From: an uncultured Mycobacterium sp.
GTDB lineage: Bacteria; Pseudomonadota; Gammaproteobacteria; UBA4575
Direction of reading: 5' to 3'
NCBI GenBank assembly: GCA_964196535.1
Contig: CAXMUG010000083.1
Coordinates: forward strand, 1-55,876
DNA length: 55,876 bases
Part shown: positions 1 through 55,876 of the stretch, piece after piece
Layout of the letters: the number at the start of each line of letters is the position of its first letter
Position numbering within the stretch: position 1 is the first letter of the stretch
Notes under the pieces: model-generated
Seen by the model: only the letters and a program-made list of their open reading frames with translations
Database searches by the model: none
Told to the model about the DNA's origin: nothing
Program-made: the position numbers and the translations under genes

Positions 1-2
1 TA

Positions 3-1112
3 ATGGTGGTTGCATTGGTTTGGACAAAAAAGGGTCCGGAAGCCAAGTTAGAAGAACTGCCGCCACTCAAAGTTGTAACTTTAGAGGTCCAACGCCAAGA
101 CTTATTGCCAACAGAATCATTAACTGGACGTTTGCAGCCCGTTAGAACTGTACAACTTAAATTTGAAGTGCAAGGGCGAGTAAAAGAGCGTTTAGTAGAG
201 CCTGGAGTATTGGTTGAACGAGGCGGCGAGCTTTTGAAACTGGATGCTCAAGATTTGCAAGATCAGTTTACTCAATCTCAGTCTCAATATGATATTGAGC
301 AAGCTGGAATTCGACGTGATCAGCGTATGCTTGCACTGGCAAAACAAAATTTAGAACTTCAAAAATCTGAAGTGCAGCGTTATGAGCAACTAAACAATAA
401 TTCATTAATATCTGCATCACAACTTGATGCAGCACGCCAACAAATGTTAACACTAGATTCACAAGTTTCTGATTTGCAATATAAGGTAACAACTTCACAA
501 GCTAGGATTACATTGAAAGAGTCTGGTCGCGATGTAACGCAACGAAATTTACAACGTGCTACCTTGACTGCGCCTTTTGCAGGTTACGTAAATGAAATTA
601 ATGCTGAGGTAGGGGATTTTGTAACCGCAACACAAGTTGTTGCGACTATTGTTGATACTAGCTCATTGGATTTGCAATTAGATGTGCGCGGAGAAGTCGT
701 TGCAGCATTAAGGCTTAATCAAGAAATTGATGTAATTGTGGGCTCTAAGACAATTCATGGAAAATTAATAGCATTACAAATGGATCCAAACATTTCTACT
801 AATACGCACGCGATACGCATACGACTGTCTGGCGACATGGTGCAATCAGGAATGTTAGCCAGCGCAGATGTGCCATTAGGGCAGCAGATCGATGTGCTAA
901 CTGTGCCGGTATCCGCTGTTGCGACCAATGCAGGCGAGAGTTTTGTGTATCGCTACCAAGATGGAACACTAAACAAGTTACCAGTGGTGGTAAGTAATCG
1001 AGTGGGTAGCAAATACATTATTGCATCTGGAGTTGAGGCGGGTGCGCAAATTGTAGCGCGTAACGTTGCCGGGTTGAAAGATGGCCAGCGTGTGGTTTTC
1101 GAAGCTAACTAA
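3..1112 (+). CDS. Efflux RND periplasmic adaptor (membrane-fusion protein, HlyD family), probably 5'-truncated by the window edge
   Basis: The 369-aa ORF has the MFP layout: a coiled-coil hairpin (QSQYDIEQAGIRRDQRMLALAKQNLELQKSEVQRYEQL) and a barrel-sandwich motif (LTAPFAGYVNEINAEVGDFV). It lies just upstream of an RND permease. No complete N-terminal anchor is visible. Confidence 0.85.
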   Translation: MVVALVWTKKGPEAKLEELPPLKVVTLEVQRQDLLPTESLTGRLQPVRTVQLKFEVQGRVKERLVEPGVLVERGGELLKLDAQDLQDQFTQSQSQYDIEQAGIRRDQRMLALAKQNLELQKSEVQRYEQLNNNSLISASQLDAARQQMLTLDSQVSDLQYKVTTSQARITLKESGRDVTQRNLQRATLTAPFAGYVNEINAEVGDFVTATQVVATIVDTSSLDLQLDVRGEVVAALRLNQEIDVIVGSKTIHGKLIALQMDPNISTNTHAIRIRLSGDMVQSGMLASADVPLGQQIDVLTVPVSAVATNAGESFVYRYQDGTLNKLPVVVSNRVGSKYIIASGVEAGAQIVARNVAGLKDGQRVVFEAN

Positions 1113-1217
1113 TTTCTTAGTATAAAAAGCATGAGATATTTTTCAATACGAGGCGTGGCGCTTTGATGCCGGCTTTTTCTCTTACAAATATGCCGTGCAG
1201 TACTTCCTGTATATATA

Positions 1218-1258
1218 GCACAGTTTGCATTGCTGCAAATGAGCAACGCAAACTGTGC
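1218..1258 (+). other. Intercistronic stem-loop between the adaptor and permease genes (11-bp perfect stem GCACAGTTTGC / GCAAACTGTGC, 19-nt loop)
   Basis: I read the two arms directly as exact reverse complements at 1218-1228 and 1248-1258. They sit inside an unusually long 181-nt spacer between two genes that normally abut. Confidence 0.6.
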
Positions 1259-1293
1259 CGCAACGAAGTAGTGAGGCATAAGGCGAATTATTA

Positions 1294-4200
1294 ATGGGCA
1301 TTATTAATTTTTCAATCAAAAATCCTCTGGTTGTTAATTTATTTTTGATTCTTGTTGTAGTGCTAGGTGTCATTTCTTGGCGCAGTATGCCGCAAGAAAT
1401 GTTTCCAGTGGTCGAGATCGATAAGGTTCGTATCAGCACAGAATTTGAAGGCGCGCCACCTGAAGAAGTTGAGTCACAAGTTACTATTCCTATTGAAGAT
1501 GAGTTGGATTTACTCGCAGACATTGATGTCGTTACTTCAGAGAGTAATGAAGGAATTTCTAAAATTGTTATTGATCTTAAACCCGACACAAATGTTGATG
1601 AGTTTGTGCGTGACTTGCGTTCCACTGTAGATGCGATAACCGATCTTCCAGAAGAATCAGAAAGGCCTACTATCACGCGGTTAAAAACCCGCTTTCCTGT
1701 AATTAGTCTAAGTGTATATGGAGACGTATCAACGGGAACATTGGTGAAAACTGCTAAAGATATTAAAAGTCGATTGCAGCAATTAGACGGGGTTGCCAGT
1801 GTCAGTATTGCTGGCGAACGCGAATGGGAATTATGGGTGGTGGTGGATCCATTTGTTATGTCTGCACGTAATGTGTCATTAACCGCTATCACTTCTGCAT
1901 TACGTAATAACCTTAGAGACTTGCCAGGGGGGTCGCTTAAAGCATCAGAAGGGGATATTTTGCTGCGCGGCAAAGGTGCTGCACAAAATATTGAAGCTAC
2001 GAAAAAAATCGTTTTACGCAATGATCTTAATGGCGGACAGCTTGTATTGGGTGAGGTTGCAGATGTGCAGCTAAGGTTGGAGGAAACCAAAACCTTGGGG
2101 CGTTTCAATAATAAGCCTTCTGTGAATCTTACAATTACAAAAACTGCAAAGGCTTCAACAATCGAAGTATCCAAGTTAACTCGTGAACTTGCAGAACAAA
2201 TACAACAAGAGCTTCCTCCCGGCATCAAAGTTGGTTTATTTAGTGACTTATCTATTTATGTGAAGACTCGATTAGAGACCTTAAAGTCATCTGGGGCAGT
2301 GGGATTAGTACTGGTCTTGTTATCTTTGTATTTATTCTTAAATTTCAGAGTGGCTGCGATTACAGCGATGGGTATTCCGGTTTCATTCTTGGTGGCCGTG
2401 ACCATCATTTATTACCTTGGTTACACTATAAATATGGTGTCCATGTTTGCATTTTTAATTGCCTTGGGAATGATAGTAGATGATGCCATTATCGTTACCG
2501 AGAATACGTATCGTCATATGGAAGAAGGTATGGCCGCAGTACCGGCGGCAAAGATTGGCGCGAGCGAGGTATTCTGGCCGGTAATGGCTTCAACTTGCAC
2601 TACGGTTGCAGCTTTTTTGCCAATGTTTGGCGTGTCAGGAACCTTGGGTTTGTTTATACAGGTTATCCCGGTAGTGGTTACAGCATCCTTGGTTGGGTCA
2701 TTATTAGAGGCCTTTATCGTTTTGCCTTCTCATTCTGCAGAAATGCTGCGCTTAGCTAAACATAAAAAGCGCAGCAGAATTAATTGGCAAAAGTGGTTAG
2801 AAAAATATATTGCTGTGGTGAAATATGCCTTGCGAAATCGGTATTTCATTTCTGCGGTTACTATTGGCGTGTTAAGTGTTGTGTTGGCATTTGCGAAAAC
2901 GCATATGCCATACAATCAATTCGGTGATGTGGAGATTGGACAATTTCTGGTAAACGTGGAAGCCCCAAATACCTATAGCATTGAAGATACCACGGAGCTT
3001 GCAATTGAAATCGAACAGCGCATGGATAAAATATTTCAAGAAAATGAGCTGGATACACTATTAACTAATGTAGGTGTGACACTAATAGATTTTAATCGTT
3101 TAAAACTTGGCAGTAATTACATTCAATTTGTAGTTGATCTAAAAAAACCAAAACCAAAAGGTTTGGTTGAAAAATTTGTGAGTCCTTTAGTGAATATGCG
3201 CTTTACAGCGCAAGGCGTGCGAGATCGAAGCACTGAAGTTATATTAAGTGATGTTAGAGAAAGTGTTGCTTCGATACCTGGCATTCAGCGCTTTTCTATT
3301 TTGCGCCCACAAGGCGGTCCAGCAGGTTCAGATATAGAAGTAGGTATTGTTGGTAAAGAAACTGAAAAGTTACTTAGTTTATCGGGCGAAGTGGTTACAT
3401 TTTTACGCCGTGTGCCGGGAGTGCGGGATGTACGACAGGATTTAGAGCCCGGTAAACTAGAATATCAATACACTATAAATGCGCGCGGTAGAGAGTTAGG
3501 TCTTACGCAAACGCAAATAGCCGACGCAGTGCGTACAGGTTACTTGGGTTTGGAAGTTATGCAAGTAAATTGGAAATCAGACCGTTATCCGGTACGGGTA
3601 ATTTACCCAGAGTCGATTCGTAAAGATGGCGCGGGCTTAAGTCGATTGCCGATTACATTAGAAAGTGGCGGAACAGTTTATTTAGGTGAAATAGCCAATA
3701 TTGAATTAGGGCGTGGACTTGGTGCAGTTCAACGGCGAGACTCAAAACGTTTGTCGCTTATCACGGCAGAGGTGGATAAGGACGTCATAACACCATTAGA
3801 GGTTACCGAACTTTTGGGTCAGGAATTTAAATCAATAAGTGATGATCACTTTGGTTATTCACTATTATTTTTAGGTGAGAAGAAAGAAGCTCAAGATTCA
3901 TTCAATGATATCGGTAAAATGTTGGTGATTGCTTTAGCAGTGATATTTTTTATTTTAGCGGCATTATTCAAATCCTTGCTTGATCCATTTGTAATCATGT
4001 TTGCGATACCTTTCGCAATTGTAGGTGTGATTGTTGGGCATATGCTGTTCGGTTATAACTTGCAGTTTTTATCCATGATAGGGTTTCTTGCCTTGACGGG
4101 AATTGTAGTGAATGACTCGTTGATTCTGATTGATTTTGCTAAAAAGAAAATAGCGGATGGAGCAGATTGTTTTGATGCGTTAGTTGAAGCAGGGCGAGTA

Positions 4201-4437
4201 AGGATTCGGCCTATTTTATTAACAACAGTTACTACATTCTTAGGTATTTCGCCGTTAATATTTTTTGCTAGCGGCCAAACCGCATTTCTTTCGCCGATGG
4301 CAGTAAGCTTAGGGTTCGGCTTGATCTTTGCAACGGTATTAATACTCATTGTATTACCGTGTTTTTATATGATTGCGGATGATTTGCGTAATTATACTTC
4401 TGAAAAAATCAGATCCATGAAGGAAAGCCCTGTATAG
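1294..4437 (+). CDS. RND efflux transporter permease (AcrB/AcrD/AcrF superfamily)
   Basis: The 1047-aa ORF shows the typical RND duplication: two large periplasmic loops and 12 predicted TM segments. Family-typical stretches include VDDAIIVTENTYRHMEEG and GIVVNDSLILIDFAKK. Confidence 0.95.
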   Translation: MGIINFSIKNPLVVNLFLILVVVLGVISWRSMPQEMFPVVEIDKVRISTEFEGAPPEEVESQVTIPIEDELDLLADIDVVTSESNEGISKIVIDLKPDTNVDEFVRDLRSTVDAITDLPEESERPTITRLKTRFPVISLSVYGDVSTGTLVKTAKDIKSRLQQLDGVASVSIAGEREWELWVVVDPFVMSARNVSLTAITSALRNNLRDLPGGSLKASEGDILLRGKGAAQNIEATKKIVLRNDLNGGQLVLGEVADVQLRLEETKTLGRFNNKPSVNLTITKTAKASTIEVSKLTRELAEQIQQELPPGIKVGLFSDLSIYVKTRLETLKSSGAVGLVLVLLSLYLFLNFRVAAITAMGIPVSFLVAVTIIYYLGYTINMVSMFAFLIALGMIVDDAIIVTENTYRHMEEGMAAVPAAKIGASEVFWPVMASTCTTVAAFLPMFGVSGTLGLFIQVIPVVVTASLVGSLLEAFIVLPSHSAEMLRLAKHKKRSRINWQKWLEKYIAVVKYALRNRYFISAVTIGVLSVVLAFAKTHMPYNQFGDVEIGQFLVNVEAPNTYSIEDTTELAIEIEQRMDKIFQENELDTLLTNVGVTLIDFNRLKLGSNYIQFVVDLKKPKPKGLVEKFVSPLVNMRFTAQGVRDRSTEVILSDVRESVASIPGIQRFSILRPQGGPAGSDIEVGIVGKETEKLLSLSGEVVTFLRRVPGVRDVRQDLEPGKLEYQYTINARGRELGLTQTQIADAVRTGYLGLEVMQVNWKSDRYPVRVIYPESIRKDGAGLSRLPITLESGGTVYLGEIANIELGRGLGAVQRRDSKRLSLITAEVDKDVITPLEVTELLGQEFKSISDDHFGYSLLFLGEKKEAQDSFNDIGKMLVIALAVIFFILAALFKSLLDPFVIMFAIPFAIVGVIVGHMLFGYNLQFLSMIGFLALTGIVVNDSLILIDFAKKKIADGADCFDALVEAGRVRIRPILLTTVTTFLGISPLIFFASGQTAFLSPMAVSLGFGLIFATVLILIVLPCFYMIADDLRNYTSEKIRSMKESPV

Positions 4438-4696
4438 AAACTTTTAGATTTAGATGTATTGATTTTGGTAATACATAGCGCTAGCCCTTAGAGTAGTTAT
4501 GTTGGTTAAAAAACCTGCTATAGTCATTTTTCAATCTAAGGTGCACATTGGTCTGCATCCTTGTTCTTAGTGATAGTCGGGCGGTAATCGTCCCAATTCA
4601 CCTCAATAAAACTAAATTTAATACAAAATAGTTTTCGCCTAGACCATTCCAATCTTTATCTATTGGATGGGCCGATCTCTGGAGATAGTACAAAAA

Positions 4697-6058
4697 ATGT
4701 CATTTGAATCACTCGGTTTAAGAACCGAATTACTCCGTGCTGCGTCTGAAAAAGGCTACAGCACACCTACACCCATACAAACCCAGGCCATTCCTCTTAT
4801 ATTAGAAGGACGCGACCTAATGGGTGGCGCGCAAACCGGTACGGGGAAAACCGCTGGTTTTACTTTGCCGATGTTGCAAAGACTAATGGAGAGCAAGCCT
4901 CAAAAAGGTCGTCGCGCAATTCGTACTTTAGTGCTAACACCAACGCGCGAACTCGCTGCGCAAGTTACCGAAAGTGTACGGATGTATGGCAAATACTTGC
5001 CTCTTCGATCTACTGCAGTATTTGGCGGTGTAAGCATCAATCCACAAATTAAAAAACTGCGCGATGGCGTAGATGTTTTAGTTGCTACACCCGGCAGATT
5101 ATTAGATCACGTGGGTCAAAATACAATTGATCTTTCAAAAGTAGAAATACTAGTGCTTGATGAAGCGGATCGCATGTTGGATATGGGTTTCATTCATGAT
5201 ATCCGCAAAGTGCTAAAATTATTACCTAAGAAAAAACAAACCTTATTATTTTCTGCAACGTTCTCAAATGAGATTAAACGTTTGGCGGGAGATTTGCTTC
5301 ACGAGCCCGAGTTAATTGAAGTTGCACAGCGAAATGCTTCGGCCGAGCGCGTAACACAAGTAGTTCACCCGGTTGATGCTAAGAAAAAGCGTAAATTACT
5401 TTCGAAGTTAATTGGTGAGGGTAATTGGAAACAAGTTTTAGTATTTGCGCGAACTAAAAGAAATTGTGATCGTCTTGCACAAGCATTAATTAAAGATGGT
5501 TTGGACGCTGCAGCAATTCATGGTGGTAAAAGTCAGGGTGCTCGCACAAAAGCATTAGCACATTTCAAGTCTGGAAAAGTGAGAGTATTGGTGGCAACCG
5601 ATATCGCTGCACGTGGCTTGGATATTAGCCAACTCCCGCATGTAGTGAACTATGAGTTACCACATGTGCCTGAAGATTATGTGCATCGAATTGGTCGTAC
5701 CGGACGAGCTGGACATGAAGGTGAGGCGGTATCATTAGTATGCATAGATGAAGCAAAGTTACTAAAAGATATTGAACGTCTGATTAAGATCGAGATTCCA
5801 AAAGTAGTCATTGAAAACTTTGAGCCGGATCCAACCATCAAAGCGCAACCGATTACTATGGGTCGTCAACAGCAACCGCGTCGAGGTCAGGGCCAAGGCG
5901 CGAAAAAGCCGTCACAAAGAAGACAGTCTGGTTCTGGAAAGAAACAAGCCAATGGCAATAAAATGAAGCCATCACCTTCATCGTCTCCATATAAGGGTCG
6001 TTCGAACAATCAAGGACGAACAGGAAATCGTGCACGTCAACAAAGCTCACATGCTTGA
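4697..6058 (+). CDS. rhlE: DEAD-box ATP-dependent RNA helicase (RhlE-like) with a basic low-complexity C-terminal tail
   Basis: All helicase motifs are present: Q motif TPTPIQ, motif [16 protein letters not shown] and [11 protein letters not shown] prefer the ATG at 4697 (MSFESLGL) over the upstream ATG at 4667 because GGAGA lies about 13 nt upstream of it. Confidence 0.9.
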
Positions 6059-6382
6059 GTGATCAAATTCCTGAATGTCTGTATAAATGAGTAGATGTTC
6101 CTGATTAGCTAAATAATTGTATAGCTAGTCGGGAATCGCAGAGCCAAGTGAAAATAAGGCGTTATGTTTGGGCTCAAGCTTGTCAGCTTTGATAATGCTT
6201 ATTCGTATAATAATAAAAGGATTTATTAAATAATAATGTTATTTTCTGCTGAACCTGCTTTATTCATTCAAAGCGCGATGATTTTTTCCGTGATTATTGC
6301 TGCTTCAATTACGATGGTTAAAAAGCTCATAAGAGTTTTTGTTTAAATGCCTGCTTCGGGTCGTTAGCAGTCATTGCTTTGT

Positions 6383-6658
6383 TCAAAACTCTGAGACACA
6401 TTTATTAATGGTATCAATCATTGCTTCCGTCTGATTTGTAAATTCCTGCATATGTTTTCTCTCTAAATATTGCTTCCAGCTACCTTCACTTTCCCAGAGT
6501 TGGTCGAAAAAAAATACAAGACGATTATCAAGTGAAGGATGAAGATCACATTGAATACAACCATGTGCTTTTCTAGTGATGCCAATAATTGACCGAAGAG
6601 CTTTTTCCAATGCATCTTTATGTTGAGGCTTAGCTAAATATTTAATTATGATTTTCAT
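6383..6658 (-). CDS. Small ABM-fold protein (antibiotic-biosynthesis-monooxygenase / putative quinol monooxygenase-like)
   Basis: The 91-aa ORF has ABM-type length and pattern (MKIIIKYLAKPQHKDALEKAL...FFFDQLWESEGSWKQYLERKHMQEF). There is no Shine-Dalgarno sequence at normal spacing. The nearest AGGA is 15 nt upstream of the ATG. Confidence 0.65.
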   Translation of the reverse strand: MKIIIKYLAKPQHKDALEKALRSIIGITRKAHGCIQCDLHPSLDNRLVFFFDQLWESEGSWKQYLERKHMQEFTNQTEAMIDTINKCVSEF

Positions 6659-6672
6659 GTATGTGTAAGGTT

Positions 6673-6820
6673 ATCCTGAATATCTGCTTTGGGTCGATTG
6701 AAATTTGCTCCTCGGCAACTGCTCCTGCCTCCATGCAGTCGTGTAATTTCTGCACTTCCACCATCCATGGTGGTCGTAATTGGACATTCTTGGTTCATTA
6801 AAAGTTACTAATTCTAATCC
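6673..6820 (-). ncRNA. Candidate Csr/Rsm-family GGA-repeat RNA, or a CsrA-controlled leader of the ABM gene (locus A)
   Basis: By my count the minus strand carries 7 GGA in about 148 nt. Two of them sit in hairpin loops: CCACCAUGGAUGGUGG (6773..6758) and CUGCAUGGAGGCAG (6738..6725). The module is related to the one at 29085-29345. Confidence 0.4.
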
Positions 6821-6849
6821 AAAAAAAACGCCGGATAAAATCCGGCGTT
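6821..6849 (-). terminator. Rho-independent terminator of the pyrophosphatase gene
   Basis: The minus-strand RNA reads AACGCCGGA-UUUUA-UCCGGCGUU followed by a run of 8 U. It lies 24 nt after the stop codon. Confidence 0.85.
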
Positions 6850-6872
6850 TAAGTGAACCAAAGAAATATAAA

Positions 6873-8879
6873 TTAAAGTAACGGTGCAATCACTAAGCTC
6901 ACAATCGCCATTACGTTAATCAAAATATTCATCGATGGGACAGAGGTATCTTTGAACGGATCTCCTACAGTGTCACCCACGACTACTGCAGTATGTGTAT
7001 CTGAACCTTTCCCGCCCAGATTACCTTTTTCAACATACTTTTTAGCGTTGTCCCATGCGCCACCAGCATTGGCCATCATTAGTGCCATCAATACACAAAC
7101 GAGTAAAGCGCCACCTAGCATTCCGCCTAGGGTTTCAGCACCAAAACCAAAACCGACCACTACCGGTGCAACTACGGCTAATATTCCCGGTGGGATCATG
7201 CGCTTTAACGCTGCTGTGGTTGCTATGTCTACACAACGAACCGTATCCGGTTTTGCGGTGCCTTCTAATAGGCCTGGAATTTCTTTGAATTGACGACGAA
7301 TCTCTTTAATCATGTCGAAGGCTGCTTCACCTACTGCCGTCATGGTCATGGAGGCCACAATAAATGGGAAGACACCGCCAATGAATAGACCGATTAAAAC
7401 TTTTGGATTGCTTAAATCAAGAATAATCGTGCCACTACCGTGAGCACTTACCTCGGCAAGGAAAGCGGTAATAATTGCTAGTGCAGCAAGTGCTGCAGCA
7501 CCAATTGCGAAGCCTTTACCAATAGCAGCAGTGGTGTTGCCCACTTCATCAAGTTCGTCGGTAATTTTGCGAACGTCTTCACCGAGCTTGGCCATTTCTG
7601 CAATACCACCTGCGTTATCCGCTACTGGTCCGTAAGCATCAATTGCCATGGTGATACCAACCGTTGCAAGCATGCCTACTGCGGCAATACCTACACCATA
7701 TAGATCAGCAAATTGGTTAGCGAAGTAAATTATCGCAGCAATGGATAACACTGGAACAACTACAGATTGCATGCCGATAGCTAAACCAGAAATCATTACT
7801 GTTGCAGGGCCGGTTTCACCACTTTTGGCAATTTTTCTTACTGGTGCGCCGCCGGTGTAATACTCGGTCACCAGTCCAATAACGATTCCACCTACTGCGC
7901 CCGCTAGTACTGCAATCCATACGCCATTATCAACACCCAGTGCTTTTATGGTGAAGTATGCAGCAATGATGAAAATCACTGCTGCTGAGAAGGTGCCCAG
8001 ACGTAATGCGGTGGCGGGTGCTTTAGCCGCAAATATTTTAACGATGATGATGCCAAGAATTGAACAAAGCAGGCCAACCGAGGCTAAGCCTAATGGTAAG
8101 AACATTAATGTTTGTTTTGCACCTAGATGTTCAATGACGGCGGGTCCTAGTGTTGCTGCAATGGCGATGGTGGCAATAATAGAACCGCAATACGATTCAA
8201 AAATATCTGAACCCATACCGGCGACGTCGCCTACGTTGTCTCCAACATTATCGGCAATCACACCTGGATTACGTGGGTCGTCTTCTGGGATACCGGCTTC
8301 GATTTTTCCTACTAAGTCAGCACCGACGTCAGCACTCTTGGTGAAGATACCGCCGCCAACGCGCGAGAATAAGGCTACTGTAGATGCGCCCATACCAAAG
8401 CCATGAATAACATTGGCAGTAGCAGGATCACGCCCATACATTAAATAGAGTGCACCTAATCCTAATAAGCCCATCGCCGCAACGGTTAGGCCCATGATTG
8501 AGCCACCAAAGAAAGCCACGTTTAATGCAGCACCTGCGCCTTTTTCGCTCGCTGCTGTCGTGGTGCGAATATTAGCTCGTGTCGCAGTATGCATGCCGAT
8601 GAAGCCGGCAGCAGAGGAGCACAAGGCACCAATAATGAAGGCTATGGCAGTTCTAGAGCCTAGGTCTGAGATCCAGATTGCTGCAACCACAAAGGCTGAA
8701 AAGATAAATAAGATAGTGTATTCACGGCGTATAAAGGTCATTGCGCCTTTATGAATTTCTTCGCCAATTTCAACGACTTTGCCGCTGCCAGGTGAGTAAC
8801 TCATTACAATTCGATAGAGGATAAAGGCTACGATGAGGCCTACTCCTCCAAGAATCACAGGTAGCTGGTCGATGTTCAT
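6873..8879 (-). CDS. hppA: Membrane-integral pyrophosphatase (K+-dependent subfamily; gate-residue pattern suggests Na+ translocation)
   Basis: The 668-aa polytopic ORF contains the mPPase motifs [53 protein letters not shown] and DTVGDPFKD. Confidence 0.95.
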
Positions 8880-9119
8880 TAATCTTTCTCCAAAAAAATC
8901 GCTTGTTATTTATGTCTAAGATGAGTGCAGTCGTCGAGCTGTTTTCGTTTTTCTAGTCATTTTCGACTGGCCGCTGATTATATAAGTAAACTGAGGCCAT
9001 TCAACTAATGAATAATCTTATGCAATCAAAAAATACATTTGGTTAAAATACACTATAAAATGTAGGTTAGTATCTTTTGACATGATTACCCTCTTATATT
9101 TGTAAGGTGTATTAGCGAA

Positions 9120-11057
9120 TTGGCATCACGCGATTTTCTCAAGAACCCAAAGCTAGAAGAGCGCTATTTCCGTGCACGCGTTTATGTGGCCGCGTTTTTA
9201 GTTTTTTGCTGCATTTTTGTACTGGGTGCAAGGCTATTTCATTTACAGATTATCAGTAATGAGCACTACACAACCCTATCTCAAGATAATCGAGTACGTG
9301 TAGTACCCATTGCGCCATCGCGTGGGTTAATTTTTGACCGTAATTTAAAACTACTGGCTGATAACAAATCGAGTTATCAATTAGAAATTACTCCTGTTCA
9401 AGTGGACGATCTGCAACAAGTCGTCAAACAGCTTGGAGAATATATTCAATTAGAAGAGCATCATCTAAAAAAGTTTTTTGAAGATGTGAAGCGCAAGCAG
9501 TCTTTTGAATCGATTCCGTTGAAATTAAATTTAAATGAAATTGAGGTCGCTAAATTTTCGGTAAACCGTCATCGTTTCCCTGGAGTTGAGATTACTGCAC
9601 GTGCAAATCGTTTCTATCCTTTTTCTGGATTGAATACCCATGCATTGGGTTATGTGGGTCGCATTAATGCAGAAGAGGCGCAAAAGCTAGATAAGCAAAT
9701 GTACAGTGGCACTACTCATGTAGGTAAAGTGGGTGTAGAAAAGTTTTACGAAGATGTATTGCACGGTGAGGTGGGTTATCAGCATATTGAAATTAATGCA
9801 CAAGGACGGAAATTACGGGTATTAGAAAAAGTGCCCCCCACGCCAGGTGTAGATTTAATTCTATCGATAGATGCACGATTGCAAAAAATTGCACAAGATA
9901 GTCTAGGTGAGCGTAATGGTTCAGTCGTGGCAATGGATCCTGCTACTGGAGAGGTTTTGGTTTTTGTAAGCGCACCTACTTTTGATCCCAATCTTTTTGT
10001 AAATGGCATAAGTAGGAAGCAGTACTCATTATTGCGCAACGATGATGATCGTCCTTTATTTAATCGCGCACTGCGTGGTCAATATCCTCCAGGTTCTACA
10101 ATTAAACCGATGATGGCATTGGCTGGACTGCATTATGGTGCAATCTGGGCAGGCGAAACCATATATGCAGGACCGTTTTATAAGCTACCAGGACATAAGC
10201 GAAAGTATCGTGATTGGAAAAAAGGTGGTCACGGTAAAGTTGATATGTATAAAGCCATTACTCAATCTTGCGATGTGTATTTTTATACTCTAGCAACTGA
10301 ACTCGGTATAGATAAAATTTCAGAGTTTTTAGTTCAATTTAATTTAGGTTCTCGAACTGAGTTAGACACATGGGGGGAGGCAAAAGGTTTGATACCTTCT
10401 GTGCAGTGGAAGAAAGCGGTCTATGGTCTGCCTTGGTATCCAGGTGAAACAGTCATTACCGGCATTGGCCAAGGTTATATGCTAACAACTCCATTGCAAC
10501 TTGCCACAGCAACCAGTGCTCTTGCGATGCGTGGTCAAGGCATACGTCCAAGATTTTTACGTTCAACTCGCATGCAGGATCAATCAGAGGAAATTGCTAG
10601 CGCAATGGCTATGCCATATATATATGTTGAAAATGATTTGTATTGGGATCAAGTAATATCTGCCATGGTTGATGTCGCGCATAAACCTAATGGCACGGCA
10701 TTTAGAATTTTTAAAGATGCGAAATATAAAATTGCGGGCAAAACTGGCACAGCTCAAGTGTTTGGTTTAGCAGAAGATGAAGAGTATGAAGAAGAAAATA
10801 TAAGTGAAAAATTGCGTGACCATGGATTGTTTATTGCGTTTGCACCTGTTGATGATCCTAAGATAGCAATTGCGGTGATTGTAGAGAATGGAGGTGGGGG
10901 CAGTAAATCAGCAGCTCCGGTAGCAAGAATCGTAATGGATCATTATTTGTTAAGTAAAGAAGAATTGGTTGAAACCTATGGTGCTAAGGTTAGTTCAGGT
11001 AATGAATTTGGTGGTAAGCCGCCTGCATCATTAGCAAGTGCATTGGTGCACCAATAA
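9120..11057 (+). CDS. mrdA: Penicillin-binding protein 2 (elongasome transpeptidase)
   Basis: There is an N-terminal TM anchor and a PBP dimerisation domain. The transpeptidase motifs are STIK (GSTIKPMM), SCD and KTGT. A TTG start is used, and rodA follows immediately. Confidence 0.95.
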   Translation: MASRDFLKNPKLEERYFRARVYVAAFLVFCCIFVLGARLFHLQIISNEHYTTLSQDNRVRVVPIAPSRGLIFDRNLKLLADNKSSYQLEITPVQVDDLQQVVKQLGEYIQLEEHHLKKFFEDVKRKQSFESIPLKLNLNEIEVAKFSVNRHRFPGVEITARANRFYPFSGLNTHALGYVGRINAEEAQKLDKQMYSGTTHVGKVGVEKFYEDVLHGEVGYQHIEINAQGRKLRVLEKVPPTPGVDLILSIDARLQKIAQDSLGERNGSVVAMDPATGEVLVFVSAPTFDPNLFVNGISRKQYSLLRNDDDRPLFNRALRGQYPPGSTIKPMMALAGLHYGAIWAGETIYAGPFYKLPGHKRKYRDWKKGGHGKVDMYKAITQSCDVYFYTLATELGIDKISEFLVQFNLGSRTELDTWGEAKGLIPSVQWKKAVYGLPWYPGETVITGIGQGYMLTTPLQLATATSALAMRGQGIRPRFLRSTRMQDQSEEIASAMAMPYIYVENDLYWDQVISAMVDVAHKPNGTAFRIFKDAKYKIAGKTGTAQVFGLAEDEEYEEENISEKLRDHGLFIAFAPVDDPKIAIAVIVENGGGGSKSAAPVARIVMDHYLLSKEELVETYGAKVSSGNEFGGKPPASLASALVHQ

Positions 11058-11066
11058 AAATAAAAA

Positions 11067-12197
11067 ATGTCTAGTACTTATTCTATAAAAGATTCATTAG
11101 TAACTTCTCCAATTAGAGAAGAGCGAAATTTTTTAAATATCGATCCGACCTTATTTATTGCTTTATTGCTGCTTTGTAGTATCGGTTTAGCGGTTTTATA
11201 TAGTGCTACTAGTGGCGAAATAGCTGCGATCACCAGGCAGTCAATTCGCTTTGGATTAGGCCTTGCAGCGTTATTGTTCTTAGCGCAGATACCCGCAAAA
11301 GAGTTGGCGCGTTGGTCACCATGGTTATATTTGTTAGGTATAGCCTTATTGTTAGTTGTGATGGCTATTGGCTACAGCGGTAAAGGCGCGCAACGTTGGA
11401 TTGATCTAGGTATTGTGCGCTTCCAACCATCGGAACTATTGAAGATTTTCCTACCAATGATGGTGGCCTGGTATTTCAGTGAAAAATCTATGCCGCCTAC
11501 GATTATGCAGATCTTTATTGCATTACTGATGATCGCAATACCAGTAGGTTTAGTATTGATCCAACCAGATTTAGGTACTGCATTGTTGATTGCATTTGGT
11601 GGAATTTGTGTAATATTTCTTGCAGGGATCACCTGGCGGCTGCTTGCAGTTTTCGGTGGCATCGCAATAGCAGCCATGCCGGTGTTTTGGTTTTATCTGC
11701 ACGACTATCAGCGACAACGCATTCTTACCATGTTAAATCCTGAGAGCGATCCACTTGGAACTGGTTACCATATAATACAGTCTAAGATAGCGATTGGTTC
11801 AGGCGGCGTATATGGTAAAGGGTGGTTGAATGGAACCCAGTCACAACTTGATTTTATTCCAGAAAGGTCCACAGACTTTATATTTGCAGTTTTTAGTGAG
11901 GAGTTTGGTTTTCTTGGTGTTGTATTGTTGTTATGTGTTTATGGTTTTATTGTTATGCGTGGTTTGGCAATTGCGGTACGCGCACAAGATACATATTCTA
12001 GATTGTTGGCAGGGAGCCTGAGTTTGTCATTTTTTGCCTACTTTCTAGTAAATATCGGCATGGTAAGTGGATTGCTTCCAGTGGTGGGGGTGCCGTTACC
12101 ATTGATTAGCTATGGCGGTACTTCTGCCGTTACAATATTGGCTGCATTTGGAATTTTAATGTCAATACATTCGCAGCGTAAATTTTTATCTTACTAA
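11067..12197 (+). CDS. rodA: SEDS-family peptidoglycan glycosyltransferase RodA
   Basis: This is a 376-aa polytopic FtsW/RodA/SpoVE-type sequence (RWIDLGIVRFQPSELLKI, DFIFAVFSEEFGF, PLPLISYGGTS) directly downstream of mrdA. Confidence 0.95.
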   Translation: MSSTYSIKDSLVTSPIREERNFLNIDPTLFIALLLLCSIGLAVLYSATSGEIAAITRQSIRFGLGLAALLFLAQIPAKELARWSPWLYLLGIALLLVVMAIGYSGKGAQRWIDLGIVRFQPSELLKIFLPMMVAWYFSEKSMPPTIMQIFIALLMIAIPVGLVLIQPDLGTALLIAFGGICVIFLAGITWRLLAVFGGIAIAAMPVFWFYLHDYQRQRILTMLNPESDPLGTGYHIIQSKIAIGSGGVYGKGWLNGTQSQLDFIPERSTDFIFAVFSEEFGFLGVVLLLCVYGFIVMRGLAIAVRAQDTYSRLLAGSLSLSFFAYFLVNIGMVSGLLPVVGVPLPLISYGGTSAVTILAAFGILMSIHSQRKFLSY

Positions 12198-12201
12198 TTT
12201 T

Positions 12202-13203
12202 ATGTATAAGTATTTTATTTTAGCGGTTGTTTTATTTTTTTGTTGTAACACGCAAAGCTTTGCTGGAAATGATTACCTGAGCAGGGCCGAGGTAAAGCAA
12301 TTCATTGATGATTTTTCATCTAAAAATAAATATCCAAAAGAATCTTTGGTCGATCTATTTAAAAATGTCTCGACGCAAACACAAGTTCTAGAAGCCATAC
12401 AACGCCCCGCCGAAAAGAAAAAAAATTGGCAAGAATATCGCAAAATTTTTATTACCGACAAACGAATTCAACAAGGTCTTACATTTTGGAGTGAGAATGC
12501 CCCCATTCTAGCTGCAGCAGAGCGAGAGTATGGAGTGCCGCCAGAAATCGTCGTAGCCATAATAGGAGTTGAAACTTTTTATGGGCGTTATAAGGGCAAG
12601 TATCCAGTGCTTGATTCACTGGTAACTCTAGGGTTCGATTATCCACCTAGGCAGAAATTTTTTCGTAGCGAACTGGAACATTTTATTTTGTTGGCACAAG
12701 AAGAAGAGTTGGATCCTATAGCAATAAAGGGTTCTTATGCAGGCGCAATGGGTAAAAGTCAGTTTATTTCTAGCAGCTACCGACGCTATGCAGTTGATTT
12801 TGATGAAAACGGAACACGCGATCTTTGGGGCAGTAATTATGATGTAATTGGTAGTGTAGCGAATTACTTTAAGCGTCATGGTTGGAGAGCGGATGAAGTT
12901 ATAACTGTACCAGCAAAAGTTCAAGGCAAACGGTTTAAAGCACTGCTAGAAAAAGGACTTAAACCGGTTGCATCCGTTTCTGAGTTGCCTCAATATGATG
13001 TAACTTCTGCATATAATACAGATGAAAAACAAGCCGTTGCGCTACTTGAGTTTAAAAATGATAACTCAGAAGAGTATTGGCTAGGATTTAATAATTTTTA
13101 CGTCATTACCCGCTATAATCATAGTCATATGTATGCCATGGCAGTTTATCAATTGAGCCAGCAAATCAAAAAAGACATTAAAGATTACGTTGTTCAAAAT
13201 TAA
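12202..13203 (+). CDS. mltB: Lytic murein transglycosylase B
   Basis: The ORF has a signal peptide and MltB/Slt35-type stretches (IIGVETFYGR, GAMGKSQFISSSYRRYAVDFDENG). Its position between rodA and rlpA is conserved. Confidence 0.9.
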   Translation: MYKYFILAVVLFFCCNTQSFAGNDYLSRAEVKQFIDDFSSKNKYPKESLVDLFKNVSTQTQVLEAIQRPAEKKKNWQEYRKIFITDKRIQQGLTFWSENAPILAAAEREYGVPPEIVVAIIGVETFYGRYKGKYPVLDSLVTLGFDYPPRQKFFRSELEHFILLAQEEELDPIAIKGSYAGAMGKSQFISSSYRRYAVDFDENGTRDLWGSNYDVIGSVANYFKRHGWRADEVITVPAKVQGKRFKALLEKGLKPVASVSELPQYDVTSAYNTDEKQAVALLEFKNDNSEEYWLGFNNFYVITRYNHSHMYAMAVYQLSQQIKKDIKDYVVQN

Positions 13204-14095
13204 TTCTATACAGCATAGCCATCATCTAGCTTTATGGGTTTTTGGTTTGTTTATTCTTAGTGCATGTTCTTCTATGCGCCCGTCTGATTCAGATGGGCCG
13301 CCACCGGTTGTGGATCGTCCTAAGCCTCAGTTACCAGCTGATCGAGTGGCAAGAGTAGAGCCGCTTAGTAAGTATGGAAATCCCAGTTCATATGTTGTGT
13401 TTGGTAAAACGTACCATACCTTGCCAACTAGTCAGGGTTTTGTGCAGCGGGGTATCGCTTCATGGTATGGCAAAAAATTTCATGGCAAACGTACATCCAG
13501 TGGAGAGACTTACGATATGTACGGCATGACGGCTGCACATACACAATTACCATTACCGACATACGTGCAAGTCACCAATTTAAAAAATGGTAAACAGGTT
13601 GTGCTACGTGTAAATGACCGTGGGCCATTCCATGGCAATAGAGTTATTGATTTGTCGTATACGGCAGCAACTAAGCTAGATATCGTTAGGGAAGGAACGG
13701 GATTAGTAGAAGTGCGTGCACTCGATCCGCGTAACTATCGATTGGCTCAAAACCAAGCTGTTAGTGTCAGTGGCGATACTGACATAAAAGCGGAGTCTGC
13801 CGTGGTTGCAGAACCATCATCCGAGTTCGTTACAGAAGCTGCAACTATTTCTAATCAAGACCTGCAAATTTTTGTGCAAGTGGGTGTTTTTGGTGAGCTT
13901 AAAAATGCAAGTCAGTTAAAAAGTCAGCTTAGTGAGCTTAACTTGGGCGCAGTAACAATTTCTTCGATTGTGAAAGACGCTAAGCAGTTGCACAGAGTTC
14001 GTATAGGTCCATTAGCGACAGTGAAATCTGCAGATGATACGGTTGCAGAGTTAAATACAATGGGTATGAGCGATCACCGTGTAGTGGTTGAATAA
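13190..14095 (+). CDS. rlpA: Septal-ring lytic transglycosylase RlpA (lipoprotein with C-terminal SPOR domain)
   Basis: The ORF has a lipobox (LSAC) and a DPBB domain (ASWYGKKFHGKRTSSGETYDMYGMTAAH...LRVNDRGPF). A SPOR-like C-terminus is present (IFVQVGVFGELKNASQLKSQL...HRVRIGPL). It uses a TTG start that overlaps the end of mltB. Confidence 0.9.
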   Translation: MFKINSIQHSHHLALWVFGLFILSACSSMRPSDSDGPPPVVDRPKPQLPADRVARVEPLSKYGNPSSYVVFGKTYHTLPTSQGFVQRGIASWYGKKFHGKRTSSGETYDMYGMTAAHTQLPLPTYVQVTNLKNGKQVVLRVNDRGPFHGNRVIDLSYTAATKLDIVREGTGLVEVRALDPRNYRLAQNQAVSVSGDTDIKAESAVVAEPSSEFVTEAATISNQDLQIFVQVGVFGELKNASQLKSQLSELNLGAVTISSIVKDAKQLHRVRIGPLATVKSADDTVAELNTMGMSDHRVVVE

Positions 14096-14114
14096 TTGAT
14101 TAAGGAGCGGGTTT

Positions 14115-15281
14115 GTGGAGATATTGGTGAAATATAGAAGCAATAGTTTAAGGCTAGTAACTTTTCTAGCCCTATTGCTAATTACAAGCTTTTTAATGAG
14201 CGCTGAACCAATGCCGGTGCCCGCGCCACCCACATTCGAGGCTAGTAGCTATGTGTTGATGGACTTCGCTAGTGGCGCAGTATTAGCTGACTACAATTCA
14301 AATGAACGTGTTGATCCGGCGAGTATTACAAAGATTATGACTGCCTACATAGTGTATAAATCACTACAAGCAGGGGATATTAAACTAGATGATCAAGTAG
14401 AAATTAGTGAATATGCTTGGCGCAGCATCGGTTCAAGAATGTTTGTTGAGGTCGGCAATAAAATCATCCTAGATGACTTGCTGTTAGGGCTTATCATTCA
14501 GTCAGGTAATGATGCAAGTATTGCGCTAGCCGAGCATGTCGCGGGTACAGAGCAAGCGTTTGCTGATGTAATGAATGCACAAGCAAAACGAATCGGAATG
14601 AAAGACACTAACTTTACTAACGCAACTGGATTGCCTGAGACGGATCATTACACCACTGCGTACGACATTGCATTGTTGTCGCGCACCATGATCAGTGAAT
14701 TCCCAGAAGAATATAAGCGCTATGCACAAAAAGAATACACTTTTAATGGCATTAAACAGTTTAACCGCAATCGTTTGCTTTGGCGTGATAGTGCGGTAGA
14801 TGGTATTAAAACAGGCCATACCGAAGCAGCTGGTTATTGTCTTGCAGCTTCGGCTGTGAAAAATGATATGCGCTTAATTTCTGCAGTAATGGGAACGAAT
14901 AGCGACAAGGCGCGTACGGTGAATAGTCAAGCGTTGTTGAACTATGGTTTTAGGTATTATGAGTCACATAATTTATATAAAGCTGGAGAAGTTTTAGCTC
15001 AACAGCGGATGTGGAAAGGTGAATCAAAGTCTATTCAGCTTGGTTTGGATAATGACTTGTTTGTGACGATCCCTAGAGGGCGATACGAAGATTTGAAAGC
15101 CGATATGAATATTGATGCTGAGATCATTGCGCCAATTGAGCAAGGTGATCAAGTTGGAGTGGTTAAAGTCACACTCAAAGGTGAAGATTATCTAGAGCAA
15201 GCACTAGTTGCGTTGCAATCTAACCCGGAAGGTGGGTTGTGGCGACGCATTGTGGATTTCTTCGTGAAATTATTCTTCTAG
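14115..15281 (+). CDS. dacA: D-alanyl-D-alanine carboxypeptidase (PBP5/6 class)
   Basis: The ORF has a signal peptide plus the three active-site motifs SxxK (ASITKIM), SxN (QSGNDAS) and KTG (IKTGHT). Confidence 0.9.
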   Translation: MEILVKYRSNSLRLVTFLALLLITSFLMSAEPMPVPAPPTFEASSYVLMDFASGAVLADYNSNERVDPASITKIMTAYIVYKSLQAGDIKLDDQVEISEYAWRSIGSRMFVEVGNKIILDDLLLGLIIQSGNDASIALAEHVAGTEQAFADVMNAQAKRIGMKDTNFTNATGLPETDHYTTAYDIALLSRTMISEFPEEYKRYAQKEYTFNGIKQFNRNRLLWRDSAVDGIKTGHTEAAGYCLAASAVKNDMRLISAVMGTNSDKARTVNSQALLNYGFRYYESHNLYKAGEVLAQQRMWKGESKSIQLGLDNDLFVTIPRGRYEDLKADMNIDAEIIAPIEQGDQVGVVKVTLKGEDYLEQALVALQSNPEGGLWRRIVDFFVKLFF

Positions 15282-15293
15282 GTCATACGTTCT

Positions 15294-16136
15294 GTGGCTT
15301 CTGTTCCTGCATTTTTAAATGGCGAATATCTGCCGTTAGAGGATTGTCGTGTTTCCGTATTAGATCGCGGCTTTCTGTTTGGCGATGGTATCTATGAGCT
15401 AATCACGGTCTATCAAAATAAGGCTTTTTATTTATCCCAACACATGGATCGCTTTAAACGCAGCATGGCGGAGATAAAAGTGGTTAGTCCATATAGTGAG
15501 TCTGAATGGAAAACACTGATTGATAACTTGATTCAACAATCAGATCATGATGATCTCGCCATATATATTCAAGTTACTAGAGGAGTTGCGCCACGAGATC
15601 ATGTATTCCCAGATGCTACGCAAGCTACAGTGTTTGCTATGGTAAATCCACTTCCAAAAGTGCCAAGCGAATACATAGAGAATGGTGTTGAGCTTATAAC
15701 TACTAATGATACTCGCTGGCAGCGTTGTGATATTAAGGGAATTAGTTTGTTGGCAAACATTCTTGCTAAACAAGAAGCTGCAGAGGCTGATGCCATTGAA
15801 GCAATAATGATTCGCGATGATTATGCGTTGGAAGGTTCTGCAAGCAACTTATTTTTAGTGCGTGACGGAATTGTTTATACGCATCCAAAAGACAATTTAA
15901 TTTTGCCAGGTATAACAAGAGATTTTGTTTTAGAGTTATTGGAAGAGCTTGGCATTGAATGCAAACAACAACACATACCAAAAGATTGGTTATATTCCTC
16001 AGATGAGCTTTGGATTACAAGTTCTACAAAAGAAGTGTTGGCGGCGACGAAAATGGATCAAAGAATAATTGCTGACGGTAAGCCAGGAAAAATTTGGCGA
16101 GAAACATATAATTTTTACCAACAACGCAAGATGTAA
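15294..16136 (+). CDS. dat: Class IV aminotransferase, D-amino-acid aminotransferase-like
   Basis: The 280-aa ORF has the fold-type IV pattern (VSVLDRGFLFGDGIYE...ITRD...). It sits between dacA and ybeD. Its substrate cannot be assigned from sequence alone. Confidence 0.75.
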   Translation: MASVPAFLNGEYLPLEDCRVSVLDRGFLFGDGIYELITVYQNKAFYLSQHMDRFKRSMAEIKVVSPYSESEWKTLIDNLIQQSDHDDLAIYIQVTRGVAPRDHVFPDATQATVFAMVNPLPKVPSEYIENGVELITTNDTRWQRCDIKGISLLANILAKQEAAEADAIEAIMIRDDYALEGSASNLFLVRDGIVYTHPKDNLILPGITRDFVLELLEELGIECKQQHIPKDWLYSSDELWITSSTKEVLAATKMDQRIIADGKPGKIWRETYNFYQQRKM

Positions 16137-16162
16137 ATATTCTCAAGAGCTCAAATTTATTT

Positions 16163-16429
16163 ATGTCAGACGAAGAATCGTTATTAGTTTTCCCATGTGA
16201 ATTCCCAATTAAAATAATGGGGAAGAATCATCATGGCTTTCATCAAGCGGTAATCGAAATACTAAAGAAACATCTTGATGATTTTGAAGATACCAAGATT
16301 AATGAGGTGGAAAGTAAGCAAAAAATATATTGCAGCATAACGGCAGTAGTGAATACGATAAGCCAAGAACATTTGGATGGGATTTATGTGGACTTAACTG
16401 CTAGTGAATGGGTCATAATGGCGCTCTAA
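16163..16429 (+). CDS. ybeD: YbeD-family protein (DUF493)
   Basis: The 88-aa ORF contains FPCEFPIKIMG and holds the conserved position just upstream of lipB. Confidence 0.85.
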   Translation: MSDEESLLVFPCEFPIKIMGKNHHGFHQAVIEILKKHLDDFEDTKINEVESKQKIYCSITAVVNTISQEHLDGIYVDLTASEWVIMAL

Positions 16430-16493
16430 TTAAATGCCTATTTATCCTTTCTAGATTAGATTTACATGGCAGTTAAAAAAATGATCTTAAGCG

Positions 16494-17135
16494 ATGTGTG
16501 AGTTACATATACGCAATCTAGGTTTACAAGAATACAGTTCTGTATTCAATAGAATGCGTGAATTCACTACGCAACGAACTTCAGCTGATGCGGATGAAAT
16601 ATGGTGTGTGCAGCATCCCGCTGTAATTACTTTAGGTGCAAACGCAGATCAGCAACATATTCTTAGTCATACAGATATACCAATCGTGCAATCAGATCGC
16701 GGTGGACAAGTGACCTACCATGGCCCTGGGCAAGAAATTATTTATTTACTGATTAATTTAAAGCGCAAATCACTGGGTGTGAAACGCTTAGTTCAGCATA
16801 TTGAGCAGGCAGTAGTGGATTTGTTAAATGACTATAAAATTGATTCTCAGGCACGTGCTGAAGCGCATGGCGTATATGTGAATGAAGCGAAAATTGCATC
16901 ACTTGGTTTGCGAGTGCATAGTGGCTGCAGTTATCACGGAGTTGCATTGAATGTTGATATGGACCTGAGCCCGTTTTCGTTGATCAATCCCTGTGGGTTT
17001 CCTGGTTTAGCGGTTACTCAACTTAAAGATTATGGGGTAACTGAAGATATACGTACAGTTTCGGAAAAATTGACACTCAAACTATGTAAACATTTAGAAT
17101 ATAAAGCTAACAAGATAAATATTCATGACATCTAA
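16494..17135 (+). CDS. lipB: Octanoyltransferase LipB
   Basis: The ORF contains the [14 protein letters not shown] motif and a catalytic Cys region (LINPCGF). It overlaps the start of lipA. Confidence 0.95.
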
Positions 17136-18123
17136 AAATTCAAAAACATCACAACCTAAGTCACATGTGGCTAAGCTTGGTGTTAAACAAAGAGGTCATG
17201 AAAAAGTTACTAAGATCCCTATTTCATTTAAATCACTAGATGAAATCACTCGGGAACGCATACCTAAACCTAAATGGCTGCGCGTTAAAGCCCCTACTAC
17301 TGCTAAAGTACGAGAGTTGAAGAGCTTATTACGTGAGCAGAAATTACACACAGTATGTGAAGAAGCATCTTGTCCAAATTTAACCGAGTGCTTCAGTGGT
17401 GGTACGGCTACCTTTATGATTATGGGTGATGTGTGTACAAGACGTTGTTCGTTTTGCGATGTTGCGCATGGTAGACCTTTACCATTGGATGTAAATGAAC
17501 CAGCAAAGTTAGCAGAAACCGTATTGAAACTAGGCTTGCGCTATGTTGTGGTTACATCTGTTGATCGTGATGATTTAAAAGATGGCGGCGCTAGTCATTT
17601 TGTTGACTGTATTCAACATATTCGTCAACAAAGTAGTGAAGTAAAGATCGAGATTCTTGTGCCAGATTTTCGAGGTAGGGTGGATAAGGCTCTTGATATC
17701 CTCAGCCAAGTGCCTGCAGATGTATTCAATCATAATTTAGAAACCGTACCGCGAATGTATCCAGCGGCACGTCCGGGTGCAGACTATCAACATTCTTTGC
17801 AGCTATTGCAGAAGCACAAGCAGCAGATAAAACGCGTGCCGACTAAGTCTGGATTGATGTTGGGTTTGGGAGAGGAAATTAATGAAGTTGTTGAGGTGAT
17901 GAAAGATTTGCGTGCGCATAATGTTGATATGCTAACCTTGGGCCAATATTTGCAGCCTAGCGCCCACCATCTGGCAGTACATCGTTACCTAGACCCTAAA
18001 GAGTTTGAGGCCTTGAAAAATATAGGCAAAGAACTGGGTTTTGAGCATGTGGCCAGTGGTCCATTGGTGCGATCTTCTTATCATGCAGACCTTCAAGCAA
18101 AGCAAGCATTGAGTTATTCTTAA
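17125..18123 (+). CDS. lipA: Lipoyl synthase (radical SAM)
   Basis: The radical-SAM cluster motif CTRRCSFC is present, along with the N-terminal auxiliary-cluster cysteines ([12 protein letters not shown]). Confidence 0.97.
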
Positions 18124-18126
18124 GGC

Positions 18127-18891
18127 ATGAATTCAGAATTATTACGCATAATATGCGACGTTTTGCTTCCTCCATCCGGGTTTATAGTCTTATTGGCAAT
18201 TGGCCTATTTTTCTGGCTGATACGTCTGCGTAAAACCGCTGCTTTTAGCATTTTGTTAGCTTCAGTACTGTTGTATTTTGCCAGCACCCCATTTATGGCG
18301 CGCAATTTGTTGGATCCATTACAGTATCAATATGATGTTCTAAAAAAAGTGCCAGAAGATACGCAAGCTATTGTGGTTCTAGCAGCAGGGCGTATTCCTA
18401 TAGCGCGCGAATATACAAATCTTGATACTGTAGATGCGGCTACATTAGAGCGCTTGCGCTATGCATCAAGGCTTTCAAAAGTACATCAGCTCCCCATTAT
18501 TATTTCTGGCGGCAGTGTGAATGATGAGCGTGACTCTTCGGCCAAGTTAATGAAAAAGGTTCTTGAAACAGATTTTGGCGTAGAAGCCAAGTGGTTGGAA
18601 GAAAAAAGTAAAACTACTTTCGAGAATGCAATGTTTACTAAGAAAATACTAAATGAAAATTCTATTAGTAAGATTTTATTAGTTTCTCATGCTTATCACA
18701 TGCCTAGGGCAATGTGGTGTTTTGAAGATGTGGGGCTAAATCCAATCCCTGCGCCGACTGTATTTTATAAACGTAGTGCTTCTACTTCAGAACTGAAGGA
18801 ATATATTCCGGATGCTAGTGCACTAAAACAAACAAGCAACGCTTTGCATGAGTATGTGGGTACATTTTGGTATAAATATGTCGGTTATTAG
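18127..18891 (+). CDS. DUF218 / YdcF (ElyC-like) family envelope protein
   Basis: The ORF has two N-terminal TM segments followed by a DUF218-type core (IVVLAAG...IIISGG...TTFENA...LLVSHAYHMPRA). Confidence 0.75.
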   Translation: MNSELLRIICDVLLPPSGFIVLLAIGLFFWLIRLRKTAAFSILLASVLLYFASTPFMARNLLDPLQYQYDVLKKVPEDTQAIVVLAAGRIPIAREYTNLDTVDAATLERLRYASRLSKVHQLPIIISGGSVNDERDSSAKLMKKVLETDFGVEAKWLEEKSKTTFENAMFTKKILNENSISKILLVSHAYHMPRAMWCFEDVGLNPIPAPTVFYKRSASTSELKEYIPDASALKQTSNALHEYVGTFWYKYVGY

Positions 18892-18916
18892 TGATTAAAA
18901 TTTAATTTTTTAATCG

Positions 18917-19585
18917 CTATTTAGTGTTTGATACATAGGTTTCAGTTTCCATCAATCGTTCTTGTGTTCCGATATCAAACCACTTACCGGTAAAATATTC
19001 TGCACTCACAAGTTCTTGGTTAATTGCATCTCTTAGAAGTGGCGCCAAAGCGCGTTTTTCATCTGCATAGTCTTTAAACAAATTAGGGTCGTATATACCA
19101 ATACCGCTAAAGGTCAGGCGGTTACTTCCTGTGTTATATACACTCCCAAATTCATAAGCGAAATCGCCATCAAGGTTGTGTGCTGGGTTATCTACAAGCA
19201 CTATGTGAGCATGCTTGCTGTGAGTTAGGTTTGCAAATGACAGCGAGTGATTACACCAAATATCTGCATTGAGCACTAAAAAAGGTTTATCGCCTAATAA
19301 TGGTAAGGCACGAATAATTCCTCCAGCAGTTTCCAGGGGTTTTGCGCCTTCATGAGAATATTTAATCGTCAAGTCAAATCGAGAACCGTCACCAAGGTGC
19401 TTTTCTATCATTTCGCCTAGATGTGAAAGATTGATTACGACTTCTTTGAAACCAGCAGATTTTAAGTTTTCTAAATGATATTCAATAAGTGGTTTCCCTG
19501 CGACTTCTATTAAAGGTTTGGGGATTTTATCTGTAATAGGGCGGAGGCGTTTGCCTAAACCAGCTGCGAGTAACATGCATTTCAT
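18917..19585 (-). CDS. murU: Nucleotidyltransferase, N-acetylmuramate alpha-1-phosphate uridylyltransferase-like
   Basis: The 222-aa ORF has the sugar-nucleotidyltransferase N-terminus (LLAAGLGKRLRPITDKIPKPL). It lies immediately downstream of an AmgK-like kinase, the pairing known from Pseudomonas. Confidence 0.8.
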   Translation of the reverse strand: MKCMLLAAGLGKRLRPITDKIPKPLIEVAGKPLIEYHLENLKSAGFKEVVINLSHLGEMIEKHLGDGSRFDLTIKYSHEGAKPLETAGGIIRALPLLGDKPFLVLNADIWCNHSLSFANLTHSKHAHIVLVDNPAHNLDGDFAYEFGSVYNTGSNRLTFSGIGIYDPNLFKDYADEKRALAPLLRDAINQELVSAEYFTGKWFDIGTQERLMETETYVSNTK

Positions 19586-19592
19586 AACAATA

Positions 19593-20570
19593 TTATATGT
19601 TCACATTGCTATTGATGAATTCTGCCAGCTTCTCTGTTTCAGGATAATTGTTCGCGACAGATTTTATATAGTTTAATGTGCGAGGAATATCATCTAAATA
19701 GTTTGGCTTGTTATCTCTAATATTAAGGCGAGAAAATATACCTACCGCTTTAAGGTGGCGTTGAATTCCCATTAAGTCAAACCATTGTATAAATGTTTGT
19801 TCACTCACCTCGCTAATAATACCGCAAGCAACAGCTTTGTTATGGAAAGCTAATGCTAATTCTTTTACCTTCTTATCAGGCCAATTGATGTAACAGTCAC
19901 GCAATAAAGAAACAAGATCATAGGTGACGGGCCCCAGTACTGCGTCTTGGTAGTCTATGATTCCAGGGTATTTATCATCAATATTCATCAAGTTGCGTGA
20001 ATGATAGTCACGATGCACAAAAACCTGGGGCTGCTCTGTAGCATTTTTATTTAAAATTTTAAAAGTCTCGCTGAGCAAGTTGTTGTCATTTTCGCTGACT
20101 TGTAATTTTAATTGTTTAATGAGAAACCATTCTCTAAACAATTCCATTTCTTGCGCCAATAGCCTTTCATCATAAACAGGCAAGTTAGTTGCTTCTGTCT
20201 TTTGAATTAGTATCAGTGCATTAAGGGCTTTTTGATAAAGTCCTTCAGCATTTTCTGTGGTGAGCGCATTAAGTAATAAGTCATCACCCAAGTCACTTAA
20301 CAAAAAAAATCCAAAATCTAAAGAACTGTAGTGAATATGTGGTACAGGTAGGCCTTCTGCTCCCAATAAATGCGTTACATTCACAAATGCATCGTTGCTT
20401 TCTTTTTCAGGCGGTGAATCCACCGCAATGAACTGGGCCTGTGGAGTGATTAAGCGAAAATAACGTCGGAAACTTGCATCACCAGAAACAGCATCCAGAG
20501 AGTATTCAATATTCCCTAGGATTTCTTTTATCCACTCATGCAATTGAGTAAGACGAGGGTCTGAATTCAT
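19593..20570 (-). CDS. amgK: Aminoglycoside-phosphotransferase-fold kinase, anomeric MurNAc/GlcNAc kinase-like
   Basis: The 325-aa ORF has an APH/choline-kinase-type catalytic region (VFVHRDYHSRNLM...IIDYQDA). It is paired with the murU-like gene across an 8-nt gap. Confidence 0.75.
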   Translation of the reverse strand: MNSDPRLTQLHEWIKEILGNIEYSLDAVSGDASFRRYFRLITPQAQFIAVDSPPEKESNDAFVNVTHLLGAEGLPVPHIHYSSLDFGFFLLSDLGDDLLLNALTTENAEGLYQKALNALILIQKTEATNLPVYDERLLAQEMELFREWFLIKQLKLQVSENDNNLLSETFKILNKNATEQPQVFVHRDYHSRNLMNIDDKYPGIIDYQDAVLGPVTYDLVSLLRDCYINWPDKKVKELALAFHNKAVACGIISEVSEQTFIQWFDLMGIQRHLKAVGIFSRLNIRDNKPNYLDDIPRTLNYIKSVANNYPETEKLAEFINSNVNI

Positions 20571-20622
20571 ATTTTATAATTTGATATATATTCTAGCTAC
20601 CAGCCGCAGAGTATACGTTTAG

Positions 20623-20934
20623 TTATTTTTTTGTTAAAGCCTGGTAGGCAATATAAGCAATATACAAAAATATGATTATATTCAAAACAAAAAAACCTAG
20701 TGTTGCGCTGCTATTTTCAACCATTCTCCAAGCTCCAATAGGCACTACAATTGCTAGGCCTAATGATACTACCGCTATGCGATGCGTATGTCGGTCACTA
20801 AATATGCTGAGGAGAAATAGCACATGTGCCACGACGATGGTTTTAACTAAAAATTGATTATAGAAAAAGAATTGTAAGGCTGACGCTACGATTAAAATTA
20901 CAGCAACTACTCTTAATGATCTAGTAAGAGGCAT
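20623..20934 (-). CDS. Hypothetical small integral membrane protein (3 predicted TM segments)
   Basis: The 103-aa ORF is hydrophobic and lies 1 nt downstream of tag. I recognise no family. Confidence 0.5.
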   Translation of the reverse strand: MPLTRSLRVVAVILIVASALQFFFYNQFLVKTIVVAHVLFLLSIFSDRHTHRIAVVSLGLAIVVPIGAWRMVENSSATLGFFVLNIIIFLYIAYIAYQALTKK

Positions 20935-20935
20935 C

Positions 20936-21505
20936 TTAAATTAGCTTTTTAACGGTTTTGTAGCGAAAACAATCAACCGAATGGTCGTTAACCATACCAA
21001 CGGCTTGCATATAGGCATAACAAATAGTGGTGCCAACAAACTTAAATCCACGCTTTTTTAAATCTTTACACATCAAGTCAGATTCTGTCGTGCTGACAGG
21101 TACTCGAGATGCACTTTTCCATGCATTTTGAATCGGCTTGCCATTTACAAATTGCCAAATATAGTTATTAAAGCTTTTGAATTCTTGTTTTGTTTCTAAG
21201 AAAGCTTTGGCATTTGTAACCGCTGAGTTTACTTTAAGCTTGTTGCGAACAATTTCAGGATTCAGTAGTAGCGTGGCTACTTTATTTTTTGAATAGCGTG
21301 CAATCTTTTGAGCATCAAAGTTATCAAAGGCTTTTCGATAGCCTTCACGTTTATTTAAAATAGTAGACCAGCTTAAACCTGCTTGCGCACCTTCTAGTAT
21401 TAAGAACTCAAATAAAAGTCGATCATCGTGGAGCGGAGCACCCCATTCTTCATCATGGTATTTTTCTTCTGAGGGACTAGCTTGAGCCCAGATGCAACGT
21501 TTCAT
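20936..21505 (-). CDS. tag: DNA-3-methyladenine glycosylase I
   Basis: The 189-aa ORF has the Tag signature throughout (RCIWA...YHDEEWGAP..DDRLLFEFLILEGAQAGLSWSTIL...). Confidence 0.92.
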   Translation of the reverse strand: MKRCIWAQASPSEEKYHDEEWGAPLHDDRLLFEFLILEGAQAGLSWSTILNKREGYRKAFDNFDAQKIARYSKNKVATLLLNPEIVRNKLKVNSAVTNAKAFLETKQEFKSFNNYIWQFVNGKPIQNAWKSASRVPVSTTESDLMCKDLKKRGFKFVGTTICYAYMQAVGMVNDHSVDCFRYKTVKKLI

Positions 21506-21710
21506 CGATATTGCTTATTTATTTGGTGAATATAGTCTAATTTATTCACGTATCCGCTGATAGTGCTATGTAAGAATTCTGGAAATTTAAATGCCATAAA
21601 GTTGACATAAGCGAGTTGCATGTTAATTTTTAACGTTATAATTGTACGTCGGGAAAATAAAATAAACCTACATACCGGTTTACAAAAATCAATATATTAG
21701 GAGAGACACT

Positions 21711-22259
21711 ATGTCACAGGAAACCGTAAAAACAGCTGTCGATAGTTTAGCAGCGGCGATTACAGATAATCCAAAATCTGCGCAATTGAAATATAGTGCA
21801 GAAGTAACTTGGGATGGTGATGTTCACTGCACATCTCGAGTGCGTAATCTTCCAGCCGTTCCAGTAGATGAGCCTGCAGCATTTGGTGGTGGTGATGCTG
21901 CGCAAAGTCCAGGTGATTTAATTCTTACTGCTTTAGGAACGTGCCAAGGGATTATGTACGCTGCATTAGCCTCTGCAATGGGGATTGAGTTGAGGTCTTA
22001 TAAAGTTAAACTTGAAGGTAATCTTGATTTACATGGTTTATTTGGAATGGGTGCAGATAAAGGAATTCCGCCAGGTTTTCAAGATCTTTCTTTTGAATCT
22101 ATTATAGAAAGTCCAGCGAGTGATGAGGAACTAAAACAGTTGGTGGATGCTGTAGAAGCACAGTGTCCAATTCTAGATACGTTAGTGCGATCTATTCCGG
22201 TTGCAGGCACAGCAACAATTAATGGTAAGCCTGGCTATATATCTGCAAAAGCGGCATAA
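21711..22259 (+). CDS. OsmC/Ohr-family protein
   Basis: The 182-aa ORF has the OsmC-type pattern with two conserved Cys contexts (LGTCQGIMY, EAQCPILDTL). A good RBS (AGGAGA) lies upstream of the ATG. Confidence 0.85.
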   Translation: MSQETVKTAVDSLAAAITDNPKSAQLKYSAEVTWDGDVHCTSRVRNLPAVPVDEPAAFGGGDAAQSPGDLILTALGTCQGIMYAALASAMGIELRSYKVKLEGNLDLHGLFGMGADKGIPPGFQDLSFESIIESPASDEELKQLVDAVEAQCPILDTLVRSIPVAGTATINGKPGYISAKAA

Positions 22260-22272
22260 AATCTGTATAAAA

Positions 22273-22307
22273 TAGAGGTGCAATTTCGTTGTACCTCTAT
22301 CTTTTTA
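22273..22307 (+). terminator. Rho-independent terminator after the OsmC-family gene
   Basis: The stem TAGAGGTGCAA / TTGTACCTCTA contains one G-U pair and is followed by CTTTTT. Confidence 0.7.
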
Positions 22308-22347
22308 ATTACACCTTGATAGTCTTTAAGGACTACTTTGAACGTTT

Positions 22348-22797
22348 ATGCATCCAGTTTTAATTTATGCAATATTATTTATTGTAGTCACCACGAGTTT
22401 GTTATTTGTATTTGAAAAATATCAATTTGATTCGGTTTATATTTTGTTACTAATTTCCTCAGCAATTACTTTTATTGTAGGCAAAGCGCTGACTAAGATG
22501 TTTCCTTCAGAAGATCCTATGCAGGATGAAATAGAGAAAGAAAATCTAAAAGTACGTGCGAATCAATATCAGCGTGAAATTCGATGTTTATTCAATATTG
22601 TCCAGCCAGACCCTAAGTTTCAACCTAGTCCTAGAAGACTAGGGGAAAGTTTAGATGATTGCTTTGATCTGAGCATGGATGAAATGAACGCGCGCCTTAA
22701 ATTATATTTTGGTGATTCATTTAATATTGATATAAATCAGCCTCTGCCAGAGATGGTTGAAGAAATGAAACATCAATATAAGGATTGGTTGTCTTAA
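22348..22797 (+). CDS. Hypothetical membrane-anchored protein (2 N-terminal TM segments plus a soluble domain)
   Basis: This is a 149-aa ORF with no recognisable motif. Confidence 0.5.
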   Translation: MHPVLIYAILFIVVTTSLLFVFEKYQFDSVYILLLISSAITFIVGKALTKMFPSEDPMQDEIEKENLKVRANQYQREIRCLFNIVQPDPKFQPSPRRLGESLDDCFDLSMDEMNARLKLYFGDSFNIDINQPLPEMVEEMKHQYKDWLS

Positions 22798-22813
22798 TTA
22801 TCTTATAAAGTTA

Positions 22814-23134
22814 TTACACGGCAGACACTATTTCGCGTTGAGTCTTTTTGGTTGTATAAAAAGGTGGTGATGAGTGTAGTAAGCCAGATTTTGCAGTAAC
22901 TAAAATATCCGTGTCGTTGCTGCAATGAAATAGTACTTGATCTTCAGCTATGGGCTCATGATTTTCAAGTAAAACGGTAGAGTAAGTATGGTCAATATGT
23001 TTTTTGTATAAAACAGTTAAGTCTTTTGATAGCAGGATAAATTCTTGTGACTCTTTATAAGGGCAATCCCAGGAAGTAACAATTAGATATAAGTCCTTAT
23101 ACGCATATTGTGCACCAATCATAAAGCCTGGCAC
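22814..23134 (-). CDS. Hypothetical protein, possibly the 3' part of a frameshifted gene that starts at 23238
   Basis: The 106-aa ORF has a GTG start and no convincing RBS. A strong AAGGAG-N6-ATG lies at 23238 in another reading frame (see findings). Confidence 0.4.
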   Translation of the reverse strand: MPGFMIGAQYAYKDLYLIVTSWDCPYKESQEFILLSKDLTVLYKKHIDHTYSTVLLENHEPIAEDQVLFHCSNDTDILVTAKSGLLHSSPPFYTTKKTQREIVSAV

Positions 23135-23321
23135 ATATTTTCCAGTACGTTTGCCATTTATAATTAATTCAGAGCATAGGCTCTATGTTTCATAAGGGCC
23201 GAGCTGTTGTTTGAATGAGAAAATAGATATTTCTTTCATGTTTGTCTCCTTAAGGTTCGATTGCATTTCCAATCTGTTTACCAGGATGTAATGGCAGCAA
23301 AAGAAATGATGGTAAGTTCAA

Positions 23322-23762
23322 TCAGTGCTGTCCAATGTAGAAAGTAATTCCATAGCCAATAACTATGGTGTGTAGGAATAGAAAAATATTGATATATGAA
23401 TTTTGAATAGGATATAGCCACTTAATGCCTCCGCTTGCGATGGTATCCAGTGATAGATGAAGCAAGATGCATCCTATAAATATAGTTGCAGCGGCTACAA
23501 GAAAGCGGGATTTAATTATCGCTGCAATGCAGTAGCAAAACCCTAATGAACTAATCCAGTAAAATGGAATGTGAGTCCAATAACTGTGGTGTCCATGCTG
23601 TCGATTATCGATTAAATAAAAATACAACATGTCTAGGTCGGGAAAGATGCTTCCCGATAAACCTAGAAGTAACAGCCATTTAGTTTTAGAGGGATCTAGC
23701 TGGAATTGCGGAAGCAGAAATTTGCTAACCATATAACCGGCAGGCATATGTGCCAAAAACAT
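23322..23762 (-). CDS. Membrane-bound metal-dependent hydrolase, YdjM/DUF457-like
   Basis: The 146-aa polytopic ORF has His-rich motifs typical of the family (DLDMLYFY..., RQHGHHSYWTHIPFYW). Confidence 0.65.
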   Translation of the reverse strand: MFLAHMPAGYMVSKFLLPQFQLDPSKTKWLLLLGLSGSIFPDLDMLYFYLIDNRQHGHHSYWTHIPFYWISSLGFCYCIAAIIKSRFLVAAATIFIGCILLHLSLDTIASGGIKWLYPIQNSYINIFLFLHTIVIGYGITFYIGQH

Positions 23763-23867
23763 TTGAAGCTCCTAGTATTTAGTGAGCTTCGAATTAAACA
23801 GCCTAATTATGGTGGGAAAATGGCGTGCTTATAGCAATACCATGGAAATTTCTTTCCAGATGATTGT

Positions 23868-24110
23868 TTAGGCTCGCTTAATTATTTTCTTAAGAGCTTT
23901 TTGGTAAGCGAAATAAAATAACAAGACCCATGGCGAACCATGCAAAAAGAAATCGAACCAATCTACTGGTTGCATTCCTTCTGCGCCGGTGAAAATCCAT
24001 TTTAGTTTTCCCCAGATGTGGGGTTCGGGAGTGTAGGGCATAAGCCCCAGCGTTAAGGCAAGGATTAGCCAAAACACTGGGTTAAATATGAAGTTAGATT
24101 TCTTCTCCAC
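23868..24110 (-). CDS. Hypothetical small membrane protein (80 aa, 2 TM segments)
   Basis: Its GTG start overlaps the TAG stop of the upstream CSD gene by 1 nt (TAGTG), which suggests translational coupling. Confidence 0.55.
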   Translation of the reverse strand: MEKKSNFIFNPVFWLILALTLGLMPYTPEPHIWGKLKWIFTGAEGMQPVDWFDFFLHGSPWVLLFYFAYQKALKKIIKRA

Positions 24111-24535
24111 TATAGTGGACTAACATTTTCCGCTTGTAGGCCTTTGTCACCATCGACAATATCCATTAACACTTTTTGACCTTCGCGAAGTGATTTGCGA
24201 CCTGTTCCAATAATGGAACGGTGATGAACAAAAACATCTTCACCATTTTCTTGCTCGATAAAGCCAAAGCCTTTTTTGTAGTTAAACCATTTAACTGTGC
24301 CCGAAGTTTGATTTGAGCTTGGGCGAGCAGCAGTTGCTTTTGCTTTTCTTGGTCTGCTTGATACTTTTCTGGCTAGATTTTTGATTAAAGTTAAAACGAT
24401 CGCTAATGCTAATAAACCGCCAGCAATCTTAAGAGCGGTGTTGATAGGTTGAAAAGGCATATTTTCAGTAAACATGGTAAGGATGACGCCTAAAAGAATA
24501 CCTAGGCTAGTTAATATTTTTGAATCGATCTTCAT
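24110..24535 (-). CDS. Membrane-anchored cold-shock-domain protein
   Basis: The C-terminal CSD carries RNP1 (KGFGFI) and RNP2 (VFVHH). It is preceded by two TM segments and a basic linker ([19 protein letters not shown]). Confidence 0.85.
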
Positions 24536-24642
24536 GATTCTCTTCGCTCTCCCTGATGTAATGTATTATTGTGATGTTTGGAGTATGTTTCCAGCGTTGA
24601 TTATAATCACTTAGCACTGGGGCGTAAGCCCCTCCGTCATGG

Positions 24643-25956
24643 CTATACCGCTTTGCTATAAGCCTTTGAATTCCGCTGATAATTGTATAAAGATCTCTTT
24701 TTCATGGGTAGAGACTCTATTTTAGTGGTTTTAAAGCCATGCTCGCGAAACCAATGAGAGGTTTGTGTGGTGAGCACAAAGAGCAGATTGGCTCCAGCTG
24801 CTGAGGACTTCTTTTCTAAATGGGTAAGCATTTTGCTGCCTCTACCATTTGATTGGTATTCTGGATGCACTGCAAGGCAGGCTACTTCTGCTGCATTTTC
24901 TTCAGTGAACACTTGTAGAGCACCACAGGCAAGCACCATGCCATCACGCTCGATGACATCAAAGCTCTCAATTTCCAATTCCAGCTGTTCGCGTGTACGT
25001 GACAATAAAGCACCATTGTCTATCAGTGGTTGAATAAGCTCAGTAATTCCGCCTACATCATTGATGGTAGCGGGTCGAATTTCATCATACGTTTCAGCAG
25101 TAACTAAGGTTGCAACACCGTCTAGGGTGTAAAGCTCTTCTAATAAAGCTCCAGGTTTAGATGCGTCGAGTAAATGCACGCGTTTTACATCTTCTAAACA
25201 AGCTTGTATCGCAACATCAAGATATCCTTTGAGCTGTTGTTTACTTTTTGGTAACTTTTTAACAAGTTCTTTTGCTTCGTTAACATTATAATGGTTGTCA
25301 CTTTGTTTTTTATTGCCAGGCGCAATAAATTTATCCAGCAAAAGAATCAGTTTCTCGCATTGTAGAGAGCATGCAACATGTTTAGCTACTTCGATGCTGG
25401 TTAAGTTAAAAATATCTCCAGTCTTGGAGTAACCTAAAGGCAACATCAAGACAATGTTGTTTGCATCCAGTTGCTTCTGAATTTCATCGGCGACAACGCT
25501 GCGTACTTCCCCAGTATGTTGGTAGTCCACACCATTGCGTATACCTACGGGTTTTGCGCGCACATAGTTACCGCTGACTACATTCAGCTTCATGCCGGAC
25601 ATTGGAGTATTGATCAGGCCAATAGAAAAAAGTGCTTCTATATCGGTCTTAATGCTGCCCGCAACTTCTTTAATGGCATGCAGCGTTTTTGTATCGGTGA
25701 TGCGCCAATTATTCTCAAATGAACTGGCTGACTGTTTGCCAAGTTTTTTATCTATATGAGTGCGTAGGCCTAACACTAAAACTAGCTTTACTCCTAAGGT
25801 ATGTACGAGTGCTAGATCATGTATAAGAGAGGCGGTATTTTTATTTGCTAATAAAGCATCATTTATACAAAGCACAAACGTCTTGCCACGATGCGCATAA
25901 ATATATGGCGTGGCCTGTCGAAAGCTTTCTAGCTGGAATGTTGAATCTTTTGGCAC
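24643..25956 (-). CDS. argA: Amino-acid N-acetyltransferase (N-acetylglutamate synthase)
   Basis: The 437-aa ORF has an N-terminal amino-acid-kinase-like domain and a C-terminal GNAT domain (VACLAVHPEYQSNGRGSKML). Confidence 0.92.
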   Translation of the reverse strand: MPKDSTFQLESFRQATPYIYAHRGKTFVLCINDALLANKNTASLIHDLALVHTLGVKLVLVLGLRTHIDKKLGKQSASSFENNWRITDTKTLHAIKEVAGSIKTDIEALFSIGLINTPMSGMKLNVVSGNYVRAKPVGIRNGVDYQHTGEVRSVVADEIQKQLDANNIVLMLPLGYSKTGDIFNLTSIEVAKHVACSLQCEKLILLLDKFIAPGNKKQSDNHYNVNEAKELVKKLPKSKQQLKGYLDVAIQACLEDVKRVHLLDASKPGALLEELYTLDGVATLVTAETYDEIRPATINDVGGITELIQPLIDNGALLSRTREQLELEIESFDVIERDGMVLACGALQVFTEENAAEVACLAVHPEYQSNGRGSKMLTHLEKKSSAAGANLLFVLTTQTSHWFREHGFKTTKIESLPMKKRSLYNYQRNSKAYSKAV

Positions 25957-26179
25957 GGCTAAATATGGTTAAAATTATCTATAATTAATTTGTAAGGTAC
26001 TAGTTAAGCCTATGAATTCACATAGGTTATCGCATTAATCTTTTGCTATCTTAGACCTCATTAGGACCTTATAATAGGCGAAGAGAATTTGTCTACGGTA
26101 GCGCTATTTTACTAGCTGGTCGAATTTTATACACATAATCCTATAACCACCAATATAGTCAAATTATTGAGAATTAAGA

Positions 26180-26875
26180 ATGCGAAAAATACAGCTAATT
26201 AATGCTGGCATATGTATAGCAGTAATGCTTTTCATCAGTCCCATCAGCTTTGCAGGAGGAGAGACTATTAAATCTCCCATCCTAGATAGAGTTAAAGTGC
26301 TGCATAAGGTGCCTGAGAATTTAGACAGCCTAAGTCTGCAGCAGTTACATGCAGAGCGTGAAACTCGTCAGCGAGATCTTGAAGTAATTCGCCAAGCAAG
26401 TGATGAGCCCGAAGTGGCTAAGCAGCAGTTGTTGGAAGCTATTATGGCTCACGACGATGTACGCTTAAAAATCGCAGAAGTTATTCCTGTAATGGTTGAA
26501 GATTATAAAATAGAAGGAGAATTTCGTGATTCATTGATGGGGTATAGTAATACCTTTAACGTAGATATGCGTGAAGCACGCAAGGATGTGCATTCAATTA
26601 ACGATTATAAATCCTATGATTTTCGTTTTGCAGCGGTTTATATGTCTATGATGTTTAAATTTAATGAAAACCCCGAGTTTCATAAAAGATTAGTTTCAGA
26701 TATGCAGGATTCGGATACCGCTATTGGTAGTTATCGAAAAGAGTTAGATGAATCTTATGCCAAGGTTGAGCATGATAAGTATCTAATTCAAAATATTTAT
26801 TCTGTTAATGAATTGGAACAAGCAATTGCTGCGATTGATGAGGAAATTTCAAAGCGAAAACAAGCAGAATTATAA
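26180..26875 (+). CDS. Hypothetical secreted coiled-coil protein
   Basis: The 231-aa ORF has a signal peptide (AVMLFISPISFAGG) and charged helical sequence. I recognise no family. Confidence 0.55.
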   Translation: MRKIQLINAGICIAVMLFISPISFAGGETIKSPILDRVKVLHKVPENLDSLSLQQLHAERETRQRDLEVIRQASDEPEVAKQQLLEAIMAHDDVRLKIAEVIPVMVEDYKIEGEFRDSLMGYSNTFNVDMREARKDVHSINDYKSYDFRFAAVYMSMMFKFNENPEFHKRLVSDMQDSDTAIGSYRKELDESYAKVEHDKYLIQNIYSVNELEQAIAAIDEEISKRKQAEL

Positions 26876-26936
26876 AACTTAATATAATATTAAGATTAAG
26901 CAGTAGGCTTAATTTTTTTATACTGAGGTGTTGGGT

Positions 26937-27353
26937 ATGAATAAATTAAAGTATATATGTATATGGCCGATGTCATTAATAATGACATCGACTTTATTGT
27001 GTCTAAGCATTGCAGGAGCGGAAGAAACTTCTGAGGCACAACCTCCGCCTGAAATCGTTATCGATGCACCACCTCCTACTCAGTCACCTGTAAAGCTAGA
27101 TGCAGATGGATATGAAACCATTACTATCTACGAATCAAAAGTGTTGCCAGGTTTCCGTCCGTGTACAACTGAAGATTATCGAAACCGAGATACTGACCCA
27201 GTAGCATGTCAAGACGAAGAGGCTTCTCGTGTGATGTCTACACGCAATAAACAGGCTGTATCAGATGATCTAATTGTTGAAGATGATGCGGTACCGCAAG
27301 GAAATATTTTCAAATTAAAGTTTGAGCGTTTCAAGAAAAAGAAGACTAATTAA
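26937..27353 (+). CDS. Hypothetical secreted acidic protein
   Basis: I prefer the ATG at 26937 (MNKLKY...). The ORF has a signal peptide (LLCLSIAGAEE) and a Pro/acidic-rich mature part ending in KKKKTN. Confidence 0.5.
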   Translation: MNKLKYICIWPMSLIMTSTLLCLSIAGAEETSEAQPPPEIVIDAPPPTQSPVKLDADGYETITIYESKVLPGFRPCTTEDYRNRDTDPVACQDEEASRVMSTRNKQAVSDDLIVEDDAVPQGNIFKLKFERFKKKKTN

Positions 27354-27441
27354 GTAGTACTGTTCTTTTTGGCCCACAAGAATTTTAATTTGCAATCACG
27401 ATATTTGGAGCATAAATAGCTCACTTATAATCTTGGTGGAT

Positions 27442-27475
27442 TTGCTCCCAACAGCTTGCTGGGAGCAATGTTTTA
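27442..27475 (+). terminator. Rho-independent terminator
   Basis: A 9-bp stem (TTGCTCCCA / TGGGAGCAA) with a 9-nt loop is followed by TGTTTT. Confidence 0.65.
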
Positions 27476-27478
27476 CTT

Positions 27479-27733
27479 CTAGGGCCGGTAAGATTCAAAA
27501 GTCGCGTCTATATTGGTATGAAATATATGGTTTGAGCAATTACTCAAAGTCTTCACTGAAATTGCCAAAATGATTTCCAGGATTTGTTGCTCTTGATAAC
27601 CAGCGCTCAGAAATTTTTGCGCGTCTACTTTATTGATCAAGCCACGGGTTTCAAGCAACCGCAGAGTAATTTCGGTGAGAGCTTGCAGCTTCGCATCGGC
27701 TAAAGGCTCACCTGTGCGAATCGCCGCGAGCAA
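27479..27733 (-). pseudogene. C-terminal fragment of a carboxymuconolactone-decarboxylase (AhpD-like) family gene
   Basis: Only the roughly 84-aa C-terminal CMD-like part is present (LAAIRTGEPLADAKLQALTEI...AGYQEQQILEIILAISV). The N-terminal half, where the catalytic Cys motif would be expected, is absent. The reading frame ends at the junction near 27734. Confidence 0.55.
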
Positions 27734-27736
27734 GGA

Positions 27737-28084
27737 AGAATATTAGAAAACTATCATTGGCCAGGAAATATCCGAGAATCACAACATGTCATCACAAGAG
27801 CTGCAATTCTTTCTACTGGTAAAAAGCTACAATTAGATCCAGCACATTTTCAAACAGAAACCGAAGAAAAAAGTGAAAGCACAAAATCAACTAAGACTTT
27901 ACCAGAGTCTAAATTCTTAACGATTAATGAATTTAAGCAGCTTGAAAAAGAAAACATCATTGCTGCTTTAAAGCATAGTGGTTGGCGTGTATCTGGTAAA
28001 AGTGGAGCTGCAGACTTATTAGGTATTAAACCCACAACACTTGCACATCAAATGAAAAAATTAAAAATACAGAAGCCTGAATAA
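27737..28084 (+). pseudogene. C-terminal fragment of a sigma-54-dependent (NtrC-family) transcriptional activator
   Basis: The frame reads ...ILENYHWPGNIRESQHVITRAAILS...AADLLGIKPTTLAHQMKKLKIQKPE*. That is the end of the AAA+ domain plus the Fis-type HTH. There is no Walker A/B motif, GAFTGA loop, receiver domain or start codon. Confidence 0.75.
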
Positions 28085-28170
28085 CTGCTAACGAACCAAA
28101 GCGGACATTAGGCGCAGCACTTAAACATATTTTAAATAATAACTTGGGTTAAATACCTATAAAATAAGAT

Positions 28171-29025
28171 ATGAATATAAAATCAAAAGAGCAAGTTGGG
28201 ACCGTACAATCCATCTGGCAATATGCCGTAAAATCCATGAATGGCGTGAAATTGGAAAAAGCTGAATTCACTGATGGCGGTATACTAGGGGATCGTAGCT
28301 ATGCATTAATAGACCAATCAAATCAAAAAGTCGCAAGTGCTAAATTTCCTAAAAAATGGGCTAAGTTACTTGAGTTAAATGCGGCTTTTGTTAAACAACC
28401 CAGCCAAAGTGACCAGCTCCCTGCTGTCCGGATTACCTCAGCATGTGGGCTTGATTTTTTAAGTACCGATAAAAATGCAGATGAGTTGCTTTCTGACTAT
28501 GTAGGTCGAGTAGTAAAGTTGACCTCGTCACGACCTAATTCTGTAAGTTTAGAACGCCTAGACCCACTTGAAACAGACGAAACCCTTTTAGATATCGGCG
28601 ATTTGATGCTGAAAAATAAATTCTCAGACTATGCGGACATACACTTATTAACTACAGCAAGTCTCCAACAACTTTCGAGCTTATCATCAGATGTACAATT
28701 TGATGAACGGAGGTTCCGTCCAAATTTAGTAATTGAGACAGATCTAGGTGTTACAGGATTCGCTGAAAATGATTGGGTTGGGAAAACAGTTGTTGTCGGT
28801 GATAGCATTCGTTTTAATATTACAGATCCCACCCCTCGATGTTCAATACCAACATTAAGTAACGGCACATTTCCTAAAGACCCTAAAGTGTTAAAAACAA
28901 TTGTTGACCACAATATGCTAGAAGTTCCATTGCTCGAAAACAAAACGCTACCATGCACTGGTATTTATGGCTTTTTAATACAAAGTGGAGTTGTTTCTAT
29001 TAATGATCCTGTTTGGATTGAATAA
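28171..29025 (+). CDS. MOSC domain-containing protein (N-terminal beta-barrel plus MOSC)
   Basis: The 284-aa ORF has the conserved MOSC region with the invariant Cys (RFRPNLVIE...DPTPRCSIPT). Confidence 0.85.
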   Translation: MNIKSKEQVGTVQSIWQYAVKSMNGVKLEKAEFTDGGILGDRSYALIDQSNQKVASAKFPKKWAKLLELNAAFVKQPSQSDQLPAVRITSACGLDFLSTDKNADELLSDYVGRVVKLTSSRPNSVSLERLDPLETDETLLDIGDLMLKNKFSDYADIHLLTTASLQQLSSLSSDVQFDERRFRPNLVIETDLGVTGFAENDWVGKTVVVGDSIRFNITDPTPRCSIPTLSNGTFPKDPKVLKTIVDHNMLEVPLLENKTLPCTGIYGFLIQSGVVSINDPVWIE

Positions 29026-29084
29026 TTATCAAATGGCCGTTATTGGTCGAGAGCGGATATTAAGTTTAAGAGTCTAATTAGTTG

Positions 29085-29345
29085 CATCATCCCTGATGTG
29101 CCTCATATTCGCATATCCCTATGCACTCTAATTGGTTGATAGTAGACATTAGGGAAATAAAAGATTTAATCTGATGCAACATTCTTGTTGTAACTCAGAC
29201 TCGCACGGTCGCTCCCGACTCACTAGAAATTGCATCCACCATCCATGACGGTCGTCCTGTCTCCTGCGACACTTGTGCGCCCTTGTCAACAGCTCCTGCG
29301 TTGCTCTACCACCTACATCCATGTAGTCGCGCCCATCGTTCATGT
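29085..29345 (-). ncRNA. Candidate Csr/Rsm-family GGA-repeat RNA (locus B), immediately 3' of argE
   Basis: By my count the minus strand carries 9 GGA in about 260 nt. Four sit in hairpin loops: CUACAUGGAUGUAG (29326..29313), CCGUCAUGGAUGGUGG (29251..29236), GCAUAGGGAUAUGC (29124..29111) and CAUCAGGGAUGAUG (29098..29085). Confidence 0.45.
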
Positions 29346-29347
29346 TT

Positions 29348-30523
29348 TCACTTTACGCAAACCTCGTGAATAACGTTTTGCAGTAAATCTATTGTTGGCT
29401 TGATCGAATCCAATGATAAGAATTCATTTTGTTGATGGGCTTGGTCTATTGAGCCAGGCCCAAGTACAACGGTTTCCATGCCCATTGCATTAAAGTAAGG
29501 GCCTTCGGTTCCGAAAGCAACGGTTGTGGGTTTCTTATTGCTCAATTGTTTGGTGAGTTGAATAATCTTTGAGTTTTCGTCTGTCTCAAAAGCAGGCACA
29601 CCATCAAATAAAGCTTCAAATTCAACTCTTAAACCTAGTGGTTCAGTTATTTTTGTAACTCGCTCATAAAGTTCTTCTCTAAGAGTATCAATTTGCATAC
29701 CAGGCAAAGGGCGCAGATCGATATGTAATTCGCAATCCCCGCAAATTCTATTGGGGTTGTCGCCACCATGAATGTGTCCAAGGTTTAATGTGGGAATCGG
29801 TACAACAAAATCATGATTGATGTATTTATTGGCTAGTTCTTGTTTGAATTGTTCAAGTTCGTTGAGTACAACGCGCATGCCTTCCAATGCATTGTTGCCT
29901 AAGCTGGGGTCACTAGAGTGCCCGGCTTGACCATGAATTTTGATGGCTTCCATCATTACACCTTTGTGTTGGTGTATGGGGGTTAAGTCGGTTGGTTCTC
30001 CAATGATGCAATACTTGCCAAGCTTTTGACCTTTAGTCTCCAATGTTTGGGCTAAAGTTTTTGCGCCTTGCATAGTAGATTCTTCATCCGCTGTGGCAAT
30101 GATGGTCAGGCGTTGCTTTAAATCTTCATTGGTAAATTCTTTTGCTGCTTCGATAGCGATGGCCAAGAAAGACTTCATGTCAGCCGTGCCAAGTCCAAAT
30201 ATTTTTTCGTCTATTTGCGTGGCCTTGTATGGATCGGTATTCCAGCCTGTTTGGTCAAAGTTTACGGTGTCGGTATGGCCGGATAACACTAAGCCATCAT
30301 CGCCTTTACCTATGCTGGCAATTAAATTTACTTTAGGATTGTTAGAATTTGGCGAGTCAGAATTAGCAACAATTTCAGTTTGGAAGCCTAGGTCATTTAG
30401 CCAATTGGCTAGACAGTTAATGACAGGCTGATTACTAGTATCAATTTCAGCTTGGGTGCTGCTGACTGAGGGAAGGGCAATTAACTGCTCGATCATCTCC
30501 AGCAGTTTGGGTGTAGCCTTCAT
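29348..30523 (-). CDS. argE: Acetylornithine deacetylase (M20 peptidase family)
   Basis: The 391-aa ORF has M20 metal-binding motifs (LSGHTDTV, ATADEES, GEPT). It begins 12 nt downstream of mtdA. Confidence 0.88.
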   Translation of the reverse strand: MKATPKLLEMIEQLIALPSVSSTQAEIDTSNQPVINCLANWLNDLGFQTEIVANSDSPNSNNPKVNLIASIGKGDDGLVLSGHTDTVNFDQTGWNTDPYKATQIDEKIFGLGTADMKSFLAIAIEAAKEFTNEDLKQRLTIIATADEESTMQGAKTLAQTLETKGQKLGKYCIIGEPTDLTPIHQHKGVMMEAIKIHGQAGHSSDPSLGNNALEGMRVVLNELEQFKQELANKYINHDFVVPIPTLNLGHIHGGDNPNRICGDCELHIDLRPLPGMQIDTLREELYERVTKITEPLGLRVEFEALFDGVPAFETDENSKIIQLTKQLSNKKPTTVAFGTEGPYFNAMGMETVVLGPGSIDQAHQQNEFLSLDSIKPTIDLLQNVIHEVCVK

Positions 30524-30535
30524 AAGTGTTGTTGT

Positions 30536-31393
30536 TTAAGCCATGCCTTGGGCAATTTTGTATATCGCTTCTGCATCCAATGCAATATCGTTGGATTCAA
30601 ATAGTTTGGCAATGCATGCACGGTGCAGTTTTAGTTTTAGTGCGCCAATGCCGATGCCACCAAACACTCGCTTACCATAGCGTTCAGTGTCTTTATCCAT
30701 CACATCGATGCCTTCAAAACCTAGGATCTTAGATGTACCTACATCAGCAATGAGTTCTAAGGTGGGATGGTCTTGCCACTGTTTAGCATTGAGTAATTGT
30801 ATTCCCGCTTTTGCAGCACCAAACACTACATGGGCGCCATCCATTGCAGCTTGTATTGATTCATCATCACTGGCTTGCATAGGTGTCATTTCAACGCCAA
30901 AGCGCTCGTGCATTTCATCACAGGCTTCTACTGAGCGGGACTGCTTGCGGGAAGTAAGTCGAACATTCGCGCCACTAATGGCCAGTAGCACCGCTGCACG
31001 TTGTCCTACTGGGCCGGTGCCAGCAAGCACTACTGCAGTTTTACCTTGTATATTGGTCGCTTTGCTTAAGAGCGCAACGCCTGCCGCTGATGTGGTATTA
31101 CAACCATTGCTATCTAACATTATCGATACACGGAAGTTTTGAAAAAACTGATCGTGTACTAATTGAAAAAGTTTTTGACCTTCAATTAAATCACTGCCTC
31201 CAACAAAGATTGCAGTATTCTTTTTATATTTTGGAGCGCGCGTATAGACTGCACCTTCAACAAGGCCGCCACAATTTTCTTCATTGACGCCACCTAATTG
31301 AGTAACATGATCGGCGCCACCATCGTAGGCGACTACTGAATCAAATACGCTAGGTATAGCGTCGGTATCAAAATGGTATAAAAGTTTTTTCAT
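30536..31393 (-). CDS. mtdA: NADP-dependent methylene-tetrahydrofolate / methylene-tetrahydromethanopterin dehydrogenase
   Basis: The 285-aa ORF is near-colinear with MtdA of Methylobacterium as I recall it (FDTDAIPSVFDSVVAYDGGADH..., MLDSNGCNTTSAAGVAL, LKLKLHRACIAKLFES). Confidence 0.88.
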   Translation of the reverse strand: MKKLLYHFDTDAIPSVFDSVVAYDGGADHVTQLGGVNEENCGGLVEGAVYTRAPKYKKNTAIFVGGSDLIEGQKLFQLVHDQFFQNFRVSIMLDSNGCNTTSAAGVALLSKATNIQGKTAVVLAGTGPVGQRAAVLLAISGANVRLTSRKQSRSVEACDEMHERFGVEMTPMQASDDESIQAAMDGAHVVFGAAKAGIQLLNAKQWQDHPTLELIADVGTSKILGFEGIDVMDKDTERYGKRVFGGIGIGALKLKLHRACIAKLFESNDIALDAEAIYKIAQGMA

Positions 31394-31450
31394 GTCTATT
31401 ATTTTAGGTCTTATTATTTTTAGTTTTTAAAAAGTAATTAGCCAAAGCTA

Positions 31451-34225
31451 TTACCCAGTACTGCCTATCCCCGCTGCTACGCAGTTAATGGATAATAATA
31501 ATGGAACTAATACGTCTTCTATGTTTTGGGTCTCATCGCCTTCACTACGAAACTTCTTCACTAGTTCTACCTGTTCAATGCCCACTTGGTTGAGTGCTTC
31601 GATGCGTCGATAGAAGTGGCGTTTATAATTAGGAAAACGATCACAAAGCTGATCTTCACCGGTAATTTTTAATATATTTTTCGTTGTCAGTTCATATTCT
31701 TCTTTAATATCAGAGAATATCTGAGTTCGATGTTCTTCGTTAGTAACTAGTTCGCAATACTTCTCAGCAACTTCCATGTCTACTAGCAAAAGTGTTTTTT
31801 CAGCACCGTCTAATATTAATCTAAACAGTGGGTGCTTCTCGTACATCTTGTTAAGAAGTTCTGTACCGAGTTCGCCACGTATTTTGATGATTTGTTCTAG
31901 GCTACTGCCTACTCCATACCAGCCTGGTACGAGAAGTCGATTCTGTGTCCATGCAAATACCCAAGGTATTGCGCGCAGATCATCTAGTGAAGCTGCACCA
32001 AAACGCCGTGCCGGTCTTGAGCCTATTTTCATAAGCGTAAGCTCTTCAACTGGACTGGCTTGCTGATAAAAGTCGACTAAACCTGGATGCTCGATTAATT
32101 TTCTGTAAGCGACATAGGCAGTTCCAGACAGTGCTTCAAGCGCTTCGTCTAATTCGGAATTGGTTTGGTAGGCTGGATCTTTGCCAGACATCAGTGAGTG
32201 AGTGATGACACTAGAGGCTAAAATTTCCATCTGTTCTTCAGCAAATCCACGGTTGGCGTATTTGTATGAAACCACTTCGCCTTGCTCAGTAACCCGCATA
32301 CGTCCATCAATGGTGCCAACCGGCTGTGCTGCTATAGCACGACCACTCGGTGCACCACCACGACTAACCGAGCCGCCACGACCATGGAAAAATGAAATCG
32401 GCACTTTATGTTTTTCGCCGGCTGCATGAATTTCTGATTGAGCCTTGCTGATGATCCAGTTAGAGGTGAGAAAGCCACCATCTTTGTTAGAATCTGAATA
32501 ACCCACCATGACTTCTTGGGAGCCACCGAATTTTTTAATTGTGCGTCGAACAAAGGCATGCTCTAAAAGCTCTGTTAAAACGCCTGGGCCGTTTTCAAGA
32601 TCATCAATGGTTTCTAGTAGTGGCACAATCATAATGCGACAAGCTTCTAGTCCATCAGAATCAGTAAATAGTCCTACATATTTCGCTAATAGATATACAC
32701 CCAAAACATCTGTGGCAGTTTTCGTCATACTCAATACGCATACGCCAAATGATTTTCGGTCTAGCTTGTTTTGGAAGTATTTAACTTGTTCGAGCATGGC
32801 TAAAGTAGACTGTGCTTGTTTAGATAAATTATCGAAACGAGGGACCACACGTAATGGTTGCGTTAATTGATCAACAATCCAGTTGTTCCATTCTTGAGAT
32901 GTAGGATCAGGCACATCTATATGAGTTTTTTGGTGCAATGCTTGCCATATCTCTGCTAGCACACTATTGACTACCGTAGTATTTTCGCGAATGTCTAGGC
33001 TGACCGTTCTAAAGCCAAAGGTATCCACCATGTGTCGCAATGGACGTACATCTGCATCGCTTAAGTGCCCACACTTAGCATCCGCCAAGCCTTGTTCAAG
33101 ATGACTGAGATCCGTAGATAAATCTGCTGCACGATGATAGGCAATTTTTGATTTACTTGGGTCATTAAGATTCCTTAAAGTCGCATCAATTCTGGTCAAC
33201 ATATAACGCAGGTATTGTCTAAACACTTCACCTGGATTACGTTGTGAATAGGCTTCTGTTTCGCCCAACATTTCTAGTTTGTCTTTTAATACTTTTGTAA
33301 AGCTTTCTGATACGTCTACAGAATGGTTCGCAATACTTAGTTTAGAACCAAGCTCAAAAATATCTTGTCGATAACGTTTTATGCATGCTTTGGCATTCGT
33401 TTGTATCGCGGATGCAGTAACTTTATGCGTGACATTTGGATTTCCGTCACGGTCTCCGCCAATCCATGACCCAAAGCGGAAAATAGGGGGCACTTTAAAT
33501 TCATAATGTGGGTAGGCTTGTTCTAATGCGCGATCCAGTTCTACATACAGTTCTTTTACACCATCAAATAATGATTCAACAAAAAAGTGCAATCCCCATG
33601 TTACTTCTTGTCCAACACTAGGTTTTTCTAAACGAATTTCACCCGTTAACCAAAGTAAATCAATTTCGTTGCGTAGTTCATTAGCTAAGTCATCTCTTTC
33701 TCTAGGGGTCCAGCGCTTTAGTTCTAACTGTTTAAGTAGTACATAGATTCGACGATGCACCTCTAATACGGTTACGCGTTTCGCTTCTGTTGGGTGTGCG
33801 GTGATTACAGGGCTGATTAAGCTGTTATCTAATAAGGTTTGTATATCTTCTGCAGAAATACCTTTTTGCTCAGCGCTTGAGAAGGAATATGCAAAAGTGC
33901 CAGGCACACGGTCACGATTATATTCTTTTTCAATTTGACGACGTTGCCGCACCATTGCATTTTGTTCTGCAATGCTTAATAGCTGGAACCATATTCCATA
34001 GGTTTGCAGGACATATAGAATTTTTGAGGCAGGGCAGTCGCGAATATCTTGCTTGCCGTTAAAATAAGCTTCGATATCTGGTTGACGCGCACGAATAACA
34101 CTTAGCAATTGTTGATAAAGCAGCTCTACTAATTCATCTTCATAGGATGCCGCAGGATTGATAATCATACTGCCGGTGGCAACTTTGGTAAGTTGTGTCC
34201 AGGAAAGTGGCGAGGTATCGGTCAT
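31451..34225 (-). CDS. ppc: Phosphoenolpyruvate carboxylase
   Basis: The 924-aa ORF has PEPC signatures (VITAHPTEAKR, VMVGYSDSNKDGG, FHGRGGSVSRGG) and a C-terminal ...GSTG. Confidence 0.95.
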   Translation of the reverse strand: MTDTSPLSWTQLTKVATGSMIINPAASYEDELVELLYQQLLSVIRARQPDIEAYFNGKQDIRDCPASKILYVLQTYGIWFQLLSIAEQNAMVRQRRQIEKEYNRDRVPGTFAYSFSSAEQKGISAEDIQTLLDNSLISPVITAHPTEAKRVTVLEVHRRIYVLLKQLELKRWTPRERDDLANELRNEIDLLWLTGEIRLEKPSVGQEVTWGLHFFVESLFDGVKELYVELDRALEQAYPHYEFKVPPIFRFGSWIGGDRDGNPNVTHKVTASAIQTNAKACIKRYRQDIFELGSKLSIANHSVDVSESFTKVLKDKLEMLGETEAYSQRNPGEVFRQYLRYMLTRIDATLRNLNDPSKSKIAYHRAADLSTDLSHLEQGLADAKCGHLSDADVRPLRHMVDTFGFRTVSLDIRENTTVVNSVLAEIWQALHQKTHIDVPDPTSQEWNNWIVDQLTQPLRVVPRFDNLSKQAQSTLAMLEQVKYFQNKLDRKSFGVCVLSMTKTATDVLGVYLLAKYVGLFTDSDGLEACRIMIVPLLETIDDLENGPGVLTELLEHAFVRRTIKKFGGSQEVMVGYSDSNKDGGFLTSNWIISKAQSEIHAAGEKHKVPISFFHGRGGSVSRGGAPSGRAIAAQPVGTIDGRMRVTEQGEVVSYKYANRGFAEEQMEILASSVITHSLMSGKDPAYQTNSELDEALEALSGTAYVAYRKLIEHPGLVDFYQQASPVEELTLMKIGSRPARRFGAASLDDLRAIPWVFAWTQNRLLVPGWYGVGSSLEQIIKIRGELGTELLNKMYEKHPLFRLILDGAEKTLLLVDMEVAEKYCELVTNEEHRTQIFSDIKEEYELTTKNILKITGEDQLCDRFPNYKRHFYRRIEALNQVGIEQVELVKKFRSEGDETQNIEDVLVPLLLSINCVAAGIGSTG

Positions 34226-34261
34226 ACTAGTTTTAGTTTATTAATATTAAGCTGCGCATAG

Positions 34262-34288
34262 TAAAAGAGGTCCGCTAAGGACCTCTTT
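34262..34288 (-). terminator. Stem-loop with a short U-tract between hprA and ppc (probable partial terminator or attenuator)
   Basis: The minus-strand RNA reads AAGAGGUCC-UUAGC-GGACCUCUU-UUAC. The 9-bp stem sits only about 36 nt upstream of the ppc ATG. Confidence 0.55.
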
Positions 34289-34378
34289 ATAATAGGGTTG
34301 ATTAAGCCAATTTGATATGCCCGAATAGGCATAGATATGCTATTTCAGGACCCATTTCTGGGCTTAATTAAGATCGCT

Positions 34379-35350
34379 CTAAACGAGCTTGTCTTTCGGA
34401 GTTTCGCCAGCTTCAAATGCTGCTAGATTCTCAAGAACTCGATTACCCATAGCCACACGTGTCTCGATAGAGGCGCTGCCAAGGTGAGGTAGTAGAACTG
34501 CATTCTCCAGCTCAAGGAAACGCTCATCTAATGCTGGTTCGCCTTCAAACACATCCAGACCAGCACCTGCAATCACGCCATTTTTAAGTGCGTCAATTAA
34601 TGCATCATTATCAACCACATCACCACGAGCTGAGTTTATTAAAAACGCAGAGGGCTTCATTTTCGCGAGACTTTCTTTATTTAATAAATGGTAAGTATCT
34701 TTGCCGCCTGGACAGTGAATAGAAACAAAGTCTGAGTTCGCTAAAACTTCATCAATGGAATCTACTTGCTGTGCATTGTATTTCTTGATCACGTCAGCCG
34801 GAGGCGGGTATGGATCAGAAAAGATGATTTTCATACCAAAACCATGATGCGCACGTTGTGCCATGGCTTGCGCAATACGGCCCATGCCGATTAAGCCTAA
34901 GGTCTTGCCAGTAACTTTAGAAGCTAGTAAGTGAGTAGGGCGCCAGCCGGCCCATGACTTTGAGCGTAGTTCTCTTTCACCTTCACTGGTGCGACGTGCA
35001 ACGGTTAACATTAATGTCATTGCGATGTCAGCTGTGCAATCAGTTAATACTTCTGGTGTGTTCGTTACCGTTAAGCCGCGTGCTTTAGCAGCATCTAAGT
35101 CAATGTGGTTAAAACCTACGCCAAAGTTACCAATGAATTTTGCACGTAATGGTTCTGCGCTTAATACTTCAGCATCGATTGGATCAGTTACAGTTGGCAA
35201 AAATGCATCACAGTTAGCCAATGCTTCTTTCATTTCGTCTTTGCTCATAGCCACGTCATTTTCATTCAACGTTACGTCATACTTTTCTCGCAACGTAGCT
35301 TGAACTTCTTCTGGCCAGGCGCGTGAAACGATTACTTTTAATTTGCTCAT
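34379..35350 (-). CDS. hprA: Hydroxypyruvate reductase / glycerate dehydrogenase (D-2-hydroxyacid dehydrogenase family)
   Basis: The 323-aa ORF has an NAD-binding motif (GLIGMGRIAQAM) and a catalytic R/E/H context (NSARGDVVD...PHLGSAS). It lies within the serine-cycle gene block. Confidence 0.82.
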   Translation of the reverse strand: MSKLKVIVSRAWPEEVQATLREKYDVTLNENDVAMSKDEMKEALANCDAFLPTVTDPIDAEVLSAEPLRAKFIGNFGVGFNHIDLDAAKARGLTVTNTPEVLTDCTADIAMTLMLTVARRTSEGERELRSKSWAGWRPTHLLASKVTGKTLGLIGMGRIAQAMAQRAHHGFGMKIIFSDPYPPPADVIKKYNAQQVDSIDEVLANSDFVSIHCPGGKDTYHLLNKESLAKMKPSAFLINSARGDVVDNDALIDALKNGVIAGAGLDVFEGEPALDERFLELENAVLLPHLGSASIETRVAMGNRVLENLAAFEAGETPKDKLV

Positions 35351-35375
35351 TATTATTTTCTCCTACAAGCTTCAA

Positions 35376-36266
35376 CTACGAGATGTCTTTCATTACTCTT
35401 TCCATCGTTGAGCCAAGCTCTGATGGATTCGGTGCAACAATGACACCTGCTTCTTCAAGCATTTGTACTTTTTCTGCAGCACTTTCACCAACACCAGAAA
35501 CAATCGCGCCTGCGTGACCCATGCGTCGACCTTTCGGTGCAGTTAGACCTGCAATGTAAGCAACTAATGGTTTAGTCATGTGCTTTTTAAAGAATTCAGC
35601 CGCTTCCGCTTCTTGCGGACCACCGATTTCACCAATCATCATCACTGCTTTGGTTTCAGGATCGGCTTCAAATAACTCTAAGATATCCTTATGAGAACTA
35701 CCGTTGATTGGGTCGCCACCAATGCCAATACTGGTGCTAATACCTATGCCTAATGCTTTCATTTGCGATGCAGCTTCATAGCCGAGTGTTCCTGAACGCG
35801 CTACTACACCAACGTTACCTTTCTGATAAATATGGCCAGGCATGATGCCTAGTAAGCATTTTTCAGGGCTGATGCTACCTGCACAGTTAGGGCCCGTTAG
35901 GCGCATACGGTCTTCTTTTTTGTAGCGATACATATAACGTTTAACACGCATCATGTCTTGCGCAGGAATTCCATCAGTGATGGAAACACAAGTTTTAATC
36001 CCTCCATCGGCAGCTTCCATAATTCCATCTGCAGCATAGGCACCTGGAACAAATACAATACTCGTTTCGGCACCGGTGCTTGCAACGGCATCTTTCACAG
36101 TATTAAACACAGGTAAACCCATGTGTGTTTGACCACCTTTACCTGGGGTAACACCACCAACCACTTTGGTACCGTACTCAATCATTTCTTCCGCGTGGAA
36201 AGTTCCGATTTTGCCGGTAAAGCCTTGAACAAGAACTTTAGTATTTTCATCAATCATTATTGTCAT
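35376..36266 (-). CDS. mtkB: Malate thiokinase (malate-CoA ligase) alpha/small subunit
   Basis: The ORF is SucD-like (VVARSGTLGYEA, phospho-His motif MGHAGAIVSG). I assign it to malate thiokinase because of its context next to mclA, sgaA and hprA. Confidence 0.82.
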   Translation of the reverse strand: MTIMIDENTKVLVQGFTGKIGTFHAEEMIEYGTKVVGGVTPGKGGQTHMGLPVFNTVKDAVASTGAETSIVFVPGAYAADGIMEAADGGIKTCVSITDGIPAQDMMRVKRYMYRYKKEDRMRLTGPNCAGSISPEKCLLGIMPGHIYQKGNVGVVARSGTLGYEAASQMKALGIGISTSIGIGGDPINGSSHKDILELFEADPETKAVMMIGEIGGPQEAEAAEFFKKHMTKPLVAYIAGLTAPKGRRMGHAGAIVSGVGESAAEKVQMLEEAGVIVAPNPSELGSTMERVMKDIS

Positions 36267-36277
36267 TTTATTTCTCC

Positions 36278-37453
36278 CTAACCTTTTGCAACACGGTTGC
36301 GTTCGGTCACTGCTTTTTCTGCAGCTTCGTCCAAGGTGTCTGCTGTAATGAGTGGTTGACCGCTGTCTTTTAGTATTTGCATACCTTTTTCAACATTGGT
36401 GCCGGATAGTCGTACGATAACCGGTACTTTTACGTCTAACTTTTCGAATGCATGAACAACACCTTCTGCAATCCAATCGCAACGGTTAATACCAGCAAAG
36501 ATATTAACTAATATGGCTTTTACCTTTTCATCATCAAGTACTAGCTTAAATGCACTCGTAACACGCTCTGGAGAAGCGCCACCACCGATATCTAAGAAGT
36601 TGGCAGGTTCGCCGCCCTTGTGTTTGATCATGTCCATGGTGGCCATAGCAAGGCCGGCACCATTAATCATGCAACCGATATCGCCATCTAAGCCTACATA
36701 GCTTAAGCCACGATCTGATGCTGAGGTTTCGCGTGGATCTTCTTGTGATTTATCACGAAGTTCTGCGATACGTGGACGACGGAATAGAGCGTTGTCATCA
36801 AAACCCATTTTGGCGTCAAGTGCCAGAACACGGTCATCTTTTGTGATAACCATTGGGTTGATTTCAACCATTGTGGCATCGTAATCACGAAATGCGCGGT
36901 AAGCGCCTTTGATTGTGTGAACAGCGTGGCTAATAAGCTCAGGTTTAATGCCTAATGCGAAAGCAAGCTCGCGAGCTTGGAAGTCACGTAAGCCTACTGC
37001 AGGTTCGACTTCTAATTTATGAATGGCTTCAGGTTTCGTTGCTGCAACTTCTTCGATATCCATGCCACCTTCGGTTGAGGTAACAAATACAACACGCTGC
37101 TTATCGCGATCTAGAACGAGTGCTAAGTAAAGCTCTTTTAAAATATCGGTAGCTTGTTCAACATAAAGTCGATATACCACTTTGCCTGCTGGCCCAGTTT
37201 GGTGAGTAACCAAGCGTTTGCCTAATAATTCGTCCGCAGCATTCCAAATTTCTTCATCATTGCTGCAAAGCTTAATGCCGCCCGCTTTACCGCGTGCGCC
37301 AGAATGAATTTGTGCTTTGATGGCCCATTTACTGCCACCAATTTCTTTTGCACGGTAAACAGCTTGCTCAGGACTATATGCTAGCCCACCCTCTGCAATG
37401 CCTACACCGCACTCGGATAATATTTCTTTCGCTTGATACTCATGGATATCCAC
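36278..37453 (-). CDS. mtkA: Malate thiokinase (malate-CoA ligase) beta/large subunit
   Basis: The ORF is a SucC-like ATP-grasp protein that strongly resembles MtkA as I recall it ([10 protein letters not shown]..., [37 protein letters not shown]). It uses a GTG start with GGGAGGG upstream. Confidence 0.85.
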
Positions 37454-37598
37454 TTAAATTCCCTCCCGAGAAAATGATTCGTTTTTATCTTATTGGCTTA
37501 ATCTTGGAGGTCGCCTTATAGGTCGTTGGAGTTTCGGCAGACCAAACGACTTTTATAGCCTATTCTGAACCCTCAGGACAAACTCTCTTGTTGGGTAA

Positions 37599-37617
37599 TT
37601 GCTCAATTCATGAGCAA
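37599..37617. promoter_or_regulatory. Inverted repeat TTGCTCA-N5-TGAGCAA upstream of mtkA (candidate operator)
   Basis: The two 7-bp arms are perfect reverse complements. The repeat lies about 150 nt upstream of the mtkA start and downstream of the mclA terminator. Confidence 0.3.
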
Positions 37618-37651
37618 TAAGGTAGGGCAAAAATAGAAATTCTGAAAGGTA

Positions 37652-37680
37652 GAAACAAAAGTGCCCGCAAAGCGGGCACT
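37652..37680 (-). terminator. Rho-independent terminator after mclA
   Basis: The minus-strand RNA reads GUGCCCGC-UUU-GCGGGCAC followed by UUUUGUUUCU. Confidence 0.8.
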
Positions 37681-37713
37681 AATAACATCAGTAAAAGTTA
37701 GGTATTTCTAACT

Positions 37714-38655
37714 TTAAGATTTCGCAGCAATTGCTTCAGCAGCTCGAACAACGTTCTCCGCCATTTTTGCAGAAGCCGCGTCGATCATCTTGCCATCCAA
37801 TGATGCAGCACCTTTGCCTTCTTTTGCAGCCTTGTCTAATTCTTCAAGGATACGGTGCGCTTTGGTTACTTCAGCTTCAGGTGGCGAGAAAACTTCGTTT
37901 GCCAACTCGATCTGGTTAGGGTGAATTGCCCATTTGCCTTCACAACCTAATGCAGCAGCACGGCGTGCACCGAGCAGGTAACCATCAGGATCACTGAAAT
38001 CACCAAATGGACCGTCGATAGGACGTAAGCCATAGGCGCGACAAGCAACCGTCATGCGTGAAATCGCAGCATGCCATTGATCACCCGGGTAATCAGGGTT
38101 TAAGCCACCGATGTTGGTAGTGCGTGCGCGATTACTCGCTGCATAATCCGCAACACCGAAGTGCATGGCTTCCATGCGTGGGCTTGAAGTAGCAATCGCT
38201 TCTACGTTTGCCATGCCCAATGCAGTTTCAATTAAAGCTTCAAGACCGATTTTATCTTCCAGTCCCATTGCTTCTTCGATTTGAGTAACCATGGCATCAA
38301 CCATATACACGTCACCCGTAGTTCCTACTTTAGGAATTAGTATGGTGTCTAGATTAGCGCCTGCTTGTTCGCAAACATCTACTACATCACGATACATGTA
38401 GTGAGTATCTAAACCGTTGATTCGAACCGATACGGTTTTACCGTTACCTTTCCAATCATGATTATTTAATGCTTCGATTACATTTTTGCGAGCTTGAACT
38501 TTGTCGTCAGGAGCTACGGCGTCTTCCAAGTCTAAAAATACATAGTCAGCCGCACAGGTTACGGCCTTTTCCATCATTTTAGGATTAGAACCAGGAACCG
38601 CTAGCTCACAACGTTGCACGCGTTGGCGTGCAGGTTTGTATAGAGTAAAACTCAT
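37714..38655 (-). CDS. mclA: Malyl-CoA lyase (HpcH/HpaI/CitE-like)
   Basis: The 313-aa ORF has an N-terminus (MSFTL...CELAVPGSNPKMMEKA...FLDLEDAVAPDDK) that matches Mcl as I recall it. It starts 12 nt downstream of sgaA. Confidence 0.88.
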   Translation of the reverse strand: MSFTLYKPARQRVQRCELAVPGSNPKMMEKAVTCAADYVFLDLEDAVAPDDKVQARKNVIEALNNHDWKGNGKTVSVRINGLDTHYMYRDVVDVCEQAGANLDTILIPKVGTTGDVYMVDAMVTQIEEAMGLEDKIGLEALIETALGMANVEAIATSSPRMEAMHFGVADYAASNRARTTNIGGLNPDYPGDQWHAAISRMTVACRAYGLRPIDGPFGDFSDPDGYLLGARRAAALGCEGKWAIHPNQIELANEVFSPPEAEVTKAHRILEELDKAAKEGKGAASLDGKMIDAASAKMAENVVRAAEAIAAKS

Positions 38656-38667
38656 AGTGTGTACCTT

Positions 38668-39930
38668 CTATTTTTTAGCTTTTCTTTTAGCTGGTGCTTT
38701 TTTCTTAGGAGCCGCTTTTGGTGCCGCGAACTTTTTGATTTTCTTACCGGTCTTGCGGTAGTACTCACCAGCAGCTGCAACGCCGCTTCCTGGCTTGATC
38801 TTGATGCCAGCATCAAGAAGGGCCATTTCTACAGTGCCTAAAGCTGCCATCATGCGCGCTTCGTTGTTGTCGCCGAGGTGACCGATACGGAAAACCTTGC
38901 CCGCAACTTTAGATAAGCCGGCACCTAGTGAGATGTTGTATTTATGGTATGCAATATGAATTACTTCATTCGCATTTTTGTTTTCAGGAACTAAGATTGC
39001 AGTAACGGTATCTGAGTTCCATTTTGCTGAAGTTGCACAAGTCTTTAAACCCCAGGCTTTAACGGCAAGACGTACACCTTCTGCTAAACGATGATGACGT
39101 TTAAAGGTATTTTCTAAACCTTCGCCTAAAATCAAATCAATCGCTGCACGTAGTCCGCGCAACATAGGAACAGACGGGGTGTAAGGGAAGAAACCATCTT
39201 TGTTGGTATTCATGTGGTCTTGAATATCTAGGAAACAGCGAGCACATTTTGCAGTTTTACGTTTTGCTAATGCACGTGGGCTGAATGCTAAAATAGCCAT
39301 GCCTGCTGGTAACATAAAGCCTTTTTGCGAACCACTTACCGCAATATCAACGCCCCATTTGTCCATTTGGAAATCGATGCTGGCTACAGAACTTACGCAG
39401 TCCACCATTAATAAAGCAGGGTGCTTAATTTGCTTTAGCATTTTGCCAACAGCACCAATATCACTGGTTACGCCTGTAGCAGTTTCGTTATGGCAACAAA
39501 CAACGGCTTTAATTTCGTGTTTCTTGTCAGCAAGAAGAATTTTCTTAAACTTCTCAACTGGAACGCCTTCGCCCCATGGAGTTTCTATTAGGTCTACTTC
39601 TAGGCCAATACGGCAAGCAAGGTCATACCATAAATGACTGAACTGACCAAAACGTGTAGTTAAGATTTTGTCACCTGGCGACATGGTGTTTGCTAAGGCA
39701 ACTTCCCAACCAGCTGTACCGGTTGCAGGGAATAAAAAGCATGTGCCTTTTGTAGTTTTGAAAATCTTTTTAACGTCTCGCAATAAAGGTTTAACGAGTT
39801 CAGGAAAGTCTGGTGCACGGTGATCTTCTTGAGGACAGATCATTGCATTTTGAACTTCTTGAGGAATGTGTGTAGGACCGGGGCAGAATAAATAATTTCT
39901 TCCAGGATAAGACAGTTTTTGTCCAGGCAT
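38668..39930 (-). CDS. sgaA: Serine-glyoxylate aminotransferase (class V) with a Lys/Ala/Pro-rich C-terminal tail
   Basis: The 420-aa ORF has the PLP-lysine context SGSQKGFMLPAG. It lies in the serine-cycle block and ends in KKFAAPKAAPKKKAPAKRKAKK. Confidence 0.88.
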   Translation of the reverse strand: MPGQKLSYPGRNYLFCPGPTHIPQEVQNAMICPQEDHRAPDFPELVKPLLRDVKKIFKTTKGTCFLFPATGTAGWEVALANTMSPGDKILTTRFGQFSHLWYDLACRIGLEVDLIETPWGEGVPVEKFKKILLADKKHEIKAVVCCHNETATGVTSDIGAVGKMLKQIKHPALLMVDCVSSVASIDFQMDKWGVDIAVSGSQKGFMLPAGMAILAFSPRALAKRKTAKCARCFLDIQDHMNTNKDGFFPYTPSVPMLRGLRAAIDLILGEGLENTFKRHHRLAEGVRLAVKAWGLKTCATSAKWNSDTVTAILVPENKNANEVIHIAYHKYNISLGAGLSKVAGKVFRIGHLGDNNEARMMAALGTVEMALLDAGIKIKPGSGVAAAGEYYRKTGKKIKKFAAPKAAPKKKAPAKRKAKK

Positions 39931-40172
39931 AACGAGAACCCTTATATGTGATATTAATGTTTAGTTTAAGAAGGAGCCCCGCAGCATATAGTTTTTTTCG
40001 AGGTGGCCGGAGCTGCCAATAATTTTACGCGCAAACAAGTTGCGCGAAAGGTCAAGCATCTTGCCATAAGCCCTAAAGTGGCTCAAGCCATTTGCATATT
40101 ACGAGTTGGGTATTATAGGGATATAAAAGTGGTTTTAGCGAATTTGTTGTGCCAATTTACAGTGAGCATTGC

Positions 40173-41051
40173 TTATAAGGCGTTTTGTAATTTGGCCGCA
40201 TACAAAGTGTTTTCTAGTAAACAGGCTACCGTCATGGGTCCTGTGCCCCCCGGCATAGGTGTGATAGCGCCTGCGATTGATTGCACGGCTTCAAAATCTA
40301 CATCACCTCGAATACCCTCATCGGTTCGAGTGACTCCTACATCAATTACTGCAGCCCCTGGTTTGATGTGTTCTTGTTTAACAAGATGTGCAATGCCCGC
40401 TGCGGCAACTACAATGTCAGCAGATTTGGTAAATGCACCGATATCACCACTGCGTGAATGGGCTAAAGTTACAGTGGCATCAGTGCCTTTGCGCCCTAGT
40501 AACAAAACTTGCGGAAGCCCCACTAAAGTGGAACGCCCAATAACTACTGCACGTTTGCCACTGGTTTCTATCTCGTAGTGCTCGAGTATGCGCATCACAC
40601 CTAGAGGCGTGCAGGGTACTAATCCAGGTACGCCGCGCATAAGTTTGCCTAGATTATTTTCACTTAAACCATCGACATCTTTTTCAGGCGGCAATAAATC
40701 GATAATTTTATGTGTGTCGAGTTGTTTTGGTAATGGCAACTGAATCAATATTCCATGCACGCTAGGATCATTAGCAAGCTTAGTTATTTCTTCACAGGCT
40801 TGTGACATGGATATATTACTAGCGAGTTCAACATGCTTGGATTGAATACCAATGGTGGCTGCACGTTTTTCTTTCATGCTCACATAGAGTTTGCTAGCGG
40901 GGTCGTTCCCTATAAGCACAGTGGCAAGAGTTACTTTTGCGTTAGGAGATTGTGCTAGCTGCTTGGCTATTTTACTTTGAACTGCTTCGGCAACCACATT
41001 TCCATTCATTAGGATTGCGCCGCCAGGAGTTTTGTTAAATTCTGTTGTCAT
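40173..41051 (-). CDS. folD: Bifunctional methylene-THF dehydrogenase / methenyl-THF cyclohydrolase
   Basis: The 292-aa ORF has FolD signatures (ASKLYVSMKEK, HGILIQLPLP, CTPLGVM, VVIGRSTLVG, PMPGGTGPMTVA). Confidence 0.95.
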   Translation of the reverse strand: MTTEFNKTPGGAILMNGNVVAEAVQSKIAKQLAQSPNAKVTLATVLIGNDPASKLYVSMKEKRAATIGIQSKHVELASNISMSQACEEITKLANDPSVHGILIQLPLPKQLDTHKIIDLLPPEKDVDGLSENNLGKLMRGVPGLVPCTPLGVMRILEHYEIETSGKRAVVIGRSTLVGLPQVLLLGRKGTDATVTLAHSRSGDIGAFTKSADIVVAAAGIAHLVKQEHIKPGAAVIDVGVTRTDEGIRGDVDFEAVQSIAGAITPMPGGTGPMTVACLLENTLYAAKLQNAL

Positions 41052-41111
41052 TAGAATATTATGCTTTAGAACTAGCGCTTAGGATAGGTGGTTACCTAAA
41101 TCAGATTACGC

Positions 41112-41146
41112 AAAAAAAAGCCGCTATTAAGTAGCGGCTATTTTTA
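41112..41146 (-). terminator. Strong Rho-independent terminator after the Ftr-like gene
   Basis: The minus-strand RNA reads AGCCGCUA-CUUAA-UAGCGGCU followed by a run of 8 U. The plus strand is also flanked by a T-run, so the terminator may work in both directions. Confidence 0.82.
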
Positions 41147-41164
41147 ATACACGAAATGTTTAAT

Positions 41165-42088
41165 TTATTCAGCAGGCTGTTTGCTTGGATCTAGGTAGAT
41201 AAAGCTCTTACCTAGCTTTCCATTGTAGTTACCTGCAGAAATCATAATCAGTCCTGGTGTGTCTACCGAAGCTTTGATTGCGGCTTGCGTCGCATCAATA
41301 ATCGGCTGCATGCCTTGACCATTCATGATGATTTCCATCACACAGTTAACGCCTTCCGGCAATCCTGCTTCAACCGTAGGATCATCTTGTAACATTGGGC
41401 AGAATTTTTCGTAAGTGCTGGCAATGGTGAAGTCATAGCTACTTCCAGCTTTTGAGCCACTGCCTGCAATACCGCCCGGGAAGGTTGAGATCACACCCGG
41501 CATTGGGAGGATCGCTTCCACGCCTTTTTCTGCAGCAAGGAGTGCGGAATCCACACTGTCACCAAAGAACCAAAGGTTGCCACCCATAAGCCCATCTGCA
41601 TATCCAAGACGACGATCTAAAATGAATTCTCCACCTAAGATTGGAATCCACCACATTTTGCGACCAAAACGCTCGATGCGTTTTTGGTAGCCGTTACCGA
41701 AGTAAGCGACTTTACGACCCATGTGGTAATACTCTTCTGAATCAACTAGGTTGAAACATGAAGCGGTAGGGCAAGTCATAACGTTTTGACTGATACGCAC
41801 TAATGCAGATCTTTCTAACGCTTCTACACGATCTTTGCGAAAGCGTGGAATGTGAAGTTGCACGATAGCGCCTGGGCGACCATCTGGAGTTTCAAAACTT
41901 TCGTCACCACCTGGACCGACATAACGATCCATCCCAGCTTCACAATCACACAAGATTGAACTTGATGCGTTACCCGTTGCAGCGTTAACCGCGTGGTCTA
42001 ACCATTTACGGTCACGTGCAGTGATTAAAAATTCTGTGTAGAGGCTTTTAAACGCTTCTGCGTAAGTATCATCAATTTTTGCAGCCAT
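41165..42088 (-). CDS. Formylmethanofuran:tetrahydromethanopterin formyltransferase-like protein (Ftr/FhcD family), stand-alone
   Basis: The 307-aa ORF aligns by eye along its whole length with Ftr (DDTYAEAF..., ETPDGRPG, GNGYQ...GRKMWWIPILGGEFI, GGNLWFFG, FPGGIAGSGSKAGS, GNYNGKLG). No fhcA, fhcB or fhcC is adjacent. Confidence 0.85.
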   Translation of the reverse strand: MAAKIDDTYAEAFKSLYTEFLITARDRKWLDHAVNAATGNASSSILCDCEAGMDRYVGPGGDESFETPDGRPGAIVQLHIPRFRKDRVEALERSALVRISQNVMTCPTASCFNLVDSEEYYHMGRKVAYFGNGYQKRIERFGRKMWWIPILGGEFILDRRLGYADGLMGGNLWFFGDSVDSALLAAEKGVEAILPMPGVISTFPGGIAGSGSKAGSSYDFTIASTYEKFCPMLQDDPTVEAGLPEGVNCVMEIIMNGQGMQPIIDATQAAIKASVDTPGLIMISAGNYNGKLGKSFIYLDPSKQPAE

Positions 42089-42091
42089 CTT

Positions 42092-42730
42092 TTATCCTCG
42101 ACCGATGCCTTCGTACACAGCATCTTCAGTAACGACTTTGTCCATAAATACATCATGTGGAGCAACAAGTATTTCATCAAATATTTGTGACTCATAGCAT
42201 AATGCTACAAGTGGGCAATCAGCGCGAAGTTGCTCAAGTAGACGGTCATAGTAACCTTGTCCATTACCCATGCGACCACCCTTCTTATCGAAGCCTGTAC
42301 CAGGAACCATGATGATGTCGATTTCTTCAGGAGTCACCTCTTTTTCTGGGTTGCCCCATAATTCTTTAGGTGGTTCTAGGATGTCCCATTTGCCAACAAC
42401 CATTTCTTCTAAGCTTTCCATCCACCAAAGGCCAAGCTTGTTATCGCCATTTTCGTCTTCAGTGCAATAAGGAACGATAATTTTCTTTTCGCCCTTGTTA
42501 ACTTCTGCAATTAATTCATCTTTTGTGCGAGTCTCAGAGCGGCAATCGATATACCACATTGCAACATTGGATTTTTGGTACTCAGAGAGAGCCATAAAAT
42601 TTGCACAAGCTTTTGCACTAACTTCTTCTTTGTTTTCTTGAGCAGCACGACGGTCGTATGCTTCACGACGCATTTTGTTTTTGCGCTCCATTACTTTTTC
42701 TAGTTCTTCGGGGGATAATAATGTCGCCAT
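42092..42730 (-). CDS. 5-formyltetrahydrofolate cyclo-ligase family protein
   Basis: The 212-aa ORF has the characteristic C-terminal half (WDILEP...IDIIMVPGTGFDKKGGRMGNGQGYYDRLL). Its stop lies 3 nt from the Ftr-like start. Confidence 0.85.
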   Translation of the reverse strand: MATLLSPEELEKVMERKNKMRREAYDRRAAQENKEEVSAKACANFMALSEYQKSNVAMWYIDCRSETRTKDELIAEVNKGEKKIIVPYCTEDENGDNKLGLWWMESLEEMVVGKWDILEPPKELWGNPEKEVTPEEIDIIMVPGTGFDKKGGRMGNGQGYYDRLLEQLRADCPLVALCYESQIFDEILVAPHDVFMDKVVTEDAVYEGIGRG

Positions 42731-42839
42731 CGACAGCTCCTTAAAGTTTTAGTGGTAAGACTAAAATGGTAATAATCAGAACGGGCAATCCTATCTACTT
42801 ATTCCACCCCTGACAATTTATGCTTTATAGATACTTAGT

Positions 42840-42865
42840 AACTCTGAATGAAGCCATTCTGAGTT
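42840..42865. promoter_or_regulatory. Imperfect 11-bp inverted repeat AACTCTGAATG-AAGC-CATTCTGAGTT upstream of the 5-FCL/Ftr-like operon
   Basis: 10 of the 11 positions pair. The repeat lies 110-135 nt upstream of the 5-FCL ATG. Confidence 0.35.
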
Positions 42866-42902
42866 CTTCGGAGAAGAAAAACGAAAATTCGATATCTTTT
42901 TT

Positions 42903-42940
42903 TCACGATTTACAATCACTTATGTGATTGTAAATCGTGA
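42903..42940. repeat. Perfect 17-bp inverted repeat (TCACGATTTACAATCAC-TTAT-GTGATTGTAAATCGTGA)
   Basis: I verified base by base that the arms are exact reverse complements. The repeat lies between the ilvD stop (42984) and the 5-FCL start (42730). Confidence 0.85.
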
Positions 42941-42983
42941 TGCTTACCTGCATAACAGTGAATTTATAGAGCCATCAATTCGG

Positions 42984-44675
42984 TTAGTCCGTCACAGCGC
43001 CGTTTGATGCGGAAGATACTTGTGCTGCATATTTAGCTAAAACCCCACGTTTATAACGGGGTTTCGGTGCGGTCCATTTCTTTTTACGCTGCGTGAGTTC
43101 TTTCTTAGATAGATTCACGTTGATCTCACGTTTTTGTGCATCGATGGTGATTTGATCGCCATTCTTAACTAGAGCGAGTGGCCCACCCACTGCAGCTTCT
43201 GGCGTGATGTGGCCAACGACAAAACCATGGCTACCGCCTGAGAAGCGGCCATCGGTAATTAAAGCAACGTCTTTGCCGAGTCCTTTGCCCATGATTGCAG
43301 AAGTAGGTGACAACATTTCGCGCATCCCCGGGCCGCCTTGCGGACCTTCATAGCGAATCACGATTACATCACCTTTCTTAATTCCACCATCGAGAATTTT
43401 TTCTAAAGCTTTTTCTTCTGACGCAAACACGCGCGCTTTACCGGTGAAACTTAAACCTTCTTTGCCAGAAATTTTAGCTACTGCCCCTTCGGGAGCTAAG
43501 TTTCCATAAAGAATAACTAAGTGGCTGTCTTTTTTAATTGGATTGTCAAAATCGCGAATAATATCTTGCGACTTTGGATAAGGTTTAACATTTTTTAAAT
43601 TTTGCGCCAGTGTTTTACCAGTAACTGTTAAGCAGTCACCATGTAGTAAACCTTGATCTAAAAGTTTTTTCATTAATGGCTGTATACCACCAATCTCAAT
43701 TAGCTCGGACATCATGTATTTACCGCTCGGACGTAAATCCGCAAGTACTGGAATTTTTTTGCCCACACGGGTGAATTCATCAATAGTGAGTTTCACTCCT
43801 ATAGCATGCGCCATTGCGAGTAAGTGCAGCACTGCATTGGTTGAGCCGCCTAGAGTAATCAAAACCGTAATAGCATTTTGGAATGCTTTTTTGGTCATGA
43901 TATGTTTCGGTAAAATGTTTTTGTCGATTAAATTCATCACAGCTTCGCCAGCAGCGACGCAATCATTTTGTTTATCGTTTGAAATTGCGTTTTGTGCGGA
44001 ACTATTAGGCAAGCTCATGCCTAAGGCTTCGATAGCTGAAGCCATGGTGTTGGCGGTGTACATGCCGCCACATGAGCCGGCGCCCGGAATTGCTGCCGAC
44101 TCGACTTGCTTAAGTTCCTGGTCGCTTAATTCTTTTTTAGCGTGTTGTCCTACGGCCTCAAAAACGGAAACCACATCCACTTTTGTGTTTTTATAATTAC
44201 CTGGCATGATCGTTCCGCCATAGACAAATACAGAGGGGCGATTCAAGCGTGCAAGCGCAATTAAACATCCCGGCATATTTTTGTCGCATCCACCGATGGT
44301 GACGATGCCATCAAATCCTTCGCATCCTGCAACCGTCTCAATTGAATCTGCAATTACTTCACGAGATACTAATGAGTACTTCATCCCCTCAGTACCCATA
44401 GAAATGCCATCTGAAATTGTAATGGTGTTAAAGATGACTGCTTTGCCGCCGGCTTGATTTGCACCTTTTGCAGCTTCATCCGCAAGTTTGTTGATGTGCA
44501 TATTGCAAGGAGTGACCATGCTCCAGGTAGAAGCAATTCCGATTTGAGGCTTCTTGAAGTCTGCGTCTTCAAAACCTACCGCACGTAACATTGCGCGACT
44601 GGGCGCACGTTCGACTCCATCGACTACGATAGACGAGTATTTTCTTGCTTGCTTGTTATTTGATTGTTTAGCCAC
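42984..44675 (-). CDS. ilvD: Dihydroxy-acid dehydratase
   Basis: The 563-aa ORF has IlvD/Edd signatures ([41 protein letters not shown]). Confidence 0.97.
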
Positions 44676-44767
44676 TTACTATACCGTGCAGAGATATTTT
44701 AGTCTGCATAGTGTAGATGCAAACGCCTGTTGGTGTCAGCTTATGAGGCAAATTTATTTTGGATGGT

Positions 44768-45757
44768 TTATTGAGAAGGGCAAGAAATATTTGGGCAAGA
44801 CTTTAAGGTTGATTTGTTTGAAGATTGGCTGATTTCGCGTTTTGAGTCCAGGAATTCAGGATTATTGGGATTTAAAGAAATTGCACATTGAATCGAATTT
44901 AATGAAGGCTGATAACATGATTGTGCCAGTAGGCTATAAGCAAGGTTGTTATATATATCTGCACGCTTTGGATTTAATTCACGCGCCTGTAAATAGTATG
45001 AGGTTGAACTTTCAGGATTACCCAGTGTTAAGTGGGTATTCGCTGCACCCATTACGGCAACTAAACTTTCGGGCCAACGCTTTGTAATGGTCTGATAGGT
45101 CTGATTTGCTGCTTTTATTTGTCCGACTTCTTCTAGATCCACTGCTGCTTGTAGTGCATTTATCAAATTGCGGTCATTGGGTAATGTGTCTGTTGGCAGT
45201 ACTGCCATCGCCCAGCGTTTTGAGCGTTTCCAAGTAAATTCGAATACACTCATGGAGACTACGTAATTTTCATTTAGACCAGAATGCAAATAAATTTGTT
45301 TTTTATCTAAGTCATATCCAATCACTAATGCGTAATGCCAGACAGGATAATATTTAACGGCTTTGTTTTGTAAAATGATGACTGGGTGCCCTACTGAAAC
45401 TTCGGCTAGCAAGTAAACTAATTCAGGCGTGAGCTCATAGGCAATCATCCCTCGTTTGCGGACTGCGGCTTTCATTTCTGCTTGAAAACTACCTTTGCGT
45501 CCAGGCGTGAATACATCTTTGGCAAGTTCTTTGGGGGTTAGCTTTTTACCATAAAAATTCATCGCCATTGATAAGGTAGAGGGTCCGCAATGAAATTGTT
45601 GTTGCGGGTAAAAAGGTACGTCTTTTACAAACGCCTTAGAAGGAAGGTCACGAGGGCGTTCTAATTGTAATTGCTTGCTTTGTGGTGCAACGCATGCAGA
45701 AAGTGAAATTAAGAACAAAAAAATACCCGCAATGTAGCGGGCATTTTTTAATATCAA
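44768..45757 (-). CDS. PA2778-type cysteine peptidase lipoprotein (C39-like papain fold plus TPR repeats)
   Basis: The ORF has a catalytic Cys context (QQQFHCGPSTLSMAM) and a His context (PVWHYALVIGYD), with C-terminal TPR-like repeats. I prefer the TTG start at 45757 (AAGG 5 nt upstream), which gives a lipoprotein signal ending in the lipobox LSAC. The longer ORF-track start at 45856 would overlap the upstream gene. Confidence 0.72.
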   Translation of the reverse strand: MILKNARYIAGIFLFLISLSACVAPQSKQLQLERPRDLPSKAFVKDVPFYPQQQFHCGPSTLSMAMNFYGKKLTPKELAKDVFTPGRKGSFQAEMKAAVRKRGMIAYELTPELVYLLAEVSVGHPVIILQNKAVKYYPVWHYALVIGYDLDKKQIYLHSGLNENYVVSMSVFEFTWKRSKRWAMAVLPTDTLPNDRNLINALQAAVDLEEVGQIKAANQTYQTITKRWPESLVAVMGAANTHLTLGNPESSTSYYLQARELNPKRADIYNNLAYSLLAQSCYQPSLNSIQCAISLNPNNPEFLDSKREISQSSNKSTLKSCPNISCPSQ

Positions 45758-45774
45758 AAAGGCCTTACTAATGA

Positions 45775-46146
45775 TCAAAGAGCAGTAAATATGTCCGTTA
45801 TTCCGGCTAGCTCTAGGATGACTACAACCAAACCTATGACTAATACAACTACCCATGCATCACCAGCGGCAGGTAATTCATCAAAATGCTTAGCCATTTG
45901 ACTTACTTCTTTGTCTGTTAGTGAATCTACTCGTTCTTGAGCTTGCGCAACAGTAAGACCATTGTGTGCTAGTAATGAGCGAACTTCATTGCGCGACATA
46001 AGAGCTCGTAGATTTTCACGATCTTGCTGGATAGATTGCTCAGATAAAAAACTATCGGTACCAACAATGCCAGCAAAAGCAGGCGAAATTTGTACAAATA
46101 TAAATGAAAGTATTAATAGGTAAATAAGTGATTTACTTAGTCTCAT
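45775..46146 (-). CDS. PA2779-type small protein (signal peptide, helical domain, C-terminal TM anchor)
   Basis: The 123-aa ORF has a signal peptide (ISPAFAG) and a C-terminal hydrophobic segment (AWVVVLVIGLVVVILELAGI). It lies 17 nt upstream of the peptidase gene. Confidence 0.68.
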   Translation of the reverse strand: MRLSKSLIYLLILSFIFVQISPAFAGIVGTDSFLSEQSIQQDRENLRALMSRNEVRSLLAHNGLTVAQAQERVDSLTDKEVSQMAKHFDELPAAGDAWVVVLVIGLVVVILELAGITDIFTAL

Positions 46147-46268
46147 GCTTGGCTCCTCTAGTTAGCATTTTCCCTATTATTGTTAGGGTTTATGCTAGTA
46201 AGGTCAAGTCTAATTTGATGATGTGCAGCTAAGTTCTTTAATGTGTATTCATGTGTATATTTGAGCCA

Positions 46269-47315
46269 TCAATCTCGTGGGAAAACCACTAGATGCTCTA
46301 AGTCCAGCTTTATGCCGATTGGCTCACCAATTTTATGGTTATGGTGGCTTGGAGCGTAACACAGCACAAAATTTCCACTTTGAAGACGTAATTTGTAGAG
46401 GAATTCGGCGCCACGAAAACGCTTTTCTTCAACCAGTGCAGTAATGTGGCTACTGTCGTCATGCGGAATGTCATCGGGCCGTACCAATAGATCAACCTTG
46501 TCGCCAATTGCATGGGTACTGTTAAGCGCACCCATTACTTCACCAAATTCAGTATCCAACGTTTCATCATTCACAACCGTGGCGGGTACCATGCAACCTA
46601 AGCCGACAAAGTCGGCAACGAAACGGGTTTTGGGTTTATGGTAAATATTATATGCGCTGTCCCATTGGGCAATGTTGCCGTTTTCCATTACACCGACTTC
46701 ATCAGCCATGGCGAAAGCTTCGTGTTGATCATGCGTAACGAGTACTGCAGTTACATTTTCAAGTTTGAGAATTTTGCGGACTTCAGTTGCAACCTGTTCT
46801 CTTAAGTCAGGATCTAAACTTGAAAAAGGTTCGTCGAGTAAAAGAATTTCTGGTTTGGGTGCAAGTGCGCGGGCCAAGGCAACGCGTTGTTGTTGGCCAC
46901 CAGATAGTTGATGAGGATATTTTTTTTCTTGCTGCTCGAGTTCGGTTAATTCAAGGACATGTTTAGTTCTTGCCTGTTGTTCAGGTCTTGCAAGTGATTT
47001 AAGGCCAAAACAAATATTTTGCTCGACAGTTAAATGTGGAAACAAAGCTAAATCTTGAAACATCATACCGATGTGTCGGTTTTCCGGTGCCAGGGAGTAC
47101 CCCGGTTTGCTAAACAACTTGTCGCGCACATAGATTTCACCTTCGGCAACGGGCTGAAACCCAGCAAGGGTTCGCAGTAACGTTGTTTTTCCGCAACCAC
47201 TTGGGCCCAGCATTGAGGCAATTTGTCCTTGCTGTATTTGCAACGAAACATCCTGCAAAACATTTCTGCCTTGAAGTTCTACACTAAGGTTGCGTACATC
47301 CAGTCTTGTGGTCAT
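46269..47315 (-). CDS. ABC transporter ATP-binding protein (FbpC/PotA-like, Fe3+ import type)
   Basis: The ORF has Walker A (GPSGCGKTT), the ABC signature (LSGGQQQRVALARA) and Walker B (LLLDEPFS), plus a C-terminal TOBE-like domain. Confidence 0.9.
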   Translation of the reverse strand: MTTRLDVRNLSVELQGRNVLQDVSLQIQQGQIASMLGPSGCGKTTLLRTLAGFQPVAEGEIYVRDKLFSKPGYSLAPENRHIGMMFQDLALFPHLTVEQNICFGLKSLARPEQQARTKHVLELTELEQQEKKYPHQLSGGQQQRVALARALAPKPEILLLDEPFSSLDPDLREQVATEVRKILKLENVTAVLVTHDQHEAFAMADEVGVMENGNIAQWDSAYNIYHKPKTRFVADFVGLGCMVPATVVNDETLDTEFGEVMGALNSTHAIGDKVDLLVRPDDIPHDDSSHITALVEEKRFRGAEFLYKLRLQSGNFVLCYAPSHHNHKIGEPIGIKLDLEHLVVFPRD

Positions 47316-47359
47316 GGTTTTTTATACACTATTTTCTCTGGCATTATCGTACACTGGTT

Positions 47360-49036
47360 TTACTGACTCTTAGTGATAGAACGATTTAGGATTAAAATTG
47401 GTAGTATGCCTACTGCAACGATTAGTAGTGCGCTACAAGCTGAATCCGCTAAACGTTCATCTGATGCAAGCTCATAAGTTCGAACTGCTAAGGTATTAAA
47501 ATTAAATGGACGTAATACTAAGGTTGCGGGTAGTTCTTTTATTACTTCTACAAATACAAGTAGTGCTGCAGTAAGGACGCCGCTGCGAATTAAGGGCAGA
47601 TGAACGCTGAAGAAACGGTCAAATGTTTTGTGTCCTAATAGTTGTGCAGCATCGTCAACATTGCGGTGAATTTTTGCAAGACTTGCATCTACGGAGTTAA
47701 GGCCGATTGCCATGAAACGTACAACATGTGCAAAAACCAGTGCGGCAAGTGTGCCGGTTAATAATAAACCGCTAGATATTCCAAAGTTGTTTTCTAACCA
47801 TGAATCCAATGCATTATCGAACCATGCGAAAGGTAGTAGCACACCTACCGCAATAATAATTCCAGGAATGGCATAACCCATCGCGCTGGTATTTACACTG
47901 TAGAGAACGATGAAATGAGAGCTTACGCGTTTCCCATACGCCAGAAAAGTTGCTGCTGCTACAACTAAAGCAGCAACCATTAATGCAAGTCTAATGGTGT
48001 TGAACACCAAAACGTAAAACGAACTATTTATGATGTCTGGCGCTGTTTTGATGGCCCAGGAAAATAGCTGTAACGCTGGAATAATAAATCCTAACAAAAC
48101 AGGTATTGAGCAAATTAAAATAGCTAATGCAGCTTTGCTGCCTGATAAAGGATAGCGCCATTTCTTTTGTGCGTTGGAGAGGTTTTGATATTTTTCTGAT
48201 TTCCGACTGTAACGTTCGATAACTATTACTAGAAATACACAAAGTAATAATAGGCTGGCTAATTGTGTGGCGGCAACTCGATCACCAAGTCCAAACCAAG
48301 TGCGAAATATCCCAGTTGTAAAAGTAGGAATGCCAAAATAATGCACGGTTCCATAGTCCGCTAAAGTCTCCATGGCCACGAGTGTTAAACCTGCAATAAT
48401 CGCGGGCCTTGCTAATGGTAATGCCACCTTTAGGAATGTTTTACTTAGGCCTATGCCTAGAATATGGCTGGCTTCGCGAAAGCTTGCCGATTGCTCTGAA
48501 AAGGCGGTGCGTGTAAGTAAGTAAATATATGGATAGAGTACCAATGAAAGCATGGTGATTGCACCGCCGAGTGTGCGCACTGGTGGAAACCAGTAATCTC
48601 CATATCCCCAGCCAAATAGTTCACGCATAAAACTTTGTACTGGACCTGCAAAGTCCAGCAAGCCTGTGTAGGTGTAAGCGATAATGTAGGGTGGGAAGGC
48701 GAGAGGTAGAAGTAACAGCCAACTAAATACTTTACGACCTGGAAATTCACATACGCTACATAACCAAGCCGTTGTAATGCCGATAATGAGTGTGCCAGCG
48801 CTGACCCCGACTACAAGCAGTAACGAGTTTTTTATGTATTCTGTGAGAACCGTTGTTTTGAGATGTTGCCAAACATCACTGCTTGGCAGCAGTACGGAAG
48901 ATAAAACAGTAAGAACCGGAATACTAATCAATAAGGCAATTACAATTGTGCCTAGAATCCATCCGAAATTGCTTTTTTGCTGCAAATAGTTGTGCAACAG
49001 AATGTGTTGGTTGTCATTTTTACGAGTAGTGTCCAT
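47360..49036 (-). CDS. Iron(III) ABC transporter permease (fused double-domain, FbpB-like)
   Basis: The 558-aa polytopic ORF has two tandem permease modules, each with an EAA-like loop (REASHILG..., DDAAQLLG...). Confidence 0.88.
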   Translation of the reverse strand: MDTTRKNDNQHILLHNYLQQKSNFGWILGTIVIALLISIPVLTVLSSVLLPSSDVWQHLKTTVLTEYIKNSLLLVVGVSAGTLIIGITTAWLCSVCEFPGRKVFSWLLLLPLAFPPYIIAYTYTGLLDFAGPVQSFMRELFGWGYGDYWFPPVRTLGGAITMLSLVLYPYIYLLTRTAFSEQSASFREASHILGIGLSKTFLKVALPLARPAIIAGLTLVAMETLADYGTVHYFGIPTFTTGIFRTWFGLGDRVAATQLASLLLLCVFLVIVIERYSRKSEKYQNLSNAQKKWRYPLSGSKAALAILICSIPVLLGFIIPALQLFSWAIKTAPDIINSSFYVLVFNTIRLALMVAALVVAAATFLAYGKRVSSHFIVLYSVNTSAMGYAIPGIIIAVGVLLPFAWFDNALDSWLENNFGISSGLLLTGTLAALVFAHVVRFMAIGLNSVDASLAKIHRNVDDAAQLLGHKTFDRFFSVHLPLIRSGVLTAALLVFVEVIKELPATLVLRPFNFNTLAVRTYELASDERLADSACSALLIVAVGILPILILNRSITKSQ

Positions 49037-49065
49037 TGGGAGATTGCAAATGTATTTCTACTAGC

Positions 49066-50103
49066 TTATTTCCATTTAGCGCGGTCCATGATCATCACAG
49101 CTTGCGCATTATGTTCACCTAGTTGATACAAGCTTAACGAATCAGCTTTAAATTCACCCCATGACTGTAAGATCTCACTAGGTTGTATCCCTGGTTTGAT
49201 CGGATACTCGAGATTTTTTTCTGCATACCACTGTTGTGCGACATCACTTACTAAAAACTCTAATAATTGGATGGCAGCTGCCTTGTTTTTAGATGAAGCG
49301 GTAATAGCGGCACCGCTAATATTTACATGTGTACCTCTATCTTTTTGGTTTGGCCAAAATATTTTTACCTTCTCAGCTGCTTGAGATTCCGATTCATCTT
49401 TAGAGGTTAGCATATTGCCGAGGTAGTAATTATTTACTAATGCAATATCACATTGCCCTGCTGCAATCGCTTTTATTTGATCACGATCTCCGCCTTGAGG
49501 TGGTCTAGCAAAGTTTTTTACAAATGATTCAGTCCAATTAAAGGTTTTTTCTTCGCCTATATTTGCAAGTAAAGAAGCGACGAGAGATTGGTTATATATG
49601 TTGTCCGAAGATCGCATACAAATTTTTTGTTCCCATTCCGGATTAACTAATGCTTCATAACTTGAGAGTTGCTCGGGTTTTACGCGTTCTATTGCATAGA
49701 CGATTGGTCGTGCACGCAGTGTTAAGCCAAACCAGTAACCCTCAGGATCTCGATATTGTTCTGGGATAGAGGTTGTTAACGTTTCGGATTCAATTACTTG
49801 TAAGACTTTTGCATTTTTTGCACGGTATAAACGACCCGCATCTGTAGTAATTAAAATGTCTGCGGGGCTGTTTTTACCTTCGCTAATTAAGCGCTGCAAT
49901 AGTGCATCTGCTTTCCCTGTAATAAGATTAACTTCAATACCTGAACCTTGTGTAAACTTTTCCAGTATGGGTTTGATCAGGTCTTCTTTTCTTGCAGAGT
50001 AAATATTCACTTCAGCAGCGCTTGCGACTGCAGCTAACAGCAACATTCCTAGCGCGATGGCTGTGTAAAATTTAGGTAGAAAATTCGTATTCATTATATG
50101 CAC
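49066..50103 (-). CDS. Fe(3+) ABC transporter periplasmic substrate-binding protein (FbpA-like)
   Basis: The 345-aa ORF has a signal peptide (LLLAAVASAAE) and an FbpA-type sequence (VNIYSARKEDLIKPILEKF). It is the first gene of the transporter operon. Confidence 0.88.
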   Translation of the reverse strand: MHIMNTNFLPKFYTAIALGMLLLAAVASAAEVNIYSARKEDLIKPILEKFTQGSGIEVNLITGKADALLQRLISEGKNSPADILITTDAGRLYRAKNAKVLQVIESETLTTSIPEQYRDPEGYWFGLTLRARPIVYAIERVKPEQLSSYEALVNPEWEQKICMRSSDNIYNQSLVASLLANIGEEKTFNWTESFVKNFARPPQGGDRDQIKAIAAGQCDIALVNNYYLGNMLTSKDESESQAAEKVKIFWPNQKDRGTHVNISGAAITASSKNKAAAIQLLEFLVSDVAQQWYAEKNLEYPIKPGIQPSEILQSWGEFKADSLSLYQLGEHNAQAVMIMDRAKWK

Positions 50104-50153
50104 CAGTCTATGATTATAAATTCCATACTATAATAATGGGTAATATTAATATA

Positions 50154-50169
50154 AATGATACCTATTCTC
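50154..50169. promoter_or_regulatory. Weak Fur-box-like sequence upstream of the iron transporter operon
   Basis: AATGATACCTATTCTC matches 12 of 16 positions of the 3' part of the GATAATGATAATCATTATC consensus by hand alignment. The surrounding sequence is AT-rich, so chance matches are likely. Confidence 0.25.
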
Positions 50170-50263
50170 ATTAGCATTTAGAATATCTAAATTGCACAGG
50201 TTGGCCAACAGGCGGCCTATAGACTGGTTAGAATGGTTATATCAAAGGTCTAATAAATTACAG

Positions 50264-53161
50264 ATGATAAAGCTGCCTGCTGCTTCCATACCTTCAAGAT
50301 TTCAGCAAGATTTTGAAGTCATTCTTGATGAGCTCAATGGTGATGCAAATATTCTTAAACACCAAGATGAGGTGTTTGCGGTTTGGTATGCGAGCCCCTT
50401 TATAAAGCGTGTATGTGTTTCTCAACCCAGTTGCCTGCAAAAGTTATATACCAACGAAGCATTGCATAAAGATTACGATATTGAAGATTATCGTCAATTG
50501 TTAAATGAAGTATTTTCAAACACGGATAGTGTTGAACAATTGCAACAGCATTTGCGACAACTAAGAGCAGCAGCCTTTGCTAGAATTGCTTGGAGAGATT
50601 TGCAGCACTATGCAAGCGTGCAGCAAACACTGAATGAATTAAGTGTGTTTGCAGAAACTTGTGTTCAAGGAACTTTGCAATGGTGTTTTGAATGGCTTCA
50701 GTCAAGACCGCTTGCCAATGATTTTGTAAAATCCTTGCCGCAAAACATTGTTATTTTTGCATTAGGGAAACTTGGTGGAGGTGAGCTTAACTTCTCATCC
50801 GATATCGATATTGTTTTTGCCTATTCTGATAACTATGAAAATAATCAACAAGTAGTTGGGCAGGAGCAAGCCGGCAAGGCGACAGAGTTTTATCTTAAGG
50901 TCGTTCAATTATTTATCAAAGTTCTTTCAGAGCAAACCCAAGATGGATTTGTGTTTCGTGTTGATACGAGACTAAGGCCATTTGGAAATTCTGGAACACT
51001 TATTCCTAGTTTTCTATCTATTGATCAATATTTTCAGATTCATGGGCGTGATTGGGAACGTTATGCATGGATGAAGGCGCGAGTGATTGCCGGAGATGGG
51101 CAGATTGGCGAGCAATTTCTTCAAGAAATCACTCCCTTCATATATCGCCGTTATCTTGATTATGGGGCGATTCAGTCATTACGAGAAATGAAGGCTTTGG
51201 TTGATGCGAAAGCACGTCAAGATTCCGCAAAAGAAAATTTAAAGATTGGTTTTGGTGGTATTCGCGAAATTGAATTTATTGCTCAGATGTTTCAACTAAT
51301 TTATGGAGGGAAAGATTCGTTATTACGTATTCGTTCTACACTTAAAGCTTTGCAGCAGTTGAAAGAGCGAGGCTTATTAAGTGTTGAATGGGTTGAGAAT
51401 CTGACAGAAGCTTATTTGTTTTTACGTAAGGCGGAGAATGGCCTGCAGCTTCGTGAAGATCAGCAAATCCATACGTTACCAATTGATGATCAGCAACGGT
51501 TGCACTATGCGTATTTAATGGGAGTGCAAGGTTGGCAAGAATTCTATGCTGAGTATAAAAGACATACAAATATAGTAAATACTGTTTATCAATCGTTATT
51601 AAAAAACGATGAATCTGTCAAAGAAGATGGGCATAGTCAAAACGAGTTTGAGAAGGTATGGCTACAGATTGACGATGAAGAATATTGCTTAAATATATTA
51701 ACAAAAAATTATTTTAGTGACGCAAAGCTTATTTATGAGCAGCTAAATAATTTCATTGAAAGCAGCCTTGTGCAAAAGCTTGTTCCGGTAGCAAGGGCTA
51801 GGCTAGATAGCTTCATGCCAATATTTTTGCAACAACTTTTACAATTTGAAGAGCCGCTTACAATTTTTAATCGTTTTTTAAACATATTAAAAAAAATTGT
51901 ACAGCGCTCTACGTATATTTCTTTACTGATCGAAAATAAAAATAAGCTTTCGAAACTTTTCGCACTTATACATGCAAGCCCTTGGGCCTCGCAATATCTT
52001 GCGACTCATCCATTACTTCTCGATGAGATATTAAGTTTGGATGATGCGTATGAGCCCCCAAGCATGCTTGAAATGCAGCAGCAACTAACCGCAAGTATGG
52101 CTAATGTCAATGCTGATATGGAAAGATACATGGAAACTTTGCGCGAATTTAAACATACGCTAGTGATTCAAATTGCTGCCGCAGATATTGTGGAAAATTA
52201 TCCAATAATGAAAGTAAGTGATCATTTGTCATGGTTAGCGGAGACTTGCGTCAATAGTGCAGTTACGTACTCCTACAATGAGTTATTAAGGAAACATGGT
52301 GAACCACAATGCGTATTTGGTGGGCAAATGTATGTGCCTGAAGTATTAATTGTTGAGTATGGAAAGTTAGGTGGTTTGGAGCTGGGTTATGGTTCGGATT
52401 TAGATATTGTATTTTTGCACAATAGTATGGGGGAGTTTTGTGAAACAAGTGGGGATAAAACTGTTGGCGGCAAAAAAATACATAACGATATTTTTTTTAC
52501 TCGTCTTGTGCAGAAGACTATCCATATATTGTCTACCGTTACAGCAGGCGGCAAGGTTTTTGATACCGATTTACGACTACGTCCTCATGGGGAATCAGGG
52601 TCAATTATAAGTTCGGTGCATGCATACGAAAATTATCTAATTAATGATGCTTGGATGTGGGAGCATCAAGCATTGGTGCGCGCCCGTGCAGTAGCGAGTA
52701 GCCAGAAGCTCAATAATGAGTTTTTAAGAATAAGGCAAAGAGTGCTGTGTCAATCACGTGAACTCAGTGATGTTCAGTCTTCCATTGTTAAAATGCGCAA
52801 CAAAATGTTGGATGCAAAACCAGCTAATACAGAAGCTGGTTTTAATATTAAAAAAGATGTGGGTGGAGTAATTGATATCGAATTTATCGTGCAATTTTTT
52901 GTGCTGAGTTATGCCGATAAGCATCCTCAGATCAGTGTCCATACTGATAATATAAGAATTCTTGATGCATGTGCGCAGGCAGGTTTGTTAGGGCAGAAAA
53001 ATGCTCAAGAACTGAAAGATATTTACCTTAAATACCGTAAGTATTTGCATCAATTAAGCTTGAATTTGTTACCTGCAACTGTTGGTGTGGATGTATTCAC
53101 AAATGAGCGAATCGTTGTACAAAATAATTGGGCAAGTCTGTTACACTCAGAAGCTACTTAA
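50264..53161 (+). CDS. glnE: Bifunctional glutamine synthetase adenylyltransferase / adenylyl-removing enzyme
   Basis: Two nucleotidyltransferase cores are present (GKLGGGELNFSSDIDIVF and GKLGGLELGYGSDLDIVF). I prefer the ATG at 50264 over the upstream TTG at 50192. Confidence 0.92.
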   Translation: MIKLPAASIPSRFQQDFEVILDELNGDANILKHQDEVFAVWYASPFIKRVCVSQPSCLQKLYTNEALHKDYDIEDYRQLLNEVFSNTDSVEQLQQHLRQLRAAAFARIAWRDLQHYASVQQTLNELSVFAETCVQGTLQWCFEWLQSRPLANDFVKSLPQNIVIFALGKLGGGELNFSSDIDIVFAYSDNYENNQQVVGQEQAGKATEFYLKVVQLFIKVLSEQTQDGFVFRVDTRLRPFGNSGTLIPSFLSIDQYFQIHGRDWERYAWMKARVIAGDGQIGEQFLQEITPFIYRRYLDYGAIQSLREMKALVDAKARQDSAKENLKIGFGGIREIEFIAQMFQLIYGGKDSLLRIRSTLKALQQLKERGLLSVEWVENLTEAYLFLRKAENGLQLREDQQIHTLPIDDQQRLHYAYLMGVQGWQEFYAEYKRHTNIVNTVYQSLLKNDESVKEDGHSQNEFEKVWLQIDDEEYCLNILTKNYFSDAKLIYEQLNNFIESSLVQKLVPVARARLDSFMPIFLQQLLQFEEPLTIFNRFLNILKKIVQRSTYISLLIENKNKLSKLFALIHASPWASQYLATHPLLLDEILSLDDAYEPPSMLEMQQQLTASMANVNADMERYMETLREFKHTLVIQIAAADIVENYPIMKVSDHLSWLAETCVNSAVTYSYNELLRKHGEPQCVFGGQMYVPEVLIVEYGKLGGLELGYGSDLDIVFLHNSMGEFCETSGDKTVGGKKIHNDIFFTRLVQKTIHILSTVTAGGKVFDTDLRLRPHGESGSIISSVHAYENYLINDAWMWEHQALVRARAVASSQKLNNEFLRIRQRVLCQSRELSDVQSSIVKMRNKMLDAKPANTEAGFNIKKDVGGVIDIEFIVQFFVLSYADKHPQISVHTDNIRILDACAQAGLLGQKNAQELKDIYLKYRKYLHQLSLNLLPATVGVDVFTNERIVVQNNWASLLHSEAT

Positions 53162-53240
53162 TTTACAATGCTGTTCTGCGTATTTTTGATTACGTTTTCT
53201 TAGCTATTATTTAGAATTATTTATAGGGAGTTAAGCTCAG

Positions 53241-54173
53241 GTGTTGATGTCTGATAGAGATGGATGGATTTGGTATGACGGTGAATTTGTGCCGTGGCGC
53301 GAAGCAACTACGCATGTGCTCACGCACACACTGCATTATGGGGCAGGTGTATTTGAAGGTGTGCGCGCATACCAAGCAGAGCAAGGTACTGCAATTTTTC
53401 GACTGCATGATCATACCGAAAGATTGTTTAATTCCGCAAAAATAATCGGCATGCCTATGCCATTTTCTGCAGAAGAAATTAATCAAGCTCAAATTGACGT
53501 TATTAATAAAAACGAATTGAGTTACGGTTACATGCGCCCTATGTGTTTTTACGGTTCAGAGGGGATGGGATTGCGTGCGGATAACCTGAAAACACATTGC
53601 ATTGTTGCTGCATGGGAGTGGGGTTCGTATTTGGGTGAAGAAAACATGAAGAATGGTATTCGAGTTAAAACTTCATCTTACTCGCGCCATCATGTCAATG
53701 TTGCAATGTGCAAAGCAAAGATAAATGGCAACTATGTAAATTCCATGTTGGCTTTGAATGAGGCATTGCATGATGGTTATGATGAAGCCTTATTGTTAGA
53801 TGTTGATGGATTTGTTGCCGAAGGTAGTGGTGAAAATGTATTTATTGTTAAGAAAAATAAACTGTATACACCAGAGCTAACCTCTGCGCTGGATGGGATT
53901 ACACGTAAAACAATTATTTCTCTTGCTGAAGTAATAGATGTCCCAGTGATTGAAAAACGCATTACGCGGGATGAAATGTATACCGCTGACGAAGCATTTT
54001 TTACTGGCACGGCAGCAGAAGTCACGCCTATACGTGAATTAGATAATCGCACGATAGGTGAAGGCGTTCGTGGTGACATCACAACAAAACTTCAGGCCAT
54101 GTATTTTGATTCTGTCTATGGCCGACATATCTATGATGATTCGTGGTTATCTTACGCAACTAGAATGGCTTGA
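53241..54173 (+). CDS. ilvE: Branched-chain amino acid aminotransferase
   Basis: The 310-aa class IV ORF closely resembles enterobacterial IlvE (WYDGEFVPW...HVLTHTLHYGAGVFEGVRAY, ...GITR...). Confidence 0.95.
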   Translation: MLMSDRDGWIWYDGEFVPWREATTHVLTHTLHYGAGVFEGVRAYQAEQGTAIFRLHDHTERLFNSAKIIGMPMPFSAEEINQAQIDVINKNELSYGYMRPMCFYGSEGMGLRADNLKTHCIVAAWEWGSYLGEENMKNGIRVKTSSYSRHHVNVAMCKAKINGNYVNSMLALNEALHDGYDEALLLDVDGFVAEGSGENVFIVKKNKLYTPELTSALDGITRKTIISLAEVIDVPVIEKRITRDEMYTADEAFFTGTAAEVTPIRELDNRTIGEGVRGDITTKLQAMYFDSVYGRHIYDDSWLSYATRMA

Positions 54174-54248
54174 TATAAATTGCTACCAAAGCCTGTTGGA
54201 AGCATTGGCTGAAAAATAAATTCGGTTCTTTTATTTATAATTTAAAAA

Positions 54249-55679
54249 ATGCCTAAGTCATTATTCTATGCAATTGCAATTTCTGCTTTATTCATATTTT
54301 ACGTCTTTCTGTTCTTGTCTAAAGATTTATATAGAAATAGTTTTTATATTTTATCGTTAATTGGCTTAATTGTTTTGTTTCGTCCGGGAAGTTGCCAATA
54401 TTTAGATTCTAAAATCGCCAATAAAAAATCATTTTTTGTATTGGCGATTATGCTTACCATCATTTCAATATTAGTGTATTTCGTTTACTTTTTTTCGCGT
54501 AATTACTTTTCATCTGGCGCATGGCTTTTTTTGTTATTGATACCTGTTAGTTGGTGTATGCTCATATCAGATATAGAGAGCAAACTATTTTACGTTGGTT
54601 TTATAGCTGTTTTTGTAAGTGCACTTTTGTCGTCCCTATTTTCAGGGATGGGCGAAATTTCATATGGAGATATGCAATCTAAGTACTCAAAATTACTTTT
54701 GGTCTTAGTGTTTTTGCCAATGTTTAAGTATTTTTCTTTTACATCAAAAATTGTGTTTCCAATATTTGGTGTAGCAACATTAATAGCAGGTTTAGTTGCA
54801 GTTTTGGATGTATGGTTTTTTGAGTTTACACAAATTTGGATTTTTGATTCTTTTGAATATGAATCAATGGCTTCTGGGAACACTAACCCAATCCATTACG
54901 CAACATTTGTTGCTTGTACATCTGCTGTATGTGCCGTGGCATTTTTGAAGCATGAAAATATTCTATTAAAGTTCGTTTATGCAATAGCTGTAGTAGTTGG
55001 ATTAAGTGCAATAATATTATCTCAATCAAGAGGTGTTTGGCTGAGTATTCCGTTTGTGGCCCTATGTTTAATAATATTTGTATCGAATGGGCAGTTTAAG
55101 AGGGTATTATTATTGTCACTTCCGGCATTATTGGTTATGGCCCTAGCATCCCAACACCCTATAGTAAAAAAAGATATGATGGATGCGGTAATACAAGCTA
55201 AAGAATATCTGCAAGATAATAAGAATGCTTCTCATGTTGCCCATACATCGGTTAGTGCACGAATAGAATTATGGAAGGCTTCTTGGGAAATATTCACCAT
55301 ATCACCAGTTTTCGGTGTTGGGCCTGGGAACTACAAAGCATATAAAAATGGATTAATAAAAGATAATAAATATCCCGAATTTATAGAGAATTATTCAGAT
55401 GCGCATAATCAATACCTGATTGCGTTATCTGGTAGAGGCTTGTTTGGTTTACTTACAACATTAATGGTGTTGGTGATACCGGGTTTATTGTATTTTCGTA
55501 GGATTAGGACGATGAGTAATGCAAATGGATCATATCCGGCACTAGCTGGACTGGTAGTTGTTATAGTATTTTCAATATCGGGCCTCACTAATTCTACATT
55601 CCAGCATAAATATTTAATGATGTTTTATATCATTACGGTCTCATTATTTTATAGCATTAGTAGCTCGAAGGCAGAATGA
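54249..55679 (+). CDS. O-antigen ligase (WaaL/Wzy_C) family membrane protein
   Basis: The 476-aa ORF has at least 10 TM segments and a large periplasmic loop with the family His motif context (SDAHNQYLIALSGRG). The local sequence is very AT-rich, and an LPS glycosyltransferase follows. Confidence 0.8.
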   Translation: MPKSLFYAIAISALFIFYVFLFLSKDLYRNSFYILSLIGLIVLFRPGSCQYLDSKIANKKSFFVLAIMLTIISILVYFVYFFSRNYFSSGAWLFLLLIPVSWCMLISDIESKLFYVGFIAVFVSALLSSLFSGMGEISYGDMQSKYSKLLLVLVFLPMFKYFSFTSKIVFPIFGVATLIAGLVAVLDVWFFEFTQIWIFDSFEYESMASGNTNPIHYATFVACTSAVCAVAFLKHENILLKFVYAIAVVVGLSAIILSQSRGVWLSIPFVALCLIIFVSNGQFKRVLLLSLPALLVMALASQHPIVKKDMMDAVIQAKEYLQDNKNASHVAHTSVSARIELWKASWEIFTISPVFGVGPGNYKAYKNGLIKDNKYPEFIENYSDAHNQYLIALSGRGLFGLLTTLMVLVIPGLLYFRRIRTMSNANGSYPALAGLVVVIVFSISGLTNSTFQHKYLMMFYIITVSLFYSISSSKAE

Positions 55680-55743
55680 TGGTTGAACTTTGTCATTCGC
55701 GATATCAATGCTCTTTTAATCAAGAATATCACAGTAATATTTA

Positions 55744-55876
55744 ATGAAGTTTTCTGTAGTCATTCCTACATACAATTATGCTGAGTATATTGAGCGATCC
55801 ATAAAATCGGTATGTGAACAATCTGAAAAAGATTTTGAGATTATAGTTGTAGATGATGGTTCTAAAGATAATACTC
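55744..55876 (+). CDS. Family 2 glycosyltransferase (5' part only, runs off the window)
   Basis: The ORF begins MKFSVVIPTYNYAEYIERSIKSVCEQSEKDFEIIVVDDGSKDNT, which is a canonical GT2 N-terminus. Confidence 0.78.
   Translation, partial: MKFSVVIPTYNYAEYIERSIKSVCEQSEKDFEIIVVDDGSKDNT

Follow-up and report, generated by a model that had tools for sequence, protein, structure and literature searches.

A dispersed, possibly mobile GGA-hairpin repeat, probably a CsrA ligand, upstream of an ABM-domain gene

Covariance-model searches and alignments identify the GGA-rich region at positions 6673-6820 (locus A) of a 55,876-nt stretch of DNA (hereafter the window) as a copy of a dispersed repeat family; the copy occupies 6781..6693 on the minus strand, and the family has a repeat-like genomic distribution. 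With moderate confidence we interpret locus A as a dispersed, possibly mobile and probably CsrA-binding module similar to TwoAYGGAY, which is most likely transcribed together with the adjacent ABM-domain gene. An earlier sequence-only reading, which proposed either a small RNA paralogous to a second GGA-rich region (locus B) or a CsrA-regulated leader, appears from these comparisons to have been partly right. The usual picture of Csr/Rsm sponges is one of a small number of dedicated sRNA genes; locus A points instead to a dispersed, structurally constrained GGA-hairpin repeat for which there is no Rfam model, and it advises caution in that a GGA-dense intergenic region need not be an RsmY/Z-type gene.

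Gene setting and anatomy of the copy in the window

The order of features on the minus strand is hppA (8879..6873), its intrinsic terminator (6850..6826; an 11-bp stem and a U-run), which forms the upstream boundary of the region, a 160-nt spacer, and the ABM gene (6383..6658; 91 aa). The start of the latter at the ATG at 6658 is upheld by its homologues, all of which are 91 aa long and match with full coverage. It has no Shine-Dalgarno sequence (SD) at normal spacing, and the setting first described for the module, between the PPase terminator and an SD-less gene, was correct. GGA triplets start at 6820, 6766, 6759, 6732, 6725, 6711, and 6676 on the minus strand of 6673-6820, while the plus strand has one. 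This recount agrees with the seven GGA in about 148 nt that had been reported. Segments of 148 nt with at least seven GGA make up 0.11% of the minus strand of the 56-kb window, and those with seven all fall within locus A or 29173-29362, so that the density is shared with locus B alone; no 148-nt segment of the plus strand, over the whole window, holds seven. Two hairpins with GGA in their loops, X (6773..6758) and Y (6738..6725), lie where they had been placed, and the GGA-hairpin observation at 6673-6820 is confirmed.

The whole copy (6693..6781, minus strand, delimited by a covariance model termed R1) consists of hairpin X and a helix, H2, with a 33-nt nested insert. X has the sequence CCACCA-UGGA-UGGUGG (6758..6773), its first two pairs being contributed by the CC of ACGACC (6772..6777), the left copy of a flanking direct repeat; its loop region CAUGGAUG fits CANGGANG, the consensus of Csr/Rsm sites which the GGA loops of locus A match. 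The 5' arm of H2, GCAGAAAUU (6745..6753), is followed by CGAC (6741..6738) and hairpin Y, CUGC-AUGGAG-GCAG (6725..6738), whose stem (helix 3 of the family alignment) shows compensatory changes in three of its six pairs. A further hairpin, H, is represented by the remnant GGCAGGAGCAGUUGCC (6714..6729), alignment A3 showing that its 5' arm was lost in a 19-nt deletion between two GCAGGAG repeats. The conserved GGA segment GAGGAGCA (6706..6713) stands directly before the 3' arm of H2, AAUUUCAAU (6697..6705), and H2 itself keeps six Watson-Crick pairs and one G-U pair out of nine, the two mismatches and the wobble being at the stem base. Beyond the right copy of the flanking repeat, CGACC (6692..6696), which is the sole copy at empty sites (see below), lies AGCAGAUAUUC (6678..6688), the right arm of a carrier hairpin termed T that is kept with the ABM gene in relatives. 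The 5' arm of this carrier's basal stem, GAAUGUC (6783..6789), pairs with 6684..6678 in MFE folds, and alignment A4 shows its homology to the left arm of T; what the folds display as a 7-bp closing stem, GAAUGUC/GAUAUUC, is a remnant of the T stem. Six minus-strand GGA are found from 6766 to 6676, in contexts that include the X loop region, the Y loop AUGGAG, GCAGGAGC, and the segment before the H2 3' arm; five of them belong to the module, two in the loops of X and Y and three outside intact stems. Judged against the family alignments, the window copy is a partly decayed member of the repeat family.

Folded as a single sequence, locus A does not stand out above shuffled controls (z of -0.75 and -1.5), and the ENA record of an identical contig (L081) calls a 47-aa ORF at 6798..6655. 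Both observations would suit an explanation by chance GGA richness, a 3' extension of hppA, or a small ORF, which we regard as highly improbable: chance is excluded by the family conservation and covariation described below, a strong terminator separates hppA from the module, and in L091, a relative with both hppA and the ABM gene, a bidirectional terminator is all that lies there. The 47-aa ORF across the module (6655-6798, minus strand) is probably spurious, and it was rejected because its frame is shifted by an indel of 19 nt among related copies.

A repeat family with conserved structure

Metagenome contigs were scanned for the core of X together with the sequence on its 5' side, ACGACCNNCATGGATGGTGGA, in which 19 bases are specified, and at least 120 metagenome stretches match it. 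Locus A had been presented as one of two paralogues, the other being locus B; that pairing gives way to a family whose core matches at least 120 metagenome stretches and whose copies number roughly in the tens in each genome. Among the matches listed, the conserved unit runs from ACGACC through hairpin X and AAGU into hairpin H2, and the H2 stem has at least eight of its nine pairs in 111 of the 116 copies with enough downstream sequence. The 9-bp stem of H2 varies from copy to copy (GCAGAUAUU/AAUAUCUGY, GCCGGUUUU/AAAACCGGU, GCGGAAAAC/GUUUUCCGC, and others) and its loop, GCAGGAGCA, is almost invariant; the H2 loop sequence GCAGGAGC shows no or hardly any variation on this variable stem. Many copies carry two extra hairpins nested side by side within H2, namely Y (consensus UUACAUGGAUGUAA) and H (consensus GGCAAUGCAGGAGCAAUUGCC), with the loops AUGGAU and CAGGAG, respectively, in the family; in the window the Y loop is AUGGAG and H is truncated.

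Covariation was assessed in two alignments. Alignment A2 comprises 32 distinct simple X-H2 units, of whose cells 96.3% are paired as compared with 28-53% in slid controls, a percentage inflated because units were chosen at 7/9 or better arm complementarity; the double-sided changes, found in 8 of the 11 H2 pairs, are unaffected by this preselection, and the covariation score of A2 was equalled in 0 of 500 shuffles. Alignment A3 represents the four-helix form; compensatory changes occur in 10 of its 31 pairs, and again none of 500 shuffles reached the observed value. The alignments establish a conserved secondary structure with near-invariant GGA loops across the family.

The strand on which this structure operates had been argued from two changes between the X hairpins of loci A and B, A-U to G-U and C-G to U-G, which keep pairing in the minus-strand RNA. 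The changes are as stated and the family backs the first of them, although two sequences alone are weak ground for the argument. At the level of the family, core position 7 has A in 70 of the matches listed and G in the other 50, and in both states it can pair with U on the GGA strand only. G-U cells outnumber A-C cells by 26 to 7 in A2 and by 16 to 10 in A3, and the proposal of a structured, strand-biased module with GGA in its loops is borne out by the strong covariation; taken together, the family moderately supports an RNA-strand argument.

Model R1, built from unrelated metagenome units and run on the window, recovered locus A at 43.8 bits (E 5e-12), the X unit of locus B at 20.8 bits (E 9e-5), and the Y+H unit of locus B at 13.9 bits (E 0.014); the window held no further match at E <0.1, weaker ones beginning at E 0.12. 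The identical contig L081 (2878-2966) scored 48 bits (E 1e-12). These tests were needed because plain BLAST of A against B is at chance level, returning only the 13-mer CATGGATGGTGGA at E 0.2-0.6. The Smith-Waterman score of A against B is 32 (null 16.3 +/- 2.6), equalled by one of 300 shuffles, and CAGGAGCWGTTG is present at loci A and B only. The sequence kinship with locus B that had been noted is accordingly real but short.

Conserved loops and G-T wobbles would also be compatible with a selfish DNA repeat of the REP, BIME, REPIN or MITE kind, recognised as single-stranded DNA by a transposase and devoid of RNA function. We consider a repeat of this type fairly unlikely. All four hairpin types show GGA in the loop while their stems are free to vary, which is the pattern to be expected of a multivalent CsrA ligand and goes beyond what a single transposase site would need; also against it, the 19-base core is identical in contigs ranging from 37 to 61% GC (among the matches listed) and has no match in IMG/VR viral contigs. 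The distribution of copies, which speaks for such a repeat, is taken up below.

Filled and empty sites, dispersal, and locus B

Homologues of the ABM gene lie in a different gene context in each relative, and the module is absent upstream of ABM in all eight relatives examined. The orthologous regions went against the expectation of a GGA module conserved with the gene, since relatives with a 90-91% identical ABM protein have none at this site. In L222/L223 (ABM 91% identical) and L220 (90%) the position of the module is taken by an intact T hairpin of about 30 nt, with the consensus AAUGNCCGCU-(A/U)ACGACCCAA-AGCGGACAUU and the loop ACGACCC, followed by a conserved leader ending in UCAGGAUAACCUUAAAUAUCA-AUG. 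About 80 nt sit in the loop of this hairpin in the window, between ACGACC (6777..6772) and CGACC (6696..6692). Contig L114 is likewise a filled site, having the same upstream sequence as the window and a different downstream gene. Comparison of these contigs shows a presence/absence polymorphism at the ABM-upstream site, and the absence of the module from the same spot in close relatives makes a dispersed repeat likelier than a conventional small-RNA gene. Synteny from the hppA side covered 80 loci of the genome collection, none of which holds the module, but at 77% identity or less these are too distant.

The T hairpin also occurs alone. A solo copy, AAUGACUGCU-AACGACCCGA-AGCAGGCAUU, a REP-like empty form, is located downstream of ABM (6346..6375, minus strand); it is the only solo T in the window, and there are five T hairpins in the 4-kb contig L181 and four in L220. 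As a side observation, ABM is bracketed by T hairpins like a small cassette, both in the window (6346-6375, minus strand) and in L220 (2451-2480 and 2784-2813), and by comparison with L091 it is inverted between hppA and an AcrB-type pump gene. In the 437-kb contig L099 an ABM homologue lies about 340 nt downstream of a c-di-GMP-I riboswitch (RF01051; 2573-2660, plus strand; 81.6 bits), and three GGA-hairpin modules are found within 2 kb of the same locus.

How filled sites arise may not involve a transposase. The arms of H2, GCAGAUAUU and AAUAUCUGC, correspond to the arms of T, AAUAUCUGCU and AGCAGAUAUU, in swapped order, and the repeat that flanks locus A is an imperfect one of 15-17 nt (AATGTCCAATTACGACC / AAATTTCAAT-CGACC) which lies partly inside the unit. 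Tandem duplication or recombination of a T-type unit could on this basis generate filled sites without a transposase, and empty sites could have been produced by deletion between the repeats. The case for a clean transposase target-site duplication at locus A is weakened by the same two features.

No terminator was found between the module and the ABM ATG, because of which the module most likely forms part of the ABM 5' leader. That a CsrA-responsive leader evolved in cis for ABM would fit the co-orientation of module and gene across this terminator-free gap, the lack of a normally spaced SD, the conserved CAGGAU at -15, and the co-oriented downstream gene in the nearest assessable subfamily copies (the window, L114, L144, and L181). 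It is nevertheless quite improbable: besides being missing in the eight ABM relatives, the module is found ahead of unrelated genes, and of 51 copies across the family just 17 have a downstream gene in the same orientation. From its presence at unrelated genes and its absence in ABM relatives it would follow that any leader role was acquired by insertion and not by dedicated design, and as a consequence of insertion a leader function of the locus A copy is possible. The last GGA, within UUCAGGAUAA, does lie 15 nt from the ATG as had been claimed (CAGGAU, 6673..6678); since it is conserved with ABM in relatives that have no module, it belongs to the gene's own leader.

The dispersed-module reading that we favour can be stated as follows. 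An element made up of X and then of H2 enclosing Y and H would have become lodged in the loop of a REP-like T carrier upstream of ABM. Once transcribed, its hairpins may bind CsrA/RsmA dimers, by analogy with Rsm/CsrB RNAs and with the proposed TwoAYGGAY hairpins; from within the ABM leader the module could titrate CsrA, and together with the conserved GGA at -15 of the gene it could place translation of ABM under CsrA control. The family would spread by being copied, with CGACC either targeted or duplicated in the process. CsrA control may be gained by inserting a ready-made module, and sites that are filled in one close relative and empty in another offer a handle on whether the spread of TwoAYGGAY-type elements is tied to regulation.

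Copies are numerous and scattered. Several seed contigs have additional copies elsewhere (for example three loci in the 7.3-kb contig L111), and nhmmer detected five further clusters in about 540 kb of flanking sequence, which suggests that the copy number is roughly tens per genome. Crude ORF calls placed 51 copies, of which 15 lie between convergent genes, 4 between divergent genes, and 13 and 19 in tandem settings in co-oriented and anti-oriented position, respectively; this gene-context distribution is REP-like and shows no orientation preference. The genes neighbouring the module differ among the window, L114, L144, L181, and L220. Around the copies of two groups lie inverted repeats of 25-30 bp, each group having its own. 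In four marine sediment contigs (L133, L171, L119, and L148) forward X-H2 units alternate with reverse GGA hairpins in tandem units of 117-149 nt, so that one strand bears both GGA and UCC loops; these arrays often adjoin the terminator of a convergent gene. Individual copies decay, as indicated by one in L220 (1621-1745, plus strand), an A-type copy directly past the lptG stop codon in which the X loop UGGA has become UGUA; the degraded state of the window copy and the loss of this GGA raise the possibility that individual copies are neutral. The core motif was absent from 248 kb of other Gammaproteobacteria. The missing orientation bias, the alternating arrays, the inverted repeats, and the decayed copies are all features that a DNA repeat without RNA function would display, as are the doubling of CGACC(GU) at two filled sites, the frequency of solo T in relatives, and a conserved 5' CGAC that recalls the GTAG of REPs.

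A more ambitious form of the favoured reading, which we put forward as speculative and rather doubtful, is that of a self-propagating cassette of CsrA-binding RNA which copies itself into CGACC sites of REP-like loops and so delivers high-affinity CsrA sites to the 5' and 3' UTRs of arbitrary genes. Its target would be ABM at locus A, and at locus B a sponge RNA already present downstream of argE. Were this true, the family would amount to a mobile element with post-transcriptional regulation as its cargo, and the mobility of the repeat would be tied to how the Csr regulon evolves.

Locus B differs from locus A in being syntenic. The gene order PEP carboxylase, Mpt_N protein, and ArgE is kept in relatives whose ArgE is 95, 92, 87, and 82% identical, and in all four a GGA-rich stretch begins 3-5 nt past the stop codon of argE and has a T-type hairpin at its end. 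The corresponding stretch of the window covers 29026-29347 on the minus strand, its hairpins being gained and lost by lineage. Its backbone is conserved, and three parts are specific to the window. One is the Y+H unit, CGAC-UACAUGGAUGUA ... CAACGCAGGAGCUGUUG (29282..29334, minus strand), which R1 detects and which orthologues lack. The second is the X unit (29229..29259, minus strand; hairpin 29251..29236), also detected by R1 and bracketed by two perfect copies of CGACCGU (29254..29248 and 29211..29205); L225 and L227 have just one such copy there. The third is a two-hairpin module, GCAUAGGGAUAUGC-GAAUAUGAG-CAUCAGGGAUGAUG (29085..29125, minus strand), which is also present in L099 and L181; this arrangement, two hairpins joined by GAAUAUGAG, has AUGGAU/AGGGAU loops and compensatory stem changes (L099 3729-3767, plus strand, and 5210-5256, minus strand; L181), and by eye it comes closest here to a minimal TwoAYGGAY layout. 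Locus B looks like a syntenic GGA-rich RNA, a candidate Csr-type RNA derived from the argE 3'UTR, that may have acquired modules, while locus A is by the same contig comparisons a non-syntenic copy. Growth of sponge RNAs like locus B may proceed by such acquisition.

Comparison with known systems

With CsrB, CsrC, and RsmX/Y/Z locus A has in common many GGA in short hairpin loops and linkers, and we take the hairpins of the module to be close counterparts of CsrB units such as ACACCAGGAUGGUGU. Locus B resembles these sponges further in behaving like a GGA-rich RNA that is syntenic and has more or fewer hairpins from one relative to another. An independent, trans-acting sponge sRNA gene of the RsmY/Z or CsrB type, with its own promoter and paralogous to locus B, would account for the highest GGA density in the window, for the likeness to the CAGGAUG hairpins of CsrB, and for the synteny of locus B downstream of argE (ArgE 82-95% identical); in L103 and L114, moreover, a promoter-like TTGGAA-N17-TAATAT/CAAAAT lies 7 nt before ACGACC. 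For locus A we judge it improbable. The window copy is decayed and its promoter-like TTGGAT / TTTAAT is wrongly spaced at just 14 nt. Locus A, unlike the sponges (CsrB RF00018, CsrC RF00084, RsmZ RF00166, RsmY RF00195, and RsmX), has no covariance-model match, GacA/UvrY box, terminator of its own before the ABM ATG, or synteny, and its site is empty in the closest relatives. Sponge genes typically number 1-5 copies, far below the tens of copies per genome, decayed ones included, that we estimate for the family. The GacA box TGTAAGN6CTTACA was not enriched (18 matches against 30 expected), its sole match in the region lying downstream of the module on the plus strand (6664-6681) with three mismatches. 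Searches by tblastn did not find csrA, whether in the window or in the fetched loci, and csrA and gacA queries gave only weak response-regulator matches. Searches with Rfam 15 matched no family to loci A and B, Csr/Rsm and TwoAYGGAY included, either at gathering score or at E<=10, and none to full-length family copies at E<=5. The window as a whole (1-55876) has no Rfam family at gathering score, tRNA included.

The comparison with REP, BIME, and REPIN sequences concerns mainly the carrier. T is a short, extragenic, imperfect palindrome present in many copies, and convergent and tandem intergenic sites are favoured; the tetranucleotide CGAC, found before X, Y, and the T loop, stands where REPs have a 5' GTAG. 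Clusters in alternating orientation and filled and empty sites with flanking direct repeats are shared with REPs and MITEs, and the 25-30-bp inverted repeats around groups 1 and 2 and the CGACC/CGACCGU direct repeats at two filled sites may be counterparts of the terminal inverted repeats and target-site duplication of MITEs, but the repeat at locus A is imperfect and belongs to the unit itself. Here, in contrast to typical REPs, it is the loops that are conserved and the stems that vary, and, unlike in REP/BIME/REPIN sequences and MITEs, the flanking repeats are imperfect and partly inside the unit.

A further likeness is to TwoAYGGAY (RF01731), whose AYGGAY loops are proposed CsrA sites (PMC4333381). 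In Pseudomonadota this RNA has been described as high-copy, repeat-flanked, REP-associated, "mobile-element-like", and a possible multivalent Csr/Rsm sponge, and its extended forms occur as clustered doublets or arrays with copy-number dynamics like those of a mobile element (bioRxiv 10.64898/2026.09.22.753630, a September 2026 preprint). As a positive control, RF01731 finds a TwoAYGGAY in contig L130 at 57.5 bits (gathering threshold 43); the contig also has an X-H2 copy, 620 nt away from this canonical element (1247-1367, plus strand). The present family differs from TwoAYGGAY in its hosts, which are uncultured, mainly marine Gammaproteobacteria, in its much shorter stems, in the position of X outside the stem H2 that encloses Y and H, in a second loop type, GCAGGAGC, that is not AYGGAY, and in a carrier that is a hairpin with a CGACC loop. 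Like TwoAYGGAY, it presents AYGGAY loops (AUGGAU in X and in the family form of Y), its hairpins may be regarded as emerging from a basal stem, it is multi-copy, clustered in doublets or arrays, flanked by repeats or REPs, and mobile-element-like in its copy-number dynamics, and it is a proposed ligand of Csr/Rsm proteins.

Follow-up and report, generated by a model that had tools for sequence, protein, structure and literature searches.

What occupies the space between argE and the convergent MOSC gene, and is it a small RNA which titrates CsrA? In Gammaproteobacteria CsrA regulates gene expression globally at the post-transcriptional level, and the antagonists known for it are, to our knowledge, a small number of dedicated sRNAs which are controlled by Gac/BarA-UvrY. 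The locus lies within the 55,876-nt stretch of DNA which was analysed here as a whole (the window). A serine-cycle cluster (sga, mcl, mtkAB, hpr, ppc, mtdA) precedes argE, the MOSC gene ends at 29025, and the gap between argE and MOSC measures 322 nt. An earlier note, made from the sequence of the window, had proposed that the minus strand of this gap carries a CsrB/RsmY/RsmZ-like RNA, on the strength of GGA triplets presented in hairpin loops.

The minus strand of 29085-29345 contains nine GGA triplets, in agreement with the earlier count, and the plus strand contains one. When both strands of the window were scanned in stretches of 261 nt, nine was reached nowhere else and the mean was 2.2-2.4. 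The expectation of about three triplets in the earlier note agrees with this mean but not with the local composition, as the patch is G/A-rich with a GC content of 48-59% (window, 41%) and its own composition gives an expectation of 6.7 (shuffles, P = 0.16-0.20). Because the composition of the patch already predicts 6.7 triplets, the raw GGA count is not locally significant. It is the way the triplets are presented, in hairpin loops, which is remarkable rather than their number. Five hairpins with stems of at least 5 bp and a loop-presented GGA were found in 276 nt as compared with 0.66 expected from dinucleotide shuffles (maximum 4; none of 3000 shuffles reached 5), and this was the densest cluster of its kind when both strands of the window were scanned. 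All four of the hairpins previously described were present (X1, X3, Ha and H4 in the list below). The folding energy of the whole region was ordinary, with z = -0.55 for the minus strand and z = -0.91 for the plus strand.

Two tandem repeat copies downstream of argE

The gap had been described as not featureless, and this was borne out: a long-form and a short-form copy of an intergenic repeat, which is lineage-specific and multi-copy, fill it head to tail, with the following features.

29348..29350, minus strand: argE stop codon TGA; the first hairpin of the element begins at 29346, 2 nt downstream
29121..29346, minus strand: long-form copy, made up of H1, X1, X2, a branched core with X3, linker GAGUCUGAG, H4, linker CAGAUUAAAUC and a degenerate REP-like palindrome
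29332..29346, minus strand: hairpin H1, AACAU-GAACG-AUGGG, from alignment to relatives
29312..29329, minus strand: module X1, CGA-CUACA-UGGA-UGUAG-G, from hairpin and alignment
29287..29303, minus strand: hairpin X2, CAACG-CAGGAGC-UGUUG, a fifth loop-presented GGA which was absent from the list in the earlier note
29203..29278, minus strand: core domain, in which 5' GCAC-AA-GUGUCGC pairs with 3' GCGAC-C-GUGC (alifold)
29236..29254, minus strand: module X3, CGA-CCGUCA-UGGA-UGGUGG, an insertion whose nearest paralog is at 6758-6776
29177..29190, minus strand: H4 of the long copy, CAACA-AGAA-UGUUG, with its GGA lost (the same hairpin in L010 has AGGA)
29121..29150, minus strand: degenerate REP-like palindrome closing the long copy, from alignment and profile
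29031..29124, minus strand: short-form copy, made up of Ha, linker, H4, linker and REP-like palindrome
29124-29111, minus strand: Ha of the short copy, GCAUA-GGGA-UAUGC
29110-29102, minus strand: linker GAAUAUGAG of the short copy
29098-29085, minus strand: H4 of the short copy, CAUCA-GGGA-UGAUG
29081-29072, minus strand: linker CUAAUUAGAC of the short copy
29061-29031, minus strand: REP-like palindrome of the short copy

The long copy aligned with those at six of the fetched loci (L010, L003, L006, L009, L011 and L022; loci are referred to by L numbers throughout) and gave nhmmer and covariance model (CM) matches at 29204-29125 and 29208-29119. In relatives H1 reads CACAU-GGACG-AUGUG, the GGA of the window hairpin having been mutated to GAA. 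Module X1 reads CUGCA-UGGA-UGCAG in L010 and L055, where the A-U to G-C change is compensatory. X1 together with X2 is common to the window, L010 and L055, and X1 and X3, both of which are CAUGGAUG hairpins, are optional insertions. The helices of the core enclose a hairpin, H3 (GAC-AGGA...GUC), the loop of which is expanded by X3 in the window, the only aligned long form with X3 at this position. Across 11 lineages 91% of the cells in the core were paired and the sequence was mostly invariant; covariation therefore says little on this domain. The window copy was also the most expanded long copy observed.

The short copy was matched by nhmmer at 29112-29032 (E = 1.5e-17) and by the covariance model R1 at 29116-29030 (75.9 bits), and its two GGA triplets are spaced 26 nt apart, start to start. 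Homologous short forms were present in L065, L055, L059, L022, L049 and L072.

Distribution and position of the repeat family

The GGA hairpins belong to a multi-copy intergenic repeat of an uncultured marine gammaproteobacteria clade. The basic unit is about 95 nt in length and consists of Ha with an NGGA loop, the linker GAAUAWGAG, H4 with an NGGA loop, the linker CAGAUUAA followed by an A/U-rich stretch, and a REP-like palindrome of about 30 nt with the form AATGTCCGCT-N10-AGCGGACATT. In long forms the outer Ha stem (GCAC/GUGC) is kept, its loop is replaced by the branched core, and extra GGA hairpins are found upstream.

Related loci were fetched via argE homologs at 79-95% identity. Shared blocks followed argE in seven lineages (L010, L003/4/5, L006/7/8, L009, L011, L051 and L022), and directly after the argE stop these were, in order, ACAUGGACGAUG; GCACAAGUGYCG; GCGACCGURCGAAUAAGAG; a hairpin; the CAGAUUAA linker; and a palindrome, AAUGUCCGCU-N10-AGCGGACAUU. 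The downstream genes varied by lineage, and where one was called just downstream (L003, L006, L009, L065) it was convergent. Only the short form followed argE in L065 (argE 88% identical), as GUACA-GGGA-UGUAC, AAAUAAGAG, AAAUCA-UGGA-UGAUUU, the same second linker and the palindrome. A single conserved structured RNA of the riboswitch kind was rejected, as the core is dispensable in this short form and the unit is multi-copy. In L064 and L066 the site after argE was empty and the flanks were highly diverged.

Metagenome contigs were scanned with the exact core pattern (GTCGNNAGCGACCGTRCGARTNNG) and 17 stretches were returned. Eight were genuine copies, some of them behind unrelated genes and two on one 2.65-Mb contig, and the other nine were discarded as chance matches in unrelated GC-rich DNA (L047, L048, L050, L053, L056, L057, L058, L061) or as coding sequence. 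A profile of the 3' half and the covariance model R1, run over 605-783 kb of fetched DNA, identified 20 full 3' modules in these sampled loci, among them three in L055 (6.5 kb), two in L059 (1.1 kb), a convergent pair in each of L049 and L022, and the tandem pair in the window. Related MAGs and metagenome contigs carried full units in at least 10 distinct gene contexts, and several copies were often present within a few kb, as in L055, L059 and L072. Loci fetched via an unrelated gene, that of the ABM protein, contained two copies (L072), one decayed copy (L068) and a palindrome alone (L070). The palindrome alone was commoner than the full unit, with about five in the 2.7-kb L062 and two in the window:

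6346..6375, strand not assigned: lone REP-like palindrome directly past the stop of the ABM-domain gene
28080..28109, strand not assigned: lone REP-like palindrome upstream of the MOSC gene

REP-type palindromes thus occupied four sites in the window (29031-29061, 29121-29150, 28080-28109 and 6346-6375) and were also seen in L003, L009, L010, L006, L065 and L070.

The 5' end of the unit usually lay 0-10 nt past the stop codon of a same-strand gene. At least eight gene contexts showed this arrangement, namely argE, the genes for an RDD protein, a DUF4197 protein and a YkuD-like protein, and four unnamed ORFs; the UGAG of the element includes the stop TGA in three of them. Each copy of both convergent pairs was sense to its own gene, and the copy was also sense in two co-directional contexts. 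About five contexts alone are informative on orientation, because an insert between compact convergent genes must touch both stops. Two copies, in L059/L052 and in L072 at 3225-3290, lie between divergent genes, where no ORF on the same strand precedes them, and would need their own promoter.

The region 6673-6820, which the earlier note had treated as a companion locus, contains the following.

6714..6776, minus strand: X-type GGA hairpins CGACCACCAUGGAUGGUGG, CGACUGCAUGGAGGCAG and GGCAGGAGCAGUUGCC, between the H+-PPase terminator and the ABM-domain gene leader

These hairpins are accompanied by neither the core nor the 3' module, and all that the region has in common with the argE locus are the optional 'CGAC-stem-CAUGGAUG-stem' modules. 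The modules are missing at the equivalent position upstream of the ABM gene in relatives, where the native UUCAGGAUAA leader motif alone is kept, and the modules of the family are therefore gained and lost. A conserved second sRNA at 6673-6820 was rejected on this basis.

Conservation of stems and loops and a possible role in CsrA binding

Base pairs were counted after alignment of 17 copies. Ha was 96.7% paired with compensatory changes at three of its five pairs, and H4 was 82% paired with compensatory changes at five of seven (one pair, for instance, is U-A in some copies and A-U in others, split 10:7), which amounts to eight of 12 pairs for the two hairpins together. The covariation score was 0.171 as compared with 0.099 in shuffles, none of 500 reaching 0.171, and slid controls gave values of 0.073 or below. 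At least seven distinct H4 stems were present among the copies. In the palindrome it is the sequence which is conserved, and its copies show decay and not covariation. A helix between linker 1 and the U-rich linker 2, hinted at by an inverted repeat in L065, was rejected since it was 58% paired and slid controls were equal or better.

When counted on the sequences, GGA was kept in seven of eight Ha loops and 14 of 19 H4 loops, and the loops without it were one-base variants (AGAA, UAGA, GAGA, GGGU, UGAA). The loss of GGA by single substitutions in five of the 19 H4 loops, that of the long copy in the window among them, and in H1 of the same copy suggests that some members of the family are decaying. 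A CsrA dimer is said to bridge two sites which are 10-63 nt apart, and the paired GGA triplets of the short units, at 23-30 nt, are spaced within the range which such a dimer could bridge. The SELEX consensus for CsrA is RUACARGGAUGU, with ACA and GGA as its invariant positions and the GGA located in a hairpin loop (PMC4347634). The earlier suggestion that the loops fit the CsrA/RsmE consensus held up: the majority of H4 loops match (A/U)CANGGANG(U/A), and GUACAGGGAUGU in the L065 copy agrees with the SELEX consensus at 12 of 12 positions.

A comparison of the window with L010 gave 84.8% similarity over aligned element columns, with 38 columns being gaps, as against 73% at four-fold degenerate sites of argE. 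The linkers were conserved about as strongly as GGA, and CsrA binding does not explain this conservation. Taken from the sequence, the argE-MOSC gap is clearly more than an ordinary intergenic spacer, the case for a function resting on the loop motif and on covariation.

The explanation which we tentatively favour, at somewhat less than an even chance, is that the repeat is a transcribed 3'-UTR cassette which binds CsrA and which was expanded at the argE locus. Read-through from the upstream gene, in this case from the ppc-mtdA-argE operon, would make the unit part of that transcript as its 3' UTR. The earlier note had named this 3' UTR as its alternative to an sRNA with its own promoter, and of the two it fits the data better. 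Each pair of GGA loops, 23-30 nt apart, would bind one CsrA dimer, and the terminal palindrome would serve as a REP-like barrier at the 3' end. The cassette may tie its host transcript to CsrA, or copies in abundant transcripts may sequester CsrA, or both; the two-copy, nine-GGA array of the window would then be a higher-capacity CsrA sink on the ppc-mtdA-argE transcript. It is conceivable, although we consider it rather unlikely, that the repeat, in spreading, has equipped the 3' UTRs of tens of genes with CsrA sites of high affinity and dimer spacing and so forms a distributed, mRNA-borne CsrA sink, the tandem expansion being a snapshot of how a CsrB-like sponge originates. The capacity of such a sink would track the abundance of the host transcripts and perhaps their translation, because the first hairpin is within the footprint of the terminating ribosome.

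In its proposed mode of action the repeat resembles the Salmonella fim leader, a CsrA sponge, and the 3'-UTR sRNAs NarS and CpxQ, in that a CsrA-binding or regulatory RNA is carried on an mRNA. These are single loci, whereas the candidate sites of the repeat ride on a cassette found at many genes. No report of a CsrA-binding dispersed repeat was found in the full-text literature on CsrA searched with repeat-element or Methylophaga terms. If the favoured explanation is true, free CsrA would be controlled, or many genes placed under CsrA through their 3' ends, by a different kind of architecture, that of a dispersed, stop-abutting cassette with consensus CsrA hairpins; sponge RNAs might originate by expansion of repeat modules, and the serine-cycle operon transcript ppc-mtdA-argE would be linked to CsrA.

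Alternative explanations for the repeat

The main competing explanation is that the repeat is a selfish or neutral DNA repeat of the REP, MITE or ERIC kind, which we regard as a serious possibility though on balance an improbable one. The hairpins would then be kept by DNA-level machinery (e.g. a RAYT or an IS200/IS605-type single-strand transposase) or by generic protection of mRNA 3' ends, with GGA as incidental founder sequence and no function dedicated to CsrA. Much in the distribution of the family is consistent with this: the repeat is multi-copy and clustered, its copies being in tandem or convergent and sometimes sharing one palindrome; solitary terminal palindromes are found at many sites; close relatives differ in the modules which they have gained or lost; and some copies are decayed with GGA gone. 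The argE-linked copy of L006 is nearer to the second copy in L062 than to the copies of closer argE relatives, which suggests copy exchange. The conserved linkers can be counted on the same side, as can the stems, in which the sense strand has no excess of G-U pairs (G-U against A-C, 3 vs 6 in Ha and H4 and 5 vs 11 in the palindrome), these counts not pointing to the sense RNA as the strand under selection.

The resemblance to REP/BIME elements and REPINs of Enterobacteria and Pseudomonas extends to a palindrome of about 30 nt which is multi-copy and intergenic at the 3' ends of genes, to common tandem and convergent clusters, and to some copies a few nt from stop codons. In the repeat, however, the palindrome is the tail of a larger oriented unit with two more conserved hairpins and linkers, and its loops carry a motif like that bound by a protein. 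A GTAG head of the RAYT type was not visible in the sequences of the copies. ERIC/IRU and Correia (NEMIS) elements are likewise units of about 100-200 nt which are co-transcribed with flanking genes, have variable internal indels and may overlap stop codons. They differ from the repeat, which is not a long imperfect palindrome and whose orientation appears tied to the upstream gene. Nor does it have terminal inverted repeats, as an inverted-repeat search of two short copies and the window locus revealed internal hairpins only.

Other observations speak against a selfish or neutral DNA repeat. The three copies in L055 have three different H4 stems with the hairpin kept, which points to structural selection and not to a recent burst of copying. 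Two independent hairpins have both kept an NGGA loop which matches a protein-binding consensus of 10-12 nt, convergent pairs always have the 5' end towards the gene, and the conservation of the element exceeds that of four-fold degenerate sites. Should this explanation nevertheless hold, the copies would constitute a new family of composite, REP-like repeats from a marine clade which is uncultured, and would be a warning that scans for GGA-hairpin density pick up repeats.

It is unlikely, in our view, that the repeat is a stop-proximal structured 3'-UTR element which has nothing to do with CsrA. Such an element could be a platform to which some other RNA-binding protein attaches, or a hairpin barrier which influences how translation terminates or ribosomes are rescued, how the mRNA decays or how Rho gains access. 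Barrier effects of this sort are reported for REPs of E. coli which lie no more than about 15 nt from a stop codon. The placement of the 5' hairpin after stop codons would suit a role of this kind, as would the REP-like palindrome which terminates the element and the conserved, single-stranded A/U-rich linkers which CsrA binding does not account for. It leaves the retention of GGA with ACA...UGU flanks unexplained, however; abutment on stop codons is partly forced by short intergenic spacers, and the two copies in divergent regions have no gene of the same strand to follow.

Less probable still is the proposal from which the analysis started, a stand-alone sRNA gene of the CsrB/RsmY/RsmZ type which is controlled by Gac/BarA-UvrY and has its own promoter inside argE. 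Part of that proposal stands: the hairpins are conserved, with compensatory changes in the stems of relatives and NGGA kept in the loops. The part which does not is a discrete sRNA gene, the array being a multi-copy repeat. An array of GGA hairpins certainly exists, and a promoter of their own is what the two family copies lacking a preceding same-strand gene would need. Like the Csr/Rsm sRNAs (CsrB, CsrC, RsmX, RsmY, RsmZ), the repeat is an array of short hairpins with GGA in the loop and flanks fitting the CsrA/RsmE consensus, hairpins are gained and lost in modular fashion between relatives, and the stems are poorly conserved in primary sequence. Unlike these sRNAs, which are single- or few-copy genes, it is dispersed after many unrelated genes, and full units recur on both DNA strands; the earlier note had itself named the presence of the hairpin unit at many loci in both orientations as an argument for a DNA repeat over an sRNA. 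The basic unit has two sites only. It usually lacks its own promoter and starts at a stop codon, and a REP-like palindrome stands at its 3' end in place of an intrinsic terminator.

The searches for the hallmarks of an sRNA gene gave a similar picture. Rfam gave no match at gathering thresholds in the window, and no Csr/Rsm match was obtained at E <= 10 on 28950-29450 or at E <= 5 on four related loci, the earlier note having anticipated a weak match or none for a new family. Permissive Rfam scans gave noise only (snoRNA and miRNA models). The GacA/UvrY box TGTAAG-N6-CTTACA, suggested as a feature to look for upstream, was absent from the 300 nt at 29350-29650 with up to three mismatches allowed, and across the window such matches numbered 18 as against 30 expected from shuffles. 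The sole sigma-70-like site upstream is at 29589-29562, about 215-245 nt inside argE, and promoter-like sites in the region were no more numerous than in shuffles; no convincing promoter of its own was predicted for the element. There was no terminator-like site in 29026-29347, where the terminal palindromes are without a following U tract, and no terminator was predicted between argE and the element. A tblastn search with CsrA/RsmA gave no match for csrA/rsmA in the window and 783 kb of fetched loci, which are genome fragments only and hence uninformative on the presence of the gene.

Finally, a small protein gene, for which the window offers a 64-aa ORF at 29343..29149 on the minus strand, can be dismissed almost entirely, because its frame is not conserved in relatives, stopping after four codons in L003 and after 13 in L009, and the indels of relatives are not multiples of three.

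Relations between copies of the repeat

Two of the loci retrieved for the GGA-hairpin intergenic repeat, L054 and L062, are sites on a single contig of 2.65 Mb (WLWD01000004.1). The L062 copy, which is the second long copy on this contig (the form with a branched core and extra upstream GGA hairpins), resembled the argE-linked copy of another lineage, L006, more closely in sequence than did the argE-linked copy present in its own genome, and this likeness hints at exchange or conversion among repeat copies. At L049 (positions 460-607) two copies on opposite strands have one central palindrome in common, forming a large imperfect inverted repeat which is flanked by convergent genes, an arrangement that is REPIN-like.

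The REP-like palindrome which forms the terminal part of the repeat unit was also observed on its own at gene ends, as AATGNCYGCT-N10-AGCRGNCATT, both in the window (6346-6375 and 28080-28109) and at L062 (900-2290). About five such palindromes were found within 2.7 kb at L062, where they separate small ORFs.

Hairpins beside the ABM-domain gene

Optional GGA-loop modules of the repeat, the X-type hairpins, were present at a second locus in the window:

6714-6776, minus strand: X-type GGA hairpins CGACCACCAUGGAUGGUGG, CGACUGCAUGGAGGCAG and GGCAGGAGCAGUUGCC, in the stretch that separates the H+-PPase terminator from the ABM-domain gene

These hairpins could subject the leader of the ABM-domain gene to whatever control applies to the repeat. 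No X-type GGA hairpins were found at the equivalent position in relatives with ABM proteins 74-89% identical.

The argE neighborhood

Two further features of the window lie beside argE or overlap the repeat:

~29350-38000 (L001 1-11176), minus strand: serine-cycle gene cluster, immediately 5' of argE and co-directional with it
29149-29343, minus strand: 64-aa ATG ORF overlapping the repeat

The cluster encodes serine-glyoxylate aminotransferase, malyl-CoA lyase, malate thiokinase AB, hydroxypyruvate reductase, PEP carboxylase and mtdA. The genome carrying it has a GC content of 41%, and MAG records of the clade are under a Thiotrichales title. The 64-aa ORF, which is not conserved in relatives, is very likely spurious as a gene; gene callers may nevertheless annotate it.

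A second conserved intergenic motif, ACRCAGATCGNNNAAAYCAGAAACTTTAGCCY, was observed 3' of argE within the first ~60 nt past the stop (L017, L018, L022, L029 and L036). Lineages bearing this motif are mostly without the GGA-hairpin repeat; in L022 the motif is followed by the repeat, both 3' of argE. Among lineages without the repeat, a small hydrophobic ORF (MICNNMYWIYIFFG...) was found about 200-400 nt past argE (L013-L016, L064, L066 and L067), and in L064, L066 and L067 it is a called gene of 60-65 aa.

What the first reader, a model, noticed from the sequence alone, without database searches (positions are those of the whole stretch)
41165..42730. Translationally coupled 5-formyl-THF cyclo-ligase plus orphan Ftr/FhcD-like formyltransferase at the head of the serine-cycle genes: possible H4MPT/MFR-to-THF formyl shunt
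**What is seen.**
- A full-length Ftr-family protein occurs without fhcA, fhcB or fhcC, the partners it has in bacterial methylotrophs, and without mch, mtdB or fae nearby.
- Its start lies 3 nt after the stop of a 5-formyl-THF cyclo-ligase homolog.
- The pair ends at a strong terminator (41112-41146).
- folD, sgaA-mclA, mtkAB-hprA and ppc-mtdA follow on the same strand.

**Established chemistry.**
- Ftr transfers a formyl group from formyl-methanofuran to N5 of the pterin.
- N5-formyl-THF can re-enter metabolism only through ATP-dependent 5-FCL, which produces 5,10-methenyl-THF.
- Methenyl-THF is the substrate of FolD or MtdA on the way to methylene-THF and the serine cycle.

**Inference (untested).** The pair may move formyl units from formyl-MFR to 5-formyl-THF and then to methenyl-THF. 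No ftfL or fch is present in the window, so this would provide an alternative to formate-THF ligase plus Fch.
Basis: inference. Interest (0 to 1): 0.62.

Follow-up and report, generated by a model that had tools for sequence, protein, structure and literature searches.

The report
Conserved cyclo-ligase and formyltransferase gene pair
A formyltransferase normally tied to methanogen-type cofactors is always encoded right behind a folate-repair-type ATP enzyme in many marine bacterial species, which suggests an undescribed way of feeding one-carbon units into folate metabolism, though its substrates are untested.

Summary
On the minus strand a 212-aa 5-formyl-THF cyclo-ligase homolog (42730..42092) ends 3 nt before a 307-aa Ftr/FhcD-family protein (42088..41165). 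An intrinsic terminator follows. folD and the serine-cycle genes lie downstream. The window holds no fae, mch, mtdB, fhcABC, ftfL or fch.

The pairing is not chance. The cyclo-ligase sits directly upstream of the formyltransferase in 77/77 species genomes and 19/19 metagenome contigs where upstream DNA exists. Spacing is -4 to +20 nt, genome GC runs from 30 to 66%, and some contexts are planctomycete-like with no other C1 gene. folD follows in 59/77.

The formyltransferase belongs to its own clade: 36-40% identical to proteobacterial FhcD, 43-45% to archaeal Ftr, and sister to orphan planctomycete copies. The catalytic Glu is kept. In one relative the pair lies beside an H4MPT island, where related islands carry fhcCDAB.

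Best reading (about 0.4): the pair makes N5-formyl-THF and cyclises it with ATP to methenyl-THF for FolD/MtdA. The formyl donor is unknown, pterin specificity is untested, and no whole-genome inventory was possible. No paper found describes the pairing. Verdict: new variant of a known kind.

The parts
42737..42742 (-). AAGGAG ribosome-binding site 6 nt upstream of the cyclo-ligase start codon
   Evidence: Read directly from the sequence. The promoter-like hexamers at 42816..42788 are no better than chance.
42092..42730 (-). 5-formyl-THF cyclo-ligase (MTHFS/YgfA-family) homolog, 212 aa
   Evidence: PF01812 1-186/186, 1.6e-36. TIGR02727 126.5 bits against a cutoff of 84.9. 72 bits to Aquifex MTHFS 1SOU. 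The PG..FD..G.R.G.G.GYYDR and EP motifs are invariant in 97 pair-linked copies.
42086..42099 (-). Translational-coupling junction: GAGGA inside the end of the cyclo-ligase gene, TAA stop, 3-nt spacer, ATG of the formyltransferase
   Evidence: In 77 related genomes the stop-to-start spacing is -4 to +20 nt, and 68/77 are 6 nt or less.
41165..42088 (-). Ftr/FhcD-family formyltransferase of a distinct, cyclo-ligase-linked clade, 307 aa
   Evidence: PF01913 plus PF02741, NF002554 310 bits, TIGR03119 292.9 against 292.6. 229 bits to archaeal Ftr structures against 167 to M. extorquens FhcD. Separate clade in the tree. The catalytic Glu is kept in CVMEIIMNG. A 160-nt metatranscriptome contig lies at 41551-41710.
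41111..41139 (-). Intrinsic terminator after the pair
   Evidence: Stem of 8 pairs plus T8. -15.7 kcal/mol, z = -2.9. In many relatives the gap to folD is only about 20-60 nt, so there the pair is probably co-transcribed with folD.
40173..41051 (-). folD, bifunctional methylene-THF dehydrogenase / methenyl-THF cyclohydrolase
   Evidence: PF00763 plus PF02882. Directly downstream of the pair in 59/77 genomes.
38668..39930 (-). sgaA-type class V aminotransferase (serine-glyoxylate / aspartate-glyoxylate type)
   Evidence: PF00266. Best NCBIfam match is BhcA at 580 bits, below its 650 cutoff.
37714..38655 (-). mclA, malyl-CoA lyase-type HpcH/CitE protein
   Evidence: PF03328.
35376..37453 (-). 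mtkA and mtkB, malate-CoA ligase subunits
   Evidence: NF010647 697 bits against a cutoff of 604 for the beta subunit. CoA-ligase alpha-subunit domains for mtkB.
34379..35350 (-). hprA-type 2-hydroxyacid dehydrogenase
   Evidence: PF02826 and PF00389.
31451..34225 (-). ppc, PEP carboxylase
   Evidence: PF00311, 5e-240.
30536..31393 (-). mtdA, NADP-dependent methylene-H4MPT / methylene-THF dehydrogenase ortholog
   Evidence: PF09176. 316 bits to M. extorquens MtdA structures 1LU9 and 6TGE across the full length.

Best explanation
The two genes form one dedicated module that brings a formyl group into the folate pool.

**Proposed steps**

1. The Ftr-like enzyme transfers a formyl group from a carrier to N5 of tetrahydrofolate, giving 5-formyl-THF. 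The carrier is formyl-methanofuran or methylofuran where that cofactor exists, and otherwise an unidentified N-formyl donor.
2. The co-translated cyclo-ligase spends one ATP to close 5-formyl-THF to 5,10-methenyl-THF. 5-formyl-THF is otherwise a dead-end metabolite that inhibits SHMT.
3. FolD or MtdA, encoded next door, reduce methenyl-THF to methylene-THF for the serine cycle. FolD can instead open it to 10-formyl-THF.

The net chemistry and ATP cost equal formate-THF ligase plus Fch, but without free formate.

**Shown**
- The two family memberships.
- The invariant, tightly spaced pairing and the co-divergence of the two genes.
- The preferred neighbourhood: folD, serine-cycle genes, mtdA.
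- The separate clade of the formyltransferase.
- Its position in place of fhcCDAB in one relative.

**Inferred**
- THF as the acceptor.
- The identity of the donor.
- The direction of flux.
For: **1. The pairing is obligatory.**
- The cyclo-ligase is immediately upstream on the same strand in 77/77 GTDB species genomes.
- The same holds in 19/19 metagenome contigs with upstream DNA.
- Spacing is -4 to +20 nt, and locus GC ranges from 0.30 to 0.66.

**2. The pair travels alone.** On contigs L077, L080, L082, L120 and L123 the neighbours are sulfatase, S46 peptidase, WD40 and T2SS genes. No other C1 gene is present.

**3. The two genes co-diverge.** Pairwise identities correlate at r = 0.81 over 4560 pairs.

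**4. The next gene is a THF enzyme.** folD is directly downstream in 59/77 loci. Serine-cycle genes follow in 54/69. H4MPT genes are nearby in only 1 of about 100 loci.

**5. The cyclo-ligase looks like a true 5-FCL.** It scores above the TIGR02727 equivalog cutoff and keeps the GYYDR and EP motifs.

**6. The formyltransferase is not the canonical FhcD.**
- It is 36-40% identical to FhcD encoded inside fhcCDAB.
- It forms a separate long-stem clade.

**7. It sits where fhcCDAB usually is.** In genome CP070821.1 the pair plus folD, hprA and an aminotransferase-like gene lie next to mptG-mtdB-orf5-mch-mptN-citG-fae. Seven islands in other bacteria carry fhcCDAB at that position.

**8. H4MPT genes were not found alongside the pair elsewhere.** Searches seeded with that genome's Mch and beta-RFAP synthase listed 240 relatives. 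None lies on any of about 25 other contigs over 1 Mb that carry the pair.

**9. Established knowledge that fits the model.**
- Ftr chemistry formylates N5 of a pterin.
- 5-FCL is the dedicated route from 5-formyl-THF back into metabolism.
- MtdA is a precedent for an H4MPT-family enzyme that also accepts THF.
Against: - No enzyme of the Ftr family is known to use THF. Archaeal Ftr and FhcD were reported as H4MPT-specific (own knowledge).
- Only four positions that are near-invariant in the family differ in this clade: R22E, M148L, E155D and N224Y in M. kandleri numbering. All four are shared with the orphan planctomycete sisters that lack the cyclo-ligase. No sequence signature therefore separates 'paired' from 'unpaired' enzymes.
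- If methanofuran is absent from most of these genomes, the formyl donor is unknown.
- The negative evidence for H4MPT genes is weak:
  - each search lists only the best 120 hits;
  - cluster representatives can hide members on chromosomes, as happened with the Mch of CP070821.1;
  - planctomycete-type H4MPT genes would not have been found with the proteobacterial queries.
- No full genome could be inventoried.
- The terminator between the pair and folD in this window shows that co-transcription with folD is not universal.
Confidence: 0.4

Rival explanations
1. **Ordinary FhcD with a co-regulated housekeeping or repair enzyme.** The Ftr-like protein works with H4MPT and methylofuran as usual, with fhcABC and the H4MPT genes elsewhere in the genome. 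The cyclo-ligase is the cell's normal 5-FCL. It is placed there because serine-cycle cells with high SHMT flux must clear 5-formyl-THF, or because the formyltransferase makes some 5-formyl-THF as a side product.
For: - The protein passes the curated Ftr/FhcD cutoffs and keeps the catalytic Glu and most family motifs.
- Its closest sisters are orphan planctomycete copies, in a phylum known for scattered H4MPT genes (own knowledge).
- One relative has Mch, MtdB, Fae and H4MPT-synthesis genes next to the pair.
- 5-FCL beside folD makes sense as folate housekeeping.
Against: - Housekeeping co-location does not explain a 96/96 pairing with overlapping or near-overlapping stop and start codons.
- It does not explain why the pairing persists where folD and all other C1 genes are absent.
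- Canonical FhcD is always inside fhcCDAB in the seven islands seen, and none of about 100 pair loci has fhcA, fhcB or fhcC nearby.
- H4MPT signature genes were not seen on other large pair-bearing contigs.
Confidence: 0.2
2. **Both enzymes act on H4MPT.** Ftr makes N5-formyl-H4MPT from formyl-methanofuran. The cyclo-ligase homolog is an ATP-driven substitute for Mch that forces it to methenyl-H4MPT. The dual-specificity MtdA then handles that product.
For: - This is the simplest chemistry for an unchanged Ftr active site.
- The cyclo-ligase reaction concerns only the N5/N10 part that both pterins share (own knowledge).
- A true MtdA ortholog, active on both pterins in M. extorquens, lies in the same cluster.
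- Mch is absent from 100 of 101 pair loci.
Against: - The one genome with H4MPT genes next to the pair has a normal mch, so an ATP-driven cyclo-ligase there would create a futile cycle.
- The preferred neighbour is folD, a THF enzyme.
- The cyclo-ligase scores as a 5-FCL equivalog.
- Beta-RFAP synthase, the signature of H4MPT synthesis, was not found on other pair-bearing chromosomes.
- Bacterial SHMT needs methylene-THF, so the product would still have to cross to folate (own knowledge).
Confidence: 0.15
3. **Substrates outside the known pair of cofactors.** The Ftr-like protein moves a formyl or related acyl group between molecules that are neither methanofuran nor a C1 pterin. The 5-FCL-family protein does a different ATP-dependent step on that product. 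Other 5-FCL paralogs are suspected to have non-folate roles.
For: - The clade is long-stemmed and sharply separated: the only full-length representative in the clade is 67% identical, and the next is 44%.
- Two charge- or size-changing substitutions occur at positions conserved in the rest of the family, R22E and N224Y.
- No cofactor biosynthesis genes are seen nearby.
Against: - Both proteins keep their families' catalytic motifs.
- The neighbourhood is consistently folate and serine-cycle.
Confidence: 0.1

Closest known systems
FhcD, the formyltransferase subunit of the bacterial formyltransferase/hydrolase complex FhcABCD (M. extorquens, PDB 6S6Y)
   Same: - Same two-lobe Ftr fold family (PF01913 plus PF02741).
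- Same catalytic Glu (E252 in FhcD).
- Found in bacteria that carry serine-cycle genes.
   Different: - Only 37% identical (167 bits).
- Not encoded with fhcA, fhcB or fhcC in any of about 100 loci.
- Always preceded by a cyclo-ligase gene instead.
- Belongs to a separate clade.
Archaeal stand-alone Ftr (M. kandleri 1FTR/2FHJ, M. barkeri 1M5H, A. fulgidus 1M5S)
   Same: - A stand-alone gene, not part of a complex operon.
- Higher similarity than to FhcD: 43-45% identity, about 229 bits.
- Motifs ETPDGRPG, FPGGI..SGSK, EI..NG and AGNY.GKLG are kept.
   Different: - Found in aerobic marine bacteria with no methanogenesis context.
- Carries two small insertions (GGDES, and around PRFRKDR).
- Differs at R22E and N224Y.
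- Partnered with a 5-FCL, which archaeal Ftr is not known to be.
5-formyl-THF cyclo-ligase / MTHFS (E. coli YgfA, A. aeolicus 1SOU, human 3HXT)
   Same: - Full-length PF01812 domain.
- Scores above the TIGR02727 cutoff.
- The ATP and folate motifs (GxGxGYYDR, EP, N-terminal K/R) are invariant.
   Different: Housekeeping 5-FCL genes are not known to be translationally coupled to a formyltransferase. Here the coupling is invariant, and the two genes co-diverge (r = 0.81).
Formate-THF ligase (FtfL) plus methenyl-THF cyclohydrolase (Fch), the entry to the serine cycle in M. extorquens
   Same: - The pair occupies the same logical position, ahead of mtdA and the serine-cycle genes.
- Under the proposed model the net reaction and ATP cost are the same.
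   Different: - The enzyme families are different.
- The proposed route passes through N5-formyl rather than N10-formyl and needs no free formate.
- ftfL and fch are absent from the window, but their absence from the genome was not tested.
Formimidoyltransferase-cyclodeaminase (FTCD) logic
   Same: Same two-step logic: transfer a one-carbon group to N5 of THF, then cyclise it to 5,10-methenyl-THF. FTCD's transferase also has glutamate formyltransferase activity that makes 5-formyl-THF (own knowledge).
   Different: The proteins are unrelated at sequence level. FTCD's cyclisation releases ammonia and uses no ATP. This is a resemblance in logic only and was not tested here.

Membership tests
Ftr/FhcD formyltransferase family | Two-lobe architecture (FTR plus FTR_C) over the full length | tested here: met
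   PF01913 residues 4-150 and PF02741 residues 153-299.
Ftr/FhcD formyltransferase family | Score above the curated family cutoffs | tested here: met
   NF002554 310.2 against 297. TIGR03119 (fhcD equivalog) 292.9 against 292.6, a marginal pass.
Ftr/FhcD formyltransferase family | Catalytic glutamate (E245 in M. kandleri, E252 in M. extorquens) | tested here: met
   Aligned Glu in CVMEIIMNG, invariant in 99 clade members.
Ftr/FhcD formyltransferase family | Formyl transfer between methanofuran/methylofuran and H4MPT | not testable with these tools
   Needs an enzyme assay.
Bacterial Fhc complex (FhcABCD) | Encoded with fhcA (amidohydrolase), fhcB and fhcC (GXGXG) | tested here: not met
   None in the 55.9-kb window. 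None in about 100 related loci of up to 21 kb. All seven canonical islands inspected have fhcC-fhcD-fhcA-fhcB. Presence elsewhere in the genome was not testable.
Bacterial Fhc complex (FhcABCD) | Orthology with proteobacterial FhcD | tested here: not met
   36-40% identity to FhcD from fhcCDAB operons. Separate clade in the tree.
H4MPT-linked formaldehyde oxidation module | Co-occurrence with fae, mtdB, mch and H4MPT/MFR biosynthesis genes | tested here: inconclusive
   Absent from the window. Adjacent in 1 relative, CP070821.1. Mch and beta-RFAP synthase relatives were not found on about 25 other pair-bearing contigs over 1 Mb, but the listings are capped at 120.
5-formyl-THF cyclo-ligase (MTHFS) family | Full-length PF01812 domain and score above the equivalog cutoff | tested here: met
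   PF01812 1-186/186. TIGR02727 126.5 against 84.9.
5-formyl-THF cyclo-ligase (MTHFS) family | Conserved nucleotide/folate motifs (GxGxGYYDR, EP, N-terminal basic residues) | tested here: met
   Present and invariant in 97 pair-linked sequences. Aligned to 1SOU and 1YDM.
5-formyl-THF cyclo-ligase (MTHFS) family | ATP-dependent conversion of 5-formyl-THF to 5,10-methenyl-THF | not testable with these tools
   Needs an enzyme assay, including 5-formyl-H4MPT as an alternative substrate.
Serine-cycle gene cluster | sgaA, hprA, mtkAB, mclA, ppc and mtdA together | tested here: met
   The cluster is conserved in 54/69 relatives.
FtfL/Fch entry route | Formate-THF ligase and Fch genes present | tested here: not met
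   No FTHFS or Fch domain in any window ORF of 150 aa or more. The rest of the genome was not tested.

The most novel reading that the evidence does not exclude
The paired clade is a tetrahydrofolate-directed member of the Ftr family. Together with its dedicated cyclo-ligase it would form a previously unrecognised, formate-free, ATP-driven entry of formyl groups into the folate pool.

The formyl groups would come from methylofuran/H4MPT where those cofactors exist, or from a still unknown formyl donor where they do not.

The module would replace Fhc plus FtfL/Fch in many marine species (405 genome hits in the search): sponge symbionts, sediment and pelagic Gammaproteobacteria, and some Planctomycetes.
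Probability: 0.3. Interest if true: 0.85.

Novelty: new variant of a known kind. Interest (0 to 1): 0.66.

Why it matters
**New biochemistry.** Ftr/FhcD enzymes are textbook markers of methanopterin/methanofuran C1 metabolism, and genome annotators read them that way. A clade that is locked to a folate cyclo-ligase, and usually to folD and the serine cycle, would be something new. It would be either the first direct enzymatic bridge between the two C1 cofactor systems or a folate-specific Ftr.

**Pathway predictions.** Either outcome changes how C1 assimilation is predicted in abundant uncultured marine bacteria. These include Ca. Porisulfidus, Oxydemutatoraceae-type sponge symbionts and sediment Gammaproteobacteria.

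**Annotation.** Automatic 'H4MPT pathway present' calls based on this gene would be misleading.

**Testability.** Two small soluble proteins and a spectrophotometric read-out of methenyl-THF are enough to test the idea.

Tried and rejected
1. **Contig length as a genome fingerprint.** I looked for Mch or beta-RFAP synthase on the chromosomes that carry the pair. No match appeared except the seed genome. The method is weak: listings stop at 120 hits, and cluster representatives can hide chromosomal members. One apparent match, two contigs both 41,762 bp long, was a coincidence. The contigs differ in sequence and in GC (0.57 against 0.67).
2. **H4MPT island from the same sample series.** Contigs L096 and L097 carry such an island but have 58% GC and a tetranucleotide correlation of about -0.25 with the window. 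They belong to another organism.
3. **Is the unannotated 408-aa gene beside the island in CP070821.1 an FhcB?** No similarity was found. It is weakly aminotransferase-like.
4. **Is the gene upstream of the orphan planctomycete Ftr a diverged cyclo-ligase?** No.
5. **A 410-aa 'fusion' of cyclo-ligase and Ftr (P0350).** It is a multiply frameshifted read-through, not a real fusion.
6. **Riboswitch or other known RNA upstream of the pair or folD.** None was found.
7. **Protein accession proximity** to place pair genes and H4MPT genes in one MAG. No pairs were found.
8. **Literature.** Eight successful searches found no paper linking 5-FCL with Ftr/FhcD. The genome papers read for related lineages found none of the C1 terms searched (serine, methanopterin, formyl, formate, methanol; one lone figure-legend 'tetrahydrofolate').
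10. **Expression.** Only one metatranscriptome held fragments, 160 nt in the Ftr-like gene and 242 nt in sgaA. That is too little to define transcripts.
Full report
**1. What is in the window**

On the minus strand an ORF of 212 aa (42730..42092) ends in TAA. Three bases later an ORF of 307 aa begins (42088..41165). A GAGGA motif lies inside the last codons of the first gene and serves the second, and an AAGGAG precedes the first.

The first protein is a full-length member of the 5-formyl-THF cyclo-ligase family:
- PF01812, 1.6e-36
- TIGR02727, 126.5 bits against a cutoff of 84.9

The second has both lobes of the Ftr family (PF01913 plus PF02741). It passes NF002554 (310 against 297) but reaches the fhcD equivalog TIGR03119 only by a hair (292.9 against 292.6).

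A clean intrinsic terminator follows at 41139..41119: an 8-bp stem, T8 tail, -15.7 kcal/mol, z = -2.9.

Downstream on the same strand lie folD, sgaA, mclA, mtkA, mtkB, hprA, ppc and a true mtdA ortholog. The mtdA product scores 316 bits to M. extorquens MtdA.

Pfam scans of every other ORF of 150 aa or more found cell-wall, lipoate, efflux, ABC-transport and GlnE genes. They found no Fae, Mch, MtdB, FhcA/B/C, FtfL or Fch. No Rfam family and no tRNA occurs in the window.

**2. Where it comes from**

Identical copies of the Ftr-like protein lie on marine-sediment metagenome contigs and in one MAG, GCA_964196315.1.

In a collection of one genome per species, 405 stretches encode a relative. The best 80 are uncultured marine Gammaproteobacteria, labelled variously:
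- Thiotrichales
- Chromatiales
- Ca. Porisulfidus (a sponge sulfur oxidiser)
- Ca. Oxydemutatoraceae
- a few contigs binned as Planctomycetes

Many are complete chromosomes of 1.6-2.9 Mb. Locus GC across GTDB and metagenome loci runs from 0.30 to 0.66.

**3. The pairing is a rule, not an accident**

- In the 80 species loci, the cyclo-ligase is directly upstream on the same strand in all 77 cases with at least 700 nt of upstream DNA.
- The stop-to-start distance is -4 to +20 nt, and 6 nt or less in 68 of 77.
- A scan of JGI metagenomes seeded with a relative's protein gave 21 more loci. All 19 with upstream DNA show the same pair. They include distant ones: Ftr-like 63% and cyclo-ligase 48% identical to the window's.
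- folD follows directly in 59/77 loci. sgaA and the serine-cycle genes follow in 54/69.
- The pair persists where folD is missing (L026-L037) and where the serine-cycle genes are missing (L060-L067 and others).
- It also persists on contigs where nothing else is shared:
  - L077, L080 and L082 have sulfatase, S46 peptidase and other typically planctomycete neighbours.
  - L120 and L123 have WD40 and type II secretion genes.
- Pairwise identities of the two proteins across 96 loci correlate at r = 0.81.
- Both are conserved well above their neighbours. Median identity to the window is 87% for the Ftr-like protein and 81% for the cyclo-ligase. It is 57% for FolD and 74% for Ppc.

The two genes behave as one inherited, occasionally transferred, two-gene module.

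**4. What kind of Ftr it is**

Against solved structures, it is closer to archaeal stand-alone Ftr (about 229 bits, 43-45% identity) than to FhcD of the M. extorquens Fhc complex (167 bits, 37%).

A search of 1.84 billion 50%-identity representatives found 979 family members. Only one full-length representative falls in this clade (67% identity), and the next is at 44%. That 67% representative stands for marine Planctomycetota proteins. In those genomes the gene is an orphan, with no cyclo-ligase and no fhc genes within 10 kb.

In a neighbour-joining tree the paired sequences and these orphans form one long-stemmed, internally tight clade. It stands apart from both archaeal Ftr and proteobacterial FhcD.

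The catalytic glutamate named for Ftr (E245) and FhcD (E252) is conserved, as are most family motifs.

Only four positions that are at least 80% conserved in the rest of the family differ throughout the clade: R22E, M148L, E155D and N224Y in M. kandleri numbering. All four are shared with the orphan planctomycete sisters. By sequence the enzyme is thus a catalytically intact Ftr of a planctomycete-type lineage. Nothing in the alignment by itself says 'THF' or 'H4MPT'.

**5. Relation to the methanopterin pathway**

One relative, CP070821.1 (loci L057 and L101), is informative. Its pair plus folD lies a few kb from mptG (beta-RFAP synthase), mtdB, an ATP-grasp gene, mch, mptN, citG, fae and further H4MPT-synthesis genes. 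Only hprA and an aminotransferase-like gene lie between.

I inspected seven H4MPT islands in other bacteria, found through that genome's Mch and beta-RFAP synthase. Every one has fhcC-fhcD-fhcA-fhcB, or the part the contig reaches, divergently abutting mptG. Their FhcD is 36-40% identical to the window's protein. In CP070821.1 the pair therefore occupies the place where the Fhc genes normally are.

None of the other roughly 100 pair loci has an H4MPT gene within reach.

About 25 further contigs over 1 Mb carry the pair and are present in the protein collection. None of the 240 best Mch and beta-RFAP synthase relatives lies on any of them. The seed chromosome itself was recovered.

This is only weak evidence of absence, for three reasons:
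- Listings are capped at 120 hits.
- Cluster representatives can mask members.
- Planctomycete-type genes would escape proteobacterial queries.

An H4MPT island from the same sample series as the window belongs to a 58% GC organism, not to this 41% GC one.

**6. Most likely mechanism**

Three things are established:
- Ftr chemistry puts a formyl group on N5 of a reduced pterin.
- 5-FCL chemistry takes an N5-formyl pterin to the N5,N10-methenyl form with ATP.
- FolD and MtdA use methenyl-THF.

An enzyme that made 5-formyl-THF as its main product would need a dedicated 5-FCL, because 5-formyl-THF is otherwise a dead end and an SHMT inhibitor. That requirement explains an exceptionless, translationally coupled pairing better than shared regulation does.

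If the product were 5-formyl-H4MPT, Mch would be the expected partner. Mch is not the partner in 100 of 101 loci. The one genome that has Mch would also run a futile cycle.

I therefore rank the readings as follows:
- A folate-directed formyl-entry module, about 0.4. The donor would be methanofuran/methylofuran-bound formyl where that cofactor exists, as in CP070821.1, where the module would replace Fhc plus FtfL. Elsewhere the donor is unknown.
- An ordinary FhcD with a co-located housekeeping or repair 5-FCL, 0.2.
- An all-H4MPT route with an ATP-driven Mch substitute, 0.15.
- Wholly different substrates, 0.1.

The acceptor, the donor and the direction are all inferences.

**7. Comparison with what is known, and novelty**

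Both proteins are members of known families, and the membership tests on sequence features were met. The Ftr-like protein fails the two features that define a bacterial FhcD: an operon with fhcABC, and orthology.

Within the library searched, the eight successful searches found no paper connecting 5-FCL with Ftr/FhcD. The genome papers I read for related lineages found none of the C1 terms searched (serine, methanopterin, formyl, formate, methanol; one lone figure-legend 'tetrahydrofolate'). NCBI and JGI simply name the protein formylmethanofuran--tetrahydromethanopterin N-formyltransferase.

I classify the finding as a new variant of a known kind: a distinct subfamily with a new obligate partner and genomic role.

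**8. Limits**

- No complete genome could be inventoried.
- Substrate specificity cannot be computed.
- RNA evidence is limited to two short contigs in one metatranscriptome, at 41551-41710 and 39466-39707.
- The tree is a distance tree on 47 sequences.

Noticed in passing
window 38671-38750 (C-terminus of sgaA, minus strand): The aminotransferase ends in a highly basic Ala/Lys/Pro-rich tail, ...KKFAAPKAAPKKKAPAKRKAKK, which resembles histone-H1-like tails. tblastn matches in relatives stop about 25 residues short of the C-terminus, so the tail may be lineage-specific.
   Followed up: no
L057 / L101 (CP070821.1, about 2,025,000-2,046,000): A single C1 'super-island': folD, the Ftr-like gene and the cyclo-ligase lie divergent from hprA, an aminotransferase-like 408-aa gene, mptG, mtdB, orf5, mch, mptN, citG, fae and further H4MPT-synthesis genes. 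No fhcCDAB is present at its usual position.
   Followed up: partly
L089-L092 (marine Planctomycetota contigs): The closest sisters of the paired clade (65-68% identity) are orphan Ftr genes. They have neither a cyclo-ligase nor fhc genes within 10 kb, yet they share the clade's four unusual substitutions.
   Followed up: partly
L009-L088, L105-L125: The Ftr-like protein stays 73-99% identical in all but two of these loci (63% and 70% in L123 and L125), while genome GC runs from 0.30 to 0.66. FolD next door drops to about 50%. Either constraint is unusually strong or the module has spread recently by transfer.
   Followed up: partly
window 24110-24535 (minus strand): A 141-aa protein with an N-terminal membrane segment, a basic linker and a C-terminal cold-shock domain ([16 protein letters not shown]). 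This would be a membrane-anchored CSD protein.
   Followed up: no
window 26180-26875 (plus strand): A 231-aa secreted-looking protein with no Pfam match at 1e-8. The 141-aa signal-peptide-like ORF next to it (26928-27353) was not scanned.
   Followed up: no
L105 1680-3386: In the closest metagenome relative of L057, a fused NuoE/NuoF-like protein lies beside mtkAB-like genes upstream of the pair. Its domains are 2Fe-2S thioredoxin-like, 51K FMN and 4Fe-4S, as in the diaphorase part of NAD-linked formate dehydrogenases.
   Followed up: no
L105 against L126 (method): Two unrelated JGI contigs have exactly the same length, 41,762 bp. Contig length used as a fingerprint across tool outputs therefore gives false positives and must be checked on sequence.
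   Followed up: yes
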